Shown piece by piece: positions 1 through 30,476 of a stretch of DNA of 30,476 nucleotides. Positions within the stretch are counted from its first letter, which is position 1, and every line of letters starts with the position of its first letter. The notes under the pieces are model-generated. The model did not search any database. It saw only the letters and a program-made list of their open reading frames with translations, and had not been told where the DNA came from. The stretch is from a virus. Lineage: Duplodnaviria; Caudoviricetes. A program made the translations under genes and the position numbers. The DNA lies in IMG/VR virus record IMGVR_UViG_3300022697_000010, positions 1 through 30,476 of that record; one strand, written 5' to 3'.

Positions 1-3000
1 TCTGTCATATGCCAAGTCTAGGATGCTGTCGCTCGTCCCGGGAATGACCGTTACGGCATCAGGCTCAAACCAGAATTTCTCTACGTTGTATATCCAAGCT
101 ATTTGATCTGCTGAGGGGGCTGTTGCGCCGATGCGGAGGAGGGATAGGGAGCCTGTGAACGGTGAGTCGATACTCCCGTTGTACCACCCGCAACCAACAT
201 AAAGGGTAGGCGAACCCGTAGCGGATATGTTGAAAGTATTTGCCGCAGAGTACTTAACAACACCGTTCAGGGCGAAGTATAGTGTGCCGTTTCCACGATA
301 CCAAGCCCACATGCCTGCGCCCGTACTCATAGCAATACCGCTGTCTATTAGGGTAGAGGGGGCGTGTTGGAATTTGTAGTTCCCTGCGTTCCCTAGTATA
401 GAAAATGATCCGTTCGTCCCAAATATCGTGCCGAGTTTGTCTGACCTCGAAACCATCCGGCCAGTACCACCAATATTCCACCCCATCACACAGAAGTCAC
501 CAGTCCCGAAGTTTAAGTCTGGGTTGTACGGCTGTTGAGCGTAGTTGCTCGCTGAGAACCCACTGTATCCCATGAGGCTCGAACCAGAGGCCACCTCGCT
601 CTTGGCCAGTGAGCCGAAAACTTGCAGCCCGTTGCCCTTCACAGAGCGGTCAGGTACGGCTAGGCGGCAGGAGACGTTGTCAACGTATACAGTTTGCCCA
701 GAAGAAGATGTTCCACCAACAACGCACTGTAAAGCATGTGAAGTTGCCTTCGCTGTGAAGGTGTAAGATAGCGAAACAGTGGTCGTGCTGTTGGTGTAAA
801 CGTCTCCTATCCCGTTAACCCCAAACCGTACAACGTCTGTGGCAGTCCCGCGCCTAGCATCACACGAAGCGACATACTGCTTACCTACAACAAGTCCTGT
901 TAGGGTTTGTGCCGCACCAGAATTGTTTGACGCGCTTGCTGTAATTTCAAGTTCCCCAGAGACAAAAGCAAGCGACGCTGAAAGGGTAGCAGTCCACCCA
1001 CTCACATCAGTCGTAAACGTACCATTCGTGACCAACTCAGTCCCGGTGATAGTTTCCGTTGTGCGGTGGATAGACACGTTATCCATTATCAATGTCTGAG
1101 AGGGGCCGCTCGTTTCAAGAGTAACCGGATGGGCAATACCAGTCGCGGTGAACGTTATGCTGGCTGTTCCAGTGGTCCCGAAAGGACTCGTCGCGCCAAG
1201 ACCAGTTATGTCGATAGCGCAACTTGCTGTTCCTGCCACCCTGTCAGCCGTGACGGTGTATTGATCCCCGACAGTCAGCCCCGAGATGGTTTTCTGCACC
1301 GCGATATTCGTGCCTGAGCCTGTGGTGACGTTGAGGCTGTTCACCCCTGAGTTATTCGTTGCTGTGCTTTCCAGTGTCCACCCGTCAAGGTTCCCCGTCC
1401 CTGCGAACGTGCTGCCTATCAGGTCGTGGCCCGTACTGTCAGCCAACCATGCACCGCGTATATCCCCGACCATGATGCCGCTCTGTGAGGTGGTGGTGAG
1501 GTAGTCCACAGAGCCGGAAGCGGGTGTGGCGGGGTTTTCTTTGATAGTAGTCAGGCCTACACCAACGCCGATAGATATGAGGTCTTTTGAAACGGATACC
1601 GCATCAAATTGGTCGGCACTATTGGCGGAAAGAATAAATAGGTCGCTAGCCACCGTGTAAGACACATCATACCAAGTGTCAGGAGCGGTGCCTGTCGATG
1701 CGGTTTTGGCGTTTACAGTAACAACTGTATTAGAGGAGGGAATTTGGCCCCATGTGTGAAGCCAGCTTCGGTCAGCCCCTGTTCCCAAGTCGAGGACAAG
1801 CCTGTCACCTAAAAACCCGGCGAACGAGGACTTGCTTGTAGGTGAGTAACTACTCGTTATGTCAACAACCGTCCCATCATCCTTGATAACGCTCACACCA
1901 CCACCAGTAGCCACGGCTATTGTAGGAAAGGGCATCCCTGTGGCAGGGTTGATCGGTGAATTTGGGAGGGTCGTTATTGCTACGTCGTTGGACGTGCCGT
2001 TAACTAAAGCCCAAGAAGCACTCTGAGGTGTGGTCCATGTCGTATAACCAGTCGCGTTTCTATTAGCGACTGGCCCCATAGTCATAGTATTCAATGATGT
2101 TAAGGACGTAATGTTCCAAAGGTGGTCATCAATAAAGTCTATGTGCTTGTCGAAGCCACCGCTCTGCACCGGAAGGTATACAAGCCCGTCCTTAACTGAA
2201 ATGCCCGTAATGAGGCCCGAAGCCCAAAGAAATTTTGACCCGTCTGCTGCACCCTTAAACACCATCCACATGCTACCATCAGTGGCGTCAAAGATGATAA
2301 CCCGTCCAGCCTCGGCCAGCACAAGCCCTTGTTGGGGCATCCGTTTCTGTGGCCCACGAGTGGCCCCAGTCTGCCCGCTGGTGGTGTTCAGGCTGTAGAA
2401 CAGTCCGTTCGTCGTGTTGTGGTAATAGTCTCCGTCAGTGCCGAGAACCCTTGCAGCCGCTTCGTTCGCTGCATCCCCAAGCCAAGAGCCTGTCGCTGTG
2501 GTGGTTTCTTTGTACCAGCTTGTCTTGCTCTCACGCTGCCGGAAGACAATTCCCGCGTGATACCAGTCAGCAACCGAGAACAGTTTCAGTGCAACGGGGG
2601 TGTAGGAGCCGGAGATATTCAGGGCCGGAAGGCCAAGAGAAGCCACATCAGACTCCATAGCATCTAGGTCAACTGCCTGAGTAACTGTGATGTTACCAAG
2701 TTTAGTCTCTTGGGCAGTGAGGAAGCTTGCAGTAGTGTTGTCAAGAATTGTAGAGTGGGCTTGAACAGTAGAACCAATGTCCGTGTTCATCGTAGCTAAG
2801 GTGCCAAGGTCAGAGATGTCGCTCTCAGTAATAGGATCAACAGTGATTGCTTGCCCAGTTAGAGAGAGGTAAGTACCTGTACCAGTAAGAGTAACGTTAG
2901 TGCTATTGTCTGTACCTGCAGGGTCTACTCCAAGAGTAGCTTGAACTGCAGCTGCGTCTACATCACTTAAGATAGTACGACCAAAAGAAGTAAGGGGTGT

Positions 3001-4752
3001 CTCTGCAAAAGTATTCAAAGCAGTAGCGTATACCATCTTGTCTGCAGAAGTACCAAGAGAAGAGAGGGACTGTAGTCCAGCGTCATAAGCTTGAACGTCA
3101 GTACCAATGACAGAGCCTAAAGTAATCCTTGCAGCAGAAGCACTAGCGGCCCCTACGAGAGAGGCTCCAAGTGTTGATATAGTAGTGTTGGCAGGGAGGG
3201 AAAGAGTTGCTAGGTCTACGTCTGCATCTGTAAGATCACTAACAGTGAGTGTGACAGCACCAGTCCTGCCAGCAACAGAGAGTACTTGATCTGTGTAGTC
3301 TAGCTTATGCCAGTTAGAGGCGTATACTGTAGTACTAGCGTTGTCAAGGATTGCTACAATTCTATCATTTATGTTGAAGGCAGTAGAGTTTACAGTACCC
3401 GCTACAGATACTATCCAGCTCTCGCCTGCTTGAGCGACACCAGAACCAGGGAAAGTCCCTACACTTGCGTCCCACGTACCCATAAGGATAACTGAGGCGT
3501 CCAGAGCATTCACCCTTGTCTCAATAGCGTCTAGGTCTACCGCTTGGGTAATCGTAACATAGTCCAGTTTAGTCCCGTCAGCAGCTACATCTCTTCCATC
3601 AATCAAGCCAGTAGTAGTCGTATTACCCGAGAGGGCTAGGCCACTGATAGTCTTATTTGTAAGAGTTTCTACACCTGTGAGGGATACAAAGTCGTCACCT
3701 GACAGTGCTGTGTTGAATTCTGTAAGGGTACCAGCCAGAGTATTACTGGTTAGACTAATGCCCTTATTCGTGAGAGTGTCAGTAGTAGCCCTACCTACAA
3801 GAGTGTCAGTAGTCGTTGGCAGCGTTGAAGTACCCGACCCACTAACAAGAGTAGGAACGGTAACACTAGCAAAGGTGGGAGAGTCAGTAGTCTTAAGACT
3901 TTGGTCGAGACCGCCTAAGTAACCCCACTGAGTAGCGCTGATAGTCGTGGTATCAATGTTCTGTAGCTGATTGAGTTCTACAGCTGTAAGGGGGTTAGCT
4001 GACAGTATACCAAGGTCTGCACTGTATGCCTGTACGTTTGTACCTATAGTAAGGCCTAAGCTATCCCTAGCGGCAGAGGCAGTGGAAGAACCTGTACCAC
4101 CATCAGCTACAGCTAGATCACCTGAGGAGGTGACAGTAGAGAGGTCAAGAGTGGGAGAAGTAAGTGTCTTGTTTGTAAGGGTCTGAGTAGAAGTAAGGGT
4201 TACAACAGTATCGGAAATGTCAGGGAGAGAGAAGGTTCGAGTAGTGCCTGTAGCAATACCAGTCAGTTCAAACACTGCTTTCTTAGTAGCATCAGCATTA
4301 TCAAGGAGTGTGAAGGAGTTGTCTGCAACATCAATAGTTGTACCAGAGATACTCCCGCCAAGGATAGCCATAGTACTAACTGTGCCTAGGTCAGTCCAAG
4401 TACCTGTCATACTACCACCACCAGACAAGGTAGAAGTACCAGTAGCAATTAGAGTAGTGAGGTTGGACGTACCAGAGAAATAGGAGTCTTTAAGCTTTAG
4501 GGTAGCCGTGCCAATGTCAACAGTCCCAGTAAGTCTAGGACGGATATCATTAGCTGTTACCTGAATGTCTTGAGTCGGGCCTAGGTAGGATACAGGGCCA
4601 CCTTCAGCAGTCGTACCGTCATGGGTGTGACCTACTGTTGAGCTAAAGGACAAGACAATAGAGTCAAACTCTCCGTCTAGGTCCACTGCATCAATGAAGT
4701 TACCATCCGAGATATTGTTGGAGGTATCATTCCTTATATAGCCTGTGCCCAT
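1..4752 (-). CDS. Long tail fibre / receptor-binding protein, 3'-truncated by the window edge (>1584 aa)
   Basis: Absent from the ORF track because it has no stop in the window. I read the minus frame from the ATG at 4752 (AAGGAG RBS at 4761-4766) to base 1 and found no stop. N-terminus MGTGYIRNDTSNNISDGNFIDAVDLDGEFD..GHTHDGT; TLTNK and IGTxVQAY fibre repeats; C-terminal half has two CBM-like domains and a LamG-like domain (QPYNPDLNFGTGDFCVMGW). It lies directly after the nozzle gene. Confidence 0.9.
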   Translation of the reverse strand, partial: MGTGYIRNDTSNNISDGNFIDAVDLDGEFDSIVLSFSSTVGHTHDGTTAEGGPVSYLGPTQDIQVTANDIRPRLTGTVDIGTATLKLKDSYFSGTSNLTTLIATGTSTLSGGGSMTGTWTDLGTVSTMAILGGSISGTTIDVADNSFTLLDNADATKKAVFELTGIATGTTRTFSLPDISDTVVTLTSTQTLTNKTLTSPTLDLSTVTSSGDLAVADGGTGSSTASAARDSLGLTIGTNVQAYSADLGILSANPLTAVELNQLQNIDTTTISATQWGYLGGLDQSLKTTDSPTFASVTVPTLVSGSGTSTLPTTTDTLVGRATTDTLTNKGISLTSNTLAGTLTEFNTALSGDDFVSLTGVETLTNKTISGLALSGNTTTTGLIDGRDVAADGTKLDYVTITQAVDLDAIETRVNALDASVILMGTWDASVGTFPGSGVAQAGESWIVSVAGTVNSTAFNINDRIVAILDNASTTVYASNWHKLDYTDQVLSVAGRTGAVTLTVSDLTDADVDLATLSLPANTTISTLGASLVGAASASAARITLGSVIGTDVQAYDAGLQSLSSLGTSADKMVYATALNTFAETPLTSFGRTILSDVDAAAVQATLGVDPAGTDNSTNVTLTGTGTYLSLTGQAITVDPITESDISDLGTLATMNTDIGSTVQAHSTILDNTTASFLTAQETKLGNITVTQAVDLDAMESDVASLGLPALNISGSYTPVALKLFSVADWYHAGIVFRQRESKTSWYKETTTATGSWLGDAANEAAARVLGTDGDYYHNTTNGLFYSLNTTSGQTGATRGPQKRMPQQGLVLAEAGRVIIFDATDGSMWMVFKGAADGSKFLWASGLITGISVKDGLVYLPVQSGGFDKHIDFIDDHLWNITSLTSLNTMTMGPVANRNATGYTTWTTPQSASWALVNGTSNDVAITTLPNSPINPATGMPFPTIAVATGGGVSVIKDDGTVVDITSSYSPTSKSSFAGFLGDRLVLDLGTGADRSWLHTWGQIPSSNTVVTVNAKTASTGTAPDTWYDVSYTVASDLFILSANSADQFDAVSVSKDLISIGVGVGLTTIKENPATPASGSVDYLTTTSQSGIMVGDIRGAWLADSTGHDLIGSTFAGTGNLDGWTLESTATNNSGVNSLNVTTGSGTNIAVQKTISGLTVGDQYTVTADRVAGTASCAIDITGLGATSPFGTTGTASITFTATGIAHPVTLETSGPSQTLIMDNVSIHRTTETITGTELVTNGTFTTDVSGWTATLSASLAFVSGELEITASASNNSGAAQTLTGLVVGKQYVASCDARRGTATDVVRFGVNGIGDVYTNSTTTVSLSYTFTAKATSHALQCVVGGTSSSGQTVYVDNVSCRLAVPDRSVKGNGLQVFGSLAKSEVASGSSLMGYSGFSASNYAQQPYNPDLNFGTGDFCVMGWNIGGTGRMVSRSDKLGTIFGTNGSFSILGNAGNYKFQHAPSTLIDSGIAMSTGAGMWAWYRGNGTLYFALNGVVKYSAANTFNISATGSPTLYVGCGWYNGSIDSPFTGSLSLLRIGATAPSADQIAWIYNVEKFWFEPDAVTVIPGTSDSILDLAYDR

Positions 4753-4764
4753 TCTTATTGCTCC

Positions 4765-6774
4765 TTACTGTCTGTCATAGGTTGCGTAGTCCAAGATAAT
4801 TGCATCAATAGAAAAGGGTGTGTTTACCCCATTGAACGAGTACTGGACTGAAACTGAGAACCCTGACCCTGATGTCTGATTCGTGAATACTGCTACTGGT
4901 TTACCACCATAGACTGCTGTGCCGTATGTAGCTGCACCGTAGTAGGCTGCGGTACCTGCATCAGCACCGATAGTAATTGCTGAACTTGAAGGCTGAATAA
5001 CTCCAGCTTGGTTGTAGTCTAACTTAAGCGCTACCTCACCGCTTACAGACCCAGTAGGGTCAACGTACGTGGAGAGTTTATAGATAGTCTTCCTAACCTT
5101 AGGGTCCTTCATAGCGTAGTAAGGAGTAAAGAAGGAAGCTTGAATGTTAGTCCCGTCGAAGGTGCTACTATCTTCCATCTTGTAGGCGTAACCATCCTTA
5201 TTTGCAAAGACAATTTCTTCACCTACTATCGTATACTTACTATCTACAACATAGACATTGATCCCTGTCAACTCACTCCAAGCCATACCTTTAGCTGACT
5301 GGTCTGCAAACTGTGTCCCAAGTATCCCTCGGGAAGACTTATCGGATAGACCGTCCCTATAGCCAAAGAGTCTAAACTGGTTCTTCTCCCTGATAACAGC
5401 ACTACTAAAGCTTTCCTGAGTAGCGACGAAGTCTGTCATAACTGTCTGGATATTCCGAGAGGCTACAGCCAGTCCAAAGTCACCAATACGTGTGGTAGCG
5501 GACAAGAGACGTAAACCATCAGGGGCTAAGAACATAACATCACCACCTACTTCTTGGATAGTGTCAGTCTCAGTGCAGCCAATATCGTCTGTGATAGCTT
5601 TAAGTGTGAAGTCAGCAGAAGAAGAACCTGTAACTCTGAATATACGCTCTTTACAGAATACAATTAGCTGCTCTCTGAATAGAACGATAGCCATTATAGC
5701 ATGTGGTAGGCGGATACTCCCTGCACCATTAGCAGCTGTAAAGTCATTGTCTGTATAAGGGGCTGTGAAGGATAGGATAGTTCCTTTAGAGAAGAACATA
5801 TGGTTAGAGAACACGGAGACATGCTCTGCTGCAGCTACATCAGTAGGTACTCCGTCTAGTTCTACAAGGTCTGTACCGTCATAAGTTACTGGGTTGTGTA
5901 CTTCATCAACGAAGATAATCTTAGGTGTGCCACTGAAGTCATACATCACTGCTCTGTGCTTACCTGCTCCTGCCCTGTCTAGGGAGTTGAAGGTGACTAC
6001 AGCGTTGTCAGCAGGGCTGGAGGCCAGTGCAGGGTAGATACTTACCGTTGCTCCACCAGCTGTAACTGTGGGCAGAGTAAGAACTGTGTATGACTTCTCT
6101 ATACCTGCTACTGTGAAAGTACTACCGATAGCGGGTGCTACCGTAAGGCCATCAATGGCTACTGTTGTTCCTGTCTGTCCAACACCATTCACTAGGGTTG
6201 ACCCATAGTTCTGTTTACTGATCTTAGTCCAGCCAGTGCCAGTTGAGAAGTATAGACCACCTGACCGATAGGCTACAACACCACCATTAAAGAGTTTAAT
6301 ACCCTTGACTAGGTCTACCCTATTGCCGAAAGTGACCAGAGCCTTGTCAGCAGGACTGGAGGTAAGGGAGGTAGTAAGTGTTAGGGTAGCTTCTTTATTC
6401 AAAGAGTTATATGCAACACCAGAAGTGGCTACTGTGTACGAGCCTGTAACCCCTGCTATTGTTATTGTATCCGAAACCTGAGGGGTCTCAAGGACATTGC
6501 CAATCACTAGGGTAGCTCCGCTCTGACCTGAACCTTGTACTACAGGTTCCCCATAAAGGGGTAGCGGGTTTGCTTCATACTTTGTATACCCTAAGATACG
6601 ACGATACCCTCCTGTTACGGAAGGTTCAAAGTTCTTTAGTTGTCTTGCACTGCCTGGAGAGTTTAAGCCTTGCTGAAGAGGACTGCCCTGTGTGATAAGG
6701 CCCCCTCTAACTTCAATGGGAAATGTTCTCCAGTTGGTAGGCTGATAACTCTGCCAAAACCTATTCGTAGGCAT
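4765..6774 (-). CDS. Tail nozzle / tail tubular protein B-like (P22 gp10-like beta-propeller)
   Basis: 669 aa, beta-rich, with DIGC..DTIQEVGGDVMFLAPDGLR typical of podovirus nozzle proteins. It lies between the adaptor and fibre genes. Confidence 0.75.
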   Translation of the reverse strand: MPTNRFWQSYQPTNWRTFPIEVRGGLITQGSPLQQGLNSPGSARQLKNFEPSVTGGYRRILGYTKYEANPLPLYGEPVVQGSGQSGATLVIGNVLETPQVSDTITIAGVTGSYTVATSGVAYNSLNKEATLTLTTSLTSSPADKALVTFGNRVDLVKGIKLFNGGVVAYRSGGLYFSTGTGWTKISKQNYGSTLVNGVGQTGTTVAIDGLTVAPAIGSTFTVAGIEKSYTVLTLPTVTAGGATVSIYPALASSPADNAVVTFNSLDRAGAGKHRAVMYDFSGTPKIIFVDEVHNPVTYDGTDLVELDGVPTDVAAAEHVSVFSNHMFFSKGTILSFTAPYTDNDFTAANGAGSIRLPHAIMAIVLFREQLIVFCKERIFRVTGSSSADFTLKAITDDIGCTETDTIQEVGGDVMFLAPDGLRLLSATTRIGDFGLAVASRNIQTVMTDFVATQESFSSAVIREKNQFRLFGYRDGLSDKSSRGILGTQFADQSAKGMAWSELTGINVYVVDSKYTIVGEEIVFANKDGYAYKMEDSSTFDGTNIQASFFTPYYAMKDPKVRKTIYKLSTYVDPTGSVSGEVALKLDYNQAGVIQPSSSAITIGADAGTAAYYGAATYGTAVYGGKPVAVFTNQTSGSGFSVSVQYSFNGVNTPFSIDAIILDYATYDRQ

Positions 6775-7497
6775 TTAGCTTGTCCTAACCACATTGGTAT
6801 AGGTTCTATTCCTCTCGATAAAGGTAGACCGTACATAGTCATACCTATTCGTGTAGATAGTCCTAAGTTCTGTGATACCCTTACGGAATCTTTTCTCATT
6901 AAGGATAGACCTCTGTGTGTCCCCACGGAACATATAGGTCTGCTTCATAGCACCCTCGGTAATGATATGGCGGAAGGTCTCAGGTACCAGAGGTACGTCT
7001 GTAGCTGCTACCAAGTCTGTAGGGTGGACATAGTATTCATAGTCAAGAGTGTAGGCATTATCAGGGTTAGGGTACACACCGTACTTCTGGTCAGGGGTGC
7101 GTATGATAAACTTAGGCACGTCCCTTATGTCAGTACTTGTACTATACTCATCATCAATAAATTTATGGAGGTACTCATCATAGGACAGGATAGCTAGGGA
7201 AACTGTTTCATTCCCGAAGGTCGCATCACGCTGGACACGGAAGGAGTCCCAGTCTACTGTCTTAACATTAGCAGGAAGAGAGTACCTAATCGTACCTGCC
7301 GTTAGTGTATCTGATTGTGTGACATGGTTAAAGGGCCACTCAAAGCTCTCCTGATTAATCTCACGTAGGGCTAAGTTCACAGCTTCCTTCATCATGATAT
7401 AGTGGTTGCCTGCTGTAGCGAAGGTAGCAGAAGTCAAAGGGACGTCATTCATACGCCCAGCAACATCATTTACAAGTCCTAAGAAATCGTAACTCAT
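6775..7497 (-). CDS. Head-tail adaptor / tail tubular protein A-like
   Basis: 240 aa directly after the capsid gene; pattern LVNDV..R....AVN.A.REI....WPF and YP.PD..Y..Y.Y. Confidence 0.7.
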   Translation of the reverse strand: MSYDFLGLVNDVAGRMNDVPLTSATFATAGNHYIMMKEAVNLALREINQESFEWPFNHVTQSDTLTAGTIRYSLPANVKTVDWDSFRVQRDATFGNETVSLAILSYDEYLHKFIDDEYSTSTDIRDVPKFIIRTPDQKYGVYPNPDNAYTLDYEYYVHPTDLVAATDVPLVPETFRHIITEGAMKQTYMFRGDTQRSILNEKRFRKGITELRTIYTNRYDYVRSTFIERNRTYTNVVRTS

Positions 7498-7518
7498 CTA
7501 ACCCTCTCTATAATAGGC

Positions 7519-7549
7519 CTTAGGGCCACCCCGAAGAGCAGCCCTAAAG
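7519..7549 (-). terminator. Hairpin after the capsid gene (partial terminator or mRNA stabiliser)
   Basis: Minus strand TTTAGGGCTGCTC-TTCG-GGGTGGCCCTAAG, with a UUCG tetraloop, right after the capsid stop. The U-tract is weak. Confidence 0.6.
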
Positions 7550-7554
7550 TTTGA

Positions 7555-8628
7555 TTAAGCCAAGTTATACTTAGCAACAGTGAGTGCTTCAGGGCGGAGA
7601 ATCTTCCGACCGTAGAGCTGCAAGCCACGAACAACATCAGCAAATGTAGTCTGAGAACGGAAGCTCTCAACATCATTGATCTGCTCTGCAGTAGCAACTG
7701 CACTTTTATGACCAGCTACGATAACACCGTAGTCAATGTTCTGGTTAGCTGTTCCTGCCTTTGCGGGCCCATTACCTACCGAGGGCAGGTTGTTGGACAC
7801 ATAAACAGTAAAGCCGTAGAAGTTCTTGAGAACAAGACCATTGCGAATATCGCCAGAGGACCCATAATCCTGATCGAAGAGACGTGAGTACTCATCTTGC
7901 AGAACTTCCATAATGACTGGATCAAGTACGAGCCAGCGACCATCACGGTCAACATACTGTTGGTCAAGCAAACGACTCATACGTGCTACCAGCATTGCTG
8001 GAGAAACGAAAGCCGTAGGCATGGCAGTCTGACCAGGGATACGAGGGCCAACAGGGATTGAGTGGTCAAGCGCACCAGAGGTCGTGATGGTCTTAAAGCT
8101 ACCTTTATTGAGTTTCATAGTAGCCAGAAGTTCATCAGTACCAGCTGAAGTATTAGCTACGGTACCATTGGTAGTCGTATTGACCGTATTAGCATTTACG
8201 TGAATGGTACCCTGCTTATAGCCTGATAAGTACCCAAGTACATCTTGGTCAAATTGATCTTTCAGACGGTAACCAGCACGGTTAGAAGCGAGGGCCATAA
8301 AGTCCACGTTCGCATGTACTTTCTCAATATCGTCGATCTGGAAAGCAAACTGATTTGCTTGGTCAACGGTAAGAGTGAAGTCGGCGTCTGTCAGGTCTTG
8401 AGTTGTAACAAGAGTCCCGCGACTGTAGGCTGATACACTGATTTCAGGTTCTTTGAGGATTCGTACTGAGTCCCCTTGTCCTGAGATCTCTCCGAAGTAA
8501 TCACTATTAGTGATCTCCGAGCAGACAGTAGACTTACGGAAAGCCAGCTGTACCTGTTTGGAGTAGATTACTGGAGAGAAGTTTCCCGAGTTAAGGTTGG
8601 TATAACCCGATGCTTTTCTAAAAGCCAT
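7555..8628 (-). CDS. Major capsid protein (HK97 fold, P22-coat-like family)
   Basis: 357 aa; NFSPVIYSK..ITNSDYFGEI..GDSVRI..F.IDDIE..FADVVRGLQLYGRKILRPEAL; strong AAGGAG RBS; follows the scaffold gene. Confidence 0.9.
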   Translation of the reverse strand: MAFRKASGYTNLNSGNFSPVIYSKQVQLAFRKSTVCSEITNSDYFGEISGQGDSVRILKEPEISVSAYSRGTLVTTQDLTDADFTLTVDQANQFAFQIDDIEKVHANVDFMALASNRAGYRLKDQFDQDVLGYLSGYKQGTIHVNANTVNTTTNGTVANTSAGTDELLATMKLNKGSFKTITTSGALDHSIPVGPRIPGQTAMPTAFVSPAMLVARMSRLLDQQYVDRDGRWLVLDPVIMEVLQDEYSRLFDQDYGSSGDIRNGLVLKNFYGFTVYVSNNLPSVGNGPAKAGTANQNIDYGVIVAGHKSAVATAEQINDVESFRSQTTFADVVRGLQLYGRKILRPEALTVAKYNLA

Positions 8629-8864
8629 TGTATTTCTCCTTTAGAATGTATGGCTATTTTCATACAAACCAGAAGCCCAATCTTAGCGATTGACAAACAG
8701 GTTCAGGTGTGGAGAGCTACTCTACGGTATTCCCTGTAAGGAGGCCACTTTCCTCTAGGTAGTTCTCTCTGTTCAGTCGGCCAACTTAATGAGAGAGAAG
8801 GCTAGTATCCGGTGGGTGGTACAACTTTAGTGGCTGTAGTGGGGCTAACCTTAGTTAGCTTACC

Positions 8865-8897
8865 CTATAGTTATACGTAAAAGAGTCCCATTGTCAA
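8865..8897 (-). promoter_or_regulatory. Sigma70-like promoter for the capsid gene
   Basis: Minus strand TTGACA-N16-TATAAC-TATAG; the same motif occurs at 17720-17752 and 17823-17855. Confidence 0.8.
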
Positions 8898-8916
8898 GTC
8901 TTTTCTACGTATTTAG

Positions 8917-8972
8917 TAAATAAAAGAGCCTCCGCGTACAAGACCCCTAAGGGAAATGCAGAGGCGGAGGGC
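8917..8972 (-). terminator. Intrinsic terminator after the scaffold gene
   Basis: Minus strand CCTCCGC...GCGGAGG stem followed by CTCTTTTATTT. Confidence 0.55.
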
Positions 8973-8981
8973 ATATTTCCT

Positions 8982-9821
8982 TTAGCCTCCACTCACGTCA
9001 TAGACGAAAGTACCTGCTTTAATAGATTCTAAGATAGCATCCTCATTAGCTGAGTACTCCCTAGACGTCATTTTCTCAACATCAGACTCTAGGATAGCAC
9101 CATCAGTCCTATCTGTAGTAGGCTGAGCAGTGTCACCACGAGTACGGATAGACTCCGCTGCGCTACGCTTAGGTTTAGCTTTAGTCTTAACACCTGTGTC
9201 TGACTTATAGAGGTCTAGGACACGGATAACTGAAGCAGGATCACTGACGTTGTCGTAGAGGGCATCCTGTATGAGGCTAGGTTGCTTATCAGCCCAGTCA
9301 TGGAATGCAGCATCCTCTTTAATAGTGTCATAATCAGAGTGAGCAGAACGAATCTTAGACTCCATCTCTTTCATAGACAACTCTGAGTCCCTACGCTCAA
9401 TGTCAGCCATCCTTGTCTCAAGGCTCTTAGCTTGGTCAGCGTAGGTATCCTTAGACAGAGTTTGGACAATAGCAGCAACATCGGGGTACTCGGACACCCA
9501 CTGTTCCACAGCTTCACGGGCGATAGGCAGTTCAGAAGGACCCCTACTCTCTAAGTCTTTGATCCTGTTGCTTAATTCTTCCTCTTTCCTCTGGGCATGT
9601 CGCCTAAGATCTGAGTACCTTTTCTTAAATGTTTTCTCTTCAACTGAAGTAGGTTCGACTAACTCCTCCTCAGGCTCCTTCTCTTCTTCATCCACAATAC
9701 CATTGTTTTCCTTGATGAGCTTTTCTAGTTCCTTCTCATCATCTTCAATGCGTCTAGTATTAGTCTTATTCATAAAAGCAACTGTAGGTACTTCGTCTTT
9801 AATCACAATATCTTTAGACAT
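8982..9821 (-). CDS. Capsid scaffolding protein
   Basis: 279 aa, acidic and coiled-coil, with FKKRYSDLRRH; immediately upstream of the capsid gene. Confidence 0.75.
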   Translation of the reverse strand: MSKDIVIKDEVPTVAFMNKTNTRRIEDDEKELEKLIKENNGIVDEEEKEPEEELVEPTSVEEKTFKKRYSDLRRHAQRKEEELSNRIKDLESRGPSELPIAREAVEQWVSEYPDVAAIVQTLSKDTYADQAKSLETRMADIERRDSELSMKEMESKIRSAHSDYDTIKEDAAFHDWADKQPSLIQDALYDNVSDPASVIRVLDLYKSDTGVKTKAKPKRSAAESIRTRGDTAQPTTDRTDGAILESDVEKMTSREYSANEDAILESIKAGTFVYDVSGG

Positions 9822-9907
9822 TTAAGTCTCCTTTGCAGGGGGTCCTCTTAGAGGAGTAGCCCTTATACCCCATAGGGGTTTCTCCTAAGCCATCTTAGCC
9901 TAGGTAA

Positions 9908-11119
9908 TTAGTGTCCGCCAGGCCCATTGCCCATGCCATCTCCTTGGTTACCGTTGTCACCTTGACTCGGTCCACCATAGTTACCAGACCCACCAGAACT
10001 ACTTCCGCTAGACCCTCCTCCTCCATAGTCGCCTTCACTAGGAGCGCTATAGCCAGAGCTAGAGCCACCAGTGCTGCCCGGATCATTCCCACCAGCCCCT
10101 CCAAACTCACCAGTGCTAGAGTGGCCCCAACCATAGTTGTCAGAGGCACTAGGGGAGGCGCTTGGGGTTGCCTCGTTAGAACCATCCCCAGTAGCACTAT
10201 GAATGCCATTTCCACCATTATACCCTGCAGAGGAGTCAGGTGGCGTTGGGGTACTTGGGGTGCTGTGTGCCACTGAAGTATGGCTGACTGTTGGTGTCGT
10301 TCCAGCTGCCTTCTCTCTTGCTACTGCCTTATCATAATAGTTTTGTATATTGTCTCTGTTGAATTTTTCAGCCGCTGTAAGGGCCATTCGTCCTAGTGGA
10401 CCTAGGGCTGCAGCTACAAATTTACCAGTAGTCGTGTCAGAGAACATAGGCTTATCCAGCTTAGACTGAAGTTCTGCGGCAGATAGCGTGCTTAGACCAG
10501 CCTGAATATCTCCTGTCTGTGTACCATCGGCCCCAGGAGGACCCCCATGACCTGCCTGAGTGGGGCTCACCTCACTGTACCCAGCCGGGACTACCCCAAG
10601 GGGCTGGCCGTTCATAAAGGGTACTTGAATAGAGTTACCACTACTGTCATAATAGGTCTTATAAGTCAGGCCACTGGCATCAACTGGGGTTGTACCGCTA
10701 GCAGGAGTAGTACCTGCAGCTGGTGTGTTACTGGTGGGTATCTCAGTAGGCAGCGTATAAGTAGGGTCAACAACCCCGCCAGCAGCCAAACCGACATACC
10801 CACCTCCAAATAGTTCTTTGTCTGAAAAAGGGAGACTGTCCTGAGGCTGTTGCTCAGAGGGGGCACCTCCTACCCGTCCTTTCCCTCTCATACTCACAAA
10901 CCCCTCCTTAGCTTGCTTTGTCATATCTTCAAAGAACTTAACTCCGTGAAATTTTACAACATCAGCAGGGATAACGTATTCACCAGGGCTTAGCATAGCC
11001 GGGACATTATCTCTTACTTCGGTAGGTGTAGACCCGATAGGTACTTCGTTTCCACTGACCGGGTCCTTCGGTAACTTAAAGGCTTTCTTAGTGTTCTTAC
11101 TCCTATTACCCTTTGCCAT
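9908..11119 (-). CDS. Putative internal virion / ejection protein with Gly-Ser-Asn low-complexity tail
   Basis: 403 aa; N-terminal VRDNVPAMLSPGEYVIPADVVKFHG motif, LAAGGVV motif, G/S-rich C-terminus; lies in the head module. Confidence 0.5.
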   Translation of the reverse strand: MAKGNRSKNTKKAFKLPKDPVSGNEVPIGSTPTEVRDNVPAMLSPGEYVIPADVVKFHGVKFFEDMTKQAKEGFVSMRGKGRVGGAPSEQQPQDSLPFSDKELFGGGYVGLAAGGVVDPTYTLPTEIPTSNTPAAGTTPASGTTPVDASGLTYKTYYDSSGNSIQVPFMNGQPLGVVPAGYSEVSPTQAGHGGPPGADGTQTGDIQAGLSTLSAAELQSKLDKPMFSDTTTGKFVAAALGPLGRMALTAAEKFNRDNIQNYYDKAVAREKAAGTTPTVSHTSVAHSTPSTPTPPDSSAGYNGGNGIHSATGDGSNEATPSASPSASDNYGWGHSSTGEFGGAGGNDPGSTGGSSSGYSAPSEGDYGGGGSSGSSSGGSGNYGGPSQGDNGNQGDGMGNGPGGH

Positions 11120-11303
11120 TGACTATCTCCCTTAATTTCTTCAGTCTGTTAAGTTCACGGATAGCCCCTTGAAGCTTCCTAATCTCTACTATATCGTCCT
11201 GGAAGGACATACTTACGTACAGCTTATTGATCCTCTCATCCAAGTAGGCTAAGAAGTCTTGGTAGATGTTTTGATTGACTAGAGGTTTTAGGTTGTACTT
11301 CAT
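11106..11303 (-). CDS. Small hypothetical protein of the head module
   Basis: 65 aa helical protein (..RKLQGAIRELNRLKKLRE..), overlapping both neighbouring genes. Confidence 0.7.
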   Translation of the reverse strand: MKYNLKPLVNQNIYQDFLAYLDERINKLYVSMSFQDDIVEIRKLQGAIRELNRLKKLREIVNGKG

Positions 11304-12751
11304 TTCTTAGACTCCGCTAGGTATCCTTGTAGTTCTTTTAAGGCTTTCTTATAGTCCACTTTGTCTGTAGGGTTGTTCCATATAAGGCTTGGAGCAACAT
11401 CCCTTGTCTTGAGAGGGTGCGTGCCCATAAGACTGGGGTTGTTAAGCCTATTCTCTACATTCCTCGATTCGACCTCTCCCGCCTTAGTCCAGTAAGCCCA
11501 GTGTGTGCCAAAATGATTAGGCCCTTGGGAGAAAGGAGATATATCCAAGTTCCTTATAGCTGGATGTATCCCATAGTAGGCGTCGAGTTTCCTTTCAAAA
11601 GTTTTCTTTGAGTAGTTGTTAGGGTCAAAGAAATCCTTCGGCAGACCAAATACACTCTCTACCTTAGCCCTTGCTTCACCAGATAGTCCAGAGTAGAATC
11701 TTCCTATACTGTCTGGAGAGGACACACTAGGGTCAGACTTGGAGTTGTGTTCTACCTTACTCCCTAGTTCCTTCTCTAATTCCTTATGCCTCTTACTGAG
11801 TAATAGAAGCTTCTCTGAATTAATTTTACCTACTTCTGCCTTAAAAGGTTGAGGGGCCTTAGCTAACTCTATAGCCCTAGCCTTAGCCTCAGCTGAAATG
11901 TGGTTGCTTCCTTTACCGAAGTTACTATCAGACTGTAGCACATGCTGAACTTCATGGGCTAAGGTAGACCGTTCTGATTCCTTGCCTACTACGTCAACCC
12001 CTAGCCTTATACCCCTGTAGATACCTTGAGGAGTCATGGCTCCCCTATTCCCACCTCTTTCCACTGTTGTTCTATCTATTTGGTCACTAGCAGCCTTCTC
12101 TAACTCTGGGTGGCTAAAGCTACCTCTAAAACTTTGTACATCGTTAGTATACTGAGAAGGCTGCATGGTGCCCTTCAGGCCCTGGTCTGATATCTCATAC
12201 TTCCACTGCCCATCGGCAGGGTCCATAAACCATTTTGTATTTCTCCAGATCTTCTGGTCGTCCACTCCAGACGCCCTAGCCTTCTTAGCAATCTTAAGTG
12301 TCCGTAGGTTAGCGCCTTTAGCTGTAACACCTAAGAACATACCAACAGAGTCAGCAGGAGCCTTGCCGACCACACCACCAGCGCCAGCAGTATCTAAAGC
12401 TATACCAAAGACATCACCATATGTTGCATTACCATTAATAGCATCTCTAATAGTCAAGTACTCACCGTTAAGGGCATTAGTTACATGAGACGGTATACTC
12501 TTAATCTGGGCTACTGTTGGGAGTTTAGGGTCTTTAGCGTAGTTAAGGGCTGCGTCCCCTAATGCCTTAGCCATATCCTTTAACTTACGGTTAGGAGTCC
12601 TCTGGTCAGGACTGGGGGATACAGTGTACTTCTTCCCTATCCTCGACTTATACACTGGGTTCCCAAGTTCATCTTCTCCTATCTGAACATCCCTAGAGGA
12701 GGCAGACATAGGTCGGCTAAAGAAAGGGACTGAAGAAAGCTTATTGGACAT
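11300..12751 (-). CDS. LPD23-domain plus zincin (HEXXH) metallopeptidase-like protein
   Basis: AKKARASGVDDQKIWRNTKWFMDPADGQWKYEISD resembles the LPD23 domain; LAHEVQHVLQ followed by AGEVESRNVENR. The ATG at 12751 is preferred over the track start at 12772. Confidence 0.7.
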   Translation of the reverse strand: MSNKLSSVPFFSRPMSASSRDVQIGEDELGNPVYKSRIGKKYTVSPSPDQRTPNRKLKDMAKALGDAALNYAKDPKLPTVAQIKSIPSHVTNALNGEYLTIRDAINGNATYGDVFGIALDTAGAGGVVGKAPADSVGMFLGVTAKGANLRTLKIAKKARASGVDDQKIWRNTKWFMDPADGQWKYEISDQGLKGTMQPSQYTNDVQSFRGSFSHPELEKAASDQIDRTTVERGGNRGAMTPQGIYRGIRLGVDVVGKESERSTLAHEVQHVLQSDSNFGKGSNHISAEAKARAIELAKAPQPFKAEVGKINSEKLLLLSKRHKELEKELGSKVEHNSKSDPSVSSPDSIGRFYSGLSGEARAKVESVFGLPKDFFDPNNYSKKTFERKLDAYYGIHPAIRNLDISPFSQGPNHFGTHWAYWTKAGEVESRNVENRLNNPSLMGTHPLKTRDVAPSLIWNNPTDKVDYKKALKELQGYLAESKK

Positions 12752-14903
12752 TGCCGCTGAAGCCTTGCTCACCTGGGGTCGGTGCCGTGCCTATCCCTAT
12801 ATTACTTGCCCCACCACCAGAAGTGTCCTGAACAGATGTGCCCGGTGCTTCAGGGGGTGTTGCTGGGACAGGCCCAGGTGCCGCAGGAGGCCCTTGAGGG
12901 GGTGCTACAGGGGCGTTAGGATCTTGAGGAGTAGGGACACCTGAAGGAGGTCCAGCAGGTTCAGCGAACTTCTTAGCCAGCTCTGCGGCGATTGCAGCGT
13001 CTTGCAAGGAGTTTGTGACCTTATCCGGGTCCAGTTCCATCGACCTAGCGATCTGACGGATAATATATTCTGTCTTAGCATAGGGTGCTGTCTGCGGATT
13101 GGCAGATACAACCTGAAGGAATTGGAGTAGACGTTGACTGCGTACCTCATTAGCCATCAGTGCTTCAGTGCCTTTAGCTTTAACTTCAAGGTCTCCTCGG
13201 ATATCAGGGTCAAAATCAAATTGCATATTGAAAGCAAAGAGGGACTTGCCTAGAGGGGCCAAGAGGTAATCATCAATGTTCTTAATGACTGTGCGGATAG
13301 AGCCGTTAGCTGCAGACATAAGCATTGAGATGCCTGAGGCTGTTCTGCCCATACCACCAGCACCTGTCTGGCCATAGGCATAGGAGGGGAATCCAGAACT
13401 CTCATCAGCTAAAAGTCTAGCCTTATCAAAGAGTTGTAGGTTCTCTGCTGCCACGTTGGGGAACTTAGTCCCGAAGATAGCCTGACCGGGCGCACCGCCT
13501 TGCCTACGGAAGACTTTACCGGGGTAGATGGACATATCCTGTCCGGGTACTAGAGCATCTTCATCTACTTCAAAGACTAGGTTACCAGCTAGTACAGCAT
13601 TGTCAGCTGCCAGCCGCATAAAGCCATTCATAAGTATCTGAGAATCACTCATGTTCTCTGCAAGGCCAATCCCAAAGAAGGAGTACGGGTTGAACTCAAA
13701 GGGTACTGCTTGGTAGGGGATGCGAGTAGGAGTGAATGGATTGAGGACCATACGGATTACTTCACCGTTGCATACCCAGATGTTCACACTGACATTGTCT
13801 GTGTCCTTAAGGTCGCCTTCCATCTTAAACTCTAAATCTTTTTCTACAACAGAAGAGTCGATAAAGCCCCAGTACTCTAACACTTCAAACCGAAGTGGAC
13901 TCTGGCCTACACCACCATCTTCCATAGCAGTTTCCCACCATGCCTTCTCATAGTCCTCACCAGTCTCAATAGCTTTGCTGATAGCACTACGGCGGAAGTA
14001 GGGTCGTTTAGTCAGGGCACGGAGTTTGCTACGAGACATCTTATGACGTTCAATAACGTACTCTGCCTCATCCATATTGGTTGCATCAGGGTCAGGGTAG
14101 AAATTCCAGACAGATGTGAAAGTCAGAGAGGGGATAGTCTTGACGATAGGGTCGTACTTACCGTCCGTCTCATCCCAGTTAGGATACTCTTTATTAATAG
14201 AGAAAGGTCCCTTAAGGATACCCTCCCCAAATAGGACCTGTTCAAAGACTGTGCTGCGGAGGTGCTTGTTGGCCTGAGCCTCTTCCAACTGATCGTGAAT
14301 CTTCTTCTCCATCTTCTTAGCTGCCACCTGTGCAGGATGGAACGTAATACTCTTACCTGTTGTACCTTCACCTTCAATTATCTTATCACTGATAGGAGCC
14401 AACTTATCCTTCATGCCACCAAGCCTACCCTCAAGGTCTGCCATAGTGTCACCGGGCTTAAGTTCAGTGTCAGGGCCGATAAGGTATGGTTCTGCAGGTT
14501 CATCCTCAGTGGACTTGTCAAGAGGACCGGGCGCACCTAGGTTAATATGGACAGCCTCTGCGACACCGTCTGGCAACATAGTAGGGTCAATAGATAGTGG
14601 GAATTTGAAGGAGCCGAAGAGTACGTCAATGATCTGACCGTAGGCTGCAAGGACTTTAGTCTTGGTAACCTTGACAAAGATACGTGACTTCTCTGCCTCT
14701 GTGAACTGAACGTCAGGACCGTACAGACCCCGATAGTTACGGTAAGCATCTAGCCAGCGGACCTCATCCTTGTGCCTAGCCGTTTTGGCTTTCTCAAAGG
14801 AGGACTTAACGTAGTCTACTACCGGGTCATACCTTTTGGCTGAGCTGTCAGGGACAGCAGTTGAGGTATCAGAGTCTATATGTACGTCTGTTTGCAACAT
14901 CAT
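12741..14903 (-). CDS. Portal protein
   Basis: 720 aa after TerL; SVWNFYPDP.A....AEYVIERH and FFGIGLAE motifs; Pro-rich C-terminal tail. Confidence 0.9.
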   Translation of the reverse strand: MMLQTDVHIDSDTSTAVPDSSAKRYDPVVDYVKSSFEKAKTARHKDEVRWLDAYRNYRGLYGPDVQFTEAEKSRIFVKVTKTKVLAAYGQIIDVLFGSFKFPLSIDPTMLPDGVAEAVHINLGAPGPLDKSTEDEPAEPYLIGPDTELKPGDTMADLEGRLGGMKDKLAPISDKIIEGEGTTGKSITFHPAQVAAKKMEKKIHDQLEEAQANKHLRSTVFEQVLFGEGILKGPFSINKEYPNWDETDGKYDPIVKTIPSLTFTSVWNFYPDPDATNMDEAEYVIERHKMSRSKLRALTKRPYFRRSAISKAIETGEDYEKAWWETAMEDGGVGQSPLRFEVLEYWGFIDSSVVEKDLEFKMEGDLKDTDNVSVNIWVCNGEVIRMVLNPFTPTRIPYQAVPFEFNPYSFFGIGLAENMSDSQILMNGFMRLAADNAVLAGNLVFEVDEDALVPGQDMSIYPGKVFRRQGGAPGQAIFGTKFPNVAAENLQLFDKARLLADESSGFPSYAYGQTGAGGMGRTASGISMLMSAANGSIRTVIKNIDDYLLAPLGKSLFAFNMQFDFDPDIRGDLEVKAKGTEALMANEVRSQRLLQFLQVVSANPQTAPYAKTEYIIRQIARSMELDPDKVTNSLQDAAIAAELAKKFAEPAGPPSGVPTPQDPNAPVAPPQGPPAAPGPVPATPPEAPGTSVQDTSGGGASNIGIGTAPTPGEQGFSGNVQ

Positions 14904-16456
14904 TAATATCCGAATACTTTGTCAGCTGGCTTCACACTGTAGCTGTTTGTTTTTACAGGACTGCGGTCCCATACGCTTGACCTAGGCCTTGACTGGATAC
15001 CGTAGCGTATGGCATCGTAAAGGTGGTCCTCTGAGTTCGTGTCAACATCCTCTGGGTTTCTTTTGTCCAGAGGTAGGTTAGGTATTTGTGAGATGATATT
15101 GGTACAGGTATTAAAGATGAGTAGTCTAGGCTCTCCAGTGAAGTCGTCTACCTGAAGTCTTCTATGCAACTCATTCTTCCCTGCTACCCTAGAGCCTTTA
15201 GACCTGTCCGAGGGACGCCACCTACAGCCTCTCCTAATCATCTGCTCTGCGAGGCTAGGACCAGGGTCTCCCCTTCTGTGCCACAGGGACGAGTCAAGGA
15301 CCCCATACTGCACACCCTCATACCTCTCAGCTTCAAGGATCATATCTGCAAGGTCTATCGCTAGTACCTTATGTACGTACAATTCCCTGTAGATAAGTAG
15401 TTGTTGTTTAGGGGTCATTGCAAACCATACAACAGCAGAGTATGATCCATAACCATAGTCAGCTGCTCTAAACTTTCTCCAACTTTTAGGTATATCAAAA
15501 GGTTCTACAACATGAATGTCCCTGTTAAACTCTGGGAAGGCTGCACCCTCGTTAACATCCCAACTACCTTCTAGCAGTCTCTTCCTCTCATTCTCAGGGA
15601 GGGATAGAAGAGTAGCCTCATAGGCACCGTCCTCCATCAAGTAAGGATTATCCAGTAGCCTGGCTGGAATGAACTTCCTCCTGAAGATAGGCTTGTCAGC
15701 GAACTTAGAGTGACTAGAAGGATACTTCAGTACCGCTCCTGTCTCAATGTCTGTAGCCCAGAAAGCTTTATTAGCTGGTGACGGATCAATAAACATCTTC
15801 TTTACCCACTGATGGCCTAAGCCGCCGGGGTTACTCGTAGCCCTCATATAGAGACCCACCTTACTCTTAATATCTTTAGTGGAGCGTAGCCGAGACCTCA
15901 TGTAGTCCCAAGCGTAAGGGGAAGGCCACTGAGTAAGTTCATCGAATCCTATCCAAGTATAAGCCTGCCCTTGGTAGCGAGTAACATCATCATCTTTATC
16001 AAGGTATGACATCCATAGGGTACCACCGTTAGGTGCCTCCCACTGAGACTTTCTCTCACTCCATCTAATACCAGGAATAGCTTTAGGGTAGAGTTCCTTA
16101 GACTTAGCGATGAGTTCCCTCAACTCTTCTGTTGTATGCCGGACTAGCAGTCCTGAGAAGCCCTCTTGTCCAAGTCCCCTCAAAGGGTCTGCCAACATAG
16201 CATAACTCTTACCACCACCAGCTGAACCACCATAGAGTATCTCTCTTTCAGAGGAGGCAAGGAAGTCTGTCTGAGGCCCAGGGTTGGGCGCAAAGATTAC
16301 TTTCTGTTTAGGCGGTCTGACACGAGCTGGTGTCTTGGGTTCCTTTGGAGGCGTCGAGTCTTTTGTTTTCGAGCTTGTCGAGTTCTTCGAGCGCCTTGGC
16401 GTACTCTTTAGCAATCTTTCGTGCAATATCCGCTGCTCTTTTGCGCTTATTCTCAA
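14903..16456 (-). CDS. terL: Terminase large subunit
   Basis: Walker A YGGSAGGGKS, Walker B WIGFDELTQW, motif III ATSNPGG, RNaseH-like DYG..and DHLYDAIRY. The start (TTG) is uncertain. Confidence 0.95.
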   Translation of the reverse strand: MRISAKEQRILHERLLKSTPRRSKNSTSSKTKDSTPPKEPKTPARVRPPKQKVIFAPNPGPQTDFLASSEREILYGGSAGGGKSYAMLADPLRGLGQEGFSGLLVRHTTEELRELIAKSKELYPKAIPGIRWSERKSQWEAPNGGTLWMSYLDKDDDVTRYQGQAYTWIGFDELTQWPSPYAWDYMRSRLRSTKDIKSKVGLYMRATSNPGGLGHQWVKKMFIDPSPANKAFWATDIETGAVLKYPSSHSKFADKPIFRRKFIPARLLDNPYLMEDGAYEATLLSLPENERKRLLEGSWDVNEGAAFPEFNRDIHVVEPFDIPKSWRKFRAADYGYGSYSAVVWFAMTPKQQLLIYRELYVHKVLAIDLADMILEAERYEGVQYGVLDSSLWHRRGDPGPSLAEQMIRRGCRWRPSDRSKGSRVAGKNELHRRLQVDDFTGEPRLLIFNTCTNIISQIPNLPLDKRNPEDVDTNSEDHLYDAIRYGIQSRPRSSVWDRSPVKTNSYSVKPADKVFGY

Positions 16457-16739
16457 TGTCTATCCTACTCTTTAGGCCTGAGTGAGTGAGGGGGCGACCA
16501 GTAGTCGTCGTCAACCAATTTGCAACACGCCTATAACTATACTGTCTGAGATACTTCTTAGCCTTCTTAAGGGCTTCCAACTCCAAAGGTATTGGCAACA
16601 ACCACCCAGGATTAGACGGGTCTTGTCTGTACCCGAAGGGGATAACTTTGGCCAGCTTAGGGATTGCCTCCCACTCTTCCGGTCCTCTTCCCAGTGCCTC
16701 AGGTAAGACATAATACTTCTTCAGTTCAATCCTCTTCAT
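16308..16739 (-). CDS. HTH DNA-binding protein resembling the serine-recombinase 'Recombinase' domain
   Basis: IPFGY...LLP..LELEALK...YSYRRVANWL...GR. The likely start is the ATG at 16739. It lies between TerS and TerL. Confidence 0.55.
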   Translation of the reverse strand: MKRIELKKYYVLPEALGRGPEEWEAIPKLAKVIPFGYRQDPSNPGWLLPIPLELEALKKAKKYLRQYSYRRVANWLTTTTGRPLTHSGLKSRIDIENKRKRAADIARKIAKEYAKALEELDKLENKRLDASKGTQDTSSCQTA

Positions 16740-17097
16740 CAGACACCTTGGCTGGTAGGATAAAGACACCGCCTGTAGTAGTGACCTCAACCTTATCAAT
16801 CTTAGCTAAACCAACCCTATCAAGGATATCCTTAGCCGCTGCCATCTTCTCCTTAAGGCCTAGCTGAGTAGGATCATCGATAGCCCCACCCATAGCGTAC
16901 GCAGCCTTAGGGGCAATCTGTGCGAGGTACCTCTTAGTCAAGTCATAAATCTCTTCTTGAAGGGAGTCAACAATCTTCCCAGGACGTACACTGTCAGCAT
17001 ACCCCGCTAGTCTAACTGCCTTGCCAGCATTCCCTCCGGCCTCTTCAAAGAGTACCTCTAGGAACTTACTCTGCAATTCTGTTAATTCATTTCCCAC
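16726..17097 (-). CDS. terS: Putative terminase small subunit
   Basis: LTELQSKFLEVLF...GNAGKAVRLAGY resembles the N-terminal HTH of small terminases; upstream of TerL. Confidence 0.65.
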   Translation of the reverse strand: MGNELTELQSKFLEVLFEEAGGNAGKAVRLAGYADSVRPGKIVDSLQEEIYDLTKRYLAQIAPKAAYAMGGAIDDPTQLGLKEKMAAAKDILDRVGLAKIDKVEVTTTGGVFILPAKVSDEED

Positions 17098-17302
17098 TTC
17101 TTATTCCTTTACAAGCCTTAGTGTGTTTAGCAACAAAGTTATCAATACTCCTAATAGACCTATTACTTAGAGACTGTGCCTCTGCCTTGGTCATAGTAAA
17201 GAGTGGTATATTGCAGATAGCCTCAGCGGATGATCCCGTTGCTACGCAACCGCTTAATACTGCCATCCCTGCTAAGCTCAGTGTCAACAGAATTGATCTC
17301 AT
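17087..17302 (-). CDS. o-spanin (Rz1-like outer-membrane lipoprotein)
   Basis: Start at ATG 17302 with AAGGA RBS; MRSILLTLSLAGMAVLSG|C lipobox; starts inside the i-spanin gene in another frame. Confidence 0.7.
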   Translation of the reverse strand: MRSILLTLSLAGMAVLSGCVATGSSAEAICNIPLFTMTKAEAQSLSNRSIRSIDNFVAKHTKACKGIRSGK

Positions 17303-17450
17303 TTGTTGTATCCTTAAACTCTTTAAGGCCCCTGACTCTCTGTCGGACCTTCTGTGTCTTAACACCGTAGAGGAACACCCCTGCAATAAAGACAGCTGCA
17401 GCACTAGCTGCTATCATCATAGTCTGTAACTTACCAAACAGTCCAAACAC
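17223..17450 (-). CDS. i-spanin (Rz-like)
   Basis: Single N-terminal transmembrane helix followed by a helical periplasmic segment; overlaps the lipoprotein gene. Confidence 0.65.
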   Translation of the reverse strand: MFGLFGKLQTMMIAASAAAVFIAGVFLYGVKTQKVRQRVRGLKEFKDTTNEINSVDTELSRDGSIKRLRSNGIIR

Positions 17451-17710
17451 TACTCTAACTCCCAGTCTCTTACTCTCTTAGGCTCAAAGCAGTCCCTAGC
17501 CTTTAGGAATCCTTCTAAGTACATCGCTCTCTCTACCCTATCAAGAGTAAAGACCTCACCTAGGGCGGACTTAAGCCTCTCTCTAATATAAAAGACGTCA
17601 CTTCTAGGAATATGAATCCTTGTAAGTACTCTCTCATCGTTATTGGCTATCGCCTCGTAGAACTTTCCAAGGACATCTTCGTCCTGATAGTAGCTGATTG
17701 GTTTAGTCAC
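17450..17710 (-). CDS. Hypothetical protein, first gene of the late operon
   Basis: 86 aa, GTG start about 10 nt after the promoter motif; coupled to the i-spanin gene. Confidence 0.7.
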   Translation of the reverse strand: MTKPISYYQDEDVLGKFYEAIANNDERVLTRIHIPRSDVFYIRERLKSALGEVFTLDRVERAMYLEGFLKARDCFEPKRVRDWELE

Positions 17711-17719
17711 TATGCTTCC

Positions 17720-17752
17720 CTATAGTTATACCCGATGTTGGGTGAATGTCAA
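17720..17752 (-). promoter_or_regulatory. Promoter of the late/packaging operon
   Basis: TTGACA-N16-TATAAC-TATAG on the minus strand. Confidence 0.8.
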
Positions 17753-17822
17753 GGATTATCTGCTAAGATACCCTAAAATAGTCGAATATGAAGAAATATA
17801 GGGGGTCTATGTACGATTTCTC

Positions 17823-17855
17823 TTGACATTTGGTGAAAAATACGTATAACTATAG
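17823..17855 (+). promoter_or_regulatory. Divergent rightward promoter with the same motif
   Basis: TTGACA (17823-17828), N16, TATAAC (17845-17850), TATAG. Confidence 0.8.
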
Positions 17856-17942
17856 AACGTTAAGTTCCCCATTGGTAATATACTATCTATAGTTTATGAT
17901 ATATGGCCTATCTCTAGTGTCTGCTAGGGGTGGGCCTTTCTT
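17856..17942 (+). ncRNA. Candidate ~85-nt small RNA
   Basis: Bounded by the 17823 promoter and a 13-bp hairpin plus TTTCTT; no convincing ORF inside. Confidence 0.35.
17905..17942 (+). terminator. Intrinsic terminator
   Basis: GGCCTATCTCTAG-tgtctg-CTAGGGGTGGGCC-TTTCTT. The G-U pairs form only in the plus-strand RNA. Confidence 0.65.
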
Positions 17943-18050
17943 ATACGCCCTATATGTACATACTCTAGTAGTACTATAGTTATCCCGCACGGATATCCCT
18001 ATTTAGCTGGGTATAACCCTATTATCATCACTCATATTACCACCCATATA

Positions 18051-18088
18051 AGTCTAACCCACTAATTCTACGTTGTCAAGTCTTTTCT
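18051..18088 (-). promoter_or_regulatory. Second leftward promoter
   Basis: TTGACA-N17-TAGACT. The 16-mer ttgtcaagtcttttct (18073-18088) is identical to 8891-8906 of the capsid promoter. Confidence 0.6.
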
Positions 18089-18383
18089 TCTGGACGTTTG
18101 AAAGTATTTTACAGGCAGACCACTGCGCAGCACTGCTTTTGTACCTTATTACGGGTCTTTCAGACCAACCTACAGAGTACTTTAACCTCTGTTCTCTTCT
18201 CCCCCTCTCTTCTAAGATAAGTCAATGATTACAGGTACTTAACAGACCTCTGAACCCCCTCTGTGTGCTTGGGTGTATACAACTAACGCCCGAAAACCTC
18301 GGCCCACGCACCCCCTAAAAAGTTGGGGTAGCAGAATACCCCCAAAAATACCATAATTCTTTACCAAATGGTCAAATATCGTC

Positions 18384-18396
18384 TAAGTCATTGATT
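18384..18396. promoter_or_regulatory. IHF consensus site (a second, one-mismatch copy at 18218-18230)
   Basis: TAAGTCATTGATT matches the reverse complement of WATCAANNNNTTR. Confidence 0.45.
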
Positions 18397-18460
18397 TCAT
18401 TGGATAAAACAGGGTTAGAGAAGTGTATACACTACCTAGGGCAGAGTGCCACCAGAGAAA

Positions 18461-18578
18461 ACAACCATAGAGCACACTATATTAATAACACCGAATGTGT
18501 ACAACCAAGAGGCGAATAGGCCAGGAAAATACAACCGAGAGGCGAATACCTCCCCTAAAACAACCATAGGGGGAATCC
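18461..18578 (+). repeat. Four ACAACC-anchored direct repeats at 29-40 bp spacing
   Basis: acaaccatag (18461), acaaccaagaggcgaata (18501), acaaccgagaggcgaata (18531), acaaccatagggggaat (18560). Confidence 0.8.
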
Positions 18579-19509
18579 TCTAAAAAATTTCTACTTAAGG
18601 GGGAAAGAGGAGCTGGAGCTGGCAGAGTACACTTTTAGGTTGTATCAACCCGGACTAGACACACTTCCAGGTTGTAAATCCTTTCAGAGCCATTTTAAGG
18701 GGGGCTAGAGCGCCTCTAGCAGATTTCAGGTATGTCCACCCATAAAAGAGGCTAGCAACCATAGCGTGTAGAGTTTCAACTATAGGGCGAGTCCCTACGC
18801 GCGTGCGTGCGAACCTATAATCCGCGTAAAGGACATGAACACATTCTAATAAACGCATGAGACCGGGCAGTCTGTAACAATTAGTGATTAGACATTGCAG
18901 GCTAGATTTGCGACAAGGGGTTGCGACCCGCTCTTTATGACCACCTAGCAGGCGATCTATGCTAGGCCACTCGATACTGAACCGCGCATTGGTTCGGGTG
19001 ACATACTTGCGCTGGCAACTGTAGCACCAAAATGTGGTGCCAGATTGGACCTGAGTTTATATCAGATAAGGCTATGAGATTGTTTTAGGCGTCGATTAGC
19101 TGGATAGTATGCTAATATTACTGCACGCAAGAGGTGGGATATTAGGTGTTTCTGATAAGTAGGAAAGCAAGGGATAAGGTTTGGACGACATCACACTTAA
19201 GTGCTACTCGTTGAGTGCTTCGCTTGGCGCACAACTGCTTAAACTTCCCTTTGGGTGTAGTTGTGTGACCCTGAATAGACCCTGTCGGATAGCAACACGG
19301 GATCAGCGGAAACATTGTAGGGCATGGATGTGTCCCATTGACTAAAAGTCTAAACCGGTTCGCAAAACATTTCACTTGATTGCAGTCTAAACCTAAGACA
19401 GGCCAACCTGTTTGCGCTATGGCGTAGGGTTTGGATTGCATGAATACAGGACTGTTTAACTACGGTTCTGTTTTTGTGCAATCTCGCACGGCAATAGAAG
19501 GAAAGTACC

Positions 19510-20046
19510 ATGTACGTCTACAAAGAAACTCAGATTGACAGTGCTATCGTTGTTCTTGTGAAAGACGCTGGCAAACTTCAAGACAAAATTCATGCGCTTG
19601 GCGTTGCTTCACTGGTCGCTTGTATGCGGTCGAAGGCAACCATGACCCAAACAGTAGAGCGCATTAACGCCATTCAGAACGCTTCATCGTACCATAGCAA
19701 GCCTTTCAGCGTTTGGGTTAGCTTGTTTACCCCGTTCACTTGGAACAATGAAACAAAAGAATGGGTGGGCCATGCTAAAAAGAAAGTAACCAAGGCTATG
19801 TGTACCGAGGGTAAGGCCAAACCTTTTTGGGAGTGTAAGCCTGCCCCAAAGGTGACTGAGTTTAATGACATTGACGAATTGTTCAAGCTTATTGATAAAA
19901 TCTCTAAGAAAGCTAAAAAAGGTGGCGACAACGTGACTGTTCACCCCGCTATCATCAACGCTCTGGACAAAGTGGCCAAACAAGCCGAAATCTTGCTCAC
20001 AACTGAAAAGGCTATCACCGAGGCGAATGAAACAAAAGCCGCCTGA
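19510..20046 (+). CDS. First early protein, hypothetical
   Basis: 178 aa, GAAGGA RBS, KPFWECKP motif. Confidence 0.85.
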   Translation: MYVYKETQIDSAIVVLVKDAGKLQDKIHALGVASLVACMRSKATMTQTVERINAIQNASSYHSKPFSVWVSLFTPFTWNNETKEWVGHAKKKVTKAMCTEGKAKPFWECKPAPKVTEFNDIDELFKLIDKISKKAKKGGDNVTVHPAIINALDKVAKQAEILLTTEKAITEANETKAA

Positions 20047-20067
20047 TACCACCCACAAAGAAATTGT

Positions 20068-20097
20068 AAGGACCATTAGTTAGCGCTAGTGGTCCTT
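20068..20097 (+). other. Intergenic hairpin (processing or terminator-like)
   Basis: AAGGACCATTAG-ttagcg-CTAGTGGTCCTT. Confidence 0.55.
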
Positions 20098-20132
20098 CAC
20101 TATGGTCAACCCCTCTTGAAAGGAATATTCCA

Positions 20133-20342
20133 ATGACAATACGCTATACAATGGCCAATCAATACGAAAAGTATAACACCTTTTCCGAGCGTGAAGAAGC
20201 CTTTGATATTTGGATGGATGGCTTTAGACAACTATCGCCAAGGCGTGCCAAGTATATCAGGCGGATACACTCTCTAAGAAACAACCTCAAAGCTGGCGTC
20301 ATGCGACACATGCGGTTGACGGGGGAATACCCTACCTTGTGA
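20133..20342 (+). CDS. Hypothetical early protein
   Basis: 69 aa, AAAGGA RBS. Confidence 0.75.
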   Translation: MTIRYTMANQYEKYNTFSEREEAFDIWMDGFRQLSPRRAKYIRRIHSLRNNLKAGVMRHMRLTGEYPTL

Positions 20343-20421
20343 GTTTACTTTAGGGCAGTCTATGATTGTCCTATGGCAAGCACACGTAGCTTGAAACCCA
20401 GGAAATTAGAAAGGGTACACT

Positions 20422-20664
20422 ATGTCTAAAGGTATGACATCATCATTCAATTACAGGACTATCCAACGTGGGTTGCGATCGGAGTATCAGACCGAACAAG
20501 CTCTTAAGCGTACTGCTATTGCACTAGGTCTAGCCCCTGAACCTATGGCGACACATACATTCTCAGGTACCAAGACACCTCTAGGTTCGGTCACAACTAA
20601 GAGGGTTAAACTGTCCAGCCTTAAGCGTGGTCCTGAGGGGCGTGTGCTATGGTCATGGAAGTAG
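20422..20664 (+). CDS. Hypothetical basic early protein
   Basis: 80 aa, GAAAGG RBS. Confidence 0.75.
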   Translation: MSKGMTSSFNYRTIQRGLRSEYQTEQALKRTAIALGLAPEPMATHTFSGTKTPLGSVTTKRVKLSSLKRGPEGRVLWSWK

Positions 20665-20669
20665 GGTCT

Positions 20670-20918
20670 ATGTACAGTATTGAGTGTAGGGACCTCATCC
20701 TTATCAACACGGACCCCCAACGTAGGTGCTACAATGGCGCTCACTTTAGTTCTGAGTTTGTCTGGTCAGGGTGGTACGTTATTGACTGGCAGATAGCTGA
20801 GGCTAGGCTTGGTAAACGTCTAGCTTTCTGGCGTGACCTAAATGAGTACGCAGTAAGTCAACGGGGTAAGCCTGCCCGTAGTGAATTCAGAGCGAAAGGA
20901 ATACCTAATGAAAAATGA
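20670..20918 (+). CDS. Conserved-looking phage hypothetical protein
   Basis: INTDPQRRCYNG..W..FWRDLNEYAVSQRG. The ATG at 20670 is preferred as start. Confidence 0.75.
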   Translation: MYSIECRDLILINTDPQRRCYNGAHFSSEFVWSGWYVIDWQIAEARLGKRLAFWRDLNEYAVSQRGKPARSEFRAKGIPNEK

Positions 20919-21009
20919 GAATAGGTGGGCTGTATTCTGGCTGACTGTCTTTGAAATAACAATCACCGCTGGCCTAGGGTTCTTGATACTCTTGGCCTTT
21001 GTAATCTAG
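20908..21009 (+). CDS. 33-aa single-pass membrane peptide (below the ORF-track cutoff)
   Basis: AAAGGA RBS; MKNENRWAVFWLTVFEITITAGLGFLILLAFVI; fills the gap between neighbouring genes exactly. Confidence 0.65.
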   Translation: MKNENRWAVFWLTVFEITITAGLGFLILLAFVI

Positions 21010-21022
21010 GAAAGGAAAGACT

Positions 21023-21214
21023 ATGCTTACTAACTTTGTCGAAGGACGCTATGCCCTCAAGCGTGGGGATGAGTACCTTAAGGCAATGCCTCTTGGTACA
21101 CGTGAGTTTGCACCTAATGTTGACGAGGCTGTGTTGTTCTCTCTTGCTGAACATCTTGCCTTGCCTATCATGCGGGATGAACGTTGGGTTCTTATACAAA
21201 AGAGGGAGACTTAA
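21023..21214 (+). CDS. Hypothetical protein
   Basis: 63 aa, AAGGA RBS. Confidence 0.7.
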   Translation: MLTNFVEGRYALKRGDEYLKAMPLGTREFAPNVDEAVLFSLAEHLALPIMRDERWVLIQKRET

Positions 21215-21216
21215 CA

Positions 21217-21609
21217 ATGAACCGTGAGGATAGTGTAAGAGAGTTTATGGAAGCCTTTGGGCAGGCTGTAGACGGGCTATGGACTGAGGACATCCTTGAA
21301 CTTAGGTGCAAGCTGATAGCTGAGGAAGTCCAGGAAGTTATTGAGGAACTGTTTGACTACCAGACAGAGACTTGGATTGAACCGTCAAAGGTATCTAAGG
21401 CAAGGGTACTTAAGGAACTCACAGACCTACAGTACGTTGTCTCTGGTATGGCTGTTGCCCTAGGGCTTAACCTTGATGAGGCCTTTGAGCGTGTACACCG
21501 CAGCAATATGTCTAAGCTCTTGGACAATGGACAACCCCTCAAGCGTGAGGACGGGAAGGTCCTCAAGGGTCCTAACTATATCCCGCCTGTAATGGATGAT
21601 CTTGTTTAG
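21217..21609 (+). CDS. MazG-like / PRA-PH nucleotide pyrophosphohydrolase
   Basis: VREFMEAF..LIAEEVQE..KELTDLQYV..VHRSNMSK..REDGKVLKGPNY; start 21217 with GAGGGAG RBS. Confidence 0.9.
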   Translation: MNREDSVREFMEAFGQAVDGLWTEDILELRCKLIAEEVQEVIEELFDYQTETWIEPSKVSKARVLKELTDLQYVVSGMAVALGLNLDEAFERVHRSNMSKLLDNGQPLKREDGKVLKGPNYIPPVMDDLV

Positions 21610-21622
21610 AAAGGATGAAACA

Positions 21623-21907
21623 ATGAAACACTTAACGATTGCACTGGCGAGCCTCTTGTTGTTCGCACCTAACGCTGATGCTAAGACTAAGATTGTTCCA
21701 AAGCATAAGTGTTATACCCGAGTGTCCCTTGCTAACCACTTCAGTAAGCTAGGTATCCGTGTGACCCAACGGTTCCTCACTTCTGATGGTCACCTTATGG
21801 AACTGTGGAAGGCACCTGATGGTTCGTGGGCCTTGCTTGTGGTCAATGGCCCTATCGCCTGTCCTGTTGTGACTGGTTATGCAAGCGAGGTAGTACCCAA
21901 TGTATGA
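21623..21907 (+). CDS. Secreted/periplasmic protein with signal peptide
   Basis: MKHLTIALASLLLFAPNADA|K, C..R..L....ELW...GSW.L.....AC.V..G; start 21623. Confidence 0.75.
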   Translation: MKHLTIALASLLLFAPNADAKTKIVPKHKCYTRVSLANHFSKLGIRVTQRFLTSDGHLMELWKAPDGSWALLVVNGPIACPVVTGYASEVVPNV

Positions 21908-21960
21908 TCCGTGTGATGATGTAACCTATTGGTTCAGTGCTAAATGGTGGAGGAAATTCA

Positions 21961-22278
21961 GTGAGACATGATGGTTTTAAGAAAGCTATGAGGCGTATGG
22001 ATGGGGGCCTTCCCTTGTCTTTCGAACCTAAGTTTCCCTCAGTCAAGAAAGTCGATAGGCTAAGCTGTCCTTTCCTCGAGGCTGGGGTTAGAATACTTAA
22101 GCACCTTGATGAAGGGACGTCTGTACGTGCCTTGAATCTTTTCTATTGGGTGACAACAGAACAAGGTGAAAATTACTGGAACGAGAGGGCTTATGAACGT
22201 GTCCCCCTTAGCGCTGATGATATAGCGTATATTCGTGACATTGGTAACTACTTCGTAGGGGTGAGGGCTTATGAGTAA
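21961..22278 (+). CDS. Hypothetical protein
   Basis: GTG start with GGAGG RBS; F.W..T.QG.NYW motif. Confidence 0.75.
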   Translation: MRHDGFKKAMRRMDGGLPLSFEPKFPSVKKVDRLSCPFLEAGVRILKHLDEGTSVRALNLFYWVTTEQGENYWNERAYERVPLSADDIAYIRDIGNYFVGVRAYE

Positions 22279-22708
22279 AGGTAACTTCAAAAGGTTTATG
22301 AGAGGACTTGACAATGGGAATGGTATTCTTAAGGAGGAGAGGGCTAACAACAGCGAAGCGAATAGCAAGACTACTAAGCCGCGAGTATGGAGTACCATCC
22401 AGGTCAACTCTGTCCTTGAGTCGGCAGGACTTACATTCAACACAGTTTTTAGTGCGGTGGGGTACAACGACACAAGCAGCCCTGACCCAGACCCTGAGTG
22501 TGATGAACCCTTCGCAGAGTATCAGAGCAATAGCAGACAAACGTGGCTTTCGCTCTTCCCTAATGAGTCTAGGTTCGGAGGCTTCATGTCTTACTGCACC
22601 TGCGACTTCTGCGCAGAAATACGTGCTACCTACGGTGTTCAAGAAGGAGAAACTCCCCACCATTACCGCGACAGGACAGCGGGTAGTACTCCGTCCAACT
22701 CGGCATAG
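22271..22708 (+). CDS. Possible overprinted acidic protein with CxCxxC
   Basis: ATG overlaps the end of the upstream gene, GAGG RBS, and the N-terminus echoes the upstream gene. About 395 nt overlap the ATP-grasp gene in another frame. Confidence 0.45.
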   Translation: MSKGNFKRFMRGLDNGNGILKEERANNSEANSKTTKPRVWSTIQVNSVLESAGLTFNTVFSAVGYNDTSSPDPDPECDEPFAEYQSNSRQTWLSLFPNESRFGGFMSYCTCDFCAEIRATYGVQEGETPHHYRDRTAGSTPSNSA

Positions 22709-23291
22709 TGGGGGTAGAAACTTCTTTGTTATCAATGACTTAGAGGGGCTACTTAATGTACTACATGAACACCCTGATGTGTTCCGAGATGGGTGGTATG
22801 CCTCACCTTTAATCAACAAAGTATCTGAGTATCGTGTAATGGTTATGCGTGGAAGGATTGTCTTCATTGCTGAGAAAGTACCTGCTGACAGATCAGAGGT
22901 GGTGTGGAACTTCAGGGGTGGCGGCATGTTCTACAATGTTAAGTGGGGTGACTGGCCTCTTGAGGTATGCCGAGCAGCACTATCTGTTGCTGAAGTATCC
23001 GGTACAGACTTCTCTGCTGTGGATATTATGGTGGGTGAAGATGGTAAGACTTGGTTCATTGAGGCTAACTCAGCACCGGGTATGCCCTGCTATGAAGGAC
23101 GGTACACCTACAGGCAGCACTGCCTAGCCAAAGCCTTCGCCTATCACTACCACAACAGAGAAGAATTGTTTGAGTACGTGGAGGAGATAGATAGTTGGAA
23201 GGATATTATCCACCCATGCCTACTGAGAGGCTCTAGGAGCGCCACTGAGGGGGCATTGAGTACTTCCATGAGTGACCATAGCCTAGAGTAG
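22314..23291 (+). CDS. ATP-grasp amide/peptide ligase (RimK/YheC-D-like, phage type)
   Basis: LVRWG..N...I...DK, RPTRHSGGRNF, EYRV.V, VWN...GG.F, DFSAVDI......FIEANSAPG; ATG at 22314 with AGAGGA RBS. Confidence 0.9.
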   Translation: MGMVFLRRRGLTTAKRIARLLSREYGVPSRSTLSLSRQDLHSTQFLVRWGTTTQAALTQTLSVMNPSQSIRAIADKRGFRSSLMSLGSEASCLTAPATSAQKYVLPTVFKKEKLPTITATGQRVVLRPTRHSGGRNFFVINDLEGLLNVLHEHPDVFRDGWYASPLINKVSEYRVMVMRGRIVFIAEKVPADRSEVVWNFRGGGMFYNVKWGDWPLEVCRAALSVAEVSGTDFSAVDIMVGEDGKTWFIEANSAPGMPCYEGRYTYRQHCLAKAFAYHYHNREELFEYVEEIDSWKDIIHPCLLRGSRSATEGALSTSMSDHSLE

Positions 23292-23339
23292 TTAGAGCCA
23301 GTCAGTGAGGCTTATACAGAGTGATAGGTATGGGGTGTG

Positions 23340-23457
23340 CGGGGTACTTTAGTACAACTATAGTACTATAAACTACTTATGTAACTAATTACTATCCTTA
23401 AGTACTACTTAAGTAAGTACTAAAGTATAGGGTAACACGGAGTTTACAAGATGTCAA
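23340..23457. other. AT-rich palindromic spacer with a leftward promoter (ori-like)
   Basis: TATAGTACTATA palindrome (23359-23370), TTAAGTA-C-TACTTAA inverted repeat (23398-23412), minus-strand TTGACA-N17-TACCCT at 23429-23457. Confidence 0.5.
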
Positions 23458-23909
23458 GACAAATATTTGTTGTAAAAGAACGAAGTGAAAAGGCTGCCGA
23501 AGCGCTGGCTGTGTGCAGTAAGGTCTTCGTTTATGGAACATTGAAGCGAGAGTACGGTAACAGTCGGCTCTTCAGCGGGGGTGGTGGGGATTTCCTTTGG
23601 GAGAGTTCCACACGTAAAGCCTTCGTGATGTATGATGCTGGCTGTCCTATGATTAAACCTAAAGAGTATGCCCTACAGGATGATGTTAACCCCTCTAAGA
23701 TCCTACCTGTGAAAGGTGAGGTCTGGCAGGTGAACACCGTAGACTGTATGGAGCGCCTTGATACACTTGAAGGTGAAGGTTACCTCTACCACAGACGGTT
23801 GGAGGAGACGAAGGATGGAACAAAGGTCTGGACTTATCAGGTCTTTGATTCTTTCTTTGAAGACTGTATGTTCGCAACAGAAGTAGAAGGAGAATGGGTA
23901 TGGCCTTGA
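23451..23909 (+). CDS. Gamma-glutamyl(amine) cyclotransferase (GGCT/AIG2-like)
   Basis: VFVYGTLK, VKGEVWQV, LDTLEG (catalytic Glu), Y.R, VWTY. Confidence 0.9.
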   Translation: MSRQIFVVKERSEKAAEALAVCSKVFVYGTLKREYGNSRLFSGGGGDFLWESSTRKAFVMYDAGCPMIKPKEYALQDDVNPSKILPVKGEVWQVNTVDCMERLDTLEGEGYLYHRRLEETKDGTKVWTYQVFDSFFEDCMFATEVEGEWVWP

Positions 23910-24805
23910 AGAAAGAGTTTGACTATGATGGGTACTGCACAGTCAGAGAGACGCGCAAGTTAACCCAAGCACCTAGGGTAGGCTTTGAGTGGGAGGTTCC
24001 TCTCGACTTCAGCGAGGTGGCACCCGATGCTACTGGTAATGTGTACTATGACGATGAGGAGGGGGAGGACGCCAAGTATGAGGAGGCTGAGGCTATCCTG
24101 TCAGATGAGTTCGACGACTTCACTGAAAACAATAGGTTCAACTACCATCTTGAGTGTGGTGGCATGGAGTTCCAGTCGCCCTGCTTTCAAACATTGACAA
24201 CAGCTAAAAGCTTTGCTGGTCTGTTAAAAGCAGAGATTGAGGGTAAGAAATACCTGTTCGACTTCGACCAACACGATGAGCAAGACTGTGGGATACACGT
24301 CCATGTGTCAGACCATACGGATCGTGTCAGTAACATTGACTACATCAACCTAGGTCTTATGTTAGGGTACCTTGATGAGGATGCCTTCATCTTTGATCTG
24401 TCGGGGAGGCAAGAAGGTAAGTACTATTCTGCCCAGGCCCGTCCCTACATTATGCTAGGGGCTAACCGTAGGTGCCTATTCCTCCTTAAGCAGGATAAGA
24501 TTTCGTTTGAGATCCGTAGGCATATTGAGATGTATATGGGAAGGTGCCTTCGTTACAACCTGATGGGTACTGCAGAGTTCAGACTGTTCTCACCTCAACC
24601 AAAAGTTCTAGTACCAGCTATCGAGTTTGCACACAGCACCTTTAAGTTTATCAAGAGGTATCGCAACAAGGGACGGTCACCTACCCTTATGGAGTACAAG
24701 AAGTGGCTTATGAAACAGAAAGGGTACAAGACTCTTAAGAACTACGGTGACTTTGATCTTATTAAAAACAGAAAGAAAGGCTTCAATCATGGCTATAAAG
24801 CGTAG
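23894..24805 (+). CDS. Amidoligase (COOH-NH2 ligase, glutamine-synthetase fold), copy 1
   Basis: VGFEWE, MEFQSP, CGIHVHVS, AEFRLF. Confidence 0.8.
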   Translation: MGMALKKEFDYDGYCTVRETRKLTQAPRVGFEWEVPLDFSEVAPDATGNVYYDDEEGEDAKYEEAEAILSDEFDDFTENNRFNYHLECGGMEFQSPCFQTLTTAKSFAGLLKAEIEGKKYLFDFDQHDEQDCGIHVHVSDHTDRVSNIDYINLGLMLGYLDEDAFIFDLSGRQEGKYYSAQARPYIMLGANRRCLFLLKQDKISFEIRRHIEMYMGRCLRYNLMGTAEFRLFSPQPKVLVPAIEFAHSTFKFIKRYRNKGRSPTLMEYKKWLMKQKGYKTLKNYGDFDLIKNRKKGFNHGYKA

Positions 24806-26096
24806 ACTTGAGCGGGACGGTAACACTTACATCTGGCCTCGGGCTAGCAGTGAGGTTATCTACGTTGATGTGGAGGGTAATTCTCTTACGAGTTCGGAGT
24901 GCTACTTCTTCGGCCCTAACTTTCATAAACTTTACCCAGACATTCGGACATACCGTGACTTGTATGAGCAGTGGATAGAACCTAACAGGTCGGCTGTGGT
25001 AGTACAGTCTGATGAGGGGTGTGGCTTAGCCCAGACTATCCTTAGCTTCGTCTGTCGTCAGCTAACGTCACAAGGGGTCTGGACTGAAGACCTTATCGAG
25101 CATGCTTACACAAGGGACTTGGACAACCCTTTGATCCGCATACTAAGTATACCTGATGACTTACGCCTACTTCTTCCTGACCTTACCACTCCCTTTTTCA
25201 TGAGTACTGACTCAAGGGGTAGGTCTTGGTACCCTGACAGGAAGGCCCAACCAGTTGATAGTAAGTGGTCTAGCCATCATAACTACTCTTACAAGATGGG
25301 TTCAGAAGACTTCAACTTCTACCGCTCGCTTCACAAGAGTAACTCTGAGTTATACTTTGGTCTTGAGTTAGAGATTAACACCAAGCTTTCAGCCGAGGAG
25401 ATACAGAGTATCGTCACAGACTTTGAGCCTAAGCAAGAGCCTTTCTTTATCTTCAAGCAGGACGCTTCCATCGGTGGGCGCTATCAGAATAACCTTGAGA
25501 TTGTCACAGTGCCTTGCTCACCTAGCTACCTTAAGAAGAACTTCAGGGTCTTCTTCAAGAAGCTTCGGCACCTAGCCGCTAAGAAAGATATCCAGTTATC
25601 TTCTTTAATCGAGATGGAGAATGTAAACAGTAACGGACTACACATTCATGTGAGTAAGGATGCTTTCCTCTACCGCTTCCATAAGAATAGGTTCATTACA
25701 TTGATGAACAGTGATAGGAGAGACAACAAAAACTTCTTCGCTCTGTTGTCTAAGCGTAGCAGGTACTGGGAGAATAGCTACTGCTTTATTGATAGTTCTT
25801 ACCGTGGCGTACGTCCAGCCTATGCTATCAAGAGTACTCGGGGCAGCTCTGAACGTCACTCTGTCTGCCACTCACTCGCCCCGGCTACTATTGAAGTGAG
25901 ACTCTTCTCAGGCATCCCGGACATTGAACACATCTGTAGCTGCATCGAGTTCACTGAGGCTATCTTCAACTTCACTCGGTTCAACAGTGTATCCTCTATC
26001 TCTAATAGCTTTATACCAGACTTCAAGAGGTGGCTAGGTAAGCAGTCAAGGAACAAGTACCGTAGCCTAACTAAGAGGGTCAAGCAATGTGCTTAA
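24789..26096 (+). CDS. Amidoligase (COOH-NH2 ligase), copy 2, with N-terminal extension
   Basis: YFGLELE, KQDASI, LEIVTVP, GLHIHVS, TIEVRLF. The ATG at 24789 is preferred as start. Confidence 0.85.
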   Translation: MAIKRRLERDGNTYIWPRASSEVIYVDVEGNSLTSSECYFFGPNFHKLYPDIRTYRDLYEQWIEPNRSAVVVQSDEGCGLAQTILSFVCRQLTSQGVWTEDLIEHAYTRDLDNPLIRILSIPDDLRLLLPDLTTPFFMSTDSRGRSWYPDRKAQPVDSKWSSHHNYSYKMGSEDFNFYRSLHKSNSELYFGLELEINTKLSAEEIQSIVTDFEPKQEPFFIFKQDASIGGRYQNNLEIVTVPCSPSYLKKNFRVFFKKLRHLAAKKDIQLSSLIEMENVNSNGLHIHVSKDAFLYRFHKNRFITLMNSDRRDNKNFFALLSKRSRYWENSYCFIDSSYRGVRPAYAIKSTRGSSERHSVCHSLAPATIEVRLFSGIPDIEHICSCIEFTEAIFNFTRFNSVSSISNSFIPDFKRWLGKQSRNKYRSLTKRVKQCA

Positions 26097-27034
26097 TTAT
26101 ACACAAGAAGCCTAACTTTGATATACCTTACGACAAGTTTGAGTCGGCTGTTATCAACAATCCTGATGGGTACGGACTGACCTACCCTGACGGTAACGGT
26201 AAGCTACACACCTACCGTACACCTGACAAGCCTGACCCTGAGGTTCTCTACAAGGAAGTTAATGAGGAGTTGGGTGGGGCAGACGTACTGTTGCACCTGC
26301 GGTTCAACACGGCGGGGGAGACTAACCTTCGTAATGCCCATCCCTTCTCTATCCTTGAGAAAGCTACCGATGGTATAGACCTACGTATGGCACACAACGG
26401 TACCATCTATGACTATAAGACTAAGGCAGAGGTAGGTGAGAGTGATACCAGAGCCTTCGCTAGGCTATTCGTTCGGCCATTGTTCAAGCGGCTGAGCAAA
26501 GGAATGGACCTCGTGGATATACTCAAGGACCCATTCACTAAGGAGTTGCTTGAGGATAAACTTCCTAAGACTTCTGTGCTGTCTTTCCTTGACGGTGAAG
26601 GCAACTCACTCAACATCAATCCGACAGGTAATGGGGGCAAGGAAGAGAAGGGATGGTACTACAGTAACGTCTACTCTTTCAACCCTAACCATAGAAAACC
26701 TACCTACCCTAAGACTTACCAGACTTACGGTTATGATTCAGACTACTACAAGAGACCTAACTACAACAACAACTACTTGCCTACTACGACTAAGCAACCT
26801 GAAATGACAGAGGATATGAATGTGGAACGGTTTACTAAGAAGTTTGATCTTACTCTTAAGCAAGTGTACACAATGGCTGATGAGACGATTGAAGAGTTGG
26901 TGCTGATGGATGGTGACAGTGCTGTCCTTCTCATCAAGGAGTTGTTGGCAACCGCACAAGGGTTGGAGGAGAGCCGAGGTAAAGCCCTCTCGCAGTTGGT
27001 CGTACTCAAGAAGAAGGTAGGGGGTGCGAAATGA
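26087..27034 (+). CDS. Class II (Ntn) glutamine amidotransferase
   Basis: M-C N-terminus (nucleophilic Cys1), NNPDGYG, HLRFNTAG, NAHPF, HNG, SDT. Confidence 0.9.
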   Translation: MCLIIHKKPNFDIPYDKFESAVINNPDGYGLTYPDGNGKLHTYRTPDKPDPEVLYKEVNEELGGADVLLHLRFNTAGETNLRNAHPFSILEKATDGIDLRMAHNGTIYDYKTKAEVGESDTRAFARLFVRPLFKRLSKGMDLVDILKDPFTKELLEDKLPKTSVLSFLDGEGNSLNINPTGNGGKEEKGWYYSNVYSFNPNHRKPTYPKTYQTYGYDSDYYKRPNYNNNYLPTTTKQPEMTEDMNVERFTKKFDLTLKQVYTMADETIEELVLMDGDSAVLLIKELLATAQGLEESRGKALSQLVVLKKKVGGAK

Positions 27035-27600
27035 ATATCAAGCAGAGCATACTGTCTGACTCAGCGGACAACTACACACCTGACCTGACATCTATGAGGT
27101 TCTACGGTGAGGCTATCCCTGTGTTCATCTGGGATACCTTACGTTCCTTCAGGGCGTTTAAGGATAGGCTCCCACGCCTCATAGAGTACAAGGACTACAG
27201 GACTATGTGGTTCTCTGCTGAGACTACTGGTACTGGTGTTGTATTTGAGAACAAGGATAAGTTCGGCAACGCATATAGCCACTACCTCTTGACTAACAAG
27301 AATGATATTGAACAGGTTAGTCTGACAGGCACTAAGTCTTTACCTATAGGGGGCCACCTTATCCACTGCAACCTTAAGGCACTGACTGAACTTGACTTTC
27401 ACTATGGCAACGGGTATAATTTCACCCGTACTAAAATACAAATCCGTAATAAATTCTCTAAGAAGATAGCTACAGTCTATGCCTACATCAACAATGCTAA
27501 TCACTTAACTTACTTTGAAGATGGTGTGACAGAGTTCTATGAGGGTATCGACTTAGTTGAAATGGAAGCAAGGACAGGAGTATCCTATCAGGTTTACTGA
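27031..27600 (+). CDS. Degenerate GGCT/AIG2-like protein
   Basis: VFIWDTLR, IGGHLI, LTELDFHYGNG..F.R, VYAY align with GGCT motifs, but the catalytic Glu appears replaced. Confidence 0.55.
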   Translation: MNIKQSILSDSADNYTPDLTSMRFYGEAIPVFIWDTLRSFRAFKDRLPRLIEYKDYRTMWFSAETTGTGVVFENKDKFGNAYSHYLLTNKNDIEQVSLTGTKSLPIGGHLIHCNLKALTELDFHYGNGYNFTRTKIQIRNKFSKKIATVYAYINNANHLTYFEDGVTEFYEGIDLVEMEARTGVSYQVY

Positions 27601-28303
27601 GTTTAGAATTGGAAAGGCTACCTTCGATCAATGTGTAGAACTATACTCAAGGCAGCTTATCTACCGAGTACGAAAGCAAGCACAACACACACAAAACCTT
27701 ATGTGTATGTCTGGAGTTATACTACCCACCAGTGACAGGGTAGGTGATGTACACCCTAGGTTTATAACAAAGGAGTATGCTCAATACATCATTGACTCAC
27801 TAGGCTATTCATGCCGAGCGTCAGGCCGGGCTATGTACCAGCACTTGAAGCACTTCAGGTTCGTGAAAGTTAATCCTTTCGTAGGTACTGTAGACGCCCC
27901 ACCTAAGCCTAAGCAGATACCTATTCAATGGACAGCAGAGGAGAAGGATAGGTTCTACACCTGTGCCTTCACTCGCTTAACTACCACTGGCATTGGCATG
28001 ATAGCCCTCTTGTCTGAGTACTCAGGCCACTCCATGTACAGGATCAATAAGCTTACACAGTCTGACTATGCTGACGGTATCATAACGATAGCAGGTGAGG
28101 CTATAGCTCTTGACGAAGGTACTAAAGGTATGATGGACCAACAAGTAAACATATCTGGGGGCAACCCTTGGCTGTTCCCTAGTCTAACTAAAGAGTTCCC
28201 CTTGAAAAATATAAAGTCTGCCTTCAACGCTGTGAGGGATAGAGCGGGACTACCTAAACATCTAACTATTAATGGGATTACAAAATGTACACTACAAGAG
28301 TAG
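27557..28303 (+). CDS. Tyrosine-integrase-like protein lacking catalytic residues
   Basis: NPF, WTAEE..F, L...SG....I..L...D, WLFPS, F..VRDRAGLPKHL. The box I Arg and HxxR are absent and the protein ends before the catalytic Tyr. Confidence 0.6.
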   Translation: MKWKQGQEYPIRFTEFRIGKATFDQCVELYSRQLIYRVRKQAQHTQNLMCMSGVILPTSDRVGDVHPRFITKEYAQYIIDSLGYSCRASGRAMYQHLKHFRFVKVNPFVGTVDAPPKPKQIPIQWTAEEKDRFYTCAFTRLTTTGIGMIALLSEYSGHSMYRINKLTQSDYADGIITIAGEAIALDEGTKGMMDQQVNISGGNPWLFPSLTKEFPLKNIKSAFNAVRDRAGLPKHLTINGITKCTLQE

Positions 28304-28494
28304 GCATCGCATTAAGTGTGTTGTTCAATGTCCTCTTAGGAGGTGAGAGTAATCAGACCTTCAGCGCTAGGAATTGGGGCTGGGAGAGAGATGGTAAGTT
28401 TAATCTATGCAACGTAATAGACTTCTTCTTCGGACAGGGCCACTGCCTAGAGTGTTGGGCTTACTGGAGAATAGCTAAGAGGAGTGTAACATGA
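28285..28494 (+). CDS. Conserved-looking small phage protein
   Basis: FNVLLGG..NQTFSAR.W....IDFFF...HC...W. Confidence 0.75.
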   Translation: MYTTRVGIALSVLFNVLLGGESNQTFSARNWGWERDGKFNLCNVIDFFFGQGHCLECWAYWRIAKRSVT

Positions 28495-28787
28495 GTAAGT
28501 GGAGAGCTGACCCTAAGAAGGGTGAACAATTTGTAAAGCCTCGCCAAGAGGAGGTGGTAGCCCTACTTAAACAAGCAGCAGACATAGCCTTCTTCTACAT
28601 CGAAGAGAAACTTGAGGCTGACATCGAAGTACTTAAGAAGAAAGCAGGAGAGGCTAAGCAGAAGTGTACTGCTCAGGTACAAGCAGCAGAGACACGGCCT
28701 ACTATGGAGGTTGTACGTAAGTACTGGTCTGAGGATCCTGAGACTATGTGGAAACACTTTGTCCACAACATGACTAAGGGAGAGTAA
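28491..28787 (+). CDS. Hypothetical protein
   Basis: 98 aa, AAGGAG RBS, overlapping the upstream stop. Confidence 0.75.
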   Translation: MSKWRADPKKGEQFVKPRQEEVVALLKQAADIAFFYIEEKLEADIEVLKKKAGEAKQKCTAQVQAAETRPTMEVVRKYWSEDPETMWKHFVHNMTKGE

Positions 28788-28788
28788 C

Positions 28789-28977
28789 ATGAATGCTTTC
28801 AAAGTAAAGATCACACCTAAACCTGCTATGAAGATGATGATGGATGGGGCTAGTCAGCTTGACCCTGCCGCACTCTATGACGCTATACAAATCATCGCTG
28901 ACATGCTGCCCGCTGAGGTACTAGAGGAACTATCAAACGTCCTTGGCCGTGTAGCACATATGAGACTGAGAGGATAA
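28789..28977 (+). CDS. Hypothetical protein
   Basis: 62 aa, GGGAG RBS. Confidence 0.7.
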   Translation: MNAFKVKITPKPAMKMMMDGASQLDPAALYDAIQIIADMLPAEVLEELSNVLGRVAHMRLRG

Positions 28978-28981
28978 TGAC

Positions 28982-29317
28982 ATGACTAAGATACACGTTA
29001 CCAAAGACTTTGATGAGTACATGCTGGCGGACAGAACGCCTGTGCGGGTGGTCTGTGTGGACGCGCTGGGCGGTTTGCCAGTCATCGCTGTTGACCACGA
29101 AGGGGGCATTTACAGAAGTCAGCTTGATGGCACGCGATCCAGTGGATACAGCCCCATCGTCAAACAGAAGCGCAAGCCGAGGGAGTGGTATCTTGCCACA
29201 TCTTCTGACGGGACTCCTCTAACTTATCATATACTACATAAAAAAGTGGAAGCTGACAGCTACACACACGGCCCTGTCATTAAGGTTCGGGAGGTACTGG
29301 GCGATGAATGTAACTGA
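28982..29317 (+). CDS. Hypothetical protein
   Basis: 111 aa; VRVVCVDALGGLPV..KPREWY..IKVREVL. Confidence 0.75.
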   Translation: MTKIHVTKDFDEYMLADRTPVRVVCVDALGGLPVIAVDHEGGIYRSQLDGTRSSGYSPIVKQKRKPREWYLATSSDGTPLTYHILHKKVEADSYTHGPVIKVREVLGDECN

Positions 29318-29624
29318 TCTGTTAAAAATTAACACTAAGAACCTTGTGCAAGCGCAGCATGATGGGCTGCAAGAGTATGCCGTCACTAAACTGCGAAGCA
29401 TAGCTGATAGAATTAGTAATGCAGAATACGAAAGCCTTTTAGAGGACCTAGAAGAGAGTCCTTCGGGTGATGGTTACGGGTGCGACAATAGGTATATCAG
29501 TTTTAACGAGTTGGATCTTAACGGGGAAGATGGAACAGACATAGGTTGCGTACTTGATGCTCTAATAAATATCAGCAGCCAATGCTCTCCGATCAAAGCT
29601 GTGGAGGACATGGACGATGAGTAA
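29304..29624 (+). CDS. Hypothetical acidic protein
   Basis: 106 aa, GGAGG RBS, SPSGDGYGCDN motif. Confidence 0.75.
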   Translation: MNVTDLLKINTKNLVQAQHDGLQEYAVTKLRSIADRISNAEYESLLEDLEESPSGDGYGCDNRYISFNELDLNGEDGTDIGCVLDALINISSQCSPIKAVEDMDDE

Positions 29625-29913
29625 ACTAACTTGGATCGCTTGCAACGGTGTGAAGCCTGACCTGCCGGAGGGTACAGATGTACACATCATGGTGGCATCT
29701 CGAAGTACAGATACATGGCACGATAGCACAGTGAATTACTCACAGTTTGAATTATGGCCCTCTGTGGTTTGCTACGCCCTAGAGCCTGTGGACCCTGTGG
29801 AGGAGTTGGTCGAGGCGGCGCACGACATTGCTTATTTGCCCCACAGTGAGACTAACAAGGAAAATTGGACCCGCCTACGCGCCGCGATCAAAGCAGTGGA
29901 GGAAATGGGTTGA
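29617..29913 (+). CDS. Hypothetical protein
   Basis: 98 aa, GGAGG RBS, overlapping the upstream stop. Confidence 0.75.
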   Translation: MSKLTWIACNGVKPDLPEGTDVHIMVASRSTDTWHDSTVNYSQFELWPSVVCYALEPVDPVEELVEAAHDIAYLPHSETNKENWTRLRAAIKAVEEMG

Positions 29914-30230
29914 CATCTGATCTATCAAAAGACCTACGGCTTAGAGTGGTATTTGCGAAGGAGGGCGAACAGGCTGGAAGGACTGCCGACATAAGCGCCG
30001 ATCTTATACTCAAAGCGGCTGACACCCTCGATCGTGTGTGCCAAGAGCGGGATACTCTCAAAGCCAAGCTGAAAGTGGCTGAGGAAATGGCGGAGGCATT
30101 GGAAGAATTGGCCAGCCAAATATCCATTGATGAGATCGACAACATCAAGGATGCAGACTTTGAGTATGCTTATTCCGTAATGGTTTCAGTCGCTAGAGCC
30201 GCCCTACAAAAATGGAAGGAATCACAATGA
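29910..30230 (+). CDS. Hypothetical coiled-coil protein
   Basis: TTG start at 29910 overlapping the upstream TGA, GGAGG RBS. Confidence 0.7.
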   Translation: MTSDLSKDLRLRVVFAKEGEQAGRTADISADLILKAADTLDRVCQERDTLKAKLKVAEEMAEALEELASQISIDEIDNIKDADFEYAYSVMVSVARAALQKWKESQ

Positions 30231-30476
30231 GTAAACCGCCTGAAAGAATTTACCTACAGCACGGTGATCCATACGACCCTTTCGAGGAAAACACATGGAA
30301 CGCAGAGCCTATTGGTGAGACCGACTGTGACACAAAGTACATCCGAGCCGACGTTGCAGAGGCCCAACTCAAGACTACCCGTAACGACGCGCTGAGAGAG
30401 GCGGCAGGTTTGACACATTTCATCCCCGGTGAGGAGGACTACAACCAAGGGAAAGTGGATATGTGTGAGGACATTC
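30227..30476 (+). CDS. Hypothetical protein, truncated by the window edge
   Basis: ATGA overlap, AAGGA RBS; MSKPPERIYLQ...KYIRAD; open to the end of the window. Confidence 0.7.
   Translation, partial: MSKPPERIYLQHGDPYDPFEENTWNAEPIGETDCDTKYIRADVAEAQLKTTRNDALREAAGLTHFIPGEEDYNQGKVDMCEDI

Follow-up and report, generated by a model that had tools for sequence, protein, structure and literature searches.

Iyer et al. in 2009 and Hardies et al. in 2013 reportedly gave the original descriptions of the gene cassette found in phages of the phiEco32/RIO-1 type. In the literature on phiEco32, LUZ24, PA11, CW02 and RIO-1, this cassette, known since 2009, is assigned to 'peptidoglycan modification' or to a gamma-glutamyl amide (PMC5498523, PMC4819975, PMC10580990). 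Two GS-fold ligases next to an ATP-grasp protein already occur in the known cassettes (PMC5498523), and Clostridium prophages carry paired amidoligases with a GGCT (PMC11318856). Many podoviruses keep five or six of these amide-handling enzymes, the product of which has gone unnamed since 2009; the accessible part of a jumbo-phage review does not treat the cassette. No substrate, product or phenotype for any cassette member was found in the literature, in agreement with an earlier note on this DNA, which knew of no biochemical demonstration.

Layout of the locus and its phage setting

The window, i.e. the whole stretch of 30,476 nucleotides that was analysed, carries six co-directional ORFs (A-F) on the plus strand between 22314 and 27600, all confirmed as real genes. 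As the earlier note had stated, they are consecutive and mostly overlapping: 4/5 junctions overlap (by 10, 17, 10 and 4 nt), the exception being A-B, where 159 nt of AT-rich DNA lie in between. The inventory was incomplete in one respect, as an overlapping seventh ORF (X) had been overlooked. The features are:

22271-22708, plus strand: ORF X, 145 aa, likely a seventh gene, read in the +2 frame and overlying the 5' third of A
22314-23291, plus strand: gene A, ATP-grasp ligase, RimK/MptN/GshB-like
23292-23457, minus strand: AT-rich, palindrome-dense spacer with a leftward sigma70-like promoter, overlapping the start of B
23451-23909, plus strand: gene B, gamma-glutamylamine cyclotransferase (GGACT/AIG2), catalytic residues intact
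23900-24805, plus strand: gene C, optional second GS/GCS-fold amidoligase, in its own clade
24789-26096, plus strand: gene D, core Amidoligase_2-like GS/GCS-fold ligase
26087-27034, plus strand: gene E, class-II (Ntn) glutamine amidotransferase/gamma-glutamyl hydrolase with a C-terminal helical extension
27031-27600, plus strand: gene F, conserved GGCT-fold protein without the catalytic Glu, with an N-terminal T-P-D arm; likely pseudo-enzyme

The cassette arm lies opposite the terminase/portal/capsid arm, in the early/replication-gene position of a podovirus, and in relatives integrase-like and primase-helicase genes come after it. The roseobacter-podovirus setting proposed earlier was confirmed: TerL stands at 70-73% to CRP-603 and HMO-2011 and the capsid at 55% to CRP-603, which is an HMO-2011-type similarity, the window being a 56%-complete fragment without HMO-2011-type replication hallmark genes. 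A Kyte-Doolittle scan of all genes showed no 19-residue window above 1.31. As no cassette gene holds a hydrophobic segment, all products act in the cytoplasm, and membrane or secreted action was ruled out.

In the A-B spacer, the promoter lies on the minus strand with its -35 at 23457 and 17 nt between its elements, and the density of 6-mer palindromes is the joint-highest in the window. The same minus-strand element was detected within -141..+6 of B in 6/15 groups with A upstream of B, against a background expectation of about 0.2 groups.

Properties of the individual genes

Profile and structure-model searches upheld the proposed folds of all six genes, and the five for which signature motifs had been reported (A-E) have intact catalytic residues. 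In the case of A, the PHROG match is phrog_2599 (2.8e-20); NCBIfam puts RimK, MptN, GshB and LysX first and lists no Ddl model. The rimK_fam model is reached at 1.5e-4 by the window protein (21 bits vs a cut-off of 143) and at 1.3e-11 by the L032 orthologue, in every case short of the cut-off; Pfam matches are likewise sub-threshold and include a weak match to the Ddl C-terminal domain (0.005). That A stays below every family cut-off, with this Ddl match, counts against the tagging reading given below. Residues K78, E174, D239 and E252-x-N254 (numbering from 22308) are conserved in at least 90% of 13 sequences, and the local A profile matches the ATP-grasps of RIO-1, 7-11 and phiM6 at 2e-23 to 1e-15. 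A resembles RimK more than Ddl, as a functional likeness and not as family membership. Klebsiella CfmP, a TupA-type ATP-grasp, was rejected as a relative.

Among 13 distinct full-length A loci, 11 keep the X frame free of interruption, with 0-2 stops observed where 5.6-10.5 were expected (p<=0.002 each), and an ATG/GTG start with a purine-rich upstream region was present in 12/12 loci examined. The N-terminus bears a basic amphipathic motif common to a family of small early genes; PHROG gave no match for X. Since pN exceeded pS in 5/5 pairs, no selection on the X sequence was detected beyond stop avoidance. Judged by its sequence, X is likely the seventh gene of the cassette. A role as carrier of a conserved C-terminal tag (LysW/Pup-like) was rejected, because its C-termini vary.

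C and D both have the GS/GCS carboxylate-amine ligase fold with ExE, E, HxH, R and ExR residues, which we take to be, by role, the GS/GCS superfamily motifs. C found no match in Pfam or PHROG; its AlphaFold model (pTM 0.85) matches viral amidoligases (best E 1.7e-6) and YbdK/GS, HHalign relates it to D at 98.4%, and E32, E34, E92, H135, H137, R172, E228 and R230 are conserved (numbering from 23894). Regarding D, phrog_2443 is matched at 0.002, the model aligns with YbdK over 218 residues (Z 11.7, rmsd 4.3), and E193, E195, D225, E237, H285, H287, R323, E369 and R371 are invariant in 115/115 sequences. PF12224 (Amidoligase_2) matched neither C nor D of the window, 0/7 C members and 7/30 D homologues (best 2.5e-5). 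The D and C models match YbdK/GCS2, plant GCL and GS folds, and also GmaS and naphthylamine GS-like ligases; in Foldseek PafA appears only at rank 47. Catovirus, a giant virus whose host has no cell wall, stands at rank 48 (E 0.014) among the amidoligase matches. PDB sequence searches with the C and D profiles returned nothing useful.

In the C/D tree, which left out five cultured reference rows and the D of L046 (trimming motif missing) and does not place the nearest outside relative of C, C forms a clade on a long branch outside D with a support of 100/100. The 'duplicated amidoligases' of the earlier note therefore do not reflect a recent duplication of D. The ligase fold of D covers residues ~182-435. 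Its N-terminal domain is variable, with a column identity of 0.27 vs 0.51 and a dN/dS of 0.18-0.53 vs 0.07-0.18 for the rest (5 pairs), has no recognised fold and no Atlas match, and might, from its sequence, be a protein-recognition module. Positive selection was not found in this domain; its dN/dS stays <1, which speaks against a protein acceptor.

E matches PF13230 GATase_4 above cut-off (2.7e-6) as its best Pfam family, and not PurF/GlmS; its best PDB match is 1te5. Among 27 sequences C2, the Cys1 of a class-II GATase, is present in at least 90%, and R72, H103-N104-G105 and D120 are invariant; the N-terminal Cys, Arg, Asn-Gly oxyanion pair and Asp presumably form, by role, the class-II GATase site.

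B matches GGACT PF06094 above cut-off (2.2e-12). The YG[S/T]L motif and the catalytic Glu are kept, Y28-G29, L103-D104, E107 and Y113 are invariant in 18/18, and in comparison with 2kl2/1vkb E107 falls on the catalytic Glu of GGACT. GGACT requires a gamma-glutamyl group with a free alpha-amino. Its chemistry suits small-molecule protect/deprotect pathways (BtrG) equally well, a point against a protein acceptor. The family cleaves gamma-glutamyl-amines such as gamma-Glu-epsilon-Lys, according to bioRxiv 2025.01.15.633182.

F reaches E 0.076 against the GGACT profile alone, and 14/17 family members score at E<=0.1; the model has a TM of 0.57-0.58 to GGACT models, HHalign pairs F with B at 87%, and a PDB sequence search with the F profile gave weak AIG2-like matches only. 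B E107 faces F Y125: at the catalytic position Glu is present in 0/29 sequences and Tyr in 27/29, WD invariantly replaces YG, and the column beside the site has Glu in 5/29 and is not conserved. T16, D18, R23, F32, D35, G108 and R133 are found in 29/29, and with a dN/dS of 0.025-0.29 a decaying pseudogene was rejected. The description 'degenerate GGCT' was thus right about the fold and the lost catalytic site, but the rest of the protein is conserved under purifying selection. F is likely a pseudo-enzyme that kept the GGCT fold and lost the catalytic Glu. In E. coli YtfP, Paulinella crTP part 2 and the two-domain YkqA the Glu82 equivalent of this fold is also replaced, in crTP_ArgC by Tyr as in F (bioRxiv 2025.01.15.633182). 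Unlike these, F alters YG to WD invariantly, bears the T-P-D arm and shares an enzyme operon with an active paralogue.

Distribution and comparison with described cassettes

The block is conserved across 22 uncultured phage groups, in both HMO-2011-like and cobavirus-like genomes. Where the sequence suffices, A is present in 16/16, B in 18/18, E in 21/21 and F in 19/19 groups; C is present in 8, absent in 11 and unknown in 3. Searches with single window proteins recover the full set of six orthologues at every one of 4 independent loci (E 1e-7 to 4e-76), and the six-gene grouping is therefore not due to chance. E follows D in 21/21 core groups. In 23/26 distant loci (not de-duplicated) a GATase follows D, which is expected of a glutamine-dependent amidation pair and counts against tagging.

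The A-F profiles had no match in the early arm of CRP-603, and the cassette was absent from the cultured HMO-2011-type/cobavirus members checked. Bacterial chromosomal copies were not detected by a pattern scan of genome contigs, sensitive to close relatives only, nor did a scan of viral contigs with a single E protein find anything; tblastn of 50,697 phage records gave one weak match or none for D and none for F.

As the earlier note had proposed, the locus is linked to the phiEco32/RIO-1 type: ATP-grasp, Amidoligase_2-type ligase, class-II GATase and GGCT are united in one early podovirus block, and where C is present the ligases likewise number three. In RIO-1 the amidoligase tail stays open for 131 codons over the 5' end of its ATP-grasp in the same +2 frame, comparable to X. 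In contrast to that type, the window lineage lacks the PF14395 COOH-NH2 ligase and has clade C instead, two GGCT folds are present, one without the Glu, the gene order differs, and the sequences are too distant for tblastn. PF14395 matched 0/3 lineage genomes (window, complete G001, G004) and 2/2 positive controls over cut-off, and in lineage loci a local six-sequence PF14395-type profile produced no match better than E 0.78. The window cassette is a divergent version of a known phage gene set, not a new kind. What makes it an undescribed variant is the loss of PF14395, C as an optional clade, F conserved without its Glu and ORF X overlapping A. Duplication does not set it apart, as there are precedents (PMC5498523; PMC11318856).

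The closest cultured E homologues (2e-43 and 6e-39, local profile) belong to two alphaproteobacterial podoviruses whose TerL stands at 56-57% to that of the window: Sinorhizobium phage phiM6 (gp70-79) and Rhizobium phage RHph_N3_19 (gp29-44). There too the GATase is followed by a GGCT with an F-like N-terminal T-P-D arm, which retains the catalytic Glu, unlike F. Both cassettes also include a second GATase and a C26 peptidase as well as a PF14395-type ligase; the X motif is missing, as is, in the stretch examined, a separate B-type GGCT. The gamma-glutamyl protect/deprotect systems BtrG, EgtA/EgtC and PuuA/PuuD, like PafA/Dop pupylation, also combine a GS-fold or ATP-grasp ligase with a GATase-type hydrolase or cyclotransferase. 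In contrast to these systems, neither a known substrate gene nor a conserved C-terminal tag of the Pup type was found here.

Proposed chemistry and its alternatives

Because all cassette enzyme families converge on glutamate, the cassette probably carries out glutamyl ligation and removal. We infer each reaction step from family chemistry. In an ATP-dependent manner, D, and C where present, would couple glutamate through its gamma-carboxyl to an amine of a cytoplasmic acceptor. A would add glutamate or extend it, gamma-glutamyl groups would be stripped off by B and E, and F would be a putative binder of the tagged product or of the GATase, not a cutter. In the amidoligase family, the ligase has a GATase-like peptidase as its partner or else an AIG2 cyclotransferase (PMC2588565), and this either/or pairing fits both as removers of gamma-glutamyl groups. 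Our tentative reading, held at somewhat less than even confidence, is an early-acting glutamate tagging system with a cytoplasmic protein acceptor. Such an acceptor may, if anything, have a small edge over wall precursors and over a small metabolite, and the purpose might perhaps be host takeover or anti-defence. The presence of the block in HMO-2011-like and cobavirus-like genomes, both roseobacter phages, fits a host-specific target.

It is unlikely that instead cytoplasmic peptidoglycan precursors receive glutamate or an amide on the stem peptide, leading to superinfection resistance. These precursors are found in the cytoplasm and offer free amines and carboxyls, D and E are almost always neighbours, and GATase-ligase pairs amidate peptidoglycan precursors in other bacteria. 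However, the stem gamma-D-Glu lacks a free alpha-amine, so that B would be unable to cut in place, A is closer to RimK than to Ddl, and the amidoligase fold extends to Catovirus, whose host lacks a wall. Amidoligase folds reported from a putative archaeal virus count in the same direction (PMC11706807). Cell-wall modification is the published view (PMC5498523), which weighs against tagging; for RIO-1/phiEco32 it is put forward as a hypothesis only (PMC5498523, PMC10580990). 

A small biosynthetic pathway is rather unlikely as well: gamma-glutamylation would protect or activate a small amine, A would couple it and B or E deprotect it, to yield a peptide-like metabolite (e.g. for anti-defence or nitrogen storage). 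The likeness of the D and C models to GmaS and naphthylamine ligases agrees with this, as do BtrG deprotection in butirosin (bioRxiv 2025.01.15.633182) and the glutathione-like peptide metabolites proposed for the ligase family (PMC2588565). Yet no conserved tailoring, precursor-supply or export gene was found near the cassette, 11 groups do without C, and the content of related cassettes varies, unlike that of a fixed pathway. The full class-II GATase site of E, and its position after D in all core groups and most distant loci, would suit an ammonia donor channelled to D, with carboxylate amidation (-0.98 Da) on a protein or metabolite as output and B and F recycling by-products. We consider this distinctly improbable, as the nearest family of E is the stand-alone GATase_4 group and a cyclotransferase, which is no ammonia donor, can take the place of the GATase beside the ligase (PMC2588565).

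A more elaborate form of the tagging system is a long shot: roseophages of two unrelated virion types would share a phage-built reversible protein-tagging system with D and A as writers, B, E and possibly a Dop-like C as erasers, and F, derived from a cyclotransferase, as reader, the acceptor or scaffold being the phage's own Lys/Arg-rich amphipathic motif of the overprinted X and small paralogues.

The window variant offers a stripped set of five to six genes without the PF14395 ligase and with a natural deletion series (C and X present or absent), in which the pseudo-enzyme F could act as an affinity bait for the product. The phages that carry the cassette are related to marine groups of very high abundance (HMO-2011-type, cobaviruses), and if host proteins are tagged, this would constitute a new class of phage post-translational control.

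Setting, layout and conservation of the cassette

The window spans an entire virus record of 30,476 nt, which is about 56% complete. Its terminase, portal and capsid genes lie on the minus strand and the cassette is found in the opposite, early arm. Because the TerL is 70-73% identical to those of the roseophages CRP-603, CRP-2 and HMO-2011, the earlier note was right in proposing a marine alphaproteobacterial podovirus. The cassette was not found in the CRP-603 early arm, nor was a close copy found among cultured phages.

Features of the window and of related loci
17800-19500: palindrome-rich, largely non-coding region with short direct repeats, between terminase small subunit and early arm
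21184-21609: MazG/PRA-PH-like nucleotide pyrophosphohydrolase, ahead of the cassette
21937-22278: small early motif gene (likewise L007:13480-13803; L032:7418-7813; L011:7319-7981; others)
22271-22708, plus: ORF X, +2 frame over the 5' third of A, starting 43 nt ahead of A
22314-27600, plus: cassette of six genes, A (ATP-grasp), B (GGACT), C and D (amidoligases), E (class-II GATase), F (GGCT fold)
23292-23457, minus: leftward sigma70-like promoter, overlapping the B start and reading toward A, with AT-rich palindromic tract
27557-28303: integrase-like gene behind F, matching a local profile of HMO-2011-type integrases at E 1.2e-5

Start codons of A-F were picked by ribosome-binding-site spacing. 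A gap of 159 nt separates A from B, and the remaining genes overlap (B/C 10 nt, C/D 17 nt, D/E 10 nt, E/F 4 nt). The promoter at the A-B junction may serve to prime a replication origin or to control A by antisense transcription. The same junction element is present in loci L009, L045, L046, L048 and L049, and promoter and tract also occur close to the left end of L009, L012, L032, L036 and L040. The palindrome-rich region, the second of the window besides the A-B tract, is likely the genome terminus. The integrase-like gene stops short of the final ~50 positions of its profile. In L004, L006 and L007, the integrase found after F is full-length.

Three scans yielded 58 loci (4, 23 and 31), of which 32 together with the window formed a core set of 22 groups at 95% D identity, the other 26 being distant. 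Where the flank suffices, A (16/16), B (18/18), E (21/21) and F (19/19) were always present. In the case of C, eight core groups carry it, 11 lack it, with B abutting D, and three are undecidable. Profile E-values for these gene calls are circular, but single window proteins alone find all six genes in four loci. All cassette genes are under purifying selection, with dN/dS mostly 0.03-0.3.

Enzyme families and a putative pseudo-enzyme

A matches phrog_2599 (2.8e-20), and its matches to the RimK, MptN, GshB and LysX models all stayed under the cut-off. The ATP-grasp E-x-N and adjoining residues are kept in 13 orthologues. D itself has no Pfam match, and seven of 30 homologues match Amidoligase_2; nine catalytic-type residues do not vary across 115 sequences, the predicted model aligns to YbdK (Z 11.7), and 125 relatives (50%-identity cluster representatives) were found at E<=1e-30. 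C had no match in Pfam or PHROG. Its predicted model (pTM 0.85) matches YbdK/GS and viral amidoligases, the latter with 27 matches at E<=0.001, and the C-D profile alignment reached 98.4%. For the GS motif residues of C and D and the GATase motif residues of E, we assume the usual roles. The tree places C in a separate clade (100/100), apart from both D and the distant relatives of D. Because most C-less genomes cluster together in an unrooted tree, the topology suggests that they lost C.

Cys-Ala or Cys-Val is a frequent C-terminus in the D family, which was rejected as a motif because it results from overlap with the Met-Cys start of E. L027 and L030, on one 441-kb contig of a jumbo virus record, carry arrays in which four to six genes are amidoligase-like and up to three are GATase-like.

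E is a Cys1 class-II GATase. B is a GGACT (Pfam, 2.2e-12) with invariant YG-x-L and catalytic Glu (18/18), the role of this Glu being described in bioRxiv 2025.01.15.633182. F has the GGCT fold. In its family (29 sequences, median identity 25%), T16, D18, R23, F32, D35, G108 and R133 are kept in 29/29, WD replaces YG, and Glu is found at the catalytic position in 0/29; by these residues, F is a predicted maintained pseudo-enzyme. Because its T-P-D arm is shared with the GATase-adjacent GGCTs of phiM6, RHph_N3_19, L014 and L054, which retain Glu, F likely descends from an active enzyme, after B took over the activity.

A reading frame overlapping the ATP-grasp gene

We consider ORF X a likely gene that the earlier note had missed. 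Of 13 distinct full-length A loci, 11 keep its frame open (exceptions L046 and L048). Over the A 5' part, 1,649 codons contain 25 stops (20 from these two loci), against 202 in 2,342 codons further on. Codon resampling gave 5.6-10.5 expected stops against 0-2 observed (p<=0.002 each, for loci that are related and not independent). In 12/12 loci examined, X starts with ATG/GTG behind a purine-rich stretch and shows a GF-x-x-FM-x-KL(D/E)G-like N-terminal motif, which also heads small separate early genes; a profile trained on X starts found it in 13/22 core groups and 0/33 other loci. Counting against a gene are the variable length of X, a synonymous divergence of A only slightly lower in the overlap (4/5 pairs), and the fact that no selection on the X sequence beyond stop avoidance was detected. 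The RIO-1 amidoligase tail overlaps the ATP-grasp over 131 codons in the same frame as X, an overlap absent in 10 other reference ATP-grasps.

The small early genes, up to four per locus, share with X an 18-residue basic amphipathic N-terminal motif and match phrog_16354/10949 weakly. In RIO-1 (L065, 5911-7627), the annotated amidoligase gp13 overlaps the ATP-grasp gp14 by ~400 nt, with the two frames offset as for X and A, and the HP1 arrangement appears similar.

Proposed chemistry and relation to known cassettes

Since all enzyme families point to glutamate, we propose that the cassette probably performs gamma-glutamylation, and its removal, on a cytoplasmic amine. GCS2-like ligases would activate the glutamate gamma-carboxyl, the RimK-like ligase would add glutamate, and the GATase_4-type hydrolase and GGACT would take off gamma-glutamyl groups. 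According to PMC2588565, the neighbor of this amidoligase family is a GATase-like peptidase in some cases and a cyclotransferase in others, consistent with both being removers. No membrane segment was found in any of the A-F proteins.

Regarding the acceptor, the variable N-domain of D, the RimK likeness of A and a neighborhood without conserved tailoring genes tilt us tentatively toward a protein over the alternatives. Of these, we regard a small metabolite as rather unlikely and wall precursors as slightly less likely again; PMC5498523 describes the RIO-1/phiEco32/LUZ24/PA11/CW02 cassette (two amidoligases, ATP-grasp, GATase, GGCT) as a hypothetical cell-wall modifier. Pure amidation seems improbable beside the protein acceptor that we favor.

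The known cassette is called an operon for gamma-glutamyl amide linkages in PMC4819975 and is listed in other phages (PMC10580990, PMC3890496); the main text of PMC9038755, on HMO-2011-type phages, does not mention it. In the literature searched, we found neither a biochemical test of the cassette nor an account of the form that it takes in this lineage. As PF14395 is absent in 3/3 lineage genomes, with 2/2 controls positive, we file the block as a variant and not a strict member, which, judged by sequence, would work like the known cassette. Records G001 and G004 carry window-like TerL and capsid and the TerL of G003 is of cobavirus type (64-69% to ICBM1, P12053L and SIO1); going by these marker genes, the block has thus moved between two roseobacter-phage virion types. 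As a whole, the six-gene block is real, its version in this lineage being new and the cassette type already known.
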